Assembly: GCA_964633195.1 (NCBI GenBank)
Contig: CAZWFL010000011.1
Location: 8,932-72,931, forward strand
Direction of reading: 5' to 3'
DNA length: 64,000 nucleotides
Origin: an uncultured Rikenellaceae bacterium
GTDB taxonomy: Bacteria; Bacteroidota; Bacteroidia; Bacteroidales; VadinHA17
In this document: positions 1 to 64,000 of the stretch, one piece after another
Position numbering within the stretch: position 1 is the first letter of the stretch
How the letters are laid out: each line of letters opens with the position of its first letter
The notes under the pieces: generated by a model
The model's database searches: none
What the model saw: only the letters and a program-made list of their open reading frames with translations
Told to the model about the DNA's origin: nothing
Translations under genes and position numbers: made by a program

Positions 1-122
1 TGTGCCACACCATTCTCATAGCCGCTCAGGGTTGAACGTTTCAGATTCAGCGCCACCGCCAGCTCATCCTGCGTTCTTCCCCTCCTTTTTCTTAAAAATT
101 TTATGTTCGATGTGAAGTACAT
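1..122 (-). CDS. XRE-family HTH regulator, N-terminal part only (probably a LexA-like HTH-S24 repressor); runs off the window edge
   Basis: Manual translation from ATG at 122: MYFTSNIKFLRKRRGRTQDELAVALNLKRSTLSGYENGVA, a classic Cro/CI HTH. Divergent from dinB. Not in the ORF track. The S24 domain would lie outside the window, so LexA-like is inference. Confidence 0.8.
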   Translation of the reverse strand, partial: MYFTSNIKFLRKRRGRTQDELAVALNLKRSTLSGYENGVA

Positions 123-131
123 AATAAAAAT

Positions 132-175
132 ATGATTATATTGTAATCATTGTTTTGATTAATTTCTAATCAAAA
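132..175. promoter_or_regulatory. Two tandem palindromic operators with core TGATTA-N5-TAATCA
   Basis: ATGATTA-TATTG-TAATCAT (132-150) and TTTTGATTA-ATTTC-TAATCAAAA (153-175), in the divergent intergenic region between the HTH gene and dinB. Confidence 0.75.
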
Positions 176-220
176 ATAAACTTTAATTATGACATAAGCA
201 AATTATATGACAAAAAAGTA

Positions 221-1483
221 ATGTTTACAACAGGCAACATAGAGCGCTCCGTACTTCATCTCGACCTCGACACCTTTTTCGTATCGGTGGAGAGGCTTAA
301 GAACAGCAGCCTTATCGGCAGGCCGGTAATAATCGGTGGCATGTCGGACCGCAGTGTGGTGTCGAGCTGCAGCTATGAAGCCAGGAAGTACGGGGTAAGC
401 TCCGCCATGCCCATGAAGATGGCCAGGCTGATGTGCCCTGAGGCGATAGTTATACGGGGCGACATGGAACTCTACAGCAATTACTCCCGTATGGTGACGG
501 AAATAATTGCCGAGAGGTCGCCGCTTTACGAGAAGTCCTCGATCGATGAGCATTACATCGATCTCACGGGCATGGACCGCTTTTACGGATGCTGCAAATG
601 GTCTCATGAGTTGCGGCAATTTATAATAAAAGAGACCGGGTTGCCAATATCCATAGGCCTTTCGGTAAATAAAACAGTATCTAAGATAGCTGCCGGCGAG
701 GCAAAGCCTAATGGAGAGATAGAAGTAAGAAAAGAGATCGTACTGCCCTTCCTTGATCCGCTATCGATAAGAAAAATACCTATGATCGGACAGAAGAGCT
801 ATCACACGCTACGCTCGATGGGCATTGCCACCATATATACGCTCAGGAGCATACCTGCAGAGATGCTGGGGAAGCTGATGGGAAAAAACGGTATTGAGGT
901 GTGGAAAAGAGCTAACGGGATCGATTCCACCCCCGTCATCAGCTACTCGGAACAAAAATCGATAAGCACCGAACACACCTTCGAAAAAGACACTACCGAT
1001 GTGGCAAGGCTGATCCAGATACTGGTAAGCATGGTGGAAAAGATCTCGTACGAGCTCCGGAAACAGGAGAAGCTTACATCGTGTGTTACGGTAAAAATAA
1101 GGTATTCAAACTTCGACACCCATACCCTGCAGAAACGGATACCATACACATCGTTCGATCATGTTCTTGCAGATATAGCCAAAGAGCTTTTTGTCCGGCT
1201 CTACCAGAGACGCATGCTTATCAGGCTCATCGGTGTGAGATTCAGCCATATGGTAAGAGGGGTTCAGCAACTCGACATGTTTGACGATACTCCCGAAAAG
1301 GTGAGCCTCTATATGGCAATGGACAAGCTCAGGAAACGCTTTGGGCACAATGCGGTACGGAGAGCCGCCGGAGTAATGACCATCAGTGAAAGGGAAGAAA
1401 GAGCCCTCAAACAGCTCGAAAACACCCTGAAAGAACAGGAGATGATGGAAGAAAGAATGAAGAGAGTGTGGAGTGTATCTTAA
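221..1483 (+). CDS. dinB: DNA polymerase IV (Y-family)
   Basis: LHLDLDTFFVSVE, SYEARKYGV, SIDE catalytic motif, KPNG, little-finger domain, QLDMF clamp-binding motif. Confidence 0.95.
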   Translation: MFTTGNIERSVLHLDLDTFFVSVERLKNSSLIGRPVIIGGMSDRSVVSSCSYEARKYGVSSAMPMKMARLMCPEAIVIRGDMELYSNYSRMVTEIIAERSPLYEKSSIDEHYIDLTGMDRFYGCCKWSHELRQFIIKETGLPISIGLSVNKTVSKIAAGEAKPNGEIEVRKEIVLPFLDPLSIRKIPMIGQKSYHTLRSMGIATIYTLRSIPAEMLGKLMGKNGIEVWKRANGIDSTPVISYSEQKSISTEHTFEKDTTDVARLIQILVSMVEKISYELRKQEKLTSCVTVKIRYSNFDTHTLQKRIPYTSFDHVLADIAKELFVRLYQRRMLIRLIGVRFSHMVRGVQQLDMFDDTPEKVSLYMAMDKLRKRFGHNAVRRAAGVMTISEREERALKQLENTLKEQEMMEERMKRVWSVS

Positions 1484-4412
1484 CTGTCACACATATTACA
1501 GTCTACGCTACGGAATGATGTCCGTGGAACAGCTCGTGCAAAAAGCAGTTGCGACAAAGGCAGATTCAATAGCACTGACAGATATCAATAACTCAACCGG
1601 AATACCGGAATTTGCAGGTGAATGCAGTAAATACAACATAAAACCGTCAGCAGGTATTGAGTTCAGGAACAAAAACGAACTGCTGTATATTGGAATAGCC
1701 CGTAATAACAATGGTTTCAGAGAGCTGAATGAATTTCTTTCGGGACATAATTTCGAAGGGAGCCCCCTCCCCTTCCCTGCCCCGGACTTTTCAGAAGTCT
1801 ATACAATATACCCGCTGAAAAAACCCCCTGACAGGAAACTGTATGATAATGAACGCATAGGGATAAAACCTCATGAGATAAACCGTCTTCTGACTTTGCC
1901 GGGATCATTCAGCAGAGATTTAATGGTGCTTTTGCAACCCGTTACATTCTCCGGCCCTGATGATATCCCTATCCATAAAAGCCTAAGGGCAGTCGATAAC
2001 AATATCCTTCTCAGCCACCTGAAACCTGACCAGTGTGCAGACGGGAATGAGTATTTCGGGGAAGAGCAAGTTAACGGAACAATAATGCGGGATCATCCCC
2101 GGATAATAAGAAGCACCCGTAAACTGCTGGACGACTGCACCCTCTGTTTTGACCGCGACACCCTGAAAAATAAGCAGATCTATTCGGCAAGCAGGTACGA
2201 CGACAAGCTCCTGCTTGAAAAACTGGCATGGGATGGCATGATCTACAGGTATGGCAAAGAGAACAGCGAAGCAAAGAGAAGAATCAGACATGAACTTGAG
2301 ATAATCGACAGGCTTGGATTTTCAGCCTATTTCCTTATTACCTGGGACATTGTCCGCTATTCAATGGCCAGGGGATTTTATCATGTCGGACGCGGCAGCG
2401 GCGCAAATTCCATAGTTGCTTATTGCCTGAAGATCACCAATGTTGATCCTATCGACCTGAATCTTTACTTTGAGAGGTTTATTAATCCCAAACGAAGCAG
2501 TCCGCCCGACTTCGACATCGACTACTCATGGAAAGAGAGGGATGAGGTGATCGATTACATTTTCAAGCGATACGGACACAGCCATACTGCCCTTCTCGGC
2601 ACAATCAACACTTTCCGGGGAAAGTCGATAGTGCGCGAGCTCGGAAAGGTGCACGGGCTCCCCAAAGAAGAGATAGATGCCCTGATCGAAAACCCGTCGT
2701 CGGAGGCAAACAGGAACGGGATAACCGAAACCATTTTCAGAACAGGGCTCAGGATAGCCGATTTCCCTAATATGAGGAGCATACATGCCGGAGGCATACT
2801 TATATCAGAAGAGCCTCTGACCTGTTACACGGCCCTTGATATGCCCCCGAAAGGCTTTCCGACAACCCAGTGGGATATGTATACCGCGGAAGAGATCGGC
2901 TTCGAGAAGCTCGATATCCTGAGTCAGCGCGGTATTGGACATATACAGGAAAGCGCAGGTATAATAATGCACAACCGCTCCGTTGATGTCGATGTGCACG
3001 CAATACAGAAGTTCAGGAATGATCCGAAGGTAAAGGAGCATCTTAAGAGCGGTGAGACAAAAGGATGCTTTTATATCGAGAGCCCCTCGATGCGGGGACT
3101 TCTCCAGAAACTTAAATGTGACGATTACACCACCCTCGTTGCCGCCAGCTCGGTAATAAGACCCGGTGTCGCACGTTCAGGTATGATGCGCGAATATATC
3201 CACCGTTTCCATAACCCCGGAAAATTCGAATACATCCATCCCGTTATGAAGGAACAGCTTGAAGAGACCTTCGGTGTAATGGTATACCAGGAAGATGTCC
3301 TGAAAGTGTGCCATCATTTTGCAGGACTCGACCTGGCCGACGCCGATACCCTTCGCCGTGCAATGAGTGGTAAATACCGGTCGAAACAGGAAATGCAGCG
3401 TATCGTCGACAAGTTTTTCTCCAACTGCCGCGAAAGGAGTTACAGCGAGGAGATAACAAAAGAGGTATGGCGACAGATCGAATCATTCGCAGGATATTCC
3501 TTTTCAAAAGCACACTCGGCTTCCTACGCCGTCGAGAGCTTTCAGAGCCTCTGGCTCAAAGCTCATTTCCCTCTTGAATTCATGGTGGCGGTTATCAATA
3601 ACTTCGGGGGATTTTTCCGGACATGGGTATATGTACATGAAGCAAAACGTTACGGAGCCGTGATCAGGCAACCATGCGTCAACAAAAGTAATTATAAAAC
3701 AACTATTTACGGATCAGATATCTATATCGGATTTATACATATCATGAGCCTCGAGGAGAAGCTTGCAAAATCGATAGAGGATATAAGGAACCGCGAAGGC
3801 CCCTTCTGCGATCTGAATGATTTTATAACAAGGGTATGTCCGGGACTGGAGCAGGTGATACTCCTCATACGGGCCGGGGCCTTCAGGTTCACGGGCAAAA
3901 AAAAGGCAGTACTGCTCTGGGAAGCACACATGATGATAAACAAAACAGGACAGGACCAGATGAGACCGCTCTTCCCCTCTCCTCTTCGAAAATTTGTCCT
4001 TCCCGAACTTGAACAGGGAAACCTCGATGATGCATATGACGAGATAGAACTACTGGGGTTCCCCATAACGATGAGCTGGTTCGACATGCTCGAAACATCA
4101 TTCCGCGGAGATATATCCGCAGGTGAAATGATAAGGCATAAAGGGAAGAAAGTCAGGATGGTGGGACACCTGGTGACAATAAAATACATAAAGACAATCA
4201 AGAAGGAATTGATGAATTTCGGATGCTTTATTGACGCAGAGGGTAACTATTTCGACACCACCCATTTTGCCTCCTCACTCAGGAATTATCCGTTCAGGGG
4301 AAGCGGCACCTATCTCATGCTTGGCAAAGTGGTGGAAGAGTTCGGATTTCCGTCAATGGAGGTCGAAAAACTCGCCCGCCTTCCTGTAAAGCCCGATTTA
4401 AGGTATGGTTAG
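1473..4412 (+). CDS. dnaE2: DNA polymerase III alpha subunit, error-prone DnaE2 type
   Basis: PHP N-terminus (HTYYSL, ALTD), GRGSGANS, PPDFDID, KLDILSQRG, C-terminal OB fold; short (979 aa); overlaps the dinB stop. Confidence 0.9.
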   Translation: MYLNCHTYYSLRYGMMSVEQLVQKAVATKADSIALTDINNSTGIPEFAGECSKYNIKPSAGIEFRNKNELLYIGIARNNNGFRELNEFLSGHNFEGSPLPFPAPDFSEVYTIYPLKKPPDRKLYDNERIGIKPHEINRLLTLPGSFSRDLMVLLQPVTFSGPDDIPIHKSLRAVDNNILLSHLKPDQCADGNEYFGEEQVNGTIMRDHPRIIRSTRKLLDDCTLCFDRDTLKNKQIYSASRYDDKLLLEKLAWDGMIYRYGKENSEAKRRIRHELEIIDRLGFSAYFLITWDIVRYSMARGFYHVGRGSGANSIVAYCLKITNVDPIDLNLYFERFINPKRSSPPDFDIDYSWKERDEVIDYIFKRYGHSHTALLGTINTFRGKSIVRELGKVHGLPKEEIDALIENPSSEANRNGITETIFRTGLRIADFPNMRSIHAGGILISEEPLTCYTALDMPPKGFPTTQWDMYTAEEIGFEKLDILSQRGIGHIQESAGIIMHNRSVDVDVHAIQKFRNDPKVKEHLKSGETKGCFYIESPSMRGLLQKLKCDDYTTLVAASSVIRPGVARSGMMREYIHRFHNPGKFEYIHPVMKEQLEETFGVMVYQEDVLKVCHHFAGLDLADADTLRRAMSGKYRSKQEMQRIVDKFFSNCRERSYSEEITKEVWRQIESFAGYSFSKAHSASYAVESFQSLWLKAHFPLEFMVAVINNFGGFFRTWVYVHEAKRYGAVIRQPCVNKSNYKTTIYGSDIYIGFIHIMSLEEKLAKSIEDIRNREGPFCDLNDFITRVCPGLEQVILLIRAGAFRFTGKKKAVLLWEAHMMINKTGQDQMRPLFPSPLRKFVLPELEQGNLDDAYDEIELLGFPITMSWFDMLETSFRGDISAGEMIRHKGKKVRMVGHLVTIKYIKTIKKELMNFGCFIDAEGNYFDTTHFASSLRNYPFRGSGTYLMLGKVVEEFGFPSMEVEKLARLPVKPDLRYG

Positions 4413-4414
4413 GA

Positions 4415-6592
4415 TTACCCGGTACTATCGTGCCGTGATGCCTTAAGGACGCCTTTGATAGATTGTATCTTACGTATAATACCCTGAAGAACATTATTAT
4501 TGGTGACCATTATATTAAGCTGTCCTTCAAACATGCCATCATCCATGTTATAGTTGAAACTCCTCACATTGACTTTATAATCTGACAGTATATCAGCTAT
4601 CTTATTGACAATACCGATATCTTCGATCCCGGTAATCCTGATTGAAGCAGTGAAGAACGAAGCAGATTGCGGCTTTGTCCAATGCGCCCCTACTACCCTG
4701 TATGGAAATCTTGAGATAAGATTCCGGGCATTAGGACAATTGGTCCTGTGTATTTTTATACCTTCAGCAATTGTAACAAAGCCAAATATTGGATCTCCAG
4801 GTACAGGATTACAGCATTTTGCCAGCCTGTATTCAAGTCCTTCAATCTTGTCTTCAATTACCAGGAAGTCAGAAAACTGCGTACCAAATATCTCTTTAAC
4901 ACTCTTTTCCTTAAATTCAGCAACCGGTACCGCAGGTGCCGTCTCTTCTTCCTTTATGAGTATCTCTTTGATATCCAGAGGCTCTATTCTTCCGTTAGCA
5001 ATCTGGAAATAGAGATCCTGTGAGGTTTTCAGTTCATAATGATCAAGAAGCTTTTTCACAACAGCATCACCGAAAACCATCTTCCAATTTCTCAGCCTTC
5101 GTACCAGGATCTCTTTTCCCTCGACAGCAGCTTTTGTTTTTTCCTCGTTAAGGGCCTGCTTTATCTTGGTTTTAGCCTTGTTTGTCACAACGAAAGAGAG
5201 CCAGTCCTGTTTGGGCTTCTGGTTCTTTGACCTGAGCACCGAAACATGGTCGCCGTTTTGCAGGACATATTTGATTGTGACATTTTTACCATTTACCTTA
5301 CCTCCTACACATGAAGCCCCCACAGCAGTATGTATATCGAAAGCAAAATCGAGGATTGTCGCCCCGGCAGGGAGCTGACGCAGATCACCTTTCGGCGTGA
5401 AAACAAAGACTTCGTCGGTATATAATCCCGACCTCACCTGGTCGAGAAATGCCCTATCCTCTTTCTCCGGCGATTCAAGTATCTCCCTCATTTTTGTCAG
5501 CCATGTATCAAGGCCTCCTTCTCCCTTAACCCCCTTGTATTTGAAATGAGCGGCAAGGCCTTTCTCGGCTACCTCATCCATTCTTGCCGATCTGATCTGA
5601 ACCTCCACCCAACGCCCTCTTGGTCCCACAACCGTCGTGTGAAGTGATTCATACCCGTTCGACTTCGGTACGGAAATCCAGTCTCTCAGCCTGCTCGGAT
5701 TCGGCTGATAAAGGTCGGTGACTATCGAATAGGCCTGCCAGCAATCCGATTTTTCGTTCTCCGCATTACTGTCGAGAATAATCCTGATGGCGAACAGATC
5801 ATAAACCTCTTCAAGTTCTACTCCCTGCTTTTTCATCTTAAGCATTATGGAATGTATTGACTTTGTGCGGCTTTTAATAGTGAACCTGAAGCCATGCTTC
5901 TCAAATTTCTCAATGAGCGGAGCCGAAAATTCCCTGATAAACCTGTTTCGTGAAGCAGTAGTCTGCTTTAAACGTGCTTCTATGCTCTTATACTGATCCG
6001 GCTCAAGATATTTTACAGCCAGATCCTCCATTTCGGTCTTGATATTATAGTAGCCGAGGCGATGAGCCAGAGGGGCATAAAGAAAATATGTCTCCGAGGC
6101 AATGGGAATCCTGTCCTTCTCAACAACCCTCTCGAGATTCCTCATATATTCAAGCCGCTCAACAAGTTTGATAAGAATTACCCGCACATCGTCCGCCAGG
6201 CTTAACAGAAGCTTCCTGAATACTTCCGCCTGATAAGCGGATTGCATGGAGTCGATTTCTGTAATCCTGGAGAATCCTTCAAGAATCTCAACACTTTTTT
6301 TACCGAACTCTTTTATCAGTTCTTCCCTCGTGCAATCGAGCCGGCCATATGAATCGTGCAGAAGTGCAGTAACTACTGAAGTCAGACCAAGCCCCATCTC
6401 TCCCGCAATTATTTTTGCTACCGAAAGAGCATGTAATATCGACGACTCGCCGGTTATGGTAAAATTATTGTCACAGGCTTTGATTGCCAGATCAAGAGCC
6501 CGCCTGATCTTTTTTGTATCAGCTGAAGATACCGAACCACTTGCTGCTTTCAGCAATGCCCGGTATTCTGACTGTATCTTCTTAGTCAACAT
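4415..6592 (-). CDS. rel: Bifunctional (p)ppGpp synthetase/hydrolase (RelA/SpoT family)
   Basis: HD motif (LLHD), YAPLAHRLG, GYESLHTTV, EVQIRS, TGS (FVFTPKG), CCNPVPGD, ACT domain; ATG at 6592 preferred over TTG at 6601. Confidence 0.95.
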   Translation of the reverse strand: MLTKKIQSEYRALLKAASGSVSSADTKKIRRALDLAIKACDNNFTITGESSILHALSVAKIIAGEMGLGLTSVVTALLHDSYGRLDCTREELIKEFGKKSVEILEGFSRITEIDSMQSAYQAEVFRKLLLSLADDVRVILIKLVERLEYMRNLERVVEKDRIPIASETYFLYAPLAHRLGYYNIKTEMEDLAVKYLEPDQYKSIEARLKQTTASRNRFIREFSAPLIEKFEKHGFRFTIKSRTKSIHSIMLKMKKQGVELEEVYDLFAIRIILDSNAENEKSDCWQAYSIVTDLYQPNPSRLRDWISVPKSNGYESLHTTVVGPRGRWVEVQIRSARMDEVAEKGLAAHFKYKGVKGEGGLDTWLTKMREILESPEKEDRAFLDQVRSGLYTDEVFVFTPKGDLRQLPAGATILDFAFDIHTAVGASCVGGKVNGKNVTIKYVLQNGDHVSVLRSKNQKPKQDWLSFVVTNKAKTKIKQALNEEKTKAAVEGKEILVRRLRNWKMVFGDAVVKKLLDHYELKTSQDLYFQIANGRIEPLDIKEILIKEEETAPAVPVAEFKEKSVKEIFGTQFSDFLVIEDKIEGLEYRLAKCCNPVPGDPIFGFVTIAEGIKIHRTNCPNARNLISRFPYRVVGAHWTKPQSASFFTASIRITGIEDIGIVNKIADILSDYKVNVRSFNYNMDDGMFEGQLNIMVTNNNVLQGIIRKIQSIKGVLKASRHDSTG

Positions 6593-6690
6593 CGGCGACA
6601 ATTAACAAAGAATCAGGATATCTCCTGAAAGAAACTAAATCGTACCAATATTAACAAGCGTTTGGGCTTTTTTGTTAATGAAGAAGCTCC

Positions 6691-7767
6691 TTATCTGAAA
6701 GAAATTCCAAGTCCGGTGGACAGCACATTATAATGAGACCTTGTATAATCAACATGAAATGTGAATACTGCCAGCTTTAATCTGATACCGGCGTTTGCTC
6801 TCAAGCCTGAAAAATTCTCGATACTGATGGCAGGAAAATCTTCTCCTGCAATCACTCCATTGTCGTTATATTCGGCATAAGGTGTTTCGGGGTCGGCAAC
6901 AACAACCGGTGTAGGATATAGTCCTTTAAGGTTGATATCGGTCCGGGTCCTGCTGTAACCCAGCCCCCCGTAGAATGTAATTACAGGCAAATTGACCGAT
7001 GCTATTATTCCGGCATTCAACGCTTCTATTGTTGCGCTCAGCTGCTGGTTCATGAAATCGATATCCGGGTCAATATCAATATAATTCTGAGGTTCACCAG
7101 GTTCCAGTAAAAGTGCAACATTGCCAGTAAGCCTTGTATAACCGCCAAAGGCCGAAACATCAAGAGGCAGGAACTCGTTGCCGGGTATATACTGAATGAT
7201 GCTATGCATTAAGCCCACACCCCAGAGAGAGATATCTCCTCCATCTTTAATATTGATTTTCGGTATAAACCGCCCCTTGATTTCTGTACCAAAGGGAAGT
7301 CCTATACCAACAGTTGCTGTCGGGGCAGGTATAATTTTCCACCCCGTCCCCGGGGGTGTTCTGAAAGTTGCAAGTGTAATACCCTCTGCCTGCACGGTCA
7401 TTTCCGGGCCTTCTTCACCGGGACCGGCAACTGACGGGGCAATACCCGATCCCGACACAAGGGGTGAAAGACCGATCTCCGAAACATCAAATGTTTCAGC
7501 TGATGCCGGAACAAATCCCGCATTTACTCCGAATGTAACATCAAATCCGGTCCATTTATGAGGCTTTGCCGTGTTGTACCAGCTGCCGTTTAGTCCTGCC
7601 CCAAAAGCATTGGCCCATGGAGTAATGTATGCTTCGATGAGCTTAACTGCATCGCCGGCGCCAGCCCTGAAAAAATCGGTGTTATCCATCTGTGCCAGTG
7701 ACACCGGGGCAGCTAATCCAAAGCAAAACACAATGACTATGATCTTTTTGTAATGAAGTGCTTTCAT
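6691..7767 (-). CDS. Outer-membrane beta-barrel-like hypothetical protein (DUF6588-like)
   Basis: Signal peptide, GWYNTA-like motif, alternating beta-strands, C-terminal GLGISFR. Confidence 0.65.
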   Translation of the reverse strand: MKALHYKKIIVIVFCFGLAAPVSLAQMDNTDFFRAGAGDAVKLIEAYITPWANAFGAGLNGSWYNTAKPHKWTGFDVTFGVNAGFVPASAETFDVSEIGLSPLVSGSGIAPSVAGPGEEGPEMTVQAEGITLATFRTPPGTGWKIIPAPTATVGIGLPFGTEIKGRFIPKINIKDGGDISLWGVGLMHSIIQYIPGNEFLPLDVSAFGGYTRLTGNVALLLEPGEPQNYIDIDPDIDFMNQQLSATIEALNAGIIASVNLPVITFYGGLGYSRTRTDINLKGLYPTPVVVADPETPYAEYNDNGVIAGEDFPAISIENFSGLRANAGIRLKLAVFTFHVDYTRSHYNVLSTGLGISFR

Positions 7768-7844
7768 AAAACAGGTTTTGATAAATAACGCACTTCCTGT
7801 GCAAATATTATTTTCAAACCCTGCCGGAAATCCAAAGTGACGGA

Positions 7845-8360
7845 CTATGGAACCTTTTTCTCAATATTGTCAAGCCCTTTCAGCTCCTCTATCCCTGAAC
7901 TTTTTGAGATCTCTGAAATGGTCTTAAGATCAAGATCGCCTTCTATAGAGATCAGAGCATTACCACCAGGACCACCGGATATGACAATAAGCTCGGTTAT
8001 TATGTCTCCTTTCTGGCGGATCAGAAATTTAGTGGTTTCCTGCTTATCCTTGACCACCATCAATTCTTCATAAACCTTATAATCAAGTTTTTTGTTCACT
8101 TCATTGTAAAAGTTGATTTTGCTGTTCAGCAGAGTATCCTCTATGGTCAGGATCCTGATGGATCTGAGACGGTTCATGATGTTATTATTCTCTCCGCCTT
8201 CTTTGCCGGCCAGCAGACTGAACATTCTTCCGGAGATATACACAGTAGTAAAACCATCTCTTTCTGAGTATTTATTGAATAATTCCTCAATTGGGCTTGT
8301 CTGGGCATTAAGGGAGGCCACCAGACTTAATGTTGCAATTATTGTTAAAATTTTCTTCAT
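7845..8360 (-). CDS. DUF4252 family exported protein
   Basis: Signal peptide; LFNKYSERDGFTTVYIS, YEELMVVKD, ISIEGDLDL pattern. Confidence 0.8.
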   Translation of the reverse strand: MKKILTIIATLSLVASLNAQTSPIEELFNKYSERDGFTTVYISGRMFSLLAGKEGGENNNIMNRLRSIRILTIEDTLLNSKINFYNEVNKKLDYKVYEELMVVKDKQETTKFLIRQKGDIITELIVISGGPGGNALISIEGDLDLKTISEISKSSGIEELKGLDNIEKKVP

Positions 8361-8382
8361 GTCTATGTTGTGTATTAAACTG

Positions 8383-8955
8383 TTAATTATTTCTTAAATT
8401 AATGTTTTCCAGATCTTTAGCATAATTATCAAAGATATCAAGGCTCTTTTCGATCTTTACTGTCGACCTTTTAATAGTACTGAGGCTTTTACCGGCTACC
8501 GTCTGCATTCTTCCCACCGGCTCCAGTGCAGCAGTGCCCTGGTTGAACCTGTACGACACATCATATAGAATCTTCATTGCTTCAGCATAAGCTAATTCGG
8601 GATCAGAAAAGGTATCCCGGGGACCGGTACTTCGCAAAAGAAAGAACCACGATCCAAAAATGATCAGTAATCCGGCAGCAATACCGGCAACCGACAAAAT
8701 CAATCTTCTGTAAATGACATTGTCTCCTCCCCTGCTTGCATTATCAATCGTTGCAATAAGGCGTTCATTGAATCCCGGAGACAGTTCCGGAATCTGCTTC
8801 TCTCCTGAATAGAATTCAAAGATCTCCTTCTCATCAGGGAAGAGTTTCGCCACCTTCCCATCTCTGAATGATTCCCTGAGAATCATTTCCTCCTCCTCGG
8901 AGATCTCTGCAGCATAGTATTTATCCAGCAGTTTTTTAAGCTCTTCCGTCTTCAT
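8383..8955 (-). CDS. Putative membrane-anchored anti-sigma factor
   Basis: LLDKYY...EEE N-terminus, single TM (SVAGIAAGLLIIFG), DTFSDPELAY motif; overlaps the ECF sigma gene. Confidence 0.65.
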   Translation of the reverse strand: MKTEELKKLLDKYYAAEISEEEEMILRESFRDGKVAKLFPDEKEIFEFYSGEKQIPELSPGFNERLIATIDNASRGGDNVIYRRLILSVAGIAAGLLIIFGSWFFLLRSTGPRDTFSDPELAYAEAMKILYDVSYRFNQGTAALEPVGRMQTVAGKSLSTIKRSTVKIEKSLDIFDNYAKDLENINLRNN

Positions 8956-9454
8956 CTCTTTGTCTTATATATTCTTCTCTTACACTTTTTCTTGCGCGTG
9001 ACAGTATCACCCGGATGTTGTTTACACTCTGACCCGATCTTTCCGATATCTCATCGTATGACAGACTCTGGATATCCCTGAGATTGATCACCTCCCTTTG
9101 CAGGATGGGCAGTTGTTCAATTATTCCCCTCAGAATCATAGCCGTTTCTGCCCTTTCCAGAAGCTCCTGCGGAGTTGCATCAGGCACCTTCACAAACTGG
9201 TTATCGGTAATATTTTCATACGCAGTGCTTTTGCGCTTTCGGATCTGGTCGATACAGTAATTCTTTAACATCGTTTTACTTAATGCTTCGACACTGTCGT
9301 AATTCTCAAGCTTTTCATTCATCTTCCATAATTTCAGAAAGGTTTCCTGAACAGCATCTTCTGCTTCCTGCTGATTTTCAAGTATCCGGTATGCATAACC
9401 ATACAGTATTTTACTCATCTTCGAAATAATTGTATTGAAATCAGCACGGATCAT
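8936..9454 (-). CDS. ECF RNA polymerase sigma-70 factor
   Basis: AEDAVQETFLKLW (region 2), LSYDEISE...RVILSRAR (region 4). Confidence 0.92.
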   Translation of the reverse strand: MIRADFNTIISKMSKILYGYAYRILENQQEAEDAVQETFLKLWKMNEKLENYDSVEALSKTMLKNYCIDQIRKRKSTAYENITDNQFVKVPDATPQELLERAETAMILRGIIEQLPILQREVINLRDIQSLSYDEISERSGQSVNNIRVILSRARKSVREEYIRQRDEDGRA

Positions 9455-9530
9455 TTTCAGCCGGTTTTTTCCGGATTATGTTCAAAGATATGCACATATT
9501 CCATTCATAACTGACTGCTGACCATTAATA

Positions 9531-10010
9531 TTACTCATTTTTCCTCTTTATGTCATCTGAGAACATCCTGGCTTCCTTCATTGTCATATTGCCCTTCAGC
9601 TGGATCACAAAATTATCCTTGCCGCCTGCCAGTAATAATAATTCACGGATAATATTGCCATCGGTCTTCATCAGCATCTGGATATCCTGGTCAGACTCCT
9701 TTACTCTTAACAACTCTTCGTAATTCCTGACATTGATATCTTTTATCACGGAACTATAGAAATTTTCCCCACCTGATCCTTTCTTGTCTTCGACCAGCAA
9801 TCTGATTTCCTGTATATCAGCAGGAAATCGGCACCCTTCAATTTCACAATCATCCAGTTTAGCCAATTTAATTAAATCGCCGCTTAATGTCAGGGTAACA
9901 AAACCTTCCCTGCCTGAATACTTTTCAAAAAGAGCATCAACCGATTTTTGACCGGACAAAGTCGTCATCAGGCTTAACAGGCAGACAACACAACCAACCA
10001 ATCTTTTCAT
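9531..10010 (-). CDS. DUF4252 family exported protein
   Basis: Paralog of 7845-8360 (LFEKYSGREGF, YEELLRVKE). Confidence 0.78.
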   Translation of the reverse strand: MKRLVGCVVCLLSLMTTLSGQKSVDALFEKYSGREGFVTLTLSGDLIKLAKLDDCEIEGCRFPADIQEIRLLVEDKKGSGGENFYSSVIKDINVRNYEELLRVKESDQDIQMLMKTDGNIIRELLLLAGGKDNFVIQLKGNMTMKEARMFSDDIKRKNE

Positions 10011-10144
10011 GACTTAAATTTTTAAAATAATGATACACTTAATCACTCTATTATTTTCATTCAATTGCATGACGATTTACCAGCAGGTTCATTACACGAA
10101 TTCCGAAAAAAAACAGAAGAATTTGCTTTAAAACATTTTTATAG

Positions 10145-10152
10145 TAAATTTG
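10145..10152 (+). promoter_or_regulatory. Bacteroidota -7 promoter box for the tRNA locus
   Basis: TAAATTTG matches TAnnTTTG, about 20 nt upstream of the first tRNA-like copy. Confidence 0.65.
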
Positions 10153-10172
10153 CACTCGCAAAAAAAGGGGCT

Positions 10173-10227
10173 GATTCAGTAGCTCAGCAGGTAGAGCATT
10201 CCGCTTAGCGGAAGGGTCCTGTGGTTC
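10173..10227 (+). pseudogene. tRNA-Lys-derived copy A: 5' half with the anticodon arm replaced by hairpin TTCCGC-TTA-GCGGAA, truncated in the T arm
   Basis: GATTCAGTAGCTCAGCAGGTAGAGCA-[TTCCGCTTAGCGGAA]-GGGTCCTGTGGTTC compared with the intact tRNA at 10245. Confidence 0.85.
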
Positions 10228-10244
10228 TTTAAAATATGAAATTT

Positions 10245-10317
10245 GATTCAGTAGCTCAGTTGGTAGAGCACATCCCTTTTAAGGATGGGGTCCTGGGTTC
10301 GAGCCCCAGCTGGATCA
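10245..10317 (+). tRNA. tRNA-Lys (anticodon UUU)
   Basis: Full cloverleaf: acceptor GATTCAG/CTGGATC, D arm, anticodon arm CATCC-CTTTTAA-GGATG, T arm CTGGG-TTCGAGC-CCCAG; CCA not encoded. Confidence 0.97.
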
Positions 10318-10322
10318 CAATA

Positions 10323-10350
10323 AAGAGGATAATTGAAAGATCCTCCTTTT
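10323..10350 (+). terminator. Probable intrinsic terminator after tRNA-Lys
   Basis: GAGGAT-N9-ATCCTC hairpin followed by CTTTT. Confidence 0.5.
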
Positions 10351-10367
10351 CGTCTCGCTTACTTGCC

Positions 10368-10664
10368 ATGTATACGCTCTAAATTCTTTATAGTCATAAG
10401 CTGGACAGATATTACGTCGGGTATACAAATGACCTCAACAGACGTCTATCCGAACATAACAGAATCAAGGGTAAGTATACCGACATTGGCTTTCCATGGA
10501 CTGTTGTACACACGGAAGAATTTAAATCCGGGAAGGAAGCGAGAGACCGGGAAAGATTCATTAAAAAGAAAAAATCAAAACAACTTATTTTAGATCTAAT
10601 CAACAGTTGGCAGAGCATTCCGCTTTGCGGAAGGGTCCTGGGTTCGCCTGTCCCGATAGCCTGA
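10368..10664 (+). pseudogene. Small GIY-YIG nuclease with an in-frame TAA at codon 5
   Basis: Manual translation: MYTL*ILYSHKLDRYYVGYTNDLNRRLSEHNRIKGKYTDIGFPWTVVHTEEFKSGKEARDRERFIKKKKSKQLILDLINSWQ... It has the YxxYIL/YVG-T, R..EHN and catalytic E motifs of standalone GIY-YIG proteins. Missed by the ORF track. Confidence 0.88.
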
Positions 10665-10703
10665 ATGAAATGAAGGCGTGTCGGGAGGCCCCGGCTGGAT
10701 CAC
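10604..10703 (+). pseudogene. tRNA-Lys-derived copy C: D-loop to 3' end, anticodon arm replaced by TTCCGC-TTT-GCGGAA, with an ~40-nt hairpin inserted in the T loop
   Basis: CAGTTGGCAGAGCA-[TTCCGCTTTGCGGAA]-GGGTCCTGGGTTCG-[CCTGTCCCGA...TCGGG]-AGGCCCCGGCTGGATCAC. Confidence 0.85.
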
Positions 10704-11131
10704 GAAAGAAAAGAGTTATAAATTATTTGACCATCTCCCGGAAAAATGGAAAAAAATTCTGGATATTAATAACAGAAAAGGATTTAAAGGTTTTCCCGAT
10801 GAGGAAAGCTGGTTTAAAAATGATATTTTTAAGGTATAAACGAATAATAACAACACAATAAAACCAGCTTATGTTAAAAGTATTAACAAAACATGTCAGA
10901 AGCAATGGCCAATATGAACTGATTTTTGAATCAGCACACGGGAAGCCGGAATTCAGTGAATGGGAATTGGAACTGTAGGGCTGAACTATGGGCAATCATT
11001 TAGAGTACCCGGGAGAAGGAAAATTCAGGATACCAGGATCTCAGCAAATCCTGGATTAATTTTCTGCAATATTTCGGGTAATAACGCGCAATAAATGTTT
11101 TAAACATATTGATAATAAAGAAATAAATAAA

Positions 11132-12808
11132 ATGAAGTTAAAAAGATTTTTCAGCGGAGTTTTTATCGTTTTTGTACTACTCGTTGCATGTTCCTGTGCT
11201 AAAACAAATCCATTCATACAATTACACGTAAAAAGCTACCATGTTCCGGTTTTAAAAAACCTGAAAGGAAACCCGGTGTTACAAATGGAGTTGCAATTAA
11301 ACGATTCTTTGGCAACTCTCCATTCAACTTCCATAACAGTAAATCTGGAAGGAACAAGTGAAATGGATGATATAAAACTTGTTCGGGTTTGGTATTCCGG
11401 AAGTGATTCGCTCTTTCGGAATGTTTCGGCAATGAACTTGTTTGGCGGAGAAAAGGCACCTGCAACTAAAATTGAATTCACTGGTGAGCAACTGCTTAGC
11501 CCGGGCGAAAATTATTTTTGGGTTTCGGTTGAGTTAAACGAAGATGCAAACCTGCACAACAAAATTGGAGTGGCGCTGTCAAAATTAAAATTCAGCGACA
11601 ATACTTACCTGAAACCAAATACCGAATCCGGCAGTTTAAAACAACGAATAGGAGTCGCCGTACGAAAACACATGGACGACAACGTGCAAACCTACCGGAT
11701 CCCTGGCATTGCCACAACTAATGATGGCTCATTGCTGGCCGTTTACGATGTCCGCCGCCAAAGCAGCCGCGACCTTCAGGGCGATATGGACATTGGTGTC
11801 AGCCGCAGCACCGATGGCGGAAAATCCTGGGAACCCATGCGTATTGGGCTGGATATGGATGAGTGGGGAGGCCTTCCTGAAAAATTCAACGGGGTAAGCG
11901 ATGCATGTATTTTAGTGGATGAAAATTCAGGTAAAATATTTTTAGCAGGGCTTTGGATGCACGGGGTAATTAATGATGAGGGTGTTTGGCAGGAAGGACT
12001 TACTGAAGAAAGCACCCTTTGGAACCATCAGTGGCGAACCAAAGGCTCGCAACCCGGTTTTGGGGTAAAACAAACTGCGCAGTTTTTGATAGCTACCTCC
12101 ACCGACGATGGAAAAACCTGGAGCGATCCGGCAAATATTACCGAAATGTGCAAAAAAGAAGAATGGTGGCTATTTGCTCCCGCTCCCGGCCAGGGAATTA
12201 CGTTGGAAGACGGGACACTTGTTTTTCCAACTCAGGGCCGTGATAAAAACGGGGAAACTTTTTCAAATATTACCTTAAGCTCAGATGGTGGGGAGAACTG
12301 GAAAACCAGTCCCCTTGCCTTTTTTAACACCACAGAAAATATGGTGGTTCAACTTTCTGGTGGTAGTATTATGCTGAATGCCCGCTTTAACGAAAACCGG
12401 AATAACAAGGGGGATGATAACGGACGTGTTGTGGTTACCACAAGTGATTTGGGGAATACATGGGAAGAACATCCCACTTCCCGCTCGGCGCTAATCGAAT
12501 CAACCTGCATGGCATCCATTCATAAACATGTTTATAATGAAAACGGGGAAGAAAAAAGCATTCTACTGTTTTCGAATCCCAACACCAAAACCGGCCGCTT
12601 TAATATGACCATCAAAGTAAGTTTCGACGATGGCAAAACCTGGCCTGAAGAAAACTGGTTGCTACTGGATGAAGGTAGAAGTTATGGCTATTCCTGTCTT
12701 ACATCGGTAGATGAAAACACCATCGGTATTTTATACGAAGGCAGCCGGGCACACATGACTTTTGAAAGTATTCCGTTAAAGGAATTGGCAAATAATGACT
12801 TGAAATAG
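11132..12808 (+). CDS. nanH: Exo-alpha-sialidase (GH33), lipoprotein
   Basis: Lipobox VACSC, YRIP motif, Asp-boxes (STDGGKSW, STDDGKTW, SSDGGENW, SFDDGKTW), YGYSC. Confidence 0.92.
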   Translation: MKLKRFFSGVFIVFVLLVACSCAKTNPFIQLHVKSYHVPVLKNLKGNPVLQMELQLNDSLATLHSTSITVNLEGTSEMDDIKLVRVWYSGSDSLFRNVSAMNLFGGEKAPATKIEFTGEQLLSPGENYFWVSVELNEDANLHNKIGVALSKLKFSDNTYLKPNTESGSLKQRIGVAVRKHMDDNVQTYRIPGIATTNDGSLLAVYDVRRQSSRDLQGDMDIGVSRSTDGGKSWEPMRIGLDMDEWGGLPEKFNGVSDACILVDENSGKIFLAGLWMHGVINDEGVWQEGLTEESTLWNHQWRTKGSQPGFGVKQTAQFLIATSTDDGKTWSDPANITEMCKKEEWWLFAPAPGQGITLEDGTLVFPTQGRDKNGETFSNITLSSDGGENWKTSPLAFFNTTENMVVQLSGGSIMLNARFNENRNNKGDDNGRVVVTTSDLGNTWEEHPTSRSALIESTCMASIHKHVYNENGEEKSILLFSNPNTKTGRFNMTIKVSFDDGKTWPEENWLLLDEGRSYGYSCLTSVDENTIGILYEGSRAHMTFESIPLKELANNDLK

Positions 12809-12879
12809 AAAAATTATTTTACAGGTACATTCATTAATTGCAAAATCCGGGTTGTATCTTGATTCCTAAAAAAAACATA

Positions 12880-12980
12880 ATGAAACCCACATGATTGATC
12901 CAAATCACAAACACAAATGAATATAATTCAATATCAATCATGTGTGGTTCTCCCGCTTAGGCGGGACGGGCTATCCGACC
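12880..12980. repeat. Dispersed ~100-bp stem-loop/MITE-like element, copy 1
   Basis: Shares ATGAAACCCACAT at the start and 32/35 nt at the end with 25861-25984; internal inverted repeat CACATGATTGAT/ATCAATCATGTG. Confidence 0.75.
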
Positions 12981-13002
12981 TTTAAAAATAGATTATCTAG
13001 GG

Positions 13003-15528
13003 ATGAAAAATTATTTATTTCTTTTATTTATTACTTTAACTGGCATTTCTGCTCAAAGTCAGCACTCCAACTGGCCGGTACTAAAAAGTTACGATGAAAA
13101 CCACATTTCAAAAGTTGCGCTTCCCGTTGGGGGTATCGGCACAGGAACAGTATCCATTAGCGGCCGGGGGAGCCTGGTTGACTGGGAAATTATGAACCGC
13201 CCGGGAAAAGGGTTCAGCACAGTAACTCCCGGAAATGATGCCCCGTTTTTTGCCATTCACATTCAGGATGGAGAAAAAAGTTACACCAGAGGTTTGATGG
13301 GGCCGCTCCTCGACCACGAATACGAGCACATGGAAGGCCGCCCTGTTGATCATCACGGTATTCCCCGCTTTGAAAAAGCAACTTTCGATGCAGCCTACCC
13401 TTTTGGAGTGGTGAACCTTTCCGACAACAACCTGCCTGTTGATGTAAGAATAAAAACATTTAACCCGCTGATTCCGGGTGATGCCGATGCCAGCGGGATT
13501 CCAATTGCCATTTTGCGGTACGAAGTTACAAATAAAACAGGCAAGCCATTAACCGTTTCAGTTTGTGGTTCCATCCGTAATTTTATCGGGAAAGATGGAA
13601 GCAAATTCCACTATGACTGGAAAGGAGATAAAATTTATGACGGTGCTGTAAAAAATACCAATGAGTTTCGCAGTAATGCTAATCTCCAGGGAATTTTTTT
13701 TAAACCCGGGGAAGTGGACGAACTTGATCCGGCATGGGGAACCATGGCCTTGACCACTGATGCGGCTTCGGGATTTTCTTTCCGGACTTCATCTGTTCAC
13801 AATGCCTGGAGTAACGCGGTGCTCGATTTCTGGGACGATTTTAGCGATGACGGCAAACTAATAGAAAAAACAGAACAGGTTGATAATGACCCGATGGCCT
13901 CGCTGGCCGTTCAGCAGGAAATTCCGGCCAATGGCACACACGTTTTTCAGTTTTTTCTTACCTGGCATTTTCCCAACCGGATTGCCTGGGCAAAGGAAGT
14001 AGTTGGAAATTATTATACAACACAATACAACGATGCATGGGATGTAATTGACAAAACCTACCCCGATTTGAATCACCTTGAACAAAAAACAGTTGACTTT
14101 GTGAATGCTTTTTTGAGTTCTGATCTGCCTGAAGTGGTGAAAGAAGCTGCCCTTTTTAACATCAGCACCCTGCGATCACAAACCGTTTTCAGGATAAAAA
14201 GCGGACATATGATGGGCTGGGAAGGCTGCATGGATGTGAATGGTTCGTGCGCCGGTTCATGCACACACGTTTGGAACTACGAACAGGCCACCGCTTTTTT
14301 GTTTGGCAATTTGGCCCAAACCATGCGCGACGTAGAGTTTAATTATGCCACCCGCGAAAATGGCGGGATGGCATTCCGTACAGCATTACCGCTGATTATT
14401 GACCAAACAGGGGGAACGGCTGCCGACGGACAAATGGGCACCATCATGAAAATGTACCGCGACTGGCTACTTTCAGGAGATACGGAATTTTTGAAAAAGA
14501 GCTGGCCGAATGTAAAAAATGCCCTCTCCTTTGCGTGGCTCGAAAACAGTTGGGATGCCAATGCCGACGGAGTTATGGAGGGTAGTCAGCACAATACAAT
14601 GGACGTAAATTATTCTGGGCCAAACCCGCAAATGCAGTTCTGGTATCTCGGGGCCTTAAAAGCTGCCGGGAAAATGGCAATTGCCTTAAATGATGATGTT
14701 TTTGCAAAGAAGTGCGCTGAAATTTATCAGTCAGGCAGTAAATGGACCGACGGGAACCTCTTTAATGGCGAATACTACGAGCACATGGTTCTGGATCCTG
14801 AAACTAAAAAGGAGATAACGGATTATGCAGCACCCAACATGACCCGGTACCAGTTGGCAAAAGGATGTCTGGTTGACCAGTTGGTTGGGCAATACATGGC
14901 ACATATTTGCGGATTGGGCTACCTCGCCTCCGAAGAAAACATGAAAACTACCCTACAAAGCATTCTGAAATACAATTACCGTGAGAGTATGACCAATCAT
15001 TTTAACAACATGCGCTCTTATGCATTGGGCGATGAATCAGCATTGCTGATGGCAAGCTGGCCAAAAGGACGGCCCAAAGTACCATTCCCCTACTTTTCGG
15101 AAGTAATGACAGGGTTTGAATATACCGCTGCCGTGGGAATGATTTACGAAGGGATGAAAAAAGAAGGATTGGAAGTAATCCGGAATATCAGGGCACGTTA
15201 CGACGGCGCCAAACGAAGTCCGTTTAACGAAGCCGAATGCGGACACCATTATGCACGTGCCATGGCAAGCTGGGCATCGGTTATTGCACTCTCCGGGTTT
15301 CAGTACTCTGCAATCGACAAAAGTATGACGTTTACCTCAAGTCCCGGAACTTACTTCTGGAGCAACGGTTCGGCATGGGGAACCTGCACAGTCTCGGAAA
15401 ATAAAGCTGAATTAAAAATACTTTCCGGTGAGATCAGACTTCGCAAATTAACGCTCAGCGGAATTGGAACGATAGTTTTTGATAACAAACAGTTAAAGTC
15501 GGGGGAGGCAGCCAATTTTGAAATATAG
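13003..15528 (+). CDS. GH116 family glycoside hydrolase (glucosylceramidase/beta-glycosidase-like), secreted
   Basis: PVGGIGTG N-terminal motif, GWEG...CTHVWNY, ADGQMG, QHNTMD, EVMTGFEY, ECGHHYARAMASW. Confidence 0.85.
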   Translation: MKNYLFLLFITLTGISAQSQHSNWPVLKSYDENHISKVALPVGGIGTGTVSISGRGSLVDWEIMNRPGKGFSTVTPGNDAPFFAIHIQDGEKSYTRGLMGPLLDHEYEHMEGRPVDHHGIPRFEKATFDAAYPFGVVNLSDNNLPVDVRIKTFNPLIPGDADASGIPIAILRYEVTNKTGKPLTVSVCGSIRNFIGKDGSKFHYDWKGDKIYDGAVKNTNEFRSNANLQGIFFKPGEVDELDPAWGTMALTTDAASGFSFRTSSVHNAWSNAVLDFWDDFSDDGKLIEKTEQVDNDPMASLAVQQEIPANGTHVFQFFLTWHFPNRIAWAKEVVGNYYTTQYNDAWDVIDKTYPDLNHLEQKTVDFVNAFLSSDLPEVVKEAALFNISTLRSQTVFRIKSGHMMGWEGCMDVNGSCAGSCTHVWNYEQATAFLFGNLAQTMRDVEFNYATRENGGMAFRTALPLIIDQTGGTAADGQMGTIMKMYRDWLLSGDTEFLKKSWPNVKNALSFAWLENSWDANADGVMEGSQHNTMDVNYSGPNPQMQFWYLGALKAAGKMAIALNDDVFAKKCAEIYQSGSKWTDGNLFNGEYYEHMVLDPETKKEITDYAAPNMTRYQLAKGCLVDQLVGQYMAHICGLGYLASEENMKTTLQSILKYNYRESMTNHFNNMRSYALGDESALLMASWPKGRPKVPFPYFSEVMTGFEYTAAVGMIYEGMKKEGLEVIRNIRARYDGAKRSPFNEAECGHHYARAMASWASVIALSGFQYSAIDKSMTFTSSPGTYFWSNGSAWGTCTVSENKAELKILSGEIRLRKLTLSGIGTIVFDNKQLKSGEAANFEI

Positions 15529-15677
15529 TGAATTAATCGAACCATTCTGTTAGTATTGAAAAACATCTTGAAAATCAGTTGTATGAAACGAGCATGACCA
15601 ATTTTTAACGCAAACAAAAATCATAAAAATCATGCGAGTTACATCGAATACCTTTAAAAACTAACTTTTATAATGAG

Positions 15678-15854
15678 ATGAAATTAATAAAAGACCATAG
15701 AATTGTGGATACCTGGAGAAGGAAAAAACCTGAATACTGGAATACCAAAAAAGTTTACTCTCCAACAAGAATTTACCAAAACCGGATAACGAATTATGTG
15801 CCCGGCGAAGATTTAAAAATTCCCGTACACAACGGGAACAAAAAAGATATTTGA
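15678..15854 (+). pseudogene. Remnant of a second GH2-like glycosidase
   Basis: 58-codon frame containing IVDTWRRKKPEYWNTKKVYSP, which resembles the segment at the end of GH2 TIM barrels. Confidence 0.5.
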
Positions 15855-15916
15855 TTCATGGAAGATGTACAAGGCAGGAAATGAAAAAAAAATGAATAAT
15901 TAAAATTAGATAAGTT

Positions 15917-17731
15917 ATGAGGAAAGTAGTATTGTTAATCTTAGTTGCTGCCATTTCTGTGCAGCAGGCAAATGCTCAGTGGAAACCGGTTGGGGATAAA
16001 ATTAAAACCCCGTGGGCAGAAAAAGTAGATGCATCAAATCCACTGCCTGAATATCCACGTCCGCAATTGGAGCGCGAACAGTGGCTTAACCTGAACGGCT
16101 TGTGGAATTATGCCCTGGTTGAAAAAGGCGGTAATGTTCCCGATGCTTATGATGGACAGATACTTGTACCCTACCCTATAGAATCCAGTCTCTCAGGTGT
16201 TCAGAAAAGTGCAGGTGAGAACCAGGAACTTTGGTATCAACGTACTTTTACTGTTCCTTCGGGTTGGAAAAACAAAAATGTGGTTTTGAATTTTGGCGCT
16301 GTTGACTGGCAGGCAGAAGTTTGGGTGAACGGCATTAAAATTGGCACGCACAAAGGAGGATACTCTCCTTTCAGCTTCAACATTACTCCATTTTTGCAAA
16401 AGGGCGCCGAACAAAAGCTGCTGGTGAAGGTTTGGGATCCGACCGACGTGGGATTTCAGCCCCGGGGAAAACAAGTTAATAATCCGAGGGGGATTTGGTA
16501 CACTCCGGTTACCGGAATCTGGCAAACAGTTTGGATTGAACCTGTTGAGAAGACTTACATTACGCATCTTAAAATCGTTCCAAATATCGATGGTGGCAAT
16601 GTTACCGTTTTAGCTTCTGCTGAAGCAACAACTTCTGCTGATATAATTGAGGTAAAATTGCTGGAAAACGGAAACGTGATCAGCACAGGAAAAGCTGTAG
16701 CAGGACAGGAAGTATTTCTGGCGGTGCCCGAAGCCAAACTATGGAGCCCGGAGACACCCCATTTATACGATATGGAAGTTTCAATCCATCGCGATGGGAA
16801 GGTAGTTGACAACGTAAAAAGTTACTTCGGGATGCGCAAAATATCAACCAAACGCGATGCAAACGGAATTGTAAGAATGCAACTCAATAATAAAGATTAT
16901 TTCCATTTTGGCCCGCTTGACCAGGGTTGGTGGCCCGATGGTTTATATACTGCACCCACCGATGAAGCAATGCTTTACGACATCAAAAAAACCAAAGAGT
17001 TTGGCTTTAACATGATTCGGAAACATGTAAAAGTGGAACCGGCGCGCTGGTATTACCATTGCGACCGCGAAGGTATTCTGGTTTGGCAGGACATGCCCAA
17101 TGGAGACCGATCGCCACAATGGCAGACGCGCAACTATTTTAACGGGCTCGAATTCAAAAGGAGTGCTGAATCGGAAGAAAACTTCCGTCGTGAGTGGAAA
17201 GAAATTATAGACTTGTGCTATTCCAGCCCAAGTGTGGTAGTTTGGGTGCCCTTTAACGAAGCATGGGGACAGTTTAAAACAGAAGAAATCACGGAATGGA
17301 CCAAAAGCTATGACCCATCACGCCTGGTTAATTCGGCCAGCGGTGGAAACCACTATGAAGTGGGCGATATTCTGGATATGCACAATTACCCTGAACCTGT
17401 AATGGGACTATTCGATTCGAAGCGTGTAAACGTTTTGGGAGAATATGGAGGCATTGGCCTGGTAATCGAAAATCACCTCTGGGAGATAGACCGCAACTGG
17501 GGTTATGTGCAATATAAATCATCAGAAGAGGCCACTAAAGTGTATGTTGGTTATGCCGAGAAACTAAAAAAACTTATTCCTTACGGATATTCGGCAGCAG
17601 TTTACACGCAAACTACCGATGTTGAAATTGAGGTAAACGGATTAATGACCTATGACCGGAAAGTAATTAAGCTGAATGAAGAACAGATAAGAAAAGTAAA
17701 CCTGGAAATCTGCAACTCATTAAATCAGTAG
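15917..17731 (+). CDS. GH2 family glycoside hydrolase (beta-galactosidase/galactofuranosidase-like), secreted
   Basis: PEYPRPQ, LNFGAVDW, GIWQTVW, GPLDQGWWPDG, RKHVKVE, FNE acid/base and GEYGG nucleophile motifs. Confidence 0.9.
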   Translation: MRKVVLLILVAAISVQQANAQWKPVGDKIKTPWAEKVDASNPLPEYPRPQLEREQWLNLNGLWNYALVEKGGNVPDAYDGQILVPYPIESSLSGVQKSAGENQELWYQRTFTVPSGWKNKNVVLNFGAVDWQAEVWVNGIKIGTHKGGYSPFSFNITPFLQKGAEQKLLVKVWDPTDVGFQPRGKQVNNPRGIWYTPVTGIWQTVWIEPVEKTYITHLKIVPNIDGGNVTVLASAEATTSADIIEVKLLENGNVISTGKAVAGQEVFLAVPEAKLWSPETPHLYDMEVSIHRDGKVVDNVKSYFGMRKISTKRDANGIVRMQLNNKDYFHFGPLDQGWWPDGLYTAPTDEAMLYDIKKTKEFGFNMIRKHVKVEPARWYYHCDREGILVWQDMPNGDRSPQWQTRNYFNGLEFKRSAESEENFRREWKEIIDLCYSSPSVVVWVPFNEAWGQFKTEEITEWTKSYDPSRLVNSASGGNHYEVGDILDMHNYPEPVMGLFDSKRVNVLGEYGGIGLVIENHLWEIDRNWGYVQYKSSEEATKVYVGYAEKLKKLIPYGYSAAVYTQTTDVEIEVNGLMTYDRKVIKLNEEQIRKVNLEICNSLNQ

Positions 17732-17832
17732 AACACTGTAAATGAAACATCAAGGGTTGACGGAAGGTGGAAAACGTCCCCTGTTGTTTTGGAATCGGCT
17801 TTAGAACAAGAAATGAGGATCAATCAGTTTAT

Positions 17833-20481
17833 ATGAAGAAAAACATATTTACATATCTTCTGCTGTTTATCTCAATAAATCTGTTTTCATCCGGCAAGTA
17901 TTTTCAGTTTACATACCTGTCTGACCTTCCTCCAAATTCAGGTTACTCCAGCCAGCCCGGACTGGCAGGCCCTTATACCGGAATTGACGACAATGTTTTG
18001 ATTGTTGCCGGCGGTGCAAATTTCCCCGATAAATTACCCTGGGAAGGAGGCATAAAAACCTATTATGATGAGATTTTTATCCTTCAAAAAAATACAACAG
18101 GTAATTATGCATGGGAAAAGGCCTCTGCAAGAATCCCTTTTGCTGCTGCTTATGGCGGAGCTGTTGAAACGCCCGACGGACTGCTTTGTTTTGGTGGAAA
18201 AACTACCGACGATTTTATCTCGGAAAGTTGGTTGATTGACTACAACCCGGTAACCGGTAGCCTTGAAATCAGACCCGGCCCGGAACTCCCCGCCCCCCTT
18301 GCCAATTTTGCATTTGCCAAAGTAGATGGGAATGTGTATGTTGCCGGAGGTCTTTCAGACCTTTCAGGGTCATCCGGAAATCATTTTTTCAGGATGAATA
18401 TTACCGGCAGTAATCCATCAAACTGGAAATGGGAAGCACTTCCCCCGTGGGAAGGAAAACCCCGCGCCTTTGCCGTGGGTGTTGGGCAAAGCAACGGCGA
18501 AACCAACTGTTTTTACCTCTTTTCAGGAAGGAATGTTCAACCCGGGTCTGATCCCGAAATTTTGTACGACGCGCATGTTTACAATCCATATTTAAACCGT
18601 TGGTCTGTCATTTCAGAGGGAAAGCAAAAAGAATTTCCTGTTATGGCCGGAACGGCCTTTCCAGTGGGCGCGGCTACAATCATTTTTCCGTCGGGTGCAA
18701 ACGGAGAGATGATGAAAAAGCAACTTGAAATAGAAAACCGGATGGCTTTACTCACAAGGTCAGATGCAAACAAAGTTGAATTGGATTCTATGCAAAATGC
18801 ACTGCTCATCCATTTAAACAACCACCCGGGTTTTGGAAATCAATTAATGGCTTTTAACACCATTACGAACGAAATATACAGGGCGGGACAACTTCCGGGA
18901 ACTGATCAGGTAACTACCACAGCCGTTAAATGGGGAAATGAGGTTTTTGTACCATCCGGCGAAACCCGTCCGGGAGTGCGCACCCCCGGCACACTAAGAA
19001 TTATAATCGATAAAGAAAGCAGGCATGTTGGTTTTCTCGATGTAGTCGTTATCACGCTCTATTTTCTGACATTATCATGGATGGGTTGGTTTTTCTCCAA
19101 ACGACAAAAAAACACCGACGATTATTTTAAGGGCGGGGCCCGAGTTCCTTGGTGGGCCGCTGGTTTGAGTATTTTCGGAACAGCCCTTAGTGCCATCACA
19201 TTTATGGCCATTCCGGCTAAAACGTTTGCTACCGACTGGTCCTATTTTATGCTGAACATGACCATTTTCATGGTTGCTCCTGTCATCATTTTCCTGTTTA
19301 TTCCCTTCTATCGGAAAATGAATATTACCACAGCTTATGAATACCTGGAGGCAAGATTCAATATCGTGGTACGTTTAATCGGAAGTCTTTCTTTCATTTT
19401 ATTCCAGATAGGACGAATGGGAGTCGTGATGTTCCTTCCGTCCATCGCACTAAACGTGGTCACCGGCATCGACATTTTCGTTTGCATCGGACTGATGGGA
19501 ATCATCAGCCTGGTTTATACCATGATGGGCGGTATCGAAGCCGTTATCTGGACCGATGTGATGCAGGTAATTGTGTTGCTCGGTGGGGCCTTGTTGTCAC
19601 TTGTACTTATTATCATTGCCGTGGATGGCGGATTTGTTTCCATCGTGGAAACAGCTGTCGAAAACCATAAATTCAATGTCATTGATTTAACCTGGTCGCT
19701 TAGGCAGCCAACGGTTTGGGTGATGCTGCTGGGAGGCATTTTTGCCAATATTACTACCTACGGTACCGACCAAACCATGGTGCAGCGTTATCTTACTACA
19801 AAATCGGAAAAAGCGGCAAAACAAAGTGTTTGGACTAACGCCATATTAACTATCCCCGCTACGTTGATTTTTTTCTTTGTCGGGACAGCCTTATTTGCTT
19901 TTTATAAATACTTGCCGCATGAATTTAATCCCACCTTTCAAAACAATGATGCCATTTTCCCCTGGTATATTGCTTCCCAACTGCCTGCCGGTATTTCAGG
20001 ATTGCTGATTGCAGGTATTTTTGCTGCCGCCATGAGCAGTCTCAGTAGTAGTATGAACTCGGCGGCAACTGCATATGCAACCGATATCCATTTTAGATTT
20101 AACTGGGGCAAAAAAGCAGGTGGATTACGAGTTGCACGGATTGCAACACTTATTATCGGGTTGATCGGAATTCTCTTTGCTCTTTTTATGGCAACAATGG
20201 ATATAAAATCATTATGGGATGAATTTCAGAAAATACTTGGATTAATAATAGGAAGTCTTGGTGGTGTGTTTTTGCTGGGAATTTTATCTAAAAGGGCTAA
20301 TTCACCAGGAGCAATTTTCGGAATAATTTGTAGTGTAGCGGTTCAAGTCCTTGTAGTTGCTTACGAATCAGTACATCTCCTTATGTATTCTGCAACAGGA
20401 GTTATTTCATGTTTTATATCCGGGTATGTTGGAAGTGTTCTTTTTAAGACCAGAAAATCAGATACTGCAGGTATAAAGTAG
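17833..20481 (+). CDS. Fusion of a NanM-like Kelch mutarotase and a sodium:solute symporter (SiaT-like)
   Basis: Signal peptide from ATG 17833; VAGGANFP and SGETRPGVRTP NanM motifs; SSS motifs DYFKGG, SAITFMAIP, YEYLEARF, GGIEAVIWTD, DQTMVQRYL, AAAMSSLSS. Confidence 0.88.
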   Translation: MKKNIFTYLLLFISINLFSSGKYFQFTYLSDLPPNSGYSSQPGLAGPYTGIDDNVLIVAGGANFPDKLPWEGGIKTYYDEIFILQKNTTGNYAWEKASARIPFAAAYGGAVETPDGLLCFGGKTTDDFISESWLIDYNPVTGSLEIRPGPELPAPLANFAFAKVDGNVYVAGGLSDLSGSSGNHFFRMNITGSNPSNWKWEALPPWEGKPRAFAVGVGQSNGETNCFYLFSGRNVQPGSDPEILYDAHVYNPYLNRWSVISEGKQKEFPVMAGTAFPVGAATIIFPSGANGEMMKKQLEIENRMALLTRSDANKVELDSMQNALLIHLNNHPGFGNQLMAFNTITNEIYRAGQLPGTDQVTTTAVKWGNEVFVPSGETRPGVRTPGTLRIIIDKESRHVGFLDVVVITLYFLTLSWMGWFFSKRQKNTDDYFKGGARVPWWAAGLSIFGTALSAITFMAIPAKTFATDWSYFMLNMTIFMVAPVIIFLFIPFYRKMNITTAYEYLEARFNIVVRLIGSLSFILFQIGRMGVVMFLPSIALNVVTGIDIFVCIGLMGIISLVYTMMGGIEAVIWTDVMQVIVLLGGALLSLVLIIIAVDGGFVSIVETAVENHKFNVIDLTWSLRQPTVWVMLLGGIFANITTYGTDQTMVQRYLTTKSEKAAKQSVWTNAILTIPATLIFFFVGTALFAFYKYLPHEFNPTFQNNDAIFPWYIASQLPAGISGLLIAGIFAAAMSSLSSSMNSAATAYATDIHFRFNWGKKAGGLRVARIATLIIGLIGILFALFMATMDIKSLWDEFQKILGLIIGSLGGVFLLGILSKRANSPGAIFGIICSVAVQVLVVAYESVHLLMYSATGVISCFISGYVGSVLFKTRKSDTAGIK

Positions 20482-20511
20482 GGTATACTAATGACCTGGA
20501 AAGACGATTAT

Positions 20512-20793
20512 TTAAAAATCTACGCGGAATTCTCTATAGCCCGAAGGGGGATGCACATCAAACACAACCGATTTCACATATCCTGGTCCAGGGCCCTTCC
20601 TGCACCATTCAACAAATTCGTCCAGTTGTTCACTCTCCCCTTCTGCTTCCAGATAAACACTGCCATCAGGGCAATTTTTTACAAGTCCCGTAATGCTCCT
20701 TCTGCCAGCCTCACGAACTGCACTCCACCGGAAGCCGACTCCCTGTACACGGCCCGTGACCCGGATTTTATAGAGAATTTTTTGTTTCGTCAC
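20512..20793 (-). CDS. acyP: Acylphosphatase
   Basis: VTGRVQGVGFR and GLVKNCPDGSV signature motifs. Confidence 0.93.
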   Translation of the reverse strand: MTKQKILYKIRVTGRVQGVGFRWSAVREAGRRSITGLVKNCPDGSVYLEAEGESEQLDEFVEWCRKGPGPGYVKSVVFDVHPPSGYREFRVDF

Positions 20794-21049
20794 ACCTGTA
20801 AGTTCTGATTTACCCTCTCGTTACCACCCCTTGTATCCTTCTGCTTTTTCAAACCTGACAGTATAAACGGTGCAAGCTGGGGGTTAAAGAAGTTTCTATT
20901 AAACAAAATCTATTTGCGAAATAAAGCGACCGGTTTTGATAAAGCTAAAGTTAGACTATTTTGATCGAAAAAAATAGCCCTGATTTAGCCTTTGCTATCC
21001 AAAACTATTATTAATTTAAATGAGTATCCGGAATCAATAATATGCTTTC

Positions 21050-21136
21050 ATTGATTTTCTTCGTTAGCCCCTATCCCTAAAGGGTGCGAAGAAAATCAAT
21101 TACTCCCTTTAGGGTTGGGGCAAATAATTGATTTTC
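21050..21136. repeat. Interleaved REP-like inverted repeats
   Basis: ATTGATTTTCTTCG/CGAAGAAAATCAAT (14 bp), GCCCCTATCCCTAAAGGG/CCCTTTAGGGTTGGGGC, and a third arm AATTGATTTTC. Confidence 0.7.
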
Positions 21137-21193
21137 AGATACGATGTTATTCTTTCTTATTGATAACCGATAGTCATTTTAATTTATTGGTCG

Positions 21194-21286
21194 CCTTGGT
21201 GTTACTTCGTATTTGCCTATGTGAACTTTGTGGTAAAAAACCTTAACCACAAAGGAATTCAAAGGATTACACAAAGGTTCACAAAG
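21194..21286. repeat. Inverted array of ~10-12-nt CAAAG micro-repeats
   Basis: ...GTGAACTTTGTGGT-N11-ACCACAAAGGAATTCAAAGGATTACACAAAGGTTCACAAAG. Confidence 0.65.
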
Positions 21287-21468
21287 TTTATGAATTAATC
21301 AGGTTAGAATATCTGCGGTTGCTGTCAGAGAGGAAGTAAGGTTGGACTTTGATTATAGAAATTGTAACTTTACATAAGAAAACCGGCATAACGAAATTTA
21401 CTCAAAGCAGGTAATTAATTATCAGACAAGACACAAATGTACGCGAATATTAATAAAAAGATAAGACT

Positions 21469-22440
21469 ATGAAATACAGAAAACTGGGAAAGACCGACTG
21501 GTATGTCAGTGAGATAGGTTATGGAATGTGGGGAATGGCCGGCTGGACCGGTTCAGATGATGATGAATCATACCGTGCCCTTCAGCTGGCTGTTGACCTC
21601 GGATGTACCTTTTTTGATACCGCCTGGGGCTATGGAAGCGGTAAGAGCGAAAATATGCTGGGAAACCTGGTAAGGGCGAATAAAGAAAAGAAACTTTTCA
21701 CTGCCACAAAGATGCCACCGAAGAATTTCAAGTGGCCGGCAAGGCGTGAATTTTCGCTTGATGATTGTTATCCTCCCGGCCATATTGAAGAATATGTTGA
21801 GAAAAGTCTGATAAATGCGGGTCTGGACTATTTTGACCTGATGCAGTTCCATACATGGGAAGACCACTGGCTGGACGATGACAGGGGAATAAGGAAGATG
21901 GTTGAACTGAAGGAGAAGGGACTCTTTCATGGCATAGGTATAAGCATGAACAGGTGGGAACCATGGAATGGGATAAGGGCAGTCAGAAGTGGTTTAATTG
22001 ATACTGTTCAGGTGATTTACAATATTTTTGATCAGAATCCGGAGGATGAGCTCTTTCCTGCGTGTCGTGAAATGAATGTGGGTGTAATAGCCAGAGTGCC
22101 GTTTGATGAGGGCTCTCTGACGGGAACCCTTACCAGAGAGACCAGATGGCCTGAAGGTGACTGGCGCAATACCTATTTCGTGCCAGAAAACCTGGAGCAG
22201 AGTGTGGAGAGGGCTGATGCCCTGAAGCCACTGGTTCCGGATGGATCAACAATGGCAGATATGGCACTCAGATTTATCCTCGGAGAATCAACTGTCAGCA
22301 CGATAATCCCCGGCATGAGAAGGCCCGATCATGTAAGGACAAACATTAATGCCAGTGATGCAGGCTCTCTTAAAAGGGAGCTTATGACAGAGCTGAAGAA
22401 ACATCGCTGGGATCGCCGTCCTACAAGCTGGTCACAGTAA
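21469..22440 (+). CDS. Aldo/keto reductase
   Basis: YRKLGKT...SEIGYG, FFDTAWGYG, ATK, DLMQFH, QVIYNIF, IIPG. Confidence 0.92.
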   Translation: MKYRKLGKTDWYVSEIGYGMWGMAGWTGSDDDESYRALQLAVDLGCTFFDTAWGYGSGKSENMLGNLVRANKEKKLFTATKMPPKNFKWPARREFSLDDCYPPGHIEEYVEKSLINAGLDYFDLMQFHTWEDHWLDDDRGIRKMVELKEKGLFHGIGISMNRWEPWNGIRAVRSGLIDTVQVIYNIFDQNPEDELFPACREMNVGVIARVPFDEGSLTGTLTRETRWPEGDWRNTYFVPENLEQSVERADALKPLVPDGSTMADMALRFILGESTVSTIIPGMRRPDHVRTNINASDAGSLKRELMTELKKHRWDRRPTSWSQ

Positions 22441-22456
22441 GATCAGGACAAATCAA

Positions 22457-22930
22457 CTATTGCTGCTTGTCATACACCATTTTCTCGGTCAGATCGCCAT
22501 AGGATGAAGAAGCTACAGAGTCGAGTATCATATTACCATTATCCATTCTATAGATCTCAACAATTGAAACATCTCCAATATCGCCCCCTGCCGCCAGTTT
22601 TGATGTAACCTTCAGGGATTTTTTATCATCCGACCAGACAGCAGTTGATTTCTTCTCCATATTTTCCCATGCCATATTAATACACTCCTTACCGTCACAG
22701 GTGTATTTATCAGTTGTCTTATATTCCTGCCCCTGCATATTGGAGTGTTTCTCAATGCTGATCTCATTACCTTTATGAATCACAATGATCGTGGCCGGTG
22801 CCAGAGTGAAATCATAATTAAGATTGCTCTTAGAGCTGTTTAGCTTCCAGGCTCCGGAAAAATCAATATCCTGGGCATTAAGTGCTGAACAGAAAAGGAT
22901 AGTTATCAGAAAAACTAGTGATTTCTTCAT
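22457..22930 (-). CDS. Exported hypothetical protein (lipocalin-like)
   Basis: Signal peptide; DFSGAWKLNSSKS N-terminal motif. Confidence 0.65.
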   Translation of the reverse strand: MKKSLVFLITILFCSALNAQDIDFSGAWKLNSSKSNLNYDFTLAPATIIVIHKGNEISIEKHSNMQGQEYKTTDKYTCDGKECINMAWENMEKKSTAVWSDDKKSLKVTSKLAAGGDIGDVSIVEIYRMDNGNMILDSVASSSYGDLTEKMVYDKQQ

Positions 22931-23119
22931 TTTGTTTATTGTTAACGGTTGACATGAATCGATCGGCTAAATTAAAAATATGTGCTTTAAAAATAATCCT
23001 TTTCTTCTTCATTTAAATCCTCAAGAGTTAAAATTTTGATATTTCCGATTTTTTTTTAATTTTATAAAATAATAGTTACAAAAGGGTGATTAGCTTGAAA
23101 GTATCCGTAATTCTGAAAG

Positions 23120-24226
23120 ATGATGCCAAATTCAAATACGAAACAGAGACAGACGATAGCTGTTCTTGGAGCCGGTCATGGCGGACTTGCCATGGCTGGT
23201 CATCTGGCTATAATGGGGCACAAGGTCAACCTTTTTAACCGTGGAGAAGAGAGGCTGTGGGGAGTAAAATCATCGGGACTTATTGAGGTTACCGGAGAAA
23301 TTGAAGGTTTTGGCGAAATAAATCTTGCCACTACATCTATTGCCGAAGCAATTAAAGATGTTGAGCTTATTATGGTTGTTGTACCTGCCTGCGGACACAA
23401 GTGGATGGCAGAGCAGATGGCACCTCATCTGGTTGATGGACAAATAATTGTGTTGCACCCCGGAAGAACCTTCGGTGCCCTTGAAGTCAGGCAGGTTCTT
23501 ACCCGGATGGGATGCAAAGCCGATGTTATAATATCTGAAGCGCAAACTTTTATTTATGCATCACGTGCCACAGGTCCTTCCCAGGTGAAAATATTCAGGA
23601 TAAAACACTCGATCCCTGTAGCGTCTGTGAGGGCACACCTGATACCAACAGTGATAAACAAACTCCGGCAGTTCTATCCCCAGTTTATGCCAGGAGACAA
23701 TATCTTCAAAACAAGTCTCGAAAATATAGGAAGCGTATTTCATCCTGCACTTTGCGTCCTTAATGCCGGCTGGATCGAACACGATATTGATTTCCAATTC
23801 TATCACGAAGGAGTAACACCTTCAGTTGCCAAAGTACTTGAAAAGATCGATGCAGAACGGGTCATGGTGGCTGAAGCTCTTGGAATAATGGCAATAACAG
23901 CAAAGCAATGGCTTTATATGGCTTACAGTGCAACCGGACAAACACTGTTTCATGCCATGAAGAAAAATATAGGATACAGAGGCATTCTGGCTCCCAGAAC
24001 ATTGAAAATGAGATATCTTGATGAAGATTTACCATGCAGTCTGGTACCAATCGCTTCCATCGGAAAGATGTTCAATGTCGAGACCCCAACGATAGATTCA
24101 ATTATAAGATTAGGTTGTGAGATAAATTCTGTCGATTACTGGTCTGCCGGAAGAACCGCCGAAAATCTTGGCATTGCCGGAATGAACCTGCGTGAGATCA
24201 GGCTTATCGCTATCGGGGAAAAATAA
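23120..24226 (+). CDS. NAD(P)-dependent opine (octopine/nopaline/CENDH-type) dehydrogenase
   Basis: GAGHGG Rossmann motif; EAQTFIYASR, NIGSVFHP, FQFYHEGVTPSV, RYLDEDLP motifs of N-(1-carboxyethyl)-amino acid dehydrogenases. Confidence 0.88.
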   Translation: MMPNSNTKQRQTIAVLGAGHGGLAMAGHLAIMGHKVNLFNRGEERLWGVKSSGLIEVTGEIEGFGEINLATTSIAEAIKDVELIMVVVPACGHKWMAEQMAPHLVDGQIIVLHPGRTFGALEVRQVLTRMGCKADVIISEAQTFIYASRATGPSQVKIFRIKHSIPVASVRAHLIPTVINKLRQFYPQFMPGDNIFKTSLENIGSVFHPALCVLNAGWIEHDIDFQFYHEGVTPSVAKVLEKIDAERVMVAEALGIMAITAKQWLYMAYSATGQTLFHAMKKNIGYRGILAPRTLKMRYLDEDLPCSLVPIASIGKMFNVETPTIDSIIRLGCEINSVDYWSAGRTAENLGIAGMNLREIRLIAIGEK

Positions 24227-24238
24227 AAACATATCATT

Positions 24239-25864
24239 ATGAAGAGTATTATGGGAGCTGCCATTGGCAGTTGCGTTCATGTTGGCGGTTTGCACCATTT
24301 TCTTAAGCTGGCTGAAGCAGAAGGTTTTAAAACTGTTTCGTATGGTCCGGCAGTACCTGTCAGAAGGCTCGTCAGGTTAATGTCTGAAGAGGCACCGGAT
24401 ATAACAGCAATAAGCTACCGCCTGACACCGGAAACCGCTTCAGAGCTTTTCAGTGAACTTAAGCAGGCACTTGAAGAGGCAGGACTCAGGAATCCCAGGC
24501 TGATATTCGGAGGAACTCCTCCTGTTGCTGATGAAGCTGAGAAATCGGGATTGTTTGAGCGTGTATTTAACGGCACGGAACCTGTTGAAGCGATCAAATC
24601 GTATCTCAGGGGAGGAAAGGATGAATTATCTGAGAAATCCTTCGAACATACTCTGGTGGGCAGGATTAACCAGAAATATCCTTATCCCCTGATAAGACAT
24701 CACTTTGGCAGACCATCTCTTGAGGAGACAATAAGAGGGGTGGAAAAGATTGCAGAGGCCGGAGTTCTTGATGTCCTGTCAATAGGTCCTGACCAGAATG
24801 CGCAGGAGTTTTTCTTTCATCCCGAAAAGATGAACAGGAGTCATGACGGTGCCGGAGGGGTTCCTGTAAGGAAACCTGAAGACCTTGAAGCAATCTACCA
24901 TAGCACAAGACGTGGTAATTATCCACTGGTCAGATGCTATGCCGGGACCCGCGACCTTCTGAAATGGGCTGAGATGAGCGTCAGGACGATAAACAACGCG
25001 TGGGCAGCCATTCCCCTTTGCTGGTACAGTGTGATCGACGGACGATCAACCCGCCCGATCCACGAGGCCATTAAGGAGAACAAGGAGGTCATGAAGTGGT
25101 ACGCCGGGAAAGGAATCCCTGTTGAAGTAAATGAATCTCATCAGTGGAGCCTGAGGAATGCGCATGATTCACTTGCAGTTACAATGGCGTTTCTTGCAGC
25201 GTATAACGCCAAAAAGATGGGTGTCAGCCATTATGTTTCACAATATATGTTCAATAATCCTCCGGGCACAACACCTGAAATGGATATTGCCAAGATGCTG
25301 GCTAAAAATGAACTTATAGAGGAACTGTGTGATGACTCATTCTCTTTTTTTCGGGAGGTAAGGGCCGGACTGGCACATTTTTCAACAGATTCTTCATTCG
25401 CACAGGGTCAGCTTGCTGCATCTGCAGTGGTCAGCCTTGCCCTGAAGCCTCATATCCTGCATGTGGTGGGGTTCAGCGAGGCTGATCATGCAATATTTGC
25501 CGATGAACTGATACAGAGCTGTAGTATTATACACGGAGTGCTTCATAATACTCTTTATGGAATGCCTGATCTAACTGTTGATGAGACAGTCACAACAAGA
25601 AAGAATGAACTGAAGTCAGAAGCCCGTGTGCTCCTCGAAGAACTTAAAAGAAGGGGCAACGGAGTAAGTGATGATCCATGGTCAGATCCACGCATCATAG
25701 CCGACGCAATTGAAAAAGGGTTGTTTGACACACCCCATTTCCAGGGAAATCCTTATCTTTGCGGGAAAATACTTACCAGGCTGATCAACGGAGCCTGGTA
25801 TGCTATCGATCCCTCAACGGGAGAAAAGCTTAATGAAACAGATCGAATAAATATATCCGGATGA
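24239..25864 (+). CDS. Cobalamin-binding domain plus TIM-barrel protein, putative AdoCbl-dependent mutase of unknown function
   Basis: N-terminal B12-binding Rossmann domain (CVHVGG, equivalent to DxHxxG; SYRL; FGG) followed by an ~400-aa alpha/beta domain; no radical-SAM CxxxCxxC motif. Confidence 0.75.
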   Translation: MKSIMGAAIGSCVHVGGLHHFLKLAEAEGFKTVSYGPAVPVRRLVRLMSEEAPDITAISYRLTPETASELFSELKQALEEAGLRNPRLIFGGTPPVADEAEKSGLFERVFNGTEPVEAIKSYLRGGKDELSEKSFEHTLVGRINQKYPYPLIRHHFGRPSLEETIRGVEKIAEAGVLDVLSIGPDQNAQEFFFHPEKMNRSHDGAGGVPVRKPEDLEAIYHSTRRGNYPLVRCYAGTRDLLKWAEMSVRTINNAWAAIPLCWYSVIDGRSTRPIHEAIKENKEVMKWYAGKGIPVEVNESHQWSLRNAHDSLAVTMAFLAAYNAKKMGVSHYVSQYMFNNPPGTTPEMDIAKMLAKNELIEELCDDSFSFFREVRAGLAHFSTDSSFAQGQLAASAVVSLALKPHILHVVGFSEADHAIFADELIQSCSIIHGVLHNTLYGMPDLTVDETVTTRKNELKSEARVLLEELKRRGNGVSDDPWSDPRIIADAIEKGLFDTPHFQGNPYLCGKILTRLINGAWYAIDPSTGEKLNETDRINISG

Positions 25865-25984
25865 AACCCACATCCCGATTAATCGGGATAAACATGCATA
25901 TATATAATTTTCAACCGACCGAAGCGAGCTCGACGAAGTCAAACATATGGGTTCTCCCGCTTAGACGGGACAGGCTATCAGACC
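25861..25984. repeat. Dispersed stem-loop/MITE-like element, copy 2, with nested palindromes
   Basis: Homologous to 12880-12980; contains the perfect 18-bp palindrome ATCCCGATTAATCGGGAT (25872-25889). Confidence 0.75.
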
Positions 25985-26077
25985 AATAAAAAATAAATTA
26001 TATACTGATAAAATATTATTGTTAATAATTAACCGATAACTACATATAATAGAAATAAATACAGAGAGAAACAGATT

Positions 26078-27418
26078 ATGGCAGGAATTGCAGGAATTGC
26101 ACGGCAGGATGCGGAAAAGGAAGTAAATGAAATGTTGGAAGCGCTAAATCACCGGGGAACAACAAAAAGGATCGTGAGGACAGAAGACACTACAATGGGC
26201 ATTATATGGCATGATGATGAAAAGGAATCAATTACAGGGTGTCTGAAAAAAAAGAGTGTGGGTTATGAACATGGTCCGGGACATTATGCATTTGTAATAG
26301 AAGAAAATGGCAGGCTGATATTAAGGAGGGATGAACTGGGGGTATCACCCCTCTATTCAGGCTATGATAAAACGGGATCTGTCTGTTTCTCATCGGAAGT
26401 TAAAGCTTTGCTTCCTATTGCAGAAAATATTACTGAAATACCAGCCGGACACAAACACAACGACAAACAGGCTGAACAGTTATTCAGGTTCAAACAGCCC
26501 CCTTCTTTCTCTGAAGATCCCGGCCTGATTGCAGCAGAGCTCCGACGGAAACTTGATGGAGCGGTGAAGGATTGTATCACAACAAATGAAGTTGGTGCCT
26601 GGTTGTCTGGTGGCCTTGATTCGAGTGTGATCTGCGCCCTTGCTTCAAAATATATAAGAAACCTGAAGACATTTACCGTAGGACTCAAGGGGGCCCCCGA
26701 TCTGAAATTTGCAGACGAGACTGCCAGGTTTCTGAAATCTGATCACCGTGAAATAATAGTTACGAATGATGATCTTATACGATACATTCCCGAAGTTGTA
26801 TACTATCTGGAATCATTTGATGCCCTCCTTGTAAGGTCAAGCATCATCAATTTTATTGTGGCAGGAGAAGCATCAGGCTACATTTCGGAAGCTTTTTCGG
26901 GAGAAGGGGGAGATGAGTTGTTTGCAGGTTACGAGTATCTCAAAAGAATTCCATGCGGGCAGCTTGACAAAGAGCTTATAAGAATAACCGGAAAACTGCA
27001 CAATACTGCCCTTCAGAGAGTTGACCGTTGTGCTTCTGCGCATGGTATTGTTACACATACCGTTTTCACGAATCCTGAAATAGTAAGATATGCTTTCACG
27101 ATTCCGGCTGAATTCAAGATTCACAAAAATGTTGAAAAATGGATACTGAGAAAGTCAATGGAGGGTTCTTTGCCTGAAGGTATATTGAACAGGCCAAAAG
27201 CTAAATTCTGGGAAGGGGCCGGTGTGAAGGAGCTGATATCCGAATATGCAGATCAGAAGATTACCGATCACGATTTCAGAAAGGAACGCGAACTTCCCAA
27301 TGGCTGGCTTATTAATACAAAAGAAGAGCTCTATTATTACAGGATCTTCAGGGAACACTTCGGCCAGGATACTGATCTCTCATGGATGGGAAGGACTGAT
27401 AACAGCCCTGTTTCCTGA
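26078..27418 (+). CDS. Asparagine synthetase B-like ATP-dependent amide ligase with a degenerate glutaminase domain
   Basis: LSGGLDSS PP-loop, SGEGGDELFAGY, EKWILR; the N-terminus is MAGIAG (no Cys1) and HNGEIYN is absent. Confidence 0.85.
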   Translation: MAGIAGIARQDAEKEVNEMLEALNHRGTTKRIVRTEDTTMGIIWHDDEKESITGCLKKKSVGYEHGPGHYAFVIEENGRLILRRDELGVSPLYSGYDKTGSVCFSSEVKALLPIAENITEIPAGHKHNDKQAEQLFRFKQPPSFSEDPGLIAAELRRKLDGAVKDCITTNEVGAWLSGGLDSSVICALASKYIRNLKTFTVGLKGAPDLKFADETARFLKSDHREIIVTNDDLIRYIPEVVYYLESFDALLVRSSIINFIVAGEASGYISEAFSGEGGDELFAGYEYLKRIPCGQLDKELIRITGKLHNTALQRVDRCASAHGIVTHTVFTNPEIVRYAFTIPAEFKIHKNVEKWILRKSMEGSLPEGILNRPKAKFWEGAGVKELISEYADQKITDHDFRKERELPNGWLINTKEELYYYRIFREHFGQDTDLSWMGRTDNSPVS

Positions 27419-27450
27419 TTTATCAGCTAGCGGACCGCCTTAAAATATAT

Positions 27451-27921
27451 CTACTTGCCAAGAACAGGTATCTGCCTGTTTATTGATTCTTCAAGCGAAA
27501 TCAGGGTTTCTGTCCTCGATATACCCGCAATACTCTGTATCCTGTTCGTAAGAACGTCTCTCAGATGTTCATTGTCCCTCGTATATACCTTTATGAAAAG
27601 AGAGTAATTACCTGTTGTATAATGACATTCTATTATCTCAGAAATCTCCCTGAACTTATTTATCACTTCTTTGTACTTACCAGGATGATCCAGAAATATC
27701 CCGATGTAAGCACATGTTTTAAAACCAACAAGAACCGGATCAACCTTGAATTCAGAACCTTTAATAACTCCTGTCTTAATCAGCCGCTGGACACGCTGGT
27801 GAATAGCTGCTCCTGATACGTTACACTCCCTTGCCACCTCAAGATATGGTATCCTTGCATTCTTGGTAATAATGTCGAGGATTTTTCTGTCGAGATTATC
27901 GATCTGTACGTTTTCAGTCAT
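27451..27921 (-). CDS. asnC: Lrp/AsnC family transcriptional regulator
   Basis: IDNLDRKIL...NARIPY HTH; ECHYTTGNY effector domain. Confidence 0.88.
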   Translation of the reverse strand: MTENVQIDNLDRKILDIITKNARIPYLEVARECNVSGAAIHQRVQRLIKTGVIKGSEFKVDPVLVGFKTCAYIGIFLDHPGKYKEVINKFREISEIIECHYTTGNYSLFIKVYTRDNEHLRDVLTNRIQSIAGISRTETLISLEESINRQIPVLGK

Positions 27922-28061
27922 TTCAAAGAGATTTGATTAATATTTTTCAGATAAGCTTTTTCTGTATGTAATAACTAATGGAAATATATGGAATTTAATT
28001 TGAAATATCAAACAGATTTGGCATATTGTTCGAAAAACAGGTACCTGATTGCCTTAACTGG

Positions 28062-28979
28062 TCAGGAGTTCATATGTAACAGACCCGTGATATCTCTTAT
28101 ATCAGTAAAATTACCTTCAGCCAGGTATTCACGTATCCCCTCAAGAATCAGGATAGAAGCCATAGGGTCTATAAATGAAGCCGTACCAACCTGAATCGCA
28201 GAGGCGCCTGCAAGAATGAATTCAATCGCATCTGATGGTGTCATTATTCCTCCTATTCCGATTACAGGTATCTTCACCGCTCCGGCTACCTGCCATACCA
28301 TTCTGAGGGCAACCGGCTTGATAGCCGGGCCCGAAAGCCCGCCGGTAATGGTGGAGAGGGAAGGCTTCCTGTTCTTAAGGTCAACCGCCATTCCCAGCAG
28401 GGTGTTTATCAGAGAAACGGAATCTGCTCCCTCTTCTTCCGCAATCCGTGCAAATTCGACAATATCTGTTACGTTAGGCGAAAGCTTAACGATAAGTATC
28501 CTGGAATAGACAGATCTGACAGCTCTTATAACCTCACGGGCGGTGACCGGGTTTGTACCGAAGGCCATCCCTCCCATTTTCACATTGGGACAGGAAATAT
28601 TGAGCTCAATGGCAGTTATCCTGCCGAGTCTGTCAATACGTTCTGCCAGAGCCACATAATCCTCTATAAAACTGCCATTTACATTAACGATGACATTTGT
28701 GTCATACGATGCAATCCTTGGATAAATCTCTTTCTCGAAATGATCGATCCCTTTGTTCTGGAGTCCTACAGAGTTCAGCATCCCTGAAGGAGTCTCAGCC
28801 ATTCTGGGATATGGATTCCCCTCCCTGCTCTCCAATGTGGTACCCTTGACAATAATCCCCCCAAGCCTTGATACATCAAAGAAGTCTTCAAACTCACTGC
28901 CATACCCGAAAGTGCCGGATGCCGTCAGAACGGGATTTTTGAATTTCAGACTGCCTATTGAGAATCCCAGGTTTACCAT
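28062..28979 (-). CDS. pyrD: Dihydroorotate dehydrogenase 1B catalytic subunit
   Basis: [34 protein letters not shown]. Confidence 0.95.
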
Positions 28980-29740
28980 TTCAGATCATTAATATTAAAG
29001 ACCGGTCCGTCAATGCACGTACAAAGATTACCTCTAACAGTCTCCACCACACAGCAAAGACATGCTCCGATACCGCATGCCATAAGGTTTTCAAGTGTAA
29101 CTTCACACTGAATTCCTTTACTGCCCGCGTAGCGTGCCACAGCCTTTAACATGGGATCAGGCCCGCAGCAATATAACCTGTCATACTTTTCAGCTTCAAG
29201 AACCGGATGCTGCGTAACATATCCCTTTTCTCCGGCTGAGCCGTCTTCCGTGGTTAAAAACACCCTTCCGGTTTTACCGTATTCCTTATATTCTATAATA
29301 CTGGTACTGTTCCTGAAACCTAGCAGTATATCAGGTACATAGCCCTGAGAATTTAAATGTTTGCCGAGAAATAGCAGCGGAGCCACTCCACACCCGCCAC
29401 CAACCAGCAATATTTTCTCATTGCCCGATGGATTGCTGAAACTGTTACCAAGGGGATAAACAAGGTTAAGATGATCGCCATTGTTCAATTTTGACAGTAC
29501 CGCAGTTCCTTTGCCTGCGACCTGTATAAGTAGTTTTATTCTGTTAGTGCTGAAATCAGCATCATGTATTGAAAAAGGCCTCCGGAGAAATGTTTCCGGA
29601 CTTCCATCAATCCTTACCTGAACAAATTGCCCGGGAAGTAATACCGGGAGAATGTCTTCAGCAGAGAGCTCCAGTATGAAGATATCATCAGTGAGATACT
29701 GTTTGCCGATGACCTCAAAATCTTCTATTCTTTTTGCCAC
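28973..29740 (-). CDS. pyrK: Dihydroorotate dehydrogenase electron transfer subunit
   Basis: [31 protein letters not shown] [2Fe-2S] motif, DGPVF. Confidence 0.95.
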
Positions 29741-29791
29741 CAGTCGGTATTTTGCTATAAAGATATGGTAATTACCCGATTTTCAGAAAAA

Positions 29792-30238
29792 TTATGATGG
29801 CTTTTTCGACAGATACTCCTCAAAGCTGTTATCGTCATAAAGCAGTACAATGCGCCTGACAGAAGGTTTTTCAGCCAAAGATTGATCATAAACGACAGGA
29901 CCATGGCCAGCAGCTTCCGTGGCTGCTTTAATAGATCCCTCAGCCTCATTTTCATGACTTACTTCCTTTTCTGATTCTGTCTTAACGGAGATATCGGTAT
30001 AATTACCGAACAAATCAGGGATTATCTCCGGATTATACATGTTCCCCTTTCCGAACAACAGCCAGTTAATATTTATATAAGGGTAAGTCTCCAGCATTTT
30101 TAATACAAAATCAAGACTCGGCCTGTTCCTTCCTGACAAAATATGTGAAATGCCCGAAGGTTGTACTCCAATCTCCTCGGCGAACTGTGCTGAGGATTTA
30201 TTTTCACGTTTTAAAAATTCTGAAATGCGTTCTTTCAT
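29792..30238 (-). CDS. XRE-family HTH DNA-binding protein
   Basis: FAEEIGVQPSGISHILSGRNRPS HTH, WLLFGKG, low-complexity linker, C-terminal RRIVLLYDDNSFEEY. Confidence 0.88.
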   Translation of the reverse strand: MKERISEFLKRENKSSAQFAEEIGVQPSGISHILSGRNRPSLDFVLKMLETYPYININWLLFGKGNMYNPEIIPDLFGNYTDISVKTESEKEVSHENEAEGSIKAATEAAGHGPVVYDQSLAEKPSVRRIVLLYDDNSFEEYLSKKPS

Positions 30239-30251
30239 AACCCAAAAGTTA

Positions 30252-30663
30252 TATTACAAATGTAATAATTATCTTAATCACATCGCTAACCCATTGCATT
30301 CACATTTGTAATCAGTGTCATATTTATTGCAATAGACCTGTTCTGTGATTTTTCTATATTATTAATAATAAGCTATTTATTTGTCACGCTTTCTTGTAGC
30401 TTCAGTTTAGATTAGCAGTATATATTACTGGCAAATAGACCGTTAACACTATAATCTAAATTGAATTACCTGTTATATGGCATAACGAATATATATTATA
30501 TCAATCAAAGACGCAGATAATATATCTATAGTAACTGATAAACAATTATTTAATCAAATGTTATTTTATCCGGATAAAAAATTCAATATTGTGAATTTAA
30601 GGATGTGAATATTGAATTAAATCTGTAAATTTATGTGCTGACTTCCATTATTTACATCTGTAA
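30252..30663. promoter_or_regulatory. Cluster of TTACA-N2-TGTAA palindromes in an AT-rich intergenic region
   Basis: TTACAAATGTAA (30254), TCACATTTGTAA (30300), TTAAATCTGTAA (30617), TTACATCTGTAA (30652). Confidence 0.6.
30479..30506 (+). other. Possible dif-like (XerCD) site
   Basis: GGCATAACGAA-TATATA-TTATATCAATC; the right arm matches 7/11 of the XerD arm TTATGTTAAAT, with a 6-bp spacer. Confidence 0.35.
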
Positions 30664-30960
30664 ACCGGCTCCTTTTCTGCTTATCAGATCAGATTTTTCA
30701 AATTTCTCCGGTTTCTCAGATCTTCATTTCAGGATCAGAAGAAACAATAGAAACGTTAAGGCAATAATTTTGAACCATTTGTTTATCAGTTTAAGTCAGG
30801 ATACTGATCCATTATCTTCAAATCCATTCATTATTCTGCATTGCTTGCCCCTCTCCCTTCAGATATTTAATCCTGGCGGATATATTTTAAATATATATGA
30901 TCATTTTAATACTATATTCGGGCAGGATTTTTTTTCTTTATGCAATTAAATTCATGACAG

Positions 30961-32196
30961 ATGGCCAGATTCAGATTTTCAATTCCCCTGCATTACCAGA
31001 TATTAATTGCAATTCTTGCCGGGGGGGTTTTCGGTTATTTTTTCCACGGTAATGTTAATTATACAAACTGGGCAGGTGAAATATTTCTGCGTGCTTTGAA
31101 TATGATTATCGTCCCCCTTATTATATGCTCCATCACCACCGGTGTTGCAAGCGTTGGGGCCGGAAGCAATCTGGGGCGTCTGGGACTTAAAACAATTGGA
31201 TTTTATATCGGGACATCGTTTCTTGCAATAATTACCGGATTTCTCTTCGTCTCTCTTATAAAGCCAGGTACAGGCGCTGATCTGGGATTCAAGGTGCCGG
31301 TTGAGAATCTCTCGGCAGTCTCCGAGGGTTTCGGGGGAACTCTTATAAAGATAGTTCCAACAAACATTTTTGAAGCTATGATGCAGGGGCAGATGCTTTC
31401 AATAATCTTCTTTTCGATCCTGTTCGGTTTCTTTCTCACAAAGATAAGCGATAACCGCAGGATTATCCTGTCGGACGTTATCTCATCGATACTGGAAGTA
31501 ATAATGAAGATCACCATGTTCATTATCAGGTTCACTCCCCTGGGGATATTCAGCATAACAGCCAAGGTAATAGCCCAGCAGATAACCATGGGTAACGACA
31601 TCAGTGAAATAATCAGCAGGCTTGGTCTCTATTTCATTACGGTTTTTACAGGATTGTTATTTCATGGAGCAGTTACCCTGCCTCTGATTGTCAAATTCAT
31701 TGGAAAGGTCAATCCCCTGCAGCACATTAAAAATATGGCAACTCCGCTTCTCACGGCATTTTCGACATCCTCGTCAAACGCTACTCTACCGCTGACAATG
31801 GAAGCGGTTGAAAAGGAAGGTGGGGTATCAAATAAAATAGCCAGTTTCACACTGCCACTGGGTGCAACAATTAATATGGATGGCACAGCACTTTATGAAT
31901 GTGTGGCAGTTATGTTCATTGCACAGGCTTATGGAATTGAACTTACGATAGCCCAGCAGCTGATTGTGATCTTCACAGCACTCCTGGCAGCAATCGGGTC
32001 TGCAGGAATACCAATGGCAGGTCTGGTAATGATGGCAGTCGTTCTGAACGCTGTGGGATTGCCACTTGAAGGAATAGGCCTGGTGCTGGCTGTGGACAGG
32101 ATCCTCGATATGTTCAGGACTTTCATTAATGTATATGGAGATACCTGCTGCGCTGTCGTTATTGCTCAATCGGAAGGGGAAATACTTAAGATATAA
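30961..32196 (+). CDS. Dicarboxylate/amino acid:cation symporter (GltP/DAACS family)
   Basis: AFSTSSSNATLP, GATINMDGT, AVDRILDMFRT. Confidence 0.93.
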   Translation: MARFRFSIPLHYQILIAILAGGVFGYFFHGNVNYTNWAGEIFLRALNMIIVPLIICSITTGVASVGAGSNLGRLGLKTIGFYIGTSFLAIITGFLFVSLIKPGTGADLGFKVPVENLSAVSEGFGGTLIKIVPTNIFEAMMQGQMLSIIFFSILFGFFLTKISDNRRIILSDVISSILEVIMKITMFIIRFTPLGIFSITAKVIAQQITMGNDISEIISRLGLYFITVFTGLLFHGAVTLPLIVKFIGKVNPLQHIKNMATPLLTAFSTSSSNATLPLTMEAVEKEGGVSNKIASFTLPLGATINMDGTALYECVAVMFIAQAYGIELTIAQQLIVIFTALLAAIGSAGIPMAGLVMMAVVLNAVGLPLEGIGLVLAVDRILDMFRTFINVYGDTCCAVVIAQSEGEILKI

Positions 32197-32207
32197 GTAA
32201 AGAGGTT

Positions 32208-32825
32208 TCAGAAGACGAAGCCGATTCGTATCTCGGGGTTGCTGTACAAACCGAAACCTTTATCGTTAAGAGGCCATAATACCATAAGGTTCAAAGCTGA
32301 CCTGCGGCCAATATACTGGCTTATGCCGGCACCGGCAAGGAGTGTTTTTGTAGTAAATCGCTCTGATGTATACGGAGGCAGTTTCCAGAAAGAAGACTGA
32401 AGACTCAGAATCTCATATTCAGCATGCAGAAACATTCCCAGATGGACACCCAGGGGAACTATTGAATTCAGGTCCTGAAGAAAAAGATATTGAATATAGG
32501 ACCTGCCCCCGTAAATATTCGTCCGGCCGAATGGGTCTTTGTAATAACGGTAATTGGGACCTGCCGCAATACCCAGCCTTGGCAGTGCCCAGAATCCTAT
32601 TAACGGTGAGAACTGAATATCCGTTATAGTCCCGAACTGAAGCCCGAAACTACCTCCGTAAAAAATTCTTTCTTTCAGCGGAGGGATCTCTTTCTTCTCC
32701 TTCGGCCTGTTTCCCTCTTCCTGCCCGTTTAATCCCGTCAGTGAAACGAGCAGTAATATAACAGATGAAGTAAAAAACCATCTGATACGTCGCCTGATTT
32801 CCTTTCGCAATACGGATAAGATCAT
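32208..32825 (-). CDS. Hypothetical outer-membrane protein
   Basis: Signal-like N-terminus, amphipathic beta-strands, C-terminal IRIGFVF. Confidence 0.6.
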   Translation of the reverse strand: MILSVLRKEIRRRIRWFFTSSVILLLVSLTGLNGQEEGNRPKEKKEIPPLKERIFYGGSFGLQFGTITDIQFSPLIGFWALPRLGIAAGPNYRYYKDPFGRTNIYGGRSYIQYLFLQDLNSIVPLGVHLGMFLHAEYEILSLQSSFWKLPPYTSERFTTKTLLAGAGISQYIGRRSALNLMVLWPLNDKGFGLYSNPEIRIGFVF

Positions 32826-32901
32826 TTCTTCAAATTTGTATCTTTACGGAATATCGCTACAAATAAACGAAAAAAAACAACTGTTAATATTCGGATGAAA
32901 A

Positions 32902-33597
32902 ATGAATATACTTATTAACGGAGGCACAAGAGGCATAGGAAAGGAAACCGCATTATACCTGTCAGAAAACCGGGACAATCATGTTATTGTAACAGGCAGA
33001 GACGAGGACGATCTCGGAAAGATGGCTTTATCAGGAACACACAATAATATTTCTTCCATTGCCATTGACCTTTCTCTTGTTGATGATTATGCAGTATCGT
33101 TCCGGGAGCAGGTTTACAACAGATTCAGCATTATTGACATACTCATCAATAATGCAGGAATGCTCATCAATAAAGAGTTTATGCAATTCAGAAATGAGGA
33201 GGCCAGGCTCCTAATGGAGACAAATTTTTTTGGTCCGGCTGCCATGATAAGATTGTTAAAACCCCTGATGAAAAGGGGGACCCATATCGTCAATATTGCC
33301 AGCATGGGAGGATTTCAGGGCAGTTCAAAATACAGTGGATTATCCTACTACAGCTGTTCAAAGGCAGCCCTTGTTTGCCTTACTGAGTGTCTGGCAGCCG
33401 AATTCAATCAGGATGAGATAATTGTCAACTGCCTCGCCCTGGGGTCAGTTCAGACTGAGATGTTTAATGAGGCTTTCCCTGGTTTCAGAGCTCCGGTTGA
33501 AGCAAAGGATATGGGTCTTTATATTGGTGATTTTGCTGTGAATGGGAAGAAATTCTTTAATGGTAAAATCTTGCCCGTTGCTTTCAGCAATCCCTGA
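32902..33597 (+). CDS. Short-chain dehydrogenase/reductase
   Basis: NGGTRGIG, NNAG, YSCSK catalytic motif. Confidence 0.92.
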   Translation: MNILINGGTRGIGKETALYLSENRDNHVIVTGRDEDDLGKMALSGTHNNISSIAIDLSLVDDYAVSFREQVYNRFSIIDILINNAGMLINKEFMQFRNEEARLLMETNFFGPAAMIRLLKPLMKRGTHIVNIASMGGFQGSSKYSGLSYYSCSKAALVCLTECLAAEFNQDEIIVNCLALGSVQTEMFNEAFPGFRAPVEAKDMGLYIGDFAVNGKKFFNGKILPVAFSNP

Positions 33598-33608
33598 AAA
33601 ACGAAATT

Positions 33609-34685
33609 TCAGTCATATTTTTTGATCTCCGTTTTTCCGTCGAGCGCCAGAAGACCGTTGAAGGCAAGAGCTTTAATCTCATCCTCCCCCGGACAGACAA
33701 CAACCCTGGCTATGAACTCCACCATTGCGACAATCAATTGTGTGAATGAATTCTCGTAAGCCATACCTCCTGTAAGAATGATTGCATCAACACTACCACT
33801 CATAACGGCTGCCATCGCCCCTATTTCCTTTGCTACCTGGTATGCTGCCGCTTCTCTTATGAGTACAGGCTCCCGGATTCCTTCATCGGCCATCCTGCAA
33901 ACTTCCTGAAAGCTGTTTGTTCCAAGATATGCCACCATCCCTCCTTTACCGGTGATCATTGATTTTATTTCGGAATGTGTATATTTCCCGCTGAAGCAGA
34001 GATCCGTCAGCTGGCCTGCAGGTAATCCGCCCGATCGCTCGGGTGAGAATGGCCCGTCGCCGTTAAGTGCATTATTGACATCAACAACCCTCCCTTTACG
34101 GTGAGCCCCCACACTTATACCCCCTCCCATATGGGCAATAATGAGATTAAGTTCCTCATATCTCCTGCCTGTAGATGCAGCATAAGCCCTGGCTACGGCT
34201 TTCTGGTTAAGAGCATGGAAAATTGATATCCTCTCCAGCAATGGATGTCCTGATTTTCGGGCAACCGGCTCCATTTCATCAACAACCACAGGGTCAACAA
34301 TATAAGCTTTAGCATTGGGGAGGGAGGAAGCAATATCGTCAGCTATCAGTCCGCCCAGGTTACTCGCATGCTCTCCCCTCCTTCCACTCAAAAGATCCTT
34401 CTTCATCGCTTCATTTACCTGGTAAACACCTGATTCAATCGGTTTGATCAATCCCCCACGCCCTACAACGGCGGCAATCCTGGAAAAATTAATCTTTCTG
34501 TCCATAAGTTCACTCATTATCAAATCTTTCCGGAAATGAAACTGATCTGTTATCTTGAGAAATGCTGACAATTCGGTTGATGAGTGCCGCAGTGTCTTCT
34601 CAAATAGCATCTCCGACTCCCTGAAAAGAGCAAACTTCGTTGAAGTTGAACCCGGATTAAGAGCAAGAATAAGTCTTCCAGCCAT
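33609..34685 (-). CDS. buk: Butyrate kinase
   Basis: LNPGSTSTK, GRGG, HASNLG, DPVVVDE, FHALNQKA, HMGGGIS, GPFSPER. Confidence 0.95.
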   Translation of the reverse strand: MAGRLILALNPGSTSTKFALFRESEMLFEKTLRHSSTELSAFLKITDQFHFRKDLIMSELMDRKINFSRIAAVVGRGGLIKPIESGVYQVNEAMKKDLLSGRRGEHASNLGGLIADDIASSLPNAKAYIVDPVVVDEMEPVARKSGHPLLERISIFHALNQKAVARAYAASTGRRYEELNLIIAHMGGGISVGAHRKGRVVDVNNALNGDGPFSPERSGGLPAGQLTDLCFSGKYTHSEIKSMITGKGGMVAYLGTNSFQEVCRMADEGIREPVLIREAAAYQVAKEIGAMAAVMSGSVDAIILTGGMAYENSFTQLIVAMVEFIARVVVCPGEDEIKALAFNGLLALDGKTEIKKYD

Positions 34686-34728
34686 AATTATTAATAAACA
34701 ATGTTGTCGAATGCAGAAAAAGACCGGC

Positions 34729-35631
34729 TTAAGTCATTAAGCATGCCAGTGCAATACAGTAATATTTTGAGTTTTCACTTTCGCTCCGCGACATTACTAT
34801 CACAGGCTTTATGGTACCCCTTATCAGGCCTGCCAGCTCGCCCTGAGCAAATAGCATCAGTCCCTTGTAAAAAGGATTGGACGATTCGAGGGAGGGAAAC
34901 AGCAGAATGTCAGCATCGCCGTTAACCGGAGTCTCCACGCCTTTTATTCCAGGGCTTTTTCTGTCGCAGGCAAGAAAAAGGTCGAGGGGGCCATCCATAA
35001 TACAATTTTTAATCTGTCCTCTATCCGCCATTTTGCACATAACCGCATAGTCTGCCAGGCTCTCAAAATGATGGCTCATCTTCTCCGATGCACCTATCAG
35101 TGCCAGCCTTGGTTTACTGATACCAAACCGCTCAGCCATATCCACAGCATACTCCGCCATAGCTATCTTCTGATCGAGGTTTGGAAAGGGAATCACGGCA
35201 GGGTCCGTGATAAAAAGAAGTTTATGGTAAGAAGGGATCTCTATTGCACAGACATAGCTCAGTACAGCTCCGGGTATCATTATCCCGTTCTCTTTATCCA
35301 TAACCTCTTTAAGAAATTTATCGGTTGCTGTCAGTCCTTTCATCACGATATCGGTCTCACCAATAGCTGTGAGAGAGACAGCCATGGCACATGCCTCCGT
35401 TTCGCTCACGGCAGGAATAATGGGAAAGAGGGCAGGATCAAGTGACATAGACTTGCATATCTCGTTTATCCTTTCCGGAATACCGATCATAACCGGTTCG
35501 ACTAAACCATCCCGGGCAGCCCTGTATAATGCCCCAACGCTGTTTTTGTCGTGCGCCCAGGCAACGGCAACCCGGTACCTCTTGCCTGAAGAAAGCACTT
35601 TATCAACCATCTGGCCGAGAGAGCTTATCAT
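34729..35631 (-). CDS. Phosphate butyryltransferase family protein (divergent paralog)
   Basis: MKGL, KLLFITD, DGPL, ADILLFP, SRSES; divergent from the neighbouring ptb. Confidence 0.8.
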   Translation of the reverse strand: MISSLGQMVDKVLSSGKRYRVAVAWAHDKNSVGALYRAARDGLVEPVMIGIPERINEICKSMSLDPALFPIIPAVSETEACAMAVSLTAIGETDIVMKGLTATDKFLKEVMDKENGIMIPGAVLSYVCAIEIPSYHKLLFITDPAVIPFPNLDQKIAMAEYAVDMAERFGISKPRLALIGASEKMSHHFESLADYAVMCKMADRGQIKNCIMDGPLDLFLACDRKSPGIKGVETPVNGDADILLFPSLESSNPFYKGLMLFAQGELAGLIRGTIKPVIVMSRSESENSKYYCIALACLMT

Positions 35632-35638
35632 GACATTT

Positions 35639-36541
35639 CTATTTACTGGCTGCAGCTGAAAGCAGTATGCTGTCGTATTTAGCCTGTTCAGAGTCGGACC
35701 TTGATGTCAGCACAATCGGCACCAATGCGCCAAGGATTATTGATGCAACTTTGGCCTGGGCAAAGAAAACCAGCGATTTATAAAGGACATTCCCAACTTC
35801 GATATTTGGCATCAGCAAAAGATCTGTATCGCCGGCAACCTCGCTCTTAATCCCCTTGTGCCTCGCACTATCCAGGCTTATGGCATTATCAAAGGCGAGT
35901 GGACCGTCAATAATGCAATTCCTTATCTGGTCGCGCTGGTTCATTTTTGATAAAAGAGCTGCATCGAGGGTTGCTTCCATGTTTTCGTTGACCATCTCAA
36001 CAGCCCCCAGCACGGCAACTTTAGGCATAGTATATCCGAGCCTGCCAAGAAATGAAACTGAATTATTTACAATAGCAATCTTGTCCTTCAGATTAGGCGC
36101 TATATTCATTGCCACATCAGTAACAGCTATGAGCTTATGATAGGTTCCGACTTCAAAGAGTGCGATATGCGAAAGGAGGTTCCCCGTCCTCAGACCCCAT
36201 TCCTTATTCAGGACACACCTCAGCAATGTTGAGGTCCCTACTTTCCCTTTCATCAGAATGTCTGCCTGTTTGCTGCTGAGCATCCTGACAGCCATTTCGA
36301 CTGCCATATCAGTGTCGGGTTCGTGTATAATCCTCAGGCCTGTAATGTTATAGCCATTCTCGTCAGAAATGTTCTGAATCTTCTCCTTGTCACCTATCAG
36401 AACAGGTTCAACAATATTATCGGACCAGGCTCTGAGCACAGCACTCAGTGATTGCTGGTCCTGTGCGGTTGCAAGTACAAGCTTCTTTATCGGTTTGCCA
36501 GCGACAATGTTTTTAAGGTCGCTCATAAATTTCAATGCCAT
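35639..36541 (-). CDS. ptb: Phosphate butyryltransferase
   Basis: LMKG, LSHIA, TDVAMNIAP, DGPLAFDNA, PNIEVGNVLYK, LTSRSDS. Confidence 0.88.
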   Translation of the reverse strand: MALKFMSDLKNIVAGKPIKKLVLATAQDQQSLSAVLRAWSDNIVEPVLIGDKEKIQNISDENGYNITGLRIIHEPDTDMAVEMAVRMLSSKQADILMKGKVGTSTLLRCVLNKEWGLRTGNLLSHIALFEVGTYHKLIAVTDVAMNIAPNLKDKIAIVNNSVSFLGRLGYTMPKVAVLGAVEMVNENMEATLDAALLSKMNQRDQIRNCIIDGPLAFDNAISLDSARHKGIKSEVAGDTDLLLMPNIEVGNVLYKSLVFFAQAKVASIILGALVPIVLTSRSDSEQAKYDSILLSAAASK

Positions 36542-36564
36542 GTCGCCCTGGTTTTTTCGTCGGT

Positions 36565-37776
36565 TTAAACTGTATGATGTTCAACAATATACCGGGTATC
36601 TGATGCTATTACAAATTCTTCATCAGTCGTGATCGCCATTACCTTCACTCTTGATTCAGGTTTGGAAATAACAATATCTTTACTTTTCACTCCGTCATTG
36701 GCCTTGAAGTCAAATACAATTCCAAGGTTTTCCATATCCGAACAGATCATGGCTCTCATCTTATGATCATTTTCACCCACCCCTCCTGTAAAGACAAGAA
36801 GGTCAAGTCCGTTAAGAGCAGCTATATATGATCCGATAAATTTCTTTACCTTATAGGCGTACATGTTCAGAGCCAGCAGGGCTTTCTCATTGCCTTCGGC
36901 TGCTGCATGCTCCAGATCACGCATATCTGATGAGAGTTGGGATATACCTGCGACCCCGCTCTTCTTGTTAATAAGATTATTAACTCCTTTGACGTTAAGA
37001 TGTTCCCTGTCGGCGATATAAATAAGCACTCCGGGATCTATTTCGCCTGTTCGGGTACCCATTATGAGTCCGTCAACTGGTGTGAAGCCCATGGAGGTAT
37101 CGATTGAACGTCCATTCTGAATAGCTGTTATTGATGCTCCGTTACCGAGATGACACGTAATTATTTTAAGCTCCTTAACATCATGACCAAGCAGGTTTGC
37201 AGCCTTTGACGCAACAAATTTATGACTTGTCCCGTGATACCCGTACTTTCTTATCCTGTATTTCTCGTAATACTCGTAGGGCAACGCATACATATACGCA
37301 TAATCAGGCATTGTCTGATGGAAAGAAGTATCAAAAACAGCAACCTGGGGTATTCCTGGTATCAGTTTCTCAACTGAAAGGATACCCTTGAGGTTTGCCG
37401 GATTATGAAGTGGTGCAAGATCGCTGAAAAGTTCAACGTTCCTCTTAACATCGTTGTCTATGAGAATACTTTCCTTGTAATCCTCTCCCCCGTTTACAAC
37501 CCTGTGGCCAACAGCCTTAATCTCATTGATATCTTTAATTACGCCATACTTTGTATCTGTGAGGGCCGCCATCACCATATTGATACCGGTTGTGTGGTCT
37601 GGAATATCGGTTATTACCCTGTAGGGCTCTTTTTCCATAGGCTTATGCGTCAGAATACTGTCGTTAAGTCCTATCCTCTCAAGCAATCCTTTAGCCAGCA
37701 TTTTCGTCCCGTCCTTCATATCAAACAACTGGTACTTAATCGAAGAGCTTCCGCAGTTTAAAACAAGGATGATCAT
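36565..37776 (-). CDS. ackA: Acetate kinase
   Basis: LNCGSSSIKY, GHRVV, APLHNP, FDTSFH, HGTSH, HLGNGAS, FTGGVGEN, TDEE. Confidence 0.96.
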   Translation of the reverse strand: MIILVLNCGSSSIKYQLFDMKDGTKMLAKGLLERIGLNDSILTHKPMEKEPYRVITDIPDHTTGINMVMAALTDTKYGVIKDINEIKAVGHRVVNGGEDYKESILIDNDVKRNVELFSDLAPLHNPANLKGILSVEKLIPGIPQVAVFDTSFHQTMPDYAYMYALPYEYYEKYRIRKYGYHGTSHKFVASKAANLLGHDVKELKIITCHLGNGASITAIQNGRSIDTSMGFTPVDGLIMGTRTGEIDPGVLIYIADREHLNVKGVNNLINKKSGVAGISQLSSDMRDLEHAAAEGNEKALLALNMYAYKVKKFIGSYIAALNGLDLLVFTGGVGENDHKMRAMICSDMENLGIVFDFKANDGVKSKDIVISKPESRVKVMAITTDEEFVIASDTRYIVEHHTV

Positions 37777-37822
37777 AGTTTTCTTAATGTTATTTTGATT
37801 ATTTTAAATTATTTCTGTACAA

Positions 37823-38824
37823 TTATTTACCAGCCGCCTGATTTGCCGTAATGGCTATCATTGATACAATATCATTAACTGAACATCCTCTCGAAAGATC
37901 ATTTATCGGAGCAGCCATTCCCTGGAGTATCGGACCAATTGCTTCGGCATGTGCCAGCCTCTGTACAAGTTTATATGCTATATTTCCTGACTGGAGATCG
38001 GGAAAAACCAGGACATTGGCTTTGCCTGCAATCCTGCTCCCGGGGGCTTTCTTCTGTCCAATTGATTCGACCAGGGCGGCATCCGCCTGAAGTTCACCTT
38101 CGATCAGCAGGTCAGGAGCCATCTCTCTTGCCAGTTTAACAGCATTAACGACTTTGTCAACCATCGGATGGCATGCACTGCCCATTGTAGAAAAACTCAG
38201 CAGGGCAATTCTCGGTTCAAAACCTGCTATGGCTCTTGCCGTATGAGCAGTTGCTATTGCGATCTCAGCAAGCTCCTTTTCTGTGGGATCCGGATGGACC
38301 GCCCCGTCGGCAAAAATAATTACTCCGTCCTCACCAAAATTTTTGTCCGGCAAAATCATAATAAATGCCCCCGACACAACGGATATTCCGGGAGCAGTCT
38401 TGACATAATGAAATGCAGGCCTCAGAACATCTCCGGTGGAATGATCAGCACCCGACACCTCTCCGTCTGCATCCCCATTCTTAATCATCATTACTCCAAG
38501 GTAGAGAGGATCTTCAATCAGCCTCGATGCCTCTCCGATTGTCATCCCCTTGTGCTTCCTCAGTTCTGTCATCAGCCCGGCATAATGCTCCTTCCTCTCA
38601 TGAGATTTCGGATTTACAATGGTCACTCCCTCAATATTCCCGAGCCCCAGCCTTAATGCATCAGCTTTTATCTTACCGGGATCCCCCAGCAGTATGATCC
38701 GGGCCAGCCCTTCACCTATAGCTATATCTGCAGCTTTTATGGTCCTCTCCTCATACCCCTCGGGTAATACTATACGTTTGTTATGTTTTTTTGCATTTTG
38801 TTTAATACGATCCAATAATTCCAT
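37823..38824 (-). CDS. pta: Phosphate acetyltransferase
   Basis: IVLPEG, LLSFST, GELQADAA, GNIAYK, NDLSRG. Confidence 0.96.
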   Translation of the reverse strand: MELLDRIKQNAKKHNKRIVLPEGYEERTIKAADIAIGEGLARIILLGDPGKIKADALRLGLGNIEGVTIVNPKSHERKEHYAGLMTELRKHKGMTIGEASRLIEDPLYLGVMMIKNGDADGEVSGADHSTGDVLRPAFHYVKTAPGISVVSGAFIMILPDKNFGEDGVIIFADGAVHPDPTEKELAEIAIATAHTARAIAGFEPRIALLSFSTMGSACHPMVDKVVNAVKLAREMAPDLLIEGELQADAALVESIGQKKAPGSRIAGKANVLVFPDLQSGNIAYKLVQRLAHAEAIGPILQGMAAPINDLSRGCSVNDIVSMIAITANQAAGK

Positions 38825-39010
38825 TGTATATCAATAATTTAATCCTTAATTTTTTTTTTCTAAATGTACAAAAAAAAAGTACATAACAACAATCACCTAA
38901 TACATGATTATTGTCAGTTTAACATTATTTCAGAAATTCTTTCAACCAAAAGGTATTGATATAAACCCGGTCAAATCATTTTCTTATTTTTGCAGGTTAA
39001 TGTCCGGGAC

Positions 39011-41992
39011 ATGGAGCAAACCTCTCTGATAAAAAAGCTTGAAGCTCTTAAGGAGACTCTTGAAGGTGATCTGAAATATGATATTATTACCCGTACAATC
39101 TATTCCACCGATGCCTCTGTATACAGAGAGATGCCGACTGCAGTAACCTGGCCCCGGGGAGTGGATGACATTAAAAAGATACTCTTTTTTGCAGTAAAAG
39201 AGAAAAGTAGTGTTACAGTCAGAGCTGCAGGGACCTCCCTGGCCGGACAGGTTGTCGGCCCGGGTATCATTATGGATATCTCCAGATACATGAACAGGAT
39301 CCTTGAGGTGAACGTTGAGGAGCGATGGGCCCGAGTGGAACCCGGGGTTATCCTCGATGAGTTTAACATGGCTCTGAAGGATTCAGGCCTCTTCTTCGGC
39401 CCTGAAACATCAACATCAAACAGGTGCAATATAGGAGGTATGGTCGGCAACAATGCATGCGGATCACACTCCCTTATTTACGGATCAACAAGAGATCACA
39501 CAACAGAATTGAAATGTATCCTGAGCGACGGCAGCGAAGCCCTTTTCAGGCCAGTCGACAAACTGACCTTCACTGAGAAATGCAGTCAGGAAGATCTTGA
39601 AGGGAAGATATACAGGAATATCAGAGATATGCTCTCTGACCCCTGCAACAGCAAAGCCATAAGAGACGGGTATCCCGATCCGGCAATACCAAGACGAAAT
39701 ACAGGTTATGCTCTTGACCTTCTCCTTGATACCGGGATATTTAACGACAGCTCCACGAAAAAATTCAATCTGTGCAACCTGATTGCCGGATCTGAAGGCA
39801 CCCTTGCTGTTATAACCGAGATCAGACTCAACCTGGTGCCTCTGCCCCCTGCGTGCAAAGCGCTGGTATGCGTCCATCTCAGGAAAAGAAATGATGCCTT
39901 CGGCGCAAACCTTGCAGCCCTTGAATTCAAACCCTCTGCCATAGAGATGATGGACGACAGGATACTGGAGCTTACAGAAAACAATCTAAGTCAGAGAAAC
40001 AACAGGTTTTTCCTTGACGGAAAGCCTGGCGCAATTCTTATTGTCGAATTTTGCAGGGAAACCACGGCCGATCTTGAAAGAGTGATTGCAGATCTTATTA
40101 ATTCTTTAAAGTCTTCAGGTTACGGGTTTTCATACCCTGTTGTGAAAGGTAAAGACATAAAAAGGGTGTGGGATCTCCGTAAGGCAGGACTCGGCATTCT
40201 GGGTAAGATGAAGGGTGATGCAAAACCGGTTTCACTTATTGAAGATACTGCCGTAAGGGTCGAAGACCTGCCCCGTTATATCGAAGAGTTTGAGGAATTG
40301 CTTTCCAGGTACGGCAAAGATGTTGTATATCACGCACATATAGGTACCGGGGAGTTGCACATCAGGCCTGTTCTCAACCTTAAGGAAAAGGAGGATGCTG
40401 AACTGTTCAGGAGACTTGGACATGAGACGGCCCTGCTGATAAGAAAATACAGGGGATCGATGAGCGGTGAACATGGAGACGGAAGACTGAGGGGTGAGTT
40501 TATTCCAATTATACTGGGTGAACATAACTATGAGCTTCTTAAATCATTAAAGCGAACCTGGGATCCGGATGGCATCCTGAATCCCGGAAAAATAACAGAG
40601 ACTCCCGGGATGAATACATTTCTCAGGTATATGCCCGGGAAAAAGACCAAAGAAATAGACACCATATACGACTTCAGTGCCTCTGATGGTATAATAAGGG
40701 CGGCAGAACAATGCAACGGATCGGGGGATTGCCGCAAAACGGTCAAATCGGGCGGCACCATGTGCCCCAGCTTCATGGCTACAGGCGATGAGAAGAATAC
40801 CACCCGTGCACGGGCGAATATTCTCCGGGAGTTTCTGAGCAAGGATGACTCTGACCCGTGGGATCACGAAGAGATATACGAGATACTTGATCTCTGCCTC
40901 AGCTGTAAAGGATGCAAATCCGAGTGCCCGTCGGGTGTTGATATCGCCAGGCTTAAATCAGAATTCCTTCAGCACTGGTACGACAAACATGGTGTGCCAT
41001 TGAGAACAAAGCTGACAGCATACATCATAACATTTAACAGACTTGGATCATTTGCCCCTTCTGTCTATAATTTCTTTTTAAGGAACAGCCTTACATCTGC
41101 AATTATAAAGAATGTTGCAGGCTTTGCCGGAAAAAGATCCATACCTTTACTATACAGTACAACATTACGGAAGTGGGCGAAGCGTAACGCAGAACAACTT
41201 AGCCCTTCAGAACCTGCAGGCACGGTCGTCCTTTTTATCGATGAATTCACCGATTACAACGACACAGTAACGGGCATTAATGCAGTCAGGCTCCTTACCT
41301 CCCTTAATTACAGGGTAATTTTTCACGATCACGATATCAGTGCAAGGACCTTTATCTCCAGGGGCCTCATCAGGAAAGCAAGAAAAATAATAAGGAATAA
41401 CATAAAAATACTTGCTGAGCTTATCTCCCATGATGTCCCACTTTTAGGGATAGAGCCTTCTGCCATCCTTGGATTCAGGGACGAATACCCTGAATTAGCA
41501 GGGAGCGATCTAAGGGAGAAGGCCGTAAGACTCTCAGCCGATTGCCTTATGATTGACGAGTTTATAGCCAGGGAATTCAGGGAGGGCAGGATAAGCCGCG
41601 ACATGTTCACCAGAGAGAAGAAAAGCATTCTCCTGCATGCACACTGTCAGCAAAAATCCGTTGCATCGTCAGAGTGTACACTTGAAATGCTGTCGATACC
41701 TGAAGGATACAGGGTAACCGAGATACCTTCTGGTTGCTGCGGAATGGCCGGATCGTTCGGTTACGAAAAGGAGCATTTTGATCTTTCCAACAGTATAGGA
41801 GAACTTATACTCTTCCCTGAAATCAGGAACAGCAGGGCAGAAACCATTATTGCCGCTCCCGGTACAAGCTGCAGACATCATATAATGGACGGTACCGGCA
41901 GAATTGCCCATCATCCTGTCGACATCTTGTATCAGGCACTGAAGAACGGAAGATATGATCCCTGTCCGGCAGGCAGATCATCAGTTAAGTGA
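39011..41992 (+). CDS. FAD-linked oxidoreductase with 4Fe-4S and CCG domains (YdiJ/D-2-hydroxyacid dehydrogenase-like)
   Basis: YSTDASVY, AGTSLAGQ, GSEGTLA, SGEHGDG, CLSCKGCKSECP, CCGMAG; ATG at 39011 preferred. Confidence 0.9.
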   Translation: MEQTSLIKKLEALKETLEGDLKYDIITRTIYSTDASVYREMPTAVTWPRGVDDIKKILFFAVKEKSSVTVRAAGTSLAGQVVGPGIIMDISRYMNRILEVNVEERWARVEPGVILDEFNMALKDSGLFFGPETSTSNRCNIGGMVGNNACGSHSLIYGSTRDHTTELKCILSDGSEALFRPVDKLTFTEKCSQEDLEGKIYRNIRDMLSDPCNSKAIRDGYPDPAIPRRNTGYALDLLLDTGIFNDSSTKKFNLCNLIAGSEGTLAVITEIRLNLVPLPPACKALVCVHLRKRNDAFGANLAALEFKPSAIEMMDDRILELTENNLSQRNNRFFLDGKPGAILIVEFCRETTADLERVIADLINSLKSSGYGFSYPVVKGKDIKRVWDLRKAGLGILGKMKGDAKPVSLIEDTAVRVEDLPRYIEEFEELLSRYGKDVVYHAHIGTGELHIRPVLNLKEKEDAELFRRLGHETALLIRKYRGSMSGEHGDGRLRGEFIPIILGEHNYELLKSLKRTWDPDGILNPGKITETPGMNTFLRYMPGKKTKEIDTIYDFSASDGIIRAAEQCNGSGDCRKTVKSGGTMCPSFMATGDEKNTTRARANILREFLSKDDSDPWDHEEIYEILDLCLSCKGCKSECPSGVDIARLKSEFLQHWYDKHGVPLRTKLTAYIITFNRLGSFAPSVYNFFLRNSLTSAIIKNVAGFAGKRSIPLLYSTTLRKWAKRNAEQLSPSEPAGTVVLFIDEFTDYNDTVTGINAVRLLTSLNYRVIFHDHDISARTFISRGLIRKARKIIRNNIKILAELISHDVPLLGIEPSAILGFRDEYPELAGSDLREKAVRLSADCLMIDEFIAREFREGRISRDMFTREKKSILLHAHCQQKSVASSECTLEMLSIPEGYRVTEIPSGCCGMAGSFGYEKEHFDLSNSIGELILFPEIRNSRAETIIAAPGTSCRHHIMDGTGRIAHHPVDILYQALKNGRYDPCPAGRSSVK

Positions 41993-43129
41993 CCGGTAGT
42001 ATTCAGTAAAGATCTCATTAATAAGGGGCCTGTAGTAAAGCCAGAAGAATCTTCGTGTATCGTTGGGCTTATCGGAATACAGCAATCCCTTTAATTTATT
42101 AACACCCACAAATCTTGCTGTCCAAGACCATACCGGATTTGTGGCAAAATCTCCGGAGAAATAGAAGGTCCTCTGGCCGACAGGATCCATAACCACTGCC
42201 GGAAACTCATTGTCGAGCATGTTATTAAAGAGGAGTGTATCGCCCACAGTATTAGTCTCTATCCGGAATTTCGAAACAACTTCATTGTCGAGAGGCTCGA
42301 TTATATCGAACCAGTTGCCGAATGCAACTGCTGGTGGCACCCCGTACCTTGTACAATACTCCTGATCGGTGACAATAACCGGCAGGGGATTGTTAAGATG
42401 TGTTCCTTCCTCGAGCACTATTATGCTCTTTTCTGTGAGAAGAACTATACCGGCTTTTTTGAAGGTCCAGGGCTGACTGTACTGTTTTCTGTACATGGCT
42501 GTCATCCATATCGGAAAATCCTTGTCGAGGCTGTCGAGTTTTGTGAAATATTTTCCCACCCAACCGGTGAAGCGTATCCCCAGCTTTTCCTGGGTCCTGT
42601 ATGCCTCAAACTGGGCTGTGGGATAATCAAAGGTGTTATATTCCAGAATCACGAGCTTATTCTTCTCCTTCATCTCACTAAAAAGGATATAATCGTTATT
42701 GTTTAACCCCCCGTACAGCTTTCTGGATTTTCTGCTTTTGTTTATTCCAACGTAAAAATCATTGAAAAAGACCCCGTAAGTATCTGCTATATAGAGGACA
42801 TCATTCTGCTCCGGAAGATCAATCATATCAGAAAGACGATATTCCCTTCTTGTGCTCCCTCTCTCTTTGAGCGGTCTTGTCGGGGAGAACCCGTAATAAT
42901 CCTTCCTGAAGCTGTAACTGCTCTTCCTTTCCTTCTTTACAAACCTTTCATTGGTCAGGATCCATACCAGCGATTTATGCTTGATACGTTCGAGAGTGGG
43001 AACGGTCTTGTTAAGTATAATGATATCCAGTGGCATTTTCTCCTGAAAAGTCCAGCGGATCAGGTTAATTACCGGCAGAACCAATAACAGTGCCAGAATA
43101 ACAATTACTATTAGCAGGGGTTTTTTCAT
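41981..43129 (-). CDS. Hypothetical membrane-anchored protein
   Basis: 382-aa ORF with an N-terminal TM segment; NKTVP, YIADTYGV, FYFSGDFA. Confidence 0.7.
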   Translation of the reverse strand: MKKPLLIVIVILALLLVLPVINLIRWTFQEKMPLDIIILNKTVPTLERIKHKSLVWILTNERFVKKERKSSYSFRKDYYGFSPTRPLKERGSTRREYRLSDMIDLPEQNDVLYIADTYGVFFNDFYVGINKSRKSRKLYGGLNNNDYILFSEMKEKNKLVILEYNTFDYPTAQFEAYRTQEKLGIRFTGWVGKYFTKLDSLDKDFPIWMTAMYRKQYSQPWTFKKAGIVLLTEKSIIVLEEGTHLNNPLPVIVTDQEYCTRYGVPPAVAFGNWFDIIEPLDNEVVSKFRIETNTVGDTLLFNNMLDNEFPAVVMDPVGQRTFYFSGDFATNPVWSWTARFVGVNKLKGLLYSDKPNDTRRFFWLYYRPLINEIFTEYYRSLN

Positions 43130-43446
43130 AGCTGAATAAATATCTGCAAGAATTCAAATACTGTATACAATAACCTTGAATTGCAATAATTTATTATAAA
43201 AACTGTTAAAAGTATTAAATTATTTTTTCATAAAGGAAATAAATTCACTCCAAATTAGCAAAAATTTCTTGATGGCCGGCAATATATCAGTATCCGCAAG
43301 CGTGTTCTCTCCTCTTTTATCTTCACCCGCCTGAGAAAATCAGGAGCGCAAGTACAATAATTGACCTGTTCATTTATCACGTTCGTTTAGGCTGGTCAAA
43401 TTTAGGATTATTGTTCTTAATTTTACCCAAACAAAAAAAAACAGCA

Positions 43447-44745
43447 ATGCTGGCAAATCAACCTCTGGCAGAAAGGCTGCGGCCAAAAAACCTGGATGAC
43501 TTCTGCGGACAGGACCATCTCGCCGGAAAAAACGCCGTTCTGAGGAAAGTAATTGAATCGGGCAATATCCCTTCCTTTATATTATGGGGACCTCCCGGAG
43601 TGGGCAAGACTACACTGGCAACTATAATAGCCAATACTCTTAAAAGGCCATTTTTCCATCTGAGTGCCGTACATTCCGGGGTCAAAGACGTGAGAGAAAC
43701 CATTGAAAAAGCAAAAAAACAGCAGTTTTTCAATCAACCAAATCCCATATTGTTTATCGATGAGATACATCGTTTTAACAAATCACAACAGGATTCTCTG
43801 TTAAGCGCTGTTGAACAGGGGATAATAACACTGATAGGTGCGACGACTGAAAACCCATCCTTCGAGGTTATCGCTCCTCTCCTCTCCCGCTGCCAGGTTT
43901 ATATTATGAAACCGCTCGGGGAAGAGGATCTGAAGGGTTTGCTTAAAAGGGCACTTGTGAGAGATATCTATCTGGCCAGATATGAAATTGAAATAACCGG
44001 GTATGAAGCTTTCCTGCGTATTTCCGGCGGCGATGCCAGAAAACTTTATAATGCGCTTGAGCTGGTGGTCTCATCGGAGGCAGATGAGAACTCTTCACAG
44101 AAGATCGAGATTGACAACGAAAAGGTTCTTAAACATGTACAGAAAAACCTGGCTCTCTACGACAAGAATGGGGAACAACATTATGATATTATTTCCGCAT
44201 TTATCAAATCTCTCAGGGGAAGTGATCCCAATGCAGCTGTTTACTGGCTGGCAAGAATGGTTGAAGGCGGAGAGGATCCTAAGTTCATAGCCCGCAGGAT
44301 GCTTATACTGGCCGCTGAGGATATAGGGCTGGCAAATCCGAATGCTCTGCTCATCGCCCAGGCCTGTTTTGATTCAGTAAATGTCATAGGATGGCCCGAA
44401 TCAAGAATAATACTTTCAGAAACAGCTATATATCTGGCAACATCACCAAAAAGCAATACTGCCTACCTTGCGATTGAGAACGCCATCGAAACTGTTCAGA
44501 GAACCGGGGATGTACCTGTACCTCTCAATATCAGGAACGCCCCCACCAGTCTGATGAAGAACCTTGGATATGGCAGGGATTACAGGTATGCACACAGCTA
44601 TGAAGGCAACTTCGTTCCTGATAATTTCCTTCCTGAAGAGATCTCCGGAACCATTTTTTACGAACCTGGTACAAATCCGAGAGAGGAAGAGGTAAGAAAA
44701 AGGCTTGAAGTAATATGGAAGCAGTTTTATAAATATAAAAGGTAA
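43447..44745 (+). CDS. rarA: Replication-associated recombination protein A
   Basis: [48 protein letters not shown]; ATG at 43447 preferred. Confidence 0.95.
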
Positions 44746-44786
44746 CCCTGAACAATGTACCGTTTTTTATTTAATTTTACCATCCA

Positions 44787-45614
44787 ATGACTGTAAAGGG
44801 AATAAATATCCCCGGACTGGCATTCCGGGATAATGGCAATTTCCTCCTTATAGCCGGCCCGTGTGTGGTAGAAGGCAGGGATGTGGTTTTTAAGACAGCT
44901 GAAAAGATATGCCGGCTGACGGAGAAGCTTAAAATACCTTTTGTGTTCAAATCATCATACCGTAAGGCAAACCGTTCCCGGGGCGACTCATTCTCCGGTA
45001 TCGGAGATGAAAAAGCCCTGGAGATACTTGCAGAAGTAAGGCAGAGGTTCGGCGTTCCCGTATTAACCGACATACATAGCCCCGGGGAGGCCATCCTTGC
45101 AGCCCGATATGCGGATGTTCTGCAGATACCGGCATTCCTTTGCAGACAATCAGACCTCCTGGTGGCTGCTGCAAAAACAGAAAAATGGATCAATATCAAA
45201 AAAGGCCAGTTTCTCTCAGGATCCTCAATGAGGCATGCTGTCGAAAAAGTAGCAAAATCAGGTAATGACAGGATCATGCTGACTGAACGGGGAAACATGT
45301 TCGGATATCAGGATCTTGTGGTTGATTTTCGCAACATACCGGCCATGCAGAAAACAGGAGTGCCGGTAATAGTGGATATAACCCATTCTCTGCAAAAGCC
45401 AAACCAGGAGACAGGTGTCTCAGGCGGTGAGCCTGAACTTATTGAGACTCTGGGAAGGGCTGCAATAAGTGTCGGGGCTGATGGCATTTTCCTCGAGACA
45501 CACCCGGACCCTGCATCAGCTCTCTCCGACGGAGCTAATATGCTGAAGCTGGATGATCTCGGGAAGCTGCTTGAAAGACTTACGGCACTAAGAAAGACTT
45601 TGAATCTGTTTTAA
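44787..45614 (+). CDS. kdsA: KDO-8-phosphate synthase
   Basis: IAGPCVVE, KANRS, QIPAFLCRQ, KKGQF, DITHSLQ, ETHPDP, SDG. Confidence 0.96.
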   Translation: MTVKGINIPGLAFRDNGNFLLIAGPCVVEGRDVVFKTAEKICRLTEKLKIPFVFKSSYRKANRSRGDSFSGIGDEKALEILAEVRQRFGVPVLTDIHSPGEAILAARYADVLQIPAFLCRQSDLLVAAAKTEKWINIKKGQFLSGSSMRHAVEKVAKSGNDRIMLTERGNMFGYQDLVVDFRNIPAMQKTGVPVIVDITHSLQKPNQETGVSGGEPELIETLGRAAISVGADGIFLETHPDPASALSDGANMLKLDDLGKLLERLTALRKTLNLF

Positions 45615-45663
45615 TAATATTATAATTAACTTCCGTTTAAACAAACTATTAAAAATCTACTGT

Positions 45664-46368
45664 ATGAAAAAGCTATTTCTTGTAATGGCAGGACTGCTGG
45701 CAGCCGTCGTCATTAATGCACAAACAATTGAGGAAATTATAAAGAAGTATTCCGATGCAAACGGGCTCGACAAACTTAAGAACGTCAGCACTATAAAAAT
45801 AACAGGGAAGATGTCGTCGATGGGGATGGAGATGCCACTCGAAGTATACATGAAAAATCCTGACAAGATCAAGATGGTTTACAGCTTCAGCGGCCAGAAC
45901 ATGATAACTGTTTTCGACGGGGAAAAAGGTTATATGGTTAATCCCATGACGGGTTCATCCCAACCGGTGGCGCTCACACCCGAGCAGACCAGACAGATAC
46001 AGGAGAACAACACATTCAGAAATCAGCTTCTCGATTATCTGGACAAGGGCAAGCTTACCCTTGAGGGGGAAGAGTCAGTAGCCGGCAAGCCTGCCTTCAA
46101 GCTGAGGGCCATTGTAGAAGGAGCAGGACCTGTTTATATGTTTATCGATAAAGGCTCGTATTTACTTGTCAAATCGTCCGCCACAGTAGAACAGATGGGT
46201 ACCAAAATGAATGTGGAGACCTTTATGACCGATTATAGCAGCCACGATGGTATCTTCATGCCAAAAAAGACTACCACCACTGCCAATGGAATGGAAGCGG
46301 CTGTCATCACATACGATAAGATAGAGCTGAACCTGCCCATTGAAGATTCAGTATTCGCAGTTAAGTAA
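45664..46368 (+). CDS. Exported LolA-like / outer-membrane lipoprotein-sorting family protein
   Basis: Signal peptide; IIKKY...G, KNPDK, FDGEKG, IDKGSYL pattern. Confidence 0.65.
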   Translation: MKKLFLVMAGLLAAVVINAQTIEEIIKKYSDANGLDKLKNVSTIKITGKMSSMGMEMPLEVYMKNPDKIKMVYSFSGQNMITVFDGEKGYMVNPMTGSSQPVALTPEQTRQIQENNTFRNQLLDYLDKGKLTLEGEESVAGKPAFKLRAIVEGAGPVYMFIDKGSYLLVKSSATVEQMGTKMNVETFMTDYSSHDGIFMPKKTTTTANGMEAAVITYDKIELNLPIEDSVFAVK

Positions 46369-46390
46369 AAAAAGGATAGTGATAAAACGA

Positions 46391-46417
46391 GCAGGGACAC
46401 TTTATAGGTGTCCCTGC
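46391..46417. terminator. Hairpin terminator between the convergent rnpB and LolA-like gene
   Basis: GCAGGGACAC-TTTATAG-GTGTCCCTGC, a perfect 10-bp stem. Confidence 0.75.
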
Positions 46418-46421
46418 GTTA

Positions 46422-46813
46422 TGCAGCCGGCCTGTAAGCCGGATTCTGTTCCGGATTTGTTTTCTGCGAAAGAAGTTAAATCCGGTTTCCATCATTTCTC
46501 TGGTCACGATATCACTACCGTGATCGTGCGACCTACCCCCCGGCACCGGACGAGCAGCCCTCAAAGCCGGTATACATGGTCTCGCAACCCATAAGGTGTA
46601 CGGCATCCTGTGTTACCACCGGAACCGGTGAGCCCTTACCTCACCTTTTCACCCTTATCCCGGCATGTCATGCCGGGACGGTTATTTTCTGTTACACTTC
46701 TATACCCTCACGGATATCTTCCTGTTAGGAAGTATGGTGCTCTCTGTTGTCCGGACTTTCCTTTCCGTAAACCCGTGCATAACGGGAACGGAACGATGGA
46801 ACGGCCGGCTGCA
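46422..46813 (-). ncRNA. rnpB: RNase P RNA (type A)
   Basis: The minus strand has GGAAAGTCCGG and AACAGAATCCGGCTTA (P4 motifs); P1 is TGCAGCCGGCC/GGCCGGCTGCA; a TACCTTTG -7 box lies just upstream. Confidence 0.97.
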
Positions 46814-46874
46814 CTGCAAAGGTAACAAATAAACCACAATACGGAAAATTGGTTATTTTTGCGCTGCAGGAAAA

Positions 46875-48107
46875 ATGAAGAATTTAACAGATATTGCTGA
46901 GAGTATCAGGATGGAAGATTATGACTATTGCCTTCCGGAACGGGCAATTGCTCAATTTCCTGTTGAAAAGAGAGATACATCACGCCTGATAATCCTCAGA
47001 GGGGAAAAAGCTGAAGAGGATACTTTCATAAACATTGACAATTACATTCCTTCCGATTCACTGATGGTGTTCAACAATACAAGAGTTATCAGGGCACGTA
47101 TTCTCTTTCAGAAAGATAGCGGACCCGTTATCGAGATATTCTGCATCGAACCATTAAAACCATCTGATTATCAGTTGTCTTTCGCCTCGGCATCGGGAGT
47201 GGAATGGAAATGCATTGTCGGCAACCTGAGAAGATGGAAGAGCGGAAGTATCAGCAAAAGGATCATACTGATTGGAATCCCGATCACTATCACAGCTGAA
47301 AAAACAGGTCCTCCCGGAGAAACAATGAACATAAGATTCTCCTGGGAACCTCCGCATCTCACTTTCGGTGAGGTGATTGAAAAGGCCGGGCGCACACCTT
47401 TGCCTCCCTACATAAAGAGAGATGACAATCATAATGACGCTCTCAGGTACCAGACACTAATTTCGAAGTATAACGGTTCTGTTGCAGCACCTACAGCCGG
47501 ACTTCATTTTTCAGAAAGCCTTCTCGAAAAGATCAGGGAAAAGGGAATAACCATGTCCGAAGTGACCCTGCATATAGGAGCCGGAACATTTAAACCGGTT
47601 AAAACCCACCGCATTACTGAACATTCAATGCACACCGAACATTTCATGGTGTGCCGGAAAACAATTGAAATGATTCCTGCATACTATAACAGAATTATTG
47701 CCGTCGGCACCACATCCGTCAGGACACTTGAGACTCTTTACTGGCTCGGAGTGAAGGCCCTGTCGAGGAGAGAACCTGATAACGATGAAATGCTTTCACT
47801 TGAACAATGGGAAGAATACACGCTTGATGATAAAGTAACTGTAATCGAATCATTTGAAGCTTTGCTGGGAATAATGGATAAGAAGAAATTGGATTATCTG
47901 CGTGCCAAAACAAGTATAATGATTGTCCCGGGTTATGACTTCAGGATCGTCAATGGACTTATCACCAACTTCCACCAACCCAGGAGCACCCTGCTACTCC
48001 TTGTGGCAGCCTTTATCGGCCCCGGGTGGAGAGATGTTTACAATTATGCACTGAACAAAAATTTCAGATTTTTAAGTTATGGAGACAGTTCATTATTCTT
48101 CAGGTGA
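46875..48107 (+). CDS. queA: S-adenosylmethionine:tRNA ribosyltransferase-isomerase
   Basis: FNNTRVI, PLPPYIKR, YQT, SVAAPTAGLHF, VGTTSVRTLE, TNFHQP, FLSYGD. Confidence 0.96.
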   Translation: MKNLTDIAESIRMEDYDYCLPERAIAQFPVEKRDTSRLIILRGEKAEEDTFINIDNYIPSDSLMVFNNTRVIRARILFQKDSGPVIEIFCIEPLKPSDYQLSFASASGVEWKCIVGNLRRWKSGSISKRIILIGIPITITAEKTGPPGETMNIRFSWEPPHLTFGEVIEKAGRTPLPPYIKRDDNHNDALRYQTLISKYNGSVAAPTAGLHFSESLLEKIREKGITMSEVTLHIGAGTFKPVKTHRITEHSMHTEHFMVCRKTIEMIPAYYNRIIAVGTTSVRTLETLYWLGVKALSRREPDNDEMLSLEQWEEYTLDDKVTVIESFEALLGIMDKKKLDYLRAKTSIMIVPGYDFRIVNGLITNFHQPRSTLLLLVAAFIGPGWRDVYNYALNKNFRFLSYGDSSLFFR

Positions 48108-48204
48108 ATATTAATTTTTTGTTTAAATTTGTAGTTAAAAGATATATTTGTTTTTTTTTGAGCCTGTACCTTTTTTTTTGTTTATTTGGCGTTTTTAATC
48201 CAAT

Positions 48205-48438
48205 ATGAAAACTGAAAGAGTGATAAAGCAGATGGGGGCCATTTTCGGGGTATTTATGGTATTTTTCTACTTCGGAGTCGGAATTTATCTCATCTTCTTC
48301 TTTGAAATGTCAACACTGGATAAGACCATTCTTGTTTTACTGGGTTCGGCATTCTTATTGTACGGTATTTACAGAGCCTACAGAAGCTATGCAAAAATCA
48401 AGGAAGCTTTCTTTTCAGGTGACACAGAAGAAGATTAG
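48205..48438 (+). CDS. Small two-TM membrane protein
   Basis: Two hydrophobic helices and YGIYRAYR; upstream of the pstS-like gene. Confidence 0.65.
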   Translation: MKTERVIKQMGAIFGVFMVFFYFGVGIYLIFFFEMSTLDKTILVLLGSAFLLYGIYRAYRSYAKIKEAFFSGDTEED

Positions 48439-48539
48439 ACCAATTTTTTGGACACTTTGGTCAAAATCGTTATTGTCAGACAATGCATAAGATATGGCTG
48501 GCACGCACTTTGCAGTTACTTTAAAGGCAACTGATAGTT

Positions 48540-49592
48540 TTGATTGAAGAAAAGAATATGACCAAAGAGGCAGAAATACAAAAATTTATTAATATTGCGA
48601 TTCGTAATTTTTTGTCAGCAACTGACAATATGATAAGCTATTTAAGGAATTTTAACTGTCGCCCGTATCTTTCAGGTCTGCTTTTAGCAGCACCATTGTT
48701 GCTTTATTCTTGTCTTGGAGGAGGCGGATCACAGTTCAGGGAGTCTCCCACAAGCGGTAATATAAGGATCGTTGCCGACGAGTCTTTTCAACCGATAATT
48801 GATGATGAGATATATATTTTCACCAACACTTATAATAACGCAAAGATTGAACCTGTCTATTTGCCTGAAGTTGACGTAATCAACTATTTCATGAATGACT
48901 CCGTAAAGGTAATGGTCACAAGCAAAAAACTTACCGAGAGTCAGATCAAGTATCTCCGGGACACACTCGTGGTTGCCCGTACGACAACATTTGCGTATGA
49001 CGGGCTGGCACTGATCACAAACAAAGACAACAATGATACCCTGTTGAGGTATGAAACAGTAATTGACATCTTCAGAGGTAATATTACTAGCTGGAAAGAG
49101 GTAAATCCAAAATCAGGATCCGGAAGAATTAATGTTATTTTTGACAACACCAAATCGGGTAATATCAGATATTTCAAAGAAGTATTTGAGATTGAGGGTG
49201 CCCTTGGGGATAATTTTTTTGCCGTGAACAATAATCCGGAAGTGGTTGATTATGTATCAAGAAATCCTGATGCACTGGGTGTTATCAGTGTAAACTGGAT
49301 CAGTGACAGGTATGACTCCCTGAGCAATAGTTTTACAGAGAAAGTTAACATTGTTGCGGTCTCAAAAAAATATTTCAACGACGGGACCTATTACAGACCT
49401 TATCAGGCATCGATTTATGAGAGATCTTATCCTTTTGTCAGAGAGGTTTACATGATTTCGCGCGAGACTTTCAGCGGACTTGGTTCAGGATTCATACAGT
49501 GGGCAACCGCCGAGCAGGGACAACGGATCGTCCTTAAATCGGGGCTCGTTCCCGCCACTATGCCGGTAAGACTTGTACAGATCAGAAAATAG
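48540..49592 (+). CDS. PstS-like periplasmic binding lipoprotein (true start probably downstream, e.g. 48630)
   Basis: LLYSC lipobox, ADESFQPI, AYDGLA, VIFDN, YPFVREVY, GQRIVLKSGLVPA. Confidence 0.82.
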   Translation: MIEEKNMTKEAEIQKFINIAIRNFLSATDNMISYLRNFNCRPYLSGLLLAAPLLLYSCLGGGGSQFRESPTSGNIRIVADESFQPIIDDEIYIFTNTYNNAKIEPVYLPEVDVINYFMNDSVKVMVTSKKLTESQIKYLRDTLVVARTTTFAYDGLALITNKDNNDTLLRYETVIDIFRGNITSWKEVNPKSGSGRINVIFDNTKSGNIRYFKEVFEIEGALGDNFFAVNNNPEVVDYVSRNPDALGVISVNWISDRYDSLSNSFTEKVNIVAVSKKYFNDGTYYRPYQASIYERSYPFVREVYMISRETFSGLGSGFIQWATAEQGQRIVLKSGLVPATMPVRLVQIRK

Positions 49593-49698
49593 TTGATAAT
49601 TTGAATAATGAATTTATTTTTGCAGTGTAAATAAAAAAGTATAATAAATCAGAAAAGGAAAATTAGTATTAACTGGTGATATAATTAAGAATAAAGCT

Positions 49699-51948
49699 AT
49701 GAAACGTTCAACTTTAAGACCGATAATTCTTCTGTCTGTTCTTTTTTCAGTTCTGCTGGCAGGCAATATAAAGGCCCAGAATGATCTGCAGAATGCGATA
49801 AACCTTACCAAGGGTGAGCAGTACGACAGAGCCCGGACAATTCTCCGGGAATTGATTGCGAAAGAGCCTTCAAATGCAAAATATCATTTCTACCTGGGCG
49901 AGAACTATATGCTGGATTACTTCGCAGATACGATTTCAAACTCGCTTACCGTTGCAACAAAAGAGGCAGGGACAATTTACCAGGATGGTGTGGACGCGAA
50001 TCCCAATGAACCCCTGAATTATGTCGGGCTGGCCAAAGTTGCATTTTATCTTGATGATCATAAGACAGCTGATGAGATGAGGGCAAAGGCAAAGAGTTTC
50101 CTGCTCCCTTATAAAAATATAAGGAGAATAAGCCCTCCTGCGCAGGAGTATGCATTCATTCTGGCAAAACTTGCAGAATCCTACATCAAGTTCAACAGTG
50201 TTGACACTTCTCTTGCACTTCCGCTTATAAGGCAGGCTCTGACAATTGATAACAAGAATGCAGAGATATACCTGATTGCAGGCGACATCTACATGCTGAT
50301 AAACGACGGATCCAATGCCATTAAGAATTATAACAATGCACAGTATTACGATCCCAACTCCCCAACCGCCAATATGAAAATAGGATTCGTATATGTAAGG
50401 GGACGTATTTTTCAGCAGGCAATTCCATACTTTGAGGAAGCTATCAGTCTCGATCAGAATTATGCTCCGGCCTACCGTGAGCTTGGCCAGCTTTACATGA
50501 GAACCGGAAGACTCGAACAATCGAAGGAGAATTACAGGAAATATCTTGATCTTACCGCCGGTAACATCCCCGCAAAGATCCTTTACGTGAACTCTCTCTT
50601 CTATTCCAATGATTATGATGAGGTCATAAAGACTGTTGAAGAGATCCTGGCGGTGGATCAGTCCAGAACCTATATGAACAGGATAGCAGGATACTCATCA
50701 TTTGACAAGAAAAATCCCGACTACGATCAGGCGCTTAATTATATGGAGAAACTTTTTGCAACGGTGGCACCGGAGAGGATAATTAAGAAAGACTACCAGT
50801 ACATGGCCCGTATTCTTCTGGCAAAGAACCAGGGCTATCCAAAGCTTGTTGATTCTTACAACGCCCTGAAACCTCAGCTGGAGAGGGAAAAGACAAGACT
50901 CTCGGTGGCAACCACAGCTGCGGAGAGAACCCGAATAAAAACCTCTGTTGATGGTCTGACGAAAAGAATGGAGGATCTGAAGAGTCAGATTAATAAAGCT
51001 GATGTTGAGATCGACAGGGCATTCAGGGAATATGAAAAACTTCTCGAATTTAACCCTGAAGACAGAGCTGTCCTGAACGAGATTGCAGTCAACTATTATA
51101 CCTACAGAAGATATGAGGGTGCCGCCAGAACCTGGGGCAGGATGATAAGCCTGGGAAGGGATGATGTGGAAGACTATATGAGAGTAGGAAGAGCATATTA
51201 CAATGCAGAGAGATATCAAAGCGCCGATTCTATTTTCAATATTGCCCTGCAAAAATCGCCCGATCACATTGAGGCTTATGTTTATATAGCCAGAACATAT
51301 TCCAGAATGGATCCGGACTCAAAGCGCGGACTGGCAAGACCCAAGTTTGAGATGCTGCTCGAAAAGGCAGGCGTCGATTCACTAAAGAACTCTGCGCAAA
51401 TGATGGAGGCCTTTAACTACCTCGGGTATTATCACAGCATGAATAATAATCCGAACAAGGCAAAGGAATACTACAACCGCATGATCAATCTTGATCCGGA
51501 CAACCGCGACAACAAGATCAGGGGTTATATTGGACTGGCCAGTGTAGAGACCGAACAGGCAAGGAATGAACAGACCCTCGAGGGGAAGGTGGCAATACTA
51601 AACAGGGCAATTGATGCCTACAACAGAATTATTGCACTCGATCCTGCAAACGCCTCTGTCAAGAACATGCTCAAATCGATACAGGATTATCAGGCCAGTA
51701 TAAAGAAAGGTATCAACCCTAATGAAATCAAGGGCGTAATAAGTGATTCTGCAGGACAGCCTCTTGCCTATGCATCTATCAGGGTAAAAGATACTGCTGT
51801 CGAGAATCTTGCAAATTCCAGGGGTGAGTACAAGTTTGAGATCCCGCAAGGTTCTGAAGTACTTATCATAAGTGCCGAAGGGTTTGTGGCAAAAGAGATA
51901 CCTATCACAGCCGCAAGGACTTACAATGTCAGGCTCGAGAAACAATGA
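49699..51948 (+). CDS. Exported TPR-repeat protein with a C-terminal carboxypeptidase-regulatory-like (transthyretin-fold) domain
   Basis: Signal peptide, multiple TPRs, C-terminal IKGVISDSAGQPLAYASIRVK...GEYKF. Confidence 0.85.
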   Translation: MKRSTLRPIILLSVLFSVLLAGNIKAQNDLQNAINLTKGEQYDRARTILRELIAKEPSNAKYHFYLGENYMLDYFADTISNSLTVATKEAGTIYQDGVDANPNEPLNYVGLAKVAFYLDDHKTADEMRAKAKSFLLPYKNIRRISPPAQEYAFILAKLAESYIKFNSVDTSLALPLIRQALTIDNKNAEIYLIAGDIYMLINDGSNAIKNYNNAQYYDPNSPTANMKIGFVYVRGRIFQQAIPYFEEAISLDQNYAPAYRELGQLYMRTGRLEQSKENYRKYLDLTAGNIPAKILYVNSLFYSNDYDEVIKTVEEILAVDQSRTYMNRIAGYSSFDKKNPDYDQALNYMEKLFATVAPERIIKKDYQYMARILLAKNQGYPKLVDSYNALKPQLEREKTRLSVATTAAERTRIKTSVDGLTKRMEDLKSQINKADVEIDRAFREYEKLLEFNPEDRAVLNEIAVNYYTYRRYEGAARTWGRMISLGRDDVEDYMRVGRAYYNAERYQSADSIFNIALQKSPDHIEAYVYIARTYSRMDPDSKRGLARPKFEMLLEKAGVDSLKNSAQMMEAFNYLGYYHSMNNNPNKAKEYYNRMINLDPDNRDNKIRGYIGLASVETEQARNEQTLEGKVAILNRAIDAYNRIIALDPANASVKNMLKSIQDYQASIKKGINPNEIKGVISDSAGQPLAYASIRVKDTAVENLANSRGEYKFEIPQGSEVLIISAEGFVAKEIPITAARTYNVRLEKQ

Positions 51949-52002
51949 TCTGTCTGAGACAAATAAATCCTGCATTTTTTTGGAAATAAATAATTGATAC
52001 TA

Positions 52003-52010
52003 TATATTTG
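52003..52010 (+). promoter_or_regulatory. Bacteroidota -7 promoter box upstream of exbB
   Basis: TATATTTG, with TTTG (-33) at 51979-51982. Confidence 0.6.
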
Positions 52011-52048
52011 CGAATCGAAAAAAATCTTAAACCTAAACAAATCGAAAA

Positions 52049-52864
52049 ATGAGTAAAAAAGGAAGTTCTTTCAAAGATGCGTTGCAGAGCATATTTGCAA
52101 CAAGTGCTATTTTAATAGCTTTTATTGCTGCGGTTCTATTGTTTACGAAAGTAATGGGTAACCCTGTTAACTTCGAAGGTGGAAACCCGCAGGGACATGC
52201 TCTTCAGGGTAATTATCTCGGAATCGTTTATAAAGGAGGATTTGTTGTTCCTATCCTGATGACTCTTGTCATGGTTATTATTATTTTCGCGATAGAGAGA
52301 TGGATCACCCTGGGAAGGGCAAAAGGTAAAGGAAGGCTCAACCAGTTTGTTCGCCAGCTTCAGTCTCTCCTCTCACAGGATAAGATTGAAGAGGCTATCG
52401 AAGCATGTGACAAGCAGAGAGGTTCGCTTGCCAATGTAATGAAAGCCGGCCTGGCCCGTTACCGCGACCTGCAGAAGGACCCGGACCTTGAAAAGGACCA
52501 GAAGATCCTGTCGATTCAGAAAGCCTACGAAGAGGCAACAGCACTGGAACTGCCGATGCTCAGCAGGAACATGGTTATCTTCAGTACACTTGCTCCCTTC
52601 TCCGTTCTTGTTGGTCTTATCGGTACTGTTCTTGGTATGATCCGTGCTTTCGCCGCTCTTGCACAGGCAGGTGCTCCTGACGCTCTTGCTCTCTCGCAGG
52701 GTATATCCGAGGCACTAATCAACACAGCCTTCGGTATCACGGGAGGTGCACTTTCAATTCTTGCTTTTGCATACTTCTCAACAAAAATTGACGCTTACAC
52801 ATTCAAAATTGATGAGGCAGGATTCAGCCTGACCCAGACATTTGCAGAGTCTCTGAAGAAGTAA
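52049..52864 (+). CDS. exbB: MotA/TolQ/ExbB proton channel protein
   Basis: GLIGTVLGMI, GISEALINTAFG. Confidence 0.92.
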   Translation: MSKKGSSFKDALQSIFATSAILIAFIAAVLLFTKVMGNPVNFEGGNPQGHALQGNYLGIVYKGGFVVPILMTLVMVIIIFAIERWITLGRAKGKGRLNQFVRQLQSLLSQDKIEEAIEACDKQRGSLANVMKAGLARYRDLQKDPDLEKDQKILSIQKAYEEATALELPMLSRNMVIFSTLAPFSVLVGLIGTVLGMIRAFAALAQAGAPDALALSQGISEALINTAFGITGGALSILAFAYFSTKIDAYTFKIDEAGFSLTQTFAESLKK

Positions 52865-52898
52865 ATCCTTTGGTTCAAAATCTATAAAAAAAGTTGAA

Positions 52899-53537
52899 AT
52901 GCCAAAGATTAAAATAACAACGAAGCCGCCCCATGTCGACATGACGCCAATGGTTGACCTGTTCGCCGTTGTGTTGATATTCCTTATGCTTACGACCACC
53001 TTCAGAATTACAGAACCCGGCCAGGTTGATACTCCTTATTCAGTATCGGAAAGCCCCATCCTCGACTTTAACATCATGACTGTTGTCATTTCAAACGACG
53101 GAAGAGTCTTTTTCAATGTGGATAACGGTCCGGATACAATCCTGAAATTCAGGCAGAAAATACTTGCTGAAATGGGAGGAAGGTACGGTATTGAATTCAC
53201 TCAGCAGGAGTTGACTAAATTCGGGAATTATCCGGCTTCGATAGGTGTGCCGATAGAACGCATGAAGGAATTCCTTGCAATTGATGAACCTTTAGAAAAA
53301 GCTGCTTTCCAGACGGGAATCCCTGTTGATTCTCTCGACAACCAGCTTGGTATGTGGGTTCTTTATGCACGACAGGTGAACCCTGCTGTTAATGCAAGTA
53401 TCAAGGGAGATGCCAACGTAGAATTCCCTGTTGTTAAGAGGGTACTGGATATCCTGCAGGACAGAAACGTGAACAGGTTTAACCTGATTACCAGTCTTAG
53501 GTCCGCTGATGTTAAACTAGACGAAATACCTGAATAA
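52899..53537 (+). CDS. exbD: ExbD/TolR biopolymer transport protein
   Basis: DMTPMVDL, IKGD. Confidence 0.9.
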   Translation: MPKIKITTKPPHVDMTPMVDLFAVVLIFLMLTTTFRITEPGQVDTPYSVSESPILDFNIMTVVISNDGRVFFNVDNGPDTILKFRQKILAEMGGRYGIEFTQQELTKFGNYPASIGVPIERMKEFLAIDEPLEKAAFQTGIPVDSLDNQLGMWVLYARQVNPAVNASIKGDANVEFPVVKRVLDILQDRNVNRFNLITSLRSADVKLDEIPE

Positions 53538-53538
53538 T

Positions 53539-54210
53539 ATGGCAGAAGTAGCTGAACAAGATACTGGGAAAAAAGATGGTAAGGATAGGAAAAAAGTAAA
53601 GCATCCTCCTCACATCGATATGACACCAATGGTTGACCTTATGTGTCTGCTTATTGTATTCTTTATGCTTACAGCAGCTTTCACAAAGGCTAAGATTATG
53701 GAAATCAACCTTCCTGAGAAAATAAGGGACCCCAATGTGGAACCCCCTAAAATCCCGGGAAGCCGTACACTCAATATTATTCTGGGACCGGATGACCGTG
53801 TTTTCTGGTATCCCGGTATGGTCAGAGAAGAAGATTACTCCAATCCGCCACCTTTAAATGAAACAACCTATGGTGCTGACGGAATACGTCGTCTGCTGGT
53901 TGAAAGAAACCGGACACTTTTCAAAAGGATAGATGACTTTCAAAACGATGTCATTGCGGGCAGGATCAACCTGCCGAGAGACTCTATTGAAAGTGAGATC
54001 AGAAAATTGAAAAGAGATGACGACACGGGACCTATTGTTCTCATAAAGGCCTACAAAACATCCAATTATGGAAATTTTGTAGAGATACTCGACGAAATGA
54101 ACATCGTTGGTGTAGCCCGTTATTCATTCGTGGATCTGATATGGTATGAGACGTTTATGGTTGAGAGACACCTTGGGATCGCAACTACTACAGCTTCAAC
54201 CGGTAATTAA
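53539..54210 (+). CDS. exbD: ExbD/TolR biopolymer transport protein (second copy)
   Basis: DMTPMVDL, VLIKA...YGNFVEILDEM. Confidence 0.9.
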   Translation: MAEVAEQDTGKKDGKDRKKVKHPPHIDMTPMVDLMCLLIVFFMLTAAFTKAKIMEINLPEKIRDPNVEPPKIPGSRTLNIILGPDDRVFWYPGMVREEDYSNPPPLNETTYGADGIRRLLVERNRTLFKRIDDFQNDVIAGRINLPRDSIESEIRKLKRDDDTGPIVLIKAYKTSNYGNFVEILDEMNIVGVARYSFVDLIWYETFMVERHLGIATTTASTGN

Positions 54211-54228
54211 CCCGTAACTTTTACAATT

Positions 54229-55017
54229 ATGGCAAAAGAAAAAATAGATGCTCCAACTTTTCTTGAGATAGTCTTCGAAAAAAGAAATAAAGCTTATGGA
54301 GCTTATGTTCTGCGCAAAAAATATGCGCGAACCATGATTCTTGCAATGATTATCGGAGTAGTGGGTTTCTCAGCCGGGGTTATCACGCCTTACCTGAATG
54401 CCAAAGCCATGGAAGGCAGGTCTGCCAGGGAAGAGTATGTGGTAGAGATCCAGATGGAGAACCTCGATCAGCCTGCAGACGCAGTAGCGCCTCCTCCTCC
54501 CCCGCCACCACCACCTGCTGAAGATGCAGTACAGCAGACCAGATATGTTCCGCCTGTGGTGGTCGACACAGTTAAGCCTGAAGATGTCAGGCAGCTCATG
54601 ACAGCTGACGATGCAAGAGTTGAAATTGTCGACGCTGACGTTACAGAAGAAATCACTGTAATAGAAGTAATGGAAGAGGTTCAGGAAGAAGAACCTGAGC
54701 CCGAACCTTTCATTGTTGTGGAAGAAATGCCAATGTTCCCGGGTGGCGAAACGGAGCTTCTCAGATATATTTCTGACAACACAGTATATCCTGAGGTCGC
54801 AAAGGAGAACAACATACAGGGCAGGGTAATCGTACGATTCTGCGTTACTTCCAAAGGCTCCGTCGACCAGATAAGCGTTCTGAAAGGCGTTGACCCCGAG
54901 CTTGACAAGGAAGCCATGAGAGTTGTGTCAACACTGCCTCCGTTCAGACCAGGGAAACAGGGTGGGAAACCCGTTCCGGTCTGGTACATGGTACCAATAA
55001 CTTTTACACTTAAGTAG
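54229..55017 (+). CDS. tonB: Energy transducer TonB
   Basis: RNKAYGAYVLR, TM segment, poly-Pro, MPMFPGG, YPEVA...QGRV, PGKQGGKPV. Confidence 0.93.
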   Translation: MAKEKIDAPTFLEIVFEKRNKAYGAYVLRKKYARTMILAMIIGVVGFSAGVITPYLNAKAMEGRSAREEYVVEIQMENLDQPADAVAPPPPPPPPPAEDAVQQTRYVPPVVVDTVKPEDVRQLMTADDARVEIVDADVTEEITVIEVMEEVQEEEPEPEPFIVVEEMPMFPGGETELLRYISDNTVYPEVAKENNIQGRVIVRFCVTSKGSVDQISVLKGVDPELDKEAMRVVSTLPPFRPGKQGGKPVPVWYMVPITFTLK

Positions 55018-55040
55018 AGTTTTGTTTAGTCATTATAAGA

Positions 55041-55070
55041 AAAGCGCCGGATCGCACGATCCGGCGCTTT
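55041..55070. terminator. Bidirectional intrinsic terminator (tonB / ltaE)
   Basis: AAAGCGCCGGATCG-CA-CGATCCGGCGCTTT perfect inverted repeat between convergent genes. Confidence 0.85.
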
Positions 55071-55087
55071 CTATTTTGCAATGTTAC

Positions 55088-56143
55088 TTATTTCCTCTTT
55101 TCAAGCTCCGTCCTGATAAGTTCGGTGAAATTCTCAATATCCTCCTCCGTCGTATCCCAGCTGGTCATCAGCCTGTACTCGGAAATATTCTCATTCCACT
55201 TATAGAAAAAATAGCTCTCTGATACTCTATCTGCCACATCAGACGGAATTATTACGAAAACCCCGTTTGCCTGAACCTTCTGAGTAATTGTCAACCGGCA
55301 TTTAACGCTAATCTTTCCGGCCAGTATGGCAGCCATCCTGTTGGAGTGTGCAGCAAGCTCCTTCCACAGATCATTCCTGAAATAGGCAATGAACTGTGCG
55401 GATATGAACCGCATCTTGGAAGCAAGCTGCATTCCCTGCTTCCTGATATATTTGAAATCATCAGAAAGACCCTCCTTCAGAAAGCATACAGCCTCCCCAA
55501 ACATCATACCGTTCTTCGTGCCACCAAATGAGAGAATATCTACCCCTGCATCGGTAGTAAAAGCCCTGAAGGGCATACCAAGCGACGAGGCCGCATTTGA
55601 GATCCTTGCTCCGTCCATGTGTAACAACATACCCCTGGAATGAACGCAATCAGCAATGTTCCTTATCTCTTCAGGAGTATAAATGGTGCCCATCTCCGTT
55701 GCCTGGGTTATTGAAACAACCTTTGGTTGTGAATGATGCTCAAACCCGAAGCCGTGAAGATGCTTATCAAGCATGTCTGTCATAATCTTCCCGTCGGGGG
55801 TATCGACTGTAAGAACCTTGCAGCCTGTAAATTTTTCAGGCGCTCCGCATTCATCCTGCTCGATATGTGCCGTATAGGCAGTTATAACTGAATTCCAGCT
55901 ATGTGTGGCCGCACTCAGACCCAATACATTGGCTGCTGTACCGGTAAATACAAAAAATGTTTCGGTAGCCTCACCAAAATGATCCCTGAACAGCTGCCTG
56001 GCTTCTTCAGTGTAAATATCCGCACCATAAGCCACTGCATGACCTCTGTTTACCGAAACAAGCTCATTCAGAATCTCAGGGTGAACCCCTGCATTATTAT
56101 CGCTGGCAAATCCTCTTTTTACAGGTGCTTTCCCTTGTTCCAT
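55088..56143 (-). CDS. ltaE: Low-specificity L-threonine aldolase
   Basis: FASDN, GTAAN, DECGAPE, LHMDGAR, SFGGTKNG (PLP lysine). Confidence 0.92.
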   Translation of the reverse strand: MEQGKAPVKRGFASDNNAGVHPEILNELVSVNRGHAVAYGADIYTEEARQLFRDHFGEATETFFVFTGTAANVLGLSAATHSWNSVITAYTAHIEQDECGAPEKFTGCKVLTVDTPDGKIMTDMLDKHLHGFGFEHHSQPKVVSITQATEMGTIYTPEEIRNIADCVHSRGMLLHMDGARISNAASSLGMPFRAFTTDAGVDILSFGGTKNGMMFGEAVCFLKEGLSDDFKYIRKQGMQLASKMRFISAQFIAYFRNDLWKELAAHSNRMAAILAGKISVKCRLTITQKVQANGVFVIIPSDVADRVSESYFFYKWNENISEYRLMTSWDTTEEDIENFTELIRTELEKRK

Positions 56144-57349
56144 CTAACGTATCTTTGATCCCTTAACAGCAAAAAAGGTGATGTACGCATAATAAACAAA
56201 GAGACAGGATATGGCAACAACCAGACCTATACCCTTCTGAATACCACCCATCATAATCGGCAGAAGTGCCGCCCCGATAACGGAAGTGGCTATTACCCCT
56301 GAACCAACCTTTGAATGGGCCCCAAGGTCTTCAAGAGCAAGGTTGTAGATGCAGGGCCACATAATTGAGTGCATAAGTCCCGTTCCAAGGAAAAGGATCA
56401 GACCCAGCCAGCTCATCCCCATTCCTCCAAGCACCAGCGAAAGGAGAAGCATAACGGCTCCAACCACCGCATTGAAACTTAAAATCCTGGTAGCAGTATA
56501 TTTACGCAGGATAAAGATACCTGCTACACGTCCCACCATCAGTCCGGCCCAGTAGTAAGCAAGCATTTTAGTCCGCATCTCGCCGTCAAAATCAAATCCC
56601 AGTTTCGCCGAATAATCAGCAAAAAAACTCGGGATCCCTATTTCGACTCCCATATAAAAGAATATTGCCAGCGAACCAAGCCACATATGCGGGTATTTAA
56701 AAGCACTCGTTTTGATCTTTTTTGCCACCTCTTCAACCGTCTGAGGCTCCTTGATCTCCGGAAGGCGAAGGAAGAACATTATGATCACGATCACCAGAGT
56801 GACAATACCTATTCCTGCGAAAGGGCCCTGTACTGATTTCGGATCAGCTCCTCCACCTGTGTTGGCTGATACTATCAGCATCGACACAAAAAGAGGCGCT
56901 ATGACAGTTGCAACCGAGTTAAGTGCATTGGTGAGTGTAAGTCTGCTGGCAGCAGTCTCAGAACTCCCCAGTGCATTCACATAAGGATTTGCTGCTACCT
57001 GCAGTATAACAATTCCGATTGCAAATACGCTTATGGCGCTTAGAAAACCATAATATCCCAGGGCAACCCCGGGAATACACAGGAAAAAACCAAGGCTTAT
57101 GAGTCCCAGGGAGGTTATGATACCGTTTTTGTAACCGATCCTGTTCAGCAGATACCCTACAGGTATAGAGAAAATGTAGGCTCCGTAAAAAAAGGTGTTC
57201 GGCAGCTGCTTCTCAACTTCATTAAGACTAAAGGCATCCTTCAGGTAATTAATAAGCGAATTATTCATGGTTGTGATAAAGCCAATCAGAAAAAAAAGCG
57301 AGGCCATCACGATCAGAGGAAACAGATAATTGTTCTTTTTGCTTTCCAT
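56144..57349 (-). CDS. MFS glucose/galactose transporter (FucP/GluP family)
   Basis: FFLIGFIT, LQVAANPYV, YMGVEIG, HSIMWPCI. Confidence 0.9.
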   Translation of the reverse strand: MESKKNNYLFPLIVMASLFFLIGFITTMNNSLINYLKDAFSLNEVEKQLPNTFFYGAYIFSIPVGYLLNRIGYKNGIITSLGLISLGFFLCIPGVALGYYGFLSAISVFAIGIVILQVAANPYVNALGSSETAASRLTLTNALNSVATVIAPLFVSMLIVSANTGGGADPKSVQGPFAGIGIVTLVIVIIMFFLRLPEIKEPQTVEEVAKKIKTSAFKYPHMWLGSLAIFFYMGVEIGIPSFFADYSAKLGFDFDGEMRTKMLAYYWAGLMVGRVAGIFILRKYTATRILSFNAVVGAVMLLLSLVLGGMGMSWLGLILFLGTGLMHSIMWPCIYNLALEDLGAHSKVGSGVIATSVIGAALLPIMMGGIQKGIGLVVAISCLFVYYAYITFFAVKGSKIR

Positions 57350-57452
57350 TTCAGTAGTTTTAGTTATTTAGAAATAGTGGTTAAATGTTTTATTCACTTA
57401 CTGGTTATTCTGAGGTAATAAATCAGGAAAATTCTCCTTCACTCAGAATCAC

Positions 57453-58505
57453 CTACATTGTTCTGAATTTATAAATACAGCTGTGTTCATATTTTTCCCC
57501 CGGATCCAGTATCACTGAAGGGAAATGAGGTTTGTTAACCGCATCGGGGAAATGTTGTGTTTCAAGACAGAGTGCCCACCTTCTCCCATATTTCTTACCA
57601 CCCTTCCCTGGCTCATTATCTATCCAGTTAGCAGTATATAACTGAACTCCCGGCTGAGTTGTATATACCTCCATCACCCTTCCTGAAACGGGATCATAAG
57701 CGGTAGCTGCAAATCCCTCATTACCGGTCCTGTGATTAAGGACCCAGTTCTGGTCGTATCCGGCACCATACCTCAACTGTTCATCATCTCCGTCAATAGA
57801 GGCCCCAATCTTTTTTAATTCAGTGAAATCCATCGGCGTTTCTTTTACGCTCCGTATTTCACCTGTTGGCACAGAGGTATCGTCGGTGGGTGTAAAGAAA
57901 GCAGCATTGATCATCAATTCGTGGTCATAAACGCTACCTGATCCCTCGCCCGACAGATTGAAGTAGGAATGGCTGGCAAGGTTAACAACAGTTTTTTTAT
58001 CCGTTACAGCCAGATAATCGAGTCGCAGACCATTATCCTCAGTAAGGGTATACTTAACATTAACTTTCAGGTTCCCGGGGTAGCCCTCTTCCCCGTCGGG
58101 TGACAGGTATTCAAGCAGCAGTTCCGAAGCTGATGAGCTCACTATATCCCATACAACTTTATCAAACCCCCTTACTCCTCCATGAAGATGATTGGGGCCG
58201 TTGTTAACGGCAAGAGTGTACTCTTTGTCACCGAGGCTGAATTTTCCCTTTGCTATGCGATTGGCACATCTCCCGCAAATAGCACCCATGTAGGGACCAT
58301 TACCATTAATGTAATCATAAATAGTATCATAGCCTTGCACGACATCAGCAAGAGTTCCAATACGGTCAGGAACGAAAATGCTTACTATTATTGCGCCGTA
58401 ATTGGTAACCTGGGCAACCATCCCGTTTTTATTCCTGAGAGTAACAAGTCTTACCTGCTTGCCGTTATGCATCGTGTTGAATGATTCTTCACTAATAAGC
58501 TGCAT
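57453..58505 (-). CDS. galM: Galactose mutarotase (aldose 1-epimerase)
   Basis: GRCANRI, NHLHGG, GYPGNL, HSYFNL, QLYTAN, CLETQHFPD. Confidence 0.95.
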   Translation of the reverse strand: MQLISEESFNTMHNGKQVRLVTLRNKNGMVAQVTNYGAIIVSIFVPDRIGTLADVVQGYDTIYDYINGNGPYMGAICGRCANRIAKGKFSLGDKEYTLAVNNGPNHLHGGVRGFDKVVWDIVSSSASELLLEYLSPDGEEGYPGNLKVNVKYTLTEDNGLRLDYLAVTDKKTVVNLASHSYFNLSGEGSGSVYDHELMINAAFFTPTDDTSVPTGEIRSVKETPMDFTELKKIGASIDGDDEQLRYGAGYDQNWVLNHRTGNEGFAATAYDPVSGRVMEVYTTQPGVQLYTANWIDNEPGKGGKKYGRRWALCLETQHFPDAVNKPHFPSVILDPGEKYEHSCIYKFRTM

Positions 58506-58548
58506 AGAAGTATATTAATTAGGTTTAATGAAATATTGTTACAGGTGA

Positions 58549-59832
58549 CTAAAGATCTACCCTTCCGGCTCCCTGTGGCCTTATGAAGAGATCATGGCAT
58601 GAGCCTCTTCCGAAAAGATGCTCCAGGGTACTTACGTATTTATCAAGCAGGTTATGAGGAACAAATGCCTGGATTGTGCCGGCAAAACCTCCGCCATGCA
58701 CCCGCCATGCACCTTCTCCTTTAAGAATAAGATCACTTAATGCAAGGGCAAGCGATACATTCTGTTCCCTTATATTACTGACAGGATAGATATTCTGGTT
58801 ATACATATAGGAACTGTAGCCGGATTCAACAACCATCCTCAGAAATGACTTGAAATCATTTCTTTCGAGGGCTTCCACCTGATCAACAACTCTCTGATTA
58901 TCAAGCTGAAAATGAATAGCACGAAGGATCGCTCTGTCTCCTGTCTTTTCACGTATCCGCGGGGCAATCCCGAGCACCTGTTCCAGGGTTACTTCACGCA
59001 GTACTTTAGCGCCCAGTTCAGCTGCAACAGCTTTCATTTCGGCTGGCAGGGAAGCATATTCATCGTTAAGGTCGGCATGACTGCCGCCGGTATCGGTAAT
59101 AACCAGGGAAAATCCTGTTTTTACAAAGTCGAAATTCACTTTTTTGACCACCGGTTTCGAGGGATCTTTAAAATCTATTGTGATCAGGCCGCCCATTGCA
59201 CAGGCTGTCTGGTCCATCAAACCGCACGGTTTGCCAAAATAATTGTTTTCAGAATATTGACCGATTTTTGCATTTTCTATCGGATCAAGAGTACCTCCGT
59301 TGAAGAAATGGCTTATTACAGCACCCACAAGTACCTCGAAAGAAGCTGAAGAGCTCAATCCCGAGCCTTTAGGCACCCCCCCGTCAATACATGCATCAAA
59401 TCCGCCCAGGGTATAACCCAGTTCGCTCAAACGGGAACAGATACCTCTTACCAGCGCCGCTGATGTGAAGCGTTCGTCTTCAACAGGTTTGAGAGAAGAG
59501 AGATCAACTTCAAATTCAGGGTAATCTTCTGACCAGATCCTTATCACATTACTGTTATTCTTGCCTGCAACACCCACAATATCGAGATTTACGGCACCTG
59601 CAAGCACACGGCCGTAATTGTGGTCAGTATGGTTACCTCCTATTTCAGTTCGCCCCGGAGAACTGAAAAAATGAGGTTCGCTCCCCCCGAATTCTTCGGC
59701 AAACCTGTTGAGCAGATCAATATACCTTTTTGCATTCCTTTTCAATTCAGCCGGATCGGTGCCATACAATTCACGGAATACCCTGTTATCACCATCATTG
59801 ATCCTGAGAATAAGATTTTCTGCTTTTGTCAT
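58549..59832 (-). CDS. galK: Galactokinase
   Basis: PGRTEIGGNHTDH, GSGLSSSAS, CGLMDQ, RVHGGGFAG. Confidence 0.93.
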   Translation of the reverse strand: MTKAENLILRINDGDNRVFRELYGTDPAELKRNAKRYIDLLNRFAEEFGGSEPHFFSSPGRTEIGGNHTDHNYGRVLAGAVNLDIVGVAGKNNSNVIRIWSEDYPEFEVDLSSLKPVEDERFTSAALVRGICSRLSELGYTLGGFDACIDGGVPKGSGLSSSASFEVLVGAVISHFFNGGTLDPIENAKIGQYSENNYFGKPCGLMDQTACAMGGLITIDFKDPSKPVVKKVNFDFVKTGFSLVITDTGGSHADLNDEYASLPAEMKAVAAELGAKVLREVTLEQVLGIAPRIREKTGDRAILRAIHFQLDNQRVVDQVEALERNDFKSFLRMVVESGYSSYMYNQNIYPVSNIREQNVSLALALSDLILKGEGAWRVHGGGFAGTIQAFVPHNLLDKYVSTLEHLFGRGSCHDLFIRPQGAGRVDL

Positions 59833-59890
59833 GGATATTTGATTTTGAATAAAATGAATGATTGTAAATATAATAATTGTGGAGAAATTA

Positions 59891-59936
59891 TGACTGAGGC
59901 TGTCCCAAAGTTAAAATTCGAGACAGCCTCCAGTCA
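59891..59936. repeat. Inverted repeat (terminator or IS-end footprint)
   Basis: TGACTGAGGCTGTC-N17-GACAGCCTCCAGTCA. Confidence 0.55.
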
Positions 59937-59958
59937 GAAATAAATATATATCAGATCC

Positions 59959-61296
59959 TTAATCGTGTTTACTTCCAACCAGGGCAAAGAACACAATATA
60001 GAGATAACATATAATTGGCAGAATAAATGAGAATCTGACACCCATGCCGTCTGCAATAAGTCCCATCAGAACAGGAATTACTGCCCCGCCGACTATCAGA
60101 GTATTAATAAGGCCTGAAGCCATACTAAGCTCACCCTTGTCGAGACCATCAACACCAAGTGCAAAAATATTGGGGAACATTATTGAGTTGAAGAACCCTA
60201 TTGATAGTCCGAGCCAAAGAATAATGGGGCCGTTAGCCAGCATAACTACCAGAAGGAGAATTGCAGCTATTATTCCGAATACAGCCAGAGATCTGCTTGC
60301 ATTACCTTTACCGAGCTGCATAGCGAGATAGTTCACCAGAGCAATTCCACCGAAAATCAGCCCGTCGGTAGGTTGCTGCCTTACAAACCATCCCACAAAA
60401 ACTGCAAGTATCAGAACCATTAACAGATAGAGGTATCTTCTTGATGATGCAACCCCGGACAACATAAAGGAACCGAAAAACCGGCCGACCATTGCACCAC
60501 CCCAGTAGAGTGCTATCATCATTGCAGCATCGTTGCGTGCCATATTCAGAGCCTCCTGGAAATATCGCTGGAGCATGGCGGCAGAACCGACCTCTGCACC
60601 AACATAACAGAAAATACCCACTGCACCCATTATCACGTGAGGATATTTCCACACACTCTTCTTCTCAACACCCTTTGTCGGTATTTCCGGCAATTTGAGG
60701 AGATAAACGGCAACTGCTATCACTATCACTATAACTGCTATCACCAGAAAGGGAACAGGAACGGATTCTGCAGCCTCGGCAGCGCTGAGAGCAGAGTCTA
60801 CTGAGACCTTAAATACAAATACCCCTGCAATTATAGGAGCGATGTAAGTCGCGATTGAGTTCATGGCCTGCGTCAGATTCAGTCTGCCGGATGCAGTCTC
60901 CGACGGACCCAGTGCCGTAACGTAAGGATTGGCAGCAACCTGAAGAAATACAACACCACCAGCCATTACGAAAATGGCAAACAGGAAAAATGGATAGGAA
61001 ATTGCTTTGGCTGCCGGAAAAAACAGGAAGCTTCCGAGGCCAACCAGTAAAAGGCCGAGTATCACACCCATCTTATACCCTATCCTCTTAATTATTCCTC
61101 CTGCTGTAAAGGACAAGACAAAATAAGTGAAGAAAAAGGCTCCGTTAACCAGCTGTGCCTGGAAGTTTGACAGCTCAAAGACTGCCTTGAACTTGTCAGC
61201 CAGCGTAATATTAAAGGTTGTAACGAACCCAAACAGGAAGAATATCATTCCCATAAAGGCCATACCGATTGCTTGAGTATTTTTCTGCTCTGTCAT
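59959..61296 (-). CDS. MFS glucose/galactose transporter (FucP/GluP family)
   Basis: FLFGFVT, LQVAANPYV, YVGAEV, NSIMFPNIF. Confidence 0.9.
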   Translation of the reverse strand: MTEQKNTQAIGMAFMGMIFFLFGFVTTFNITLADKFKAVFELSNFQAQLVNGAFFFTYFVLSFTAGGIIKRIGYKMGVILGLLLVGLGSFLFFPAAKAISYPFFLFAIFVMAGGVVFLQVAANPYVTALGPSETASGRLNLTQAMNSIATYIAPIIAGVFVFKVSVDSALSAAEAAESVPVPFLVIAVIVIVIAVAVYLLKLPEIPTKGVEKKSVWKYPHVIMGAVGIFCYVGAEVGSAAMLQRYFQEALNMARNDAAMMIALYWGGAMVGRFFGSFMLSGVASSRRYLYLLMVLILAVFVGWFVRQQPTDGLIFGGIALVNYLAMQLGKGNASRSLAVFGIIAAILLLVVMLANGPIILWLGLSIGFFNSIMFPNIFALGVDGLDKGELSMASGLINTLIVGGAVIPVLMGLIADGMGVRFSFILPIICYLYIVFFALVGSKHD

Positions 61297-61461
61297 CGTT
61301 TAGTTTTTTAGGTTATACAAATTAATTCAAATAATACTTAGTTTTTCGTGTGAAGTAAAATTACATTTTCAGATGGATTTTCAAACACCACCGCAATAAT
61401 TTTTTAATGCTGAAGCATATTCTTTGGTTTTACATATATGGTTACATTTGCATAAAAAAAT

Positions 61462-62220
61462 ATGATTACACGCTATTTCATATTTATCTCATTCAAAGGC
61501 ACTTACTATCACGGATGGCAAATTCAGCCTCACTCAATAACTGTGCAGGATATTATCGACTCTTCTCTCAGTACAATAACAGGTGAAAAAATAGTAACTA
61601 CTGGAGCGGGAAGGACCGACTCAGGAGTGCATGCGAAACTGTTTTGTGCCCACTTTGATTCCATCAGGCCTGACCTCGCTGCAAAGAAAGAGTTCATAGG
61701 CCGCCTTAACCGTTACCTGCCGGAAGATATTGCTGTAACTGATATCAGGAAGGTGGACGGGGATGCGAACGCAAGATTCAGCGCCCTCTCCAGGACATAC
61801 AGGTATTATATAACAAGGGTAAAAGATCCTTTTATGACCGATTACAGCTGGTTGTTGCAGGTGAATATCGATATGAACGCCATGAACGATGCCTGTTCAG
61901 TTCTGATGAAGCATAATGATTTTTCCAGCTTCAGCAGGCTTCATTCAAATGCGAGGACCAATTTGTGCAGGGTATTCGACGCCCGGTGGGAAACAGAAGG
62001 CAACATGCTGGTATTCACTATAAAAGCAGACAGATTTTTAAGAAACATGGTCAGGGCTGTTGTAGGCACAATGATTCTGACCGGTACGGGTAAATTAGAT
62101 CTTGATGATTTTGAAGAGATAATCATGGCGAAGGACAGATGCAAAGCCGGCAAATCTGCACCTGCCAGGGGGTTGTTCCTCTCAGGGATAGAGTATCCAG
62201 CCGGGATCTTTGTTCAGTAA
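61462..62220 (+). CDS. truA: tRNA pseudouridine(38-40) synthase
   Basis: HGWQIQ, GAGRTDSGVHA, ARFSA, FLRNMVR, APARGL; TACATTTG -7 box at 61443. Confidence 0.96.
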   Translation: MITRYFIFISFKGTYYHGWQIQPHSITVQDIIDSSLSTITGEKIVTTGAGRTDSGVHAKLFCAHFDSIRPDLAAKKEFIGRLNRYLPEDIAVTDIRKVDGDANARFSALSRTYRYYITRVKDPFMTDYSWLLQVNIDMNAMNDACSVLMKHNDFSSFSRLHSNARTNLCRVFDARWETEGNMLVFTIKADRFLRNMVRAVVGTMILTGTGKLDLDDFEEIIMAKDRCKAGKSAPARGLFLSGIEYPAGIFVQ

Positions 62221-62963
62221 TCAGCACTGTTCCATATCTCCCATGACCTTTCAGCCTGTGAACGGAGCATCTTAAGCCCTGTGATTACGTTGCAGCCCCT
62301 CTCCTGCCCCTCCTTAAGAAATGCTGTGATTTCCGGATTATAAACCAGATCAAACATGATATGCCTTTTATCAAGGCAATCATAGCAAAAATCAGGCTTG
62401 CTGCCCGTATCAGGGAACATACCCAGCGGTGTTGTATTAACTATCAAATCGGTCACTTTTATCAAATCAGGTTTTATGTCATTGTAGGAAATCACTCCGG
62501 GTTTCCGGGTCCTTGAAACCCTTATTACCATAATCCCTGCTTTCTCCAGTACATAACAAACTGTTTTAGCACTTCCGCCGGTGCCCATGACCATTGCCTG
62601 CCTGATATGCTTCAGCACATGACAGAGTGAATCTCGTATCCCGTTAACATCCGAATTGTATCCGAATACCTTTGCCTTTATTCTCCTCCTTTTCAATTTC
62701 AATACATTAACTGCACCTATCTCTGATGCTTCCCGATCTATATGATTGAGGTAACTGATTACTGAAGATTTATAGGGGATGGTAACATTAAGACCTTCCA
62801 GCTCGGGAACAGAATTGATCAGGTCTGGGAGTTGCTCAATTGATCTTATCGGAAAATTATCATAAGAGCAGTCAGAAATATCCTCATTATCAAACTTTTC
62901 AGTGAAATATCTTTTTGAGAACGAATGACCGAGAGGATATCCGATGAGGCCGAATTTTCTCAT
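62214..62963 (-). CDS. aroE: Shikimate dehydrogenase
   Basis: GYPLGHSFS, NVTIPYK, GAVN, GYNSD, NTTPLGM, DLVYNP, GLKML. Confidence 0.94.
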   Translation of the reverse strand: MRKFGLIGYPLGHSFSKRYFTEKFDNEDISDCSYDNFPIRSIEQLPDLINSVPELEGLNVTIPYKSSVISYLNHIDREASEIGAVNVLKLKRRRIKAKVFGYNSDVNGIRDSLCHVLKHIRQAMVMGTGGSAKTVCYVLEKAGIMVIRVSRTRKPGVISYNDIKPDLIKVTDLIVNTTPLGMFPDTGSKPDFCYDCLDKRHIMFDLVYNPEITAFLKEGQERGCNVITGLKMLRSQAERSWEIWNSADY

Positions 62964-63733
62964 TTCCCGACTCCCTCAGGCAGGAAATTAAAGAATGTAT
63001 CACCGCGGAGTCCGCACCTGAGTGATTCCAGGGGGATGATCTCACCGGGTGCAATATTGCCGAGGCTTACATTAGCTCCGAAGTTATTAATAAACCATAC
63101 CTGCTGAGATTTGAGGGGTGCCTCCCAGACAACATTCCTAAAACCAATATTGTCACCTATCTCCTTGATCAGCATTGTATTTGCTGAGCCATCATCATTA
63201 TAGATACCGATCGTTCCCGTCTCACGGGCTTCAGCAATCACCTTTTCCGAGCCTGCTTCAAGTTCCGATTTCATCATCGACACCCATTGAGCCGGTGAGT
63301 AAACGACATTCTTCTTTTTCGATCCCACTTCTGAGATGACCCTCCCACGGGACGCAAGCTGACGAATATAATCAAGTTTATTTTCATGTAAGATTTCATA
63401 CGACCCGTCAGATACTTCTGCGAGCTCGAATTCGTTTTTGTCGAGAAAATCCATGAACTCACTGAACATGTTTCTTACAACAAATGCTTCAAAGAGTGTT
63501 CCGCCGGGATAAGGCACGCACCCGTTTTTTTTGTATATTCTGATCTTCTCCCTGAAACCAGGAGTAAGAATGGATGTGCCGAATCCAAGCTTCACAAAAT
63601 CGGTGTAGAGGCTTCCCACCGACATGAAATCCTCGGCCTCCCTGATGCTGAGACCTTTGTCCATAACCATCGTAATTCCGTCAGTTCTGGGTTTTTCAGG
63701 CCTCTCCGGAATATAAGGAAGAATTTTTTCCAT
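62960..63733 (-). CDS. comA: Phosphosulfolactate synthase (ComA family)
   Basis: KPRTDGITMVMDKG, VKLGFGT, GGTLFE, EVGSK, EARE, WEAP, LESLRCGLRGDT. Confidence 0.9.
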   Translation of the reverse strand: MEKILPYIPERPEKPRTDGITMVMDKGLSIREAEDFMSVGSLYTDFVKLGFGTSILTPGFREKIRIYKKNGCVPYPGGTLFEAFVVRNMFSEFMDFLDKNEFELAEVSDGSYEILHENKLDYIRQLASRGRVISEVGSKKKNVVYSPAQWVSMMKSELEAGSEKVIAEARETGTIGIYNDDGSANTMLIKEIGDNIGFRNVVWEAPLKSQQVWFINNFGANVSLGNIAPGEIIPLESLRCGLRGDTFFNFLPEGVGK

Positions 63734-63759
63734 TTATTAATGCACTTTCTTATTTAAAA

Positions 63760-64000
63760 TCAGAGAAGGTAATTCTCCCTGAGGAGTCTCCTCATTTTCT
63801 TGGTGAGCAAAGCTTCCGGAAACAGATCTGCAAAGTCCGGAAAGAGCTCTTTATCGATATCCAGAGCCAGGATTAAATGCTTATAGGCTTTGTCATGGTT
63901 ACCGGCGCAGGAGCTGAATGACGCAAGAAGATAATTTATCCCCGGTACATCGCCTATTATCCTGTAGGCCTGGTCGAGATAAGGCAGGGCTTTCACTGCA
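63760..64000 (-). CDS. C-terminal part of a TPR-repeat protein (starts outside the window)
   Basis: TPR-like helices (ALPYLDQAY, AYKHLILAL); the frame is open to the window edge. Confidence 0.7.
   Translation of the reverse strand, partial: AVKALPYLDQAYRIIGDVPGINYLLASFSSCAGNHDKAYKHLILALDIDKELFPDFADLFPEALLTKKMRRLLRENYLL

What the first reader, a model, noticed from the sequence alone, without database searches (positions are those of the whole stretch)
10173..10703. tRNA-Lys / GIY-YIG array in which the tRNA copies have the anticodon arm precisely swapped for a palindrome
Seen: the order is promoter, copy A, intact tRNA-Lys(UUU), terminator, GIY-YIG gene, copy C. In both copies the 17-nt anticodon arm CATCCCTTTTAAGGATG is replaced, at identical boundaries (after GAGCA, before GGGTCCTG), by the 15-nt hairpin TTCCGC-TT(A/T)-GCGGAA. 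Copy A has the 5' half; copy C has the D-loop to 3' end. No integrase or transposase is nearby. Known: ordinary att duplications copy a tRNA end unchanged, and small standalone GIY-YIG proteins are related to structure-specific/homing nucleases. Inference: this is a minimal selfish system in which a ~80-aa nuclease targets the tRNA gene or hairpin and spreads by local duplication. The hairpin would be the cleavage/mobility signal or an immunity mark, and the tRNA-like RNAs could be guides or decoys. I know of no named system with this layout, but cannot exclude prior description.
Basis: partly seen in the sequence, partly recalled or inferred. Interest (0 to 1): 0.88.

Follow-up and report, generated by a model that had tools for sequence, protein, structure and literature searches.

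The report
Ssn-like nuclease cassette at tRNA genes
A broken gene for a tiny DNA-cutting enzyme sits just after a lysine tRNA gene, bracketed by partial tRNA copies whose anticodon arm is swapped for the kind of hairpin such enzymes recognise; the same layout recurs at many tRNA genes across this bacterial phylum.

Summary
It is also not unique. All 3 small GIY-YIG genes of this genome adjoin tRNA genes with hairpin-bearing partial tRNA copies. So do 22 of 28 loci from relatives and 25 of 30 loci from the phylum, always on the tRNA's strand. The profile finds the gene in 204 of 301 genomes of the phylum.

The hairpin belongs to a palindrome family, T(T/C)CCG...CGG(A/G)A. It lies near 28 of 70 gene copies, against 1 of 223 control windows. 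At the lysine locus 14 of 15 hairpin columns are invariant in four species, against 17 of 77 third codon positions.

A named relative exists: the Ssn family of small GIY-YIG nucleases that cut single-stranded DNA beside hairpin repeats, laid out repeat-gene-repeat (PMC11893778). The hairpin core resembles its Neisseria repeat. The proteins match a repeat-flanked Sphingopyxis protein at E 1e-10 to 1e-12.

Placing the hairpin inside tRNA-derived copies at tRNA genes appears undescribed. The window's own gene is dead: TAA replaces the catalytic Tyr5. Verdict: a new variant of a known kind.

The parts
10122..10152 (+). Promoter-like pair, TTTG (10122-10125) and TAAATTTG (10145-10152), 19 nt apart, upstream of copy A
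   Evidence: Sequence. The same ...TTTGCACTCGCAAAA... leader precedes tRNA-Lys in relatives. That this is the Bacteroidota promoter type is recalled knowledge, not a tool result.
10173..10227 (+). Copy A: tRNA-Lys positions 1-26, the palindrome in place of the anticodon arm, then positions 44 to about 57, ending in the T loop after GGTTC
   Evidence: 24 of 26 identical, E 2.8e-6 within the locus. Also present at the orthologous locus of relatives both with and without the GIY-YIG gene.
10199..10213 (+). Palindrome TTCCGC-TTA-GCGGAA, which replaces the 17-nt anticodon arm of copy A
   Evidence: Folds as ssDNA at -7.5 kcal/mol, z -4.9, against -5.1 for the native arm.
10228..10244 (+). AT-rich spacer (TTTAAAATATGAAATTT) between copy A and the tRNA
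   Evidence: Similar spacers follow copy A in relatives. A similar one sits in this genome's tRNA-Gly(CCC) leader.
10245..10318 (+). Intact tRNA-Lys(UUU) gene
   Evidence: ARAGORN. Rfam RF00005, 69.8 bits. 71 of 74 columns invariant in four species.
10325..10350 (+). Terminator-like stem GAGGAT/ATCCTC with a 9-nt loop and a T run
   Evidence: Read by eye; not called by the scan. An equivalent hairpin plus T run lies at the same place in relatives.
10368..10664 (+). Small GIY-YIG (Ssn-like) pseudogene. TAA at 10380-10382 replaces the invariant catalytic Tyr5, and the normal stop is lost so the frame reads through copy C.
   Evidence: In run X8, 10382 is T (giving TAT, Tyr) but 10370 is T (ATG becomes ATT).
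10605..10703 (+). Copy C: tRNA-Lys from the D loop to the 3' end, with the palindrome in place of the anticodon arm and an insertion in the T loop
   Evidence: The 35-nt block AGAGCA-hairpin-GGGTCCTGGGTTCG is invariant at 33 of 35 columns in four species.
10618..10632 (+). Palindrome TTCCGC-TTT-GCGGAA in copy C
   Evidence: 14 of 15 columns invariant in four species, against 17 of 77 third codon positions. -7.5 kcal/mol as ssDNA.
10647..10688 (+). 42-nt hairpin insertion in the T loop of copy C, containing a TCCCGA...TCGGGA stem
   Evidence: -11.6 kcal/mol, z -2.6. An orthologous insertion is in G010 but not in G023 or G018.

Best explanation
The window holds a decayed copy of a tRNA-associated cassette. 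The cassette is built around a small single-domain GIY-YIG nuclease of the Ssn type. Ssn enzymes are site-specific single-strand DNA nucleases that bind a hairpin repeat and cut just upstream of it.

In this phylum (Bacteroidota by inference) the gene sits a few tens of bases downstream of a tRNA gene, on the same strand. It abuts a partial copy of that same tRNA, running from about position 8-14 to position 76. In that copy the anticodon arm is replaced by the nuclease-type palindrome T(T/C)CCG...CGG(A/G)A. The tRNA's own GAGCA and GGGTC become the hairpin's flanks.

What is shown:
- the recurrence of the layout and its precise boundaries;
- strong constraint on the hairpin;
- enrichment of the palindrome beside the gene;
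- conserved catalytic residues in relatives.

What is inferred:
- The protein nicks the hairpin-bearing strand when the DNA is single-stranded, for example during replication or at the heavily transcribed tRNA locus.
- The breaks, together with the tRNA-derived direct repeats, drive recombination. This recombination creates the upstream copy A, tandem arrays, and deletions that leave copy A without the gene.
- The tRNA-like flanks keep each cassette lineage tied to one tRNA isotype.

In the window the gene is dead and copy C is eroding.
For: 1. Own genome. The 3 GIY-YIG matches at E 1e-4 or better (of 6 listed at E <= 1) all lie next to tRNA genes. They carry partial tRNA copies with GC-rich hairpins, at Lys-UUU, Arg-CCT and Pro-GGG.

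2. Relatives. 22 of 28 loci have a same-strand tRNA within 550 nt, mostly 11-56 nt upstream of the gene. In the phylum sample it is 25 of 30 loci. The profile finds the gene in 204 of 301 genomes.

3. A tRNA-derived copy right after the gene scores 45 or more in 16 of 19 loci examined among relatives. In the phylum sample it is 17 of 25 loci that hold a tRNA.

4. Breakpoints of 95 distinct tRNA fragments in 39 loci cluster at the arm boundaries. Homology ends at positions 26-28 in 11 fragments and restarts at 43-46 in 16. Positions 53-57 hold 10 ends and 11 starts. Of 43 distinct palindromes near the genes, 13 follow GAGCA and 4 follow GAGCG, while 10 precede GGGTC and 9 precede AGGTC.

5. T[TC]CCG palindromes lie downstream of 23, upstream of 16 and on both sides of 11 of 70 gene copies. 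Control windows give 1 of 223.

6. At the lysine locus in four species, invariant columns are: hairpin 14 of 15, third codon positions 17 of 77, spacer 18 of 107. One stem pair co-varies: TTCCGC/GCGGAA against TCCCGC/GCGGGA in copy A of G018 and G005.

7. Y5, Y16, G18, R26, H30 and E62 are invariant in 19 intact proteins.

8. PMC11893778 (abstract, passages, sections 7, 10, 12, 17, 18) describes Ssn as small single-domain GIY-YIG ssDNA nucleases flanked by hairpin repeats. The Neisseria repeat has the core TTCCCGC...GCGGGAA.

9. A 97-aa Sphingopyxis protein flanked on both sides by the published motif matches the proteins here. BLASTP gives E 1e-12 (32% over 75 aa) and E 1e-10 (36% over 78 aa). 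Profile comparison gives probability 98.4%.

10. Empty, filled and relic states of the lysine locus can all be derived from one another by recombination between the repeats.
Against: - The published degenerate Ssn motif is not enriched in this genome: 16 hits against 8-20 in five shuffles. The hairpins here lack its GTC[AT][CT] upstream box.
- I could test neither the CDD family cd10448 nor the Neisseria meningitidis protein. The closest solved sequences are labelled UPF0213 (1zg2, E 4.7e-17), so family placement among the small GIY-YIG clades stays open.
- 47 of 70 gene copies have no strict T[TC]CCG palindrome downstream, though other GC hairpins occur there.
- The palindrome is abundant in some genomes where the profile found no gene: G134 has 237 and G350 has 115.
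- The dispersed copies in this genome have heterogeneous flanks.
- No biochemical or expression evidence was obtained.
- The window's own gene is broken, so nothing can act from it now.
Confidence: 0.6

Rival explanations
1. Free-standing homing endonuclease, like phage T4/T6 SegB. The nuclease cuts the double-stranded tRNA gene of genomes that lack the cassette. Repair copies the cassette in. The hairpin-swapped copies are cleavage-immune remnants.
For: - SegB is a GIY-YIG enzyme associated with tRNA genes, and it drives tandem amplification of tRNA-segB segments (PMC13096335: abstract and passages).
- Tandem arrays occur here too.
- Empty and filled lysine loci coexist in one genus.
- Protein lineages keep to one isotype more than chance would give: 24 label changes against 36-40 in the ten shuffles printed, and over all 14 groups no shuffle of 200 was as low.
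Against: - The proteins are 64-117 aa, mostly 81-90, with no DNA-binding domain.
- The functional tRNA beside the cassette is near-identical to the tRNA of empty loci, so it would remain a target.
- The palindrome has its own conserved sequence family, shared across isotypes. It is not simply any disruption of the arm.
- No phage or plasmid copies at E 1e-6.
Confidence: 0.12
2. Two unrelated things overlap. The GIY-YIG gene is tied to tRNA genes for its own reasons. The palindromes are an independent REP-like repeat family that merely settles in dead tRNA copies.
For: - The palindromes are dispersed genome-wide: TTCCGC 46, TCCCGA 43, TCCCGC 28 and TCCGCC 21 sites, against 0-2 in a shuffle.
- They are common in some genomes with no gene found.
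- Other palindrome types also sit in loops of the partial tRNA copies.
- The genome has two Y1-transposase homologues.
Against: - Enrichment beside the gene: 28 of 70 copies have a palindrome on at least one side, against 1 of 223 control windows.
- The hairpin is conserved far beyond the neutral level.
- The boundaries are arm-precise.
- Genomes with the gene hold more palindromes: median 13 against 3 in one family (p 0.004), and 9 against 0 across order-level families (p 0.006), both without correction for kinship.
- The two Y1-transposase genes are flanked by other hairpins, not this type.
Confidence: 0.15
3. The partial tRNA copies act as RNAs. They could be tRNA-like processing or stability signals for the nuclease mRNA, or guides or decoys.
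For: - The copies lie in the tRNA transcription unit, on the tRNA's strand.
- In one relative the upstream copies are full-length and cloverleaf-like.
- A 103-nt contig of an RNA library joins two such copies in tandem. It has low depth, and DNA carry-over is not excluded.
Against: - Copy C lacks the 5' acceptor strand and copy A lacks the 3' half.
- Upstream copies are decayed in 4 of 16 lysine loci.
- T-loop and D-loop insertions would break the tRNA fold.
- Rfam finds nothing but the tRNA.
- Published Ssn enzymes do not bind or cut RNA (PMC11893778, section 12).
Confidence: 0.06
4. Assembly artefact or chimera of repeated tRNA sequence.
For: The genome is a 123-contig assembly. Short contigs break at the repeated tRNA words, and no single contig spans the whole stretch.
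Against: - Contigs of two studies bridge copy A to the tRNA, and the tRNA to the gene and copy C.
- The same layout is present in other species' genomes.
Confidence: 0.01

Closest known systems
Ssn nucleases with NTS/SRM hairpin repeats (Chenal et al., Nat Commun 2025, PMC11893778)
   Same: - A small single-domain GIY-YIG protein with a hairpin-forming inverted repeat on both sides of the gene, and the repeat dispersed in the genome.
- The palindrome core here, T(T/C)CCGC...GCGG(A/G)A, resembles the Neisseria core TTCCCGC...GCGGGAA.
- The proteins match a repeat-flanked Sphingopyxis member at E 1e-10 to 1e-12.
   Different: - Here the hairpin is grafted into partial tRNA gene copies in place of the anticodon arm.
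- The gene sits directly after a tRNA gene.
- The published upstream box GTC[AT][CT] is replaced by the tRNA's GAGCA, and the published degenerate motif is not enriched.
- The paper's main text has 0 occurrences of 'tRNA' and of 'Bacteroid'. I could not see its supplements.
- 0 of 7 non-Bacteroidota GIY-YIG loci held a tRNA.
SegB, the free-standing GIY-YIG homing endonuclease in the tRNA gene cluster of T4-like phages (PMC13096335)
   Same: A GIY-YIG gene next to tRNA genes, with tandem amplification of tRNA-nuclease segments through homologous recombination (passages).
   Different: - SegB is a phage enzyme described as a homing endonuclease that makes double-strand breaks.
- The proteins here are 64-117 aa, mostly 81-90, chromosomal, without a second domain, and come with a specific hairpin.
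REP elements with RAYT (Y1) transposases, and IS200/IS605
   Same: Dispersed extragenic palindromes paired with a small nuclease gene that they flank, with recognition of single-strand hairpins. The Ssn paper itself draws this analogy (section 12).
   Different: The enzyme fold differs: GIY-YIG, not HUH/Y1. The two Y1 genes of this genome are flanked by other hairpins.
Genomic islands integrated in tRNA genes (att duplications)
   Same: A direct repeat of part of a tRNA gene bounds the inserted DNA.
   Different: No integrase is present. The insert is about 350 bp. The repeat is altered at the anticodon arm, and 5'-part copies also occur.
UPF0213 small GIY-YIG proteins (PDB 1zg2, 1ywl) and SLX1
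   Same: These are the closest solved sequences: E 4.7e-17 and 2.2e-14, then SLX1 at 1.5e-6.
   Different: Their function is uncharacterised in those entries. No link to hairpins or tRNA genes is known to me (recalled).

Membership tests
Ssn (cd10448) site-specific ssDNA nucleases | Single-domain GIY-YIG protein of at most about 150 aa | tested here: met
   Pfam PF01541 only. The ORFs of relatives run from 64 to 117 aa, mostly 81-90.
Ssn (cd10448) site-specific ssDNA nucleases | Intact GIY-YIG catalytic residues | tested here: met
   Y5, Y16, G18, R26, H30 and E62 are invariant in 19 relatives. The window's own copy fails: TAA at Tyr5.
Ssn (cd10448) site-specific ssDNA nucleases | Top CDD hit cd10448, or blastp E < 1e-10 with 75% cover to N. 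meningitidis SsnA | tested here: inconclusive
   Neither CDD nor the N. meningitidis sequence was available. As a proxy, a Sphingopyxis protein flanked by the published motif matches at E 1e-12 and 1e-10 over 75-78 of 81-86 aa. Profile comparison gives 98.4% to it, against 96.0% to a small repeat-less GIY-YIG protein of N. lactamica that I take to be UPF0213-like (recalled likeness). PDB hits are labelled UPF0213.
Ssn (cd10448) site-specific ssDNA nucleases | Gene flanked by hairpin-forming inverted repeats within about 500 bp | tested here: met
   In the window, the palindromes at 10199-10213 and 10618-10632. Of 70 gene copies, 28 have one on at least one side and 11 on both; control windows give 1 of 223.
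Ssn (cd10448) site-specific ssDNA nucleases | Repeat matches the published degenerate SRM motif | tested here: not met
   16 hits in the genome against 8-20 in shuffles, and none at the GIY-YIG loci. The hairpins lack the GTC[AT][CT] box.
Ssn (cd10448) site-specific ssDNA nucleases | Cuts single-stranded DNA next to its hairpin, and not dsDNA or RNA | not testable with these tools
   Needs purified protein.
Free-standing GIY-YIG homing endonucleases (Seg/I-TevI type) | Two-domain protein with a C-terminal DNA-binding domain | tested here: not met
   The 64-117 aa proteins (mostly 81-90) end a few codons after the catalytic domain, inside the tRNA copy.
Free-standing GIY-YIG homing endonucleases (Seg/I-TevI type) | The carrier's target gene bears a resistance polymorphism | tested here: not met
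   The functional tRNA-Lys is near-identical in filled and empty loci.
tRNA-targeting integrative islands | Integrase gene beside the tRNA, and an unchanged 3' tRNA repeat | tested here: not met
   No integrase among 9 flanking ORFs. The repeat is altered at the anticodon arm.
REP/RAYT | Y1 transposase flanked by the same palindrome | tested here: not met
   The two PF01797 genes are flanked by other hairpins.

The most novel reading that the evidence does not exclude
tRNA-scaffolded Ssn cassettes are autonomous minimal mobile units. The nuclease's recognition hairpin has been grafted in place of the anticodon arm of a tRNA copy. Nicking of the single strand there releases or primes a segment whose ends are tRNA sequence. 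The near-universal conservation of each tRNA then serves as homology arms. These let the cassette copy itself into the same tRNA gene of other genomes, for example through taken-up single-stranded DNA, and amplify locally. That would be a new way for a mobile gene of about 250 bp to target essential genes without harming them.
Probability: 0.25. Interest if true: 0.85.

Novelty: new variant of a known kind. Interest (0 to 1): 0.6.

Why it matters
If the reading holds, it gives the recently discovered Ssn single-strand nucleases a second natural setting: tRNA genes of a whole phylum rather than dispersed repeats. It also gives a ready-made set of enzyme and hairpin pairs for testing.

It would explain three annotation oddities:
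- partial tRNA copies with odd anticodon loops, which gene finders call as strange tRNAs;
- tandem arrays next to tRNA genes;
- the many small GIY-YIG genes of these genomes.

It also makes one question directly testable: whether a single-strand nuclease can drive duplication, loss and spread of DNA at highly transcribed essential genes.

Tried and rejected
Suppressor tRNA idea. Copy A's loop reads TTA and the gene has an in-frame TAA. ARAGORN also calls a 'tRNA-Stop(tta)' at G000:C1:17507-17588. I rejected this. Copy A has a 3-nt loop and lacks the 3' half. The C1 call lies in a run of G/C palindromes. A related strain has TAT at that codon.

Rfam. Nothing but the tRNA at E <= 1 in 9900-11200; there was also a chance mascRNA hit on the tRNA itself.

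Published SRM motif. Not enriched.

Flank consensus of the dispersed palindromes. The flanks are heterogeneous. The commonest pair, GGAGA and TTCGG, occurs at only 10 of 155 sites, and 20 of 155 could be oriented by a GCA-type flank.

The search for related loci with alignment A1. I used the genome search with A1 instead.

Search for the Neisseria enzyme. A scan with the published NTS motif returned 120 stretches. I scanned 80 of the 120 (L096-L175) with the A1 profile and found no hit. In N. lactamica the only small GIY-YIG protein has no SRM within 1.5 kb, and I take it to be UPF0213-like (recalled likeness). N. mucosa has no small one. N. meningitidis SsnA was therefore never compared.

Phages and plasmids. 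No match at E 1e-6.

RNA evidence. No RNA run held more than 0.07 of the words. The one RNA run I laid covers mainly the tRNA. There is no verdict on expression of the gene or the copies. Parts without cover in X7 and X18 mean nothing.

RAYT as the driver of the palindromes. Two Y1 genes exist, but other hairpins flank them.

NCBIfam. No family above cut-off.

Literature. I found no paper on small GIY-YIG genes at tRNA genes with altered tRNA copies. This rests, which cover the open-access library only. Supplements of PMC11893778, which list the genomes and motifs used, were not visible and may include this phylum. PMC1564403 was seen only as a search listing.
Full report
**What is there.** The stretch 10122-10703 reads as follows:
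- a promoter-like pair, TTTG and TAAATTTG;
- copy A, made of tRNA-Lys positions 1-26 (24 of 26 identical), a 15-nt palindrome, then positions 44 to about 57;
- a 17-nt AT-rich spacer;
- the intact tRNA-Lys(UUU);
- a hairpin with a T run;
- a GIY-YIG frame with TAA as codon 5;
- copy C, running from the D loop to the 3' end with the same palindrome.

In both copies the palindrome replaces the 17-nt anticodon arm exactly between GAGCA and GGGTCCTG. Copy C also has a 42-nt hairpin insertion in its T loop and a degenerate D arm. The reading frame has lost its usual stop and runs on into copy C. The nine neighbouring ORFs include no integrase or transposase.

**Not an artefact.** Eight public runs hold half or more of the sampled words. 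Contigs of run X1 tile the stretch without a difference. Contigs of run X8, from another study, bridge copy A, and the tRNA through the gene to copy C, with 3 and 6 differences. In X8 codon 5 is TAT (10382 A>T) but the start codon is ATT (10370 G>T). The gene is therefore decaying in different ways in different strains. That contig has a depth of only 4.

**It recurs.** In this genome the 3 GIY-YIG matches at E 1e-4 or better all adjoin tRNA genes.
- At tRNA-Arg(CCT) the promoter and a full-length tRNA copy with three hairpin insertions precede the intact tRNA. After the gene comes a 3' tRNA copy with the same T-loop hairpin.
- At tRNA-Pro(GGG) the gene lies between a 5' fragment with hairpins and the intact tRNA.

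Among 41 related genomes, 28 have the gene. Of 28 fetched loci, 22 hold a standard tRNA on the gene's strand within 550 nt, mostly 11-56 nt upstream. One holds an odd tRNA-like call and five hold none. With a profile of 19 intact proteins (A1), 204 of 301 genomes of the phylum have matches, about 960 in all. Some form tandem arrays: at least 13 copies at a spacing of about 299 bp in G129, and five at 382 bp in G097. Of 30 fetched loci from that sample, 25 have a same-strand tRNA beside the gene. Two of the five without one lie at contig ends, and one lies inside an array. The tRNA isotypes include Lys, Val, Asn, Met, Pro, Arg, Asp, Ala, Ser, Thr, Phe, Gly and Leu.

**The altered tRNA copy is part of the unit.** A tRNA-derived copy directly after the gene scores 45 or more in 16 of 19 loci examined among relatives. 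In the phylum sample it does so in 17 of 25 loci that hold a tRNA; three more were the tRNA itself and five were weak. The gene's last codons usually run into the D-arm part of the copy.

Across 95 distinct fragments in 39 loci the breakpoints are not random:
- homology ends at positions 26-28 in 11 fragments and at position 21 in 5;
- it restarts at positions 43-46 in 16 fragments;
- positions 53-57, in the T loop after GGTTC, hold 10 ends and 11 starts.

What fills the gap is usually a palindrome of one family, T(T/C)CCG...CGG(A/G)A. Examples are TCCCGA...TCGGGA at Val, Asn, Asp, Ala and Pro loci, and TTCCGC or TCCCGC at Lys. Of 43 distinct palindromes near the genes, 13 follow GAGCA and 4 follow GAGCG, while 10 precede GGGTC and 9 precede AGGTC. 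Such palindromes lie downstream of 23, upstream of 16 and on both sides of 11 of 70 gene copies. In control windows of the same loci the figure is 1 of 223.

**The hairpin is constrained.** I aligned the lysine locus of four species whose proteins are 65-69% identical to the window's. Invariant columns were:
- tRNA, 71 of 74;
- spacer, 18 of 107;
- ORF, 124 of 233 (third codon positions 17 of 77);
- the tRNA-like block around the hairpin, 33 of 35;
- the hairpin itself, 14 of 15.

Gene conversion from the neighbouring tRNA could keep the tRNA-like flanks alike. It cannot keep the hairpin, which the tRNA lacks. In copy A of different species the second stem pair changes on both sides. As single-stranded DNA the hairpin folds at -7.5 kcal/mol, against -5.1 for the native arm.

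**Empty and filled sites.** I used the upstream DUF4252 gene to find the locus in the genus, and 16 of 30 loci showed tRNA-Lys(UUU).
- Nine are plain promoter-tRNA-terminator.
- Three have copy A, once as three tandem copies, but no nuclease gene.
- Four have decayed leader relics.
- Separately, the filled locus in G023 lacks copy A.

All these states follow from recombination among the three tRNA-derived direct repeats. The repeat unit of the arrays, 70-72 bp, equals copy A plus its spacer. Other tRNA leaders of this genome (Met, Gly-CCC) carry similar relics without a gene.

**What it is like.** A literature search surfaced PMC11893778. I read its abstract, passages and sections 7, 10, 12, 17 and 18. 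It describes the Ssn family: small single-domain GIY-YIG proteins (CDD cd10448) that bind a hairpin repeat as single-stranded DNA and cut upstream of it. The genes are typically flanked by the repeat, and the repeat is dispersed in the genome. The authors call the layout IS-like.

The Neisseria repeat has the core TTCCCGC...GCGGGAA, close to the palindromes found here. In a Sphingopyxis genome reached through that motif, a 97-aa GIY-YIG gene is flanked on both sides by the published motif. It matches the proteins here at E 1e-12 and 1e-10. The profile comparison gives 98.4%, against 96.0% for a small, repeat-less GIY-YIG protein of N. lactamica that I take to be UPF0213-like.

In this genome the palindrome family is strongly over-represented: TTCCGC 46, TCCCGA 43, TCCCGC 28 and TCCGCC 21 sites, against 0-2 in a shuffle. 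TCCCGA...TCGGGA is enriched phylum-wide over a backwards control. Genomes with the gene hold more of it: median 13 against 3 in one family, and 9 against 0 across order-level families (not corrected for kinship).

**What does not fit.**
- The published degenerate motif is not enriched here, because the upstream box differs.
- Membership in cd10448 could not be tested, and the nearest solved sequences are labelled UPF0213.
- 47 of 70 copies lack a strict palindrome downstream.
- Two genomes with 237 and 115 palindromes have no gene by the profile.
- The dispersed copies have mixed flanks.
- I have no expression or biochemical evidence.

**Mechanism.** The shown parts are the recurrence of the layout, its boundaries, the constraint on the hairpin, and the conserved catalytic residues. 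The rest is inferred:
- The protein recognises the grafted hairpin on one strand when the DNA is single-stranded, and nicks upstream of it, within the D-arm part.
- Breaks at a locus full of direct tRNA repeats yield duplications, arrays and deletions.
- The tRNA-like flanks tie each lineage to one isotype. The protein tree needs 24 isotype changes against 36-40 in the ten shuffles printed, and over all 14 groups no shuffle of 200 was as low. The tree is poorly resolved and contains near-copies.

The homing-endonuclease rival, on the SegB model (PMC13096335, passages), is weakened in two ways. The proteins lack a DNA-binding domain. The functional tRNA is unchanged in carriers. The RNA-function rival has no support.

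**Novelty.** The pairing of enzyme and hairpin is known. Three things are not in the Ssn paper's main text, which has 0 occurrences of 'tRNA' and of 'Bacteroid', nor in my searches of the open library:
- the graft of the hairpin into tRNA copies;
- the fixed place of the gene after tRNA genes;
- the spread of this layout through a phylum.

The paper's supplements were not visible. None of 7 GIY-YIG loci from Neisseria and Sphingopyxis held a tRNA. I rate this a new variant of a known kind. The window's own copy is a dead example of it.

The tools gave no names.

Noticed in passing
G000:C46:10000-10900 (locus L002), outside the window: At tRNA-Arg(CCT) the promoter and leader are duplicated. 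A full-length tRNA copy carries two long palindromes (cctgcc...ggcaggg type) in place of the D stem, and one in the T loop. The same T-loop palindrome, with one mismatch, sits in the 3' copy after the GIY-YIG gene.
   Followed up: partly
G000 genome-wide, e.g. C2:157459, C3:105, C18:39381 (outside the window): The T(T/C)CCG palindromes often lie in clusters with other GC-rich palindromes and with runs of 7-8-nt repeats (cttccgt / cttcggt). The flanks are heterogeneous, and what spreads them is unknown.
   Followed up: partly
G000:C1:17507-17588 (outside the window): ARAGORN calls a 'tRNA-Stop(tta)' inside a run of poly-G/poly-C palindromes. It is probably a false call. Pieces of the same repeat occur on at least seven other contigs.
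   Followed up: partly
window 10370 and 10382: A related strain in run X8 has T at both places: the start ATG becomes ATT, and codon 5 TAA becomes TAT. The gene carries different defects in different strains. The contig depth is only 4.
   Followed up: no
L012 (G025:C3:7166-10405): An array of full-length tRNA-Val-like genes whose anticodon arm is TTCCGT-CTTAAA-ACGGAA. ARAGORN calls them tRNA-??? with a 2-nt anticodon, or 'tRNA-Phe(aaa)'. They are interleaved with two intact tRNA-Val genes and two identical GIY-YIG genes.
   Followed up: partly
L018 (G003:C7), L084 (G129:C2), L070 (G097:C19): Tandem arrays of the gene together with its altered tRNA copy: six copies at 343 bp, at least 13 at about 299 bp, and five at 382 bp.
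   Followed up: partly
G000:C49:25150-25478, C50:1560-1900 and C83:4080-4330 (outside the window): The leaders of tRNA-Met and tRNA-Gly(CCC), and a stray tRNA-Met fragment, hold partial tRNA copies with the same kinds of palindrome but no GIY-YIG gene. They are probably relics.
   Followed up: partly
L096-L215 (named records): The exact 28-nt Neisseria NTS motif occurs in records labelled as many phyla, including Dehalococcoidia, Planctomycetes, Nitrospirae and Gemmatimonadetes.
   Followed up: no
window 10704-11131: About 430 nt without a long ORF lie between copy C and the sialidase gene. I did not examine it.
   Followed up: no
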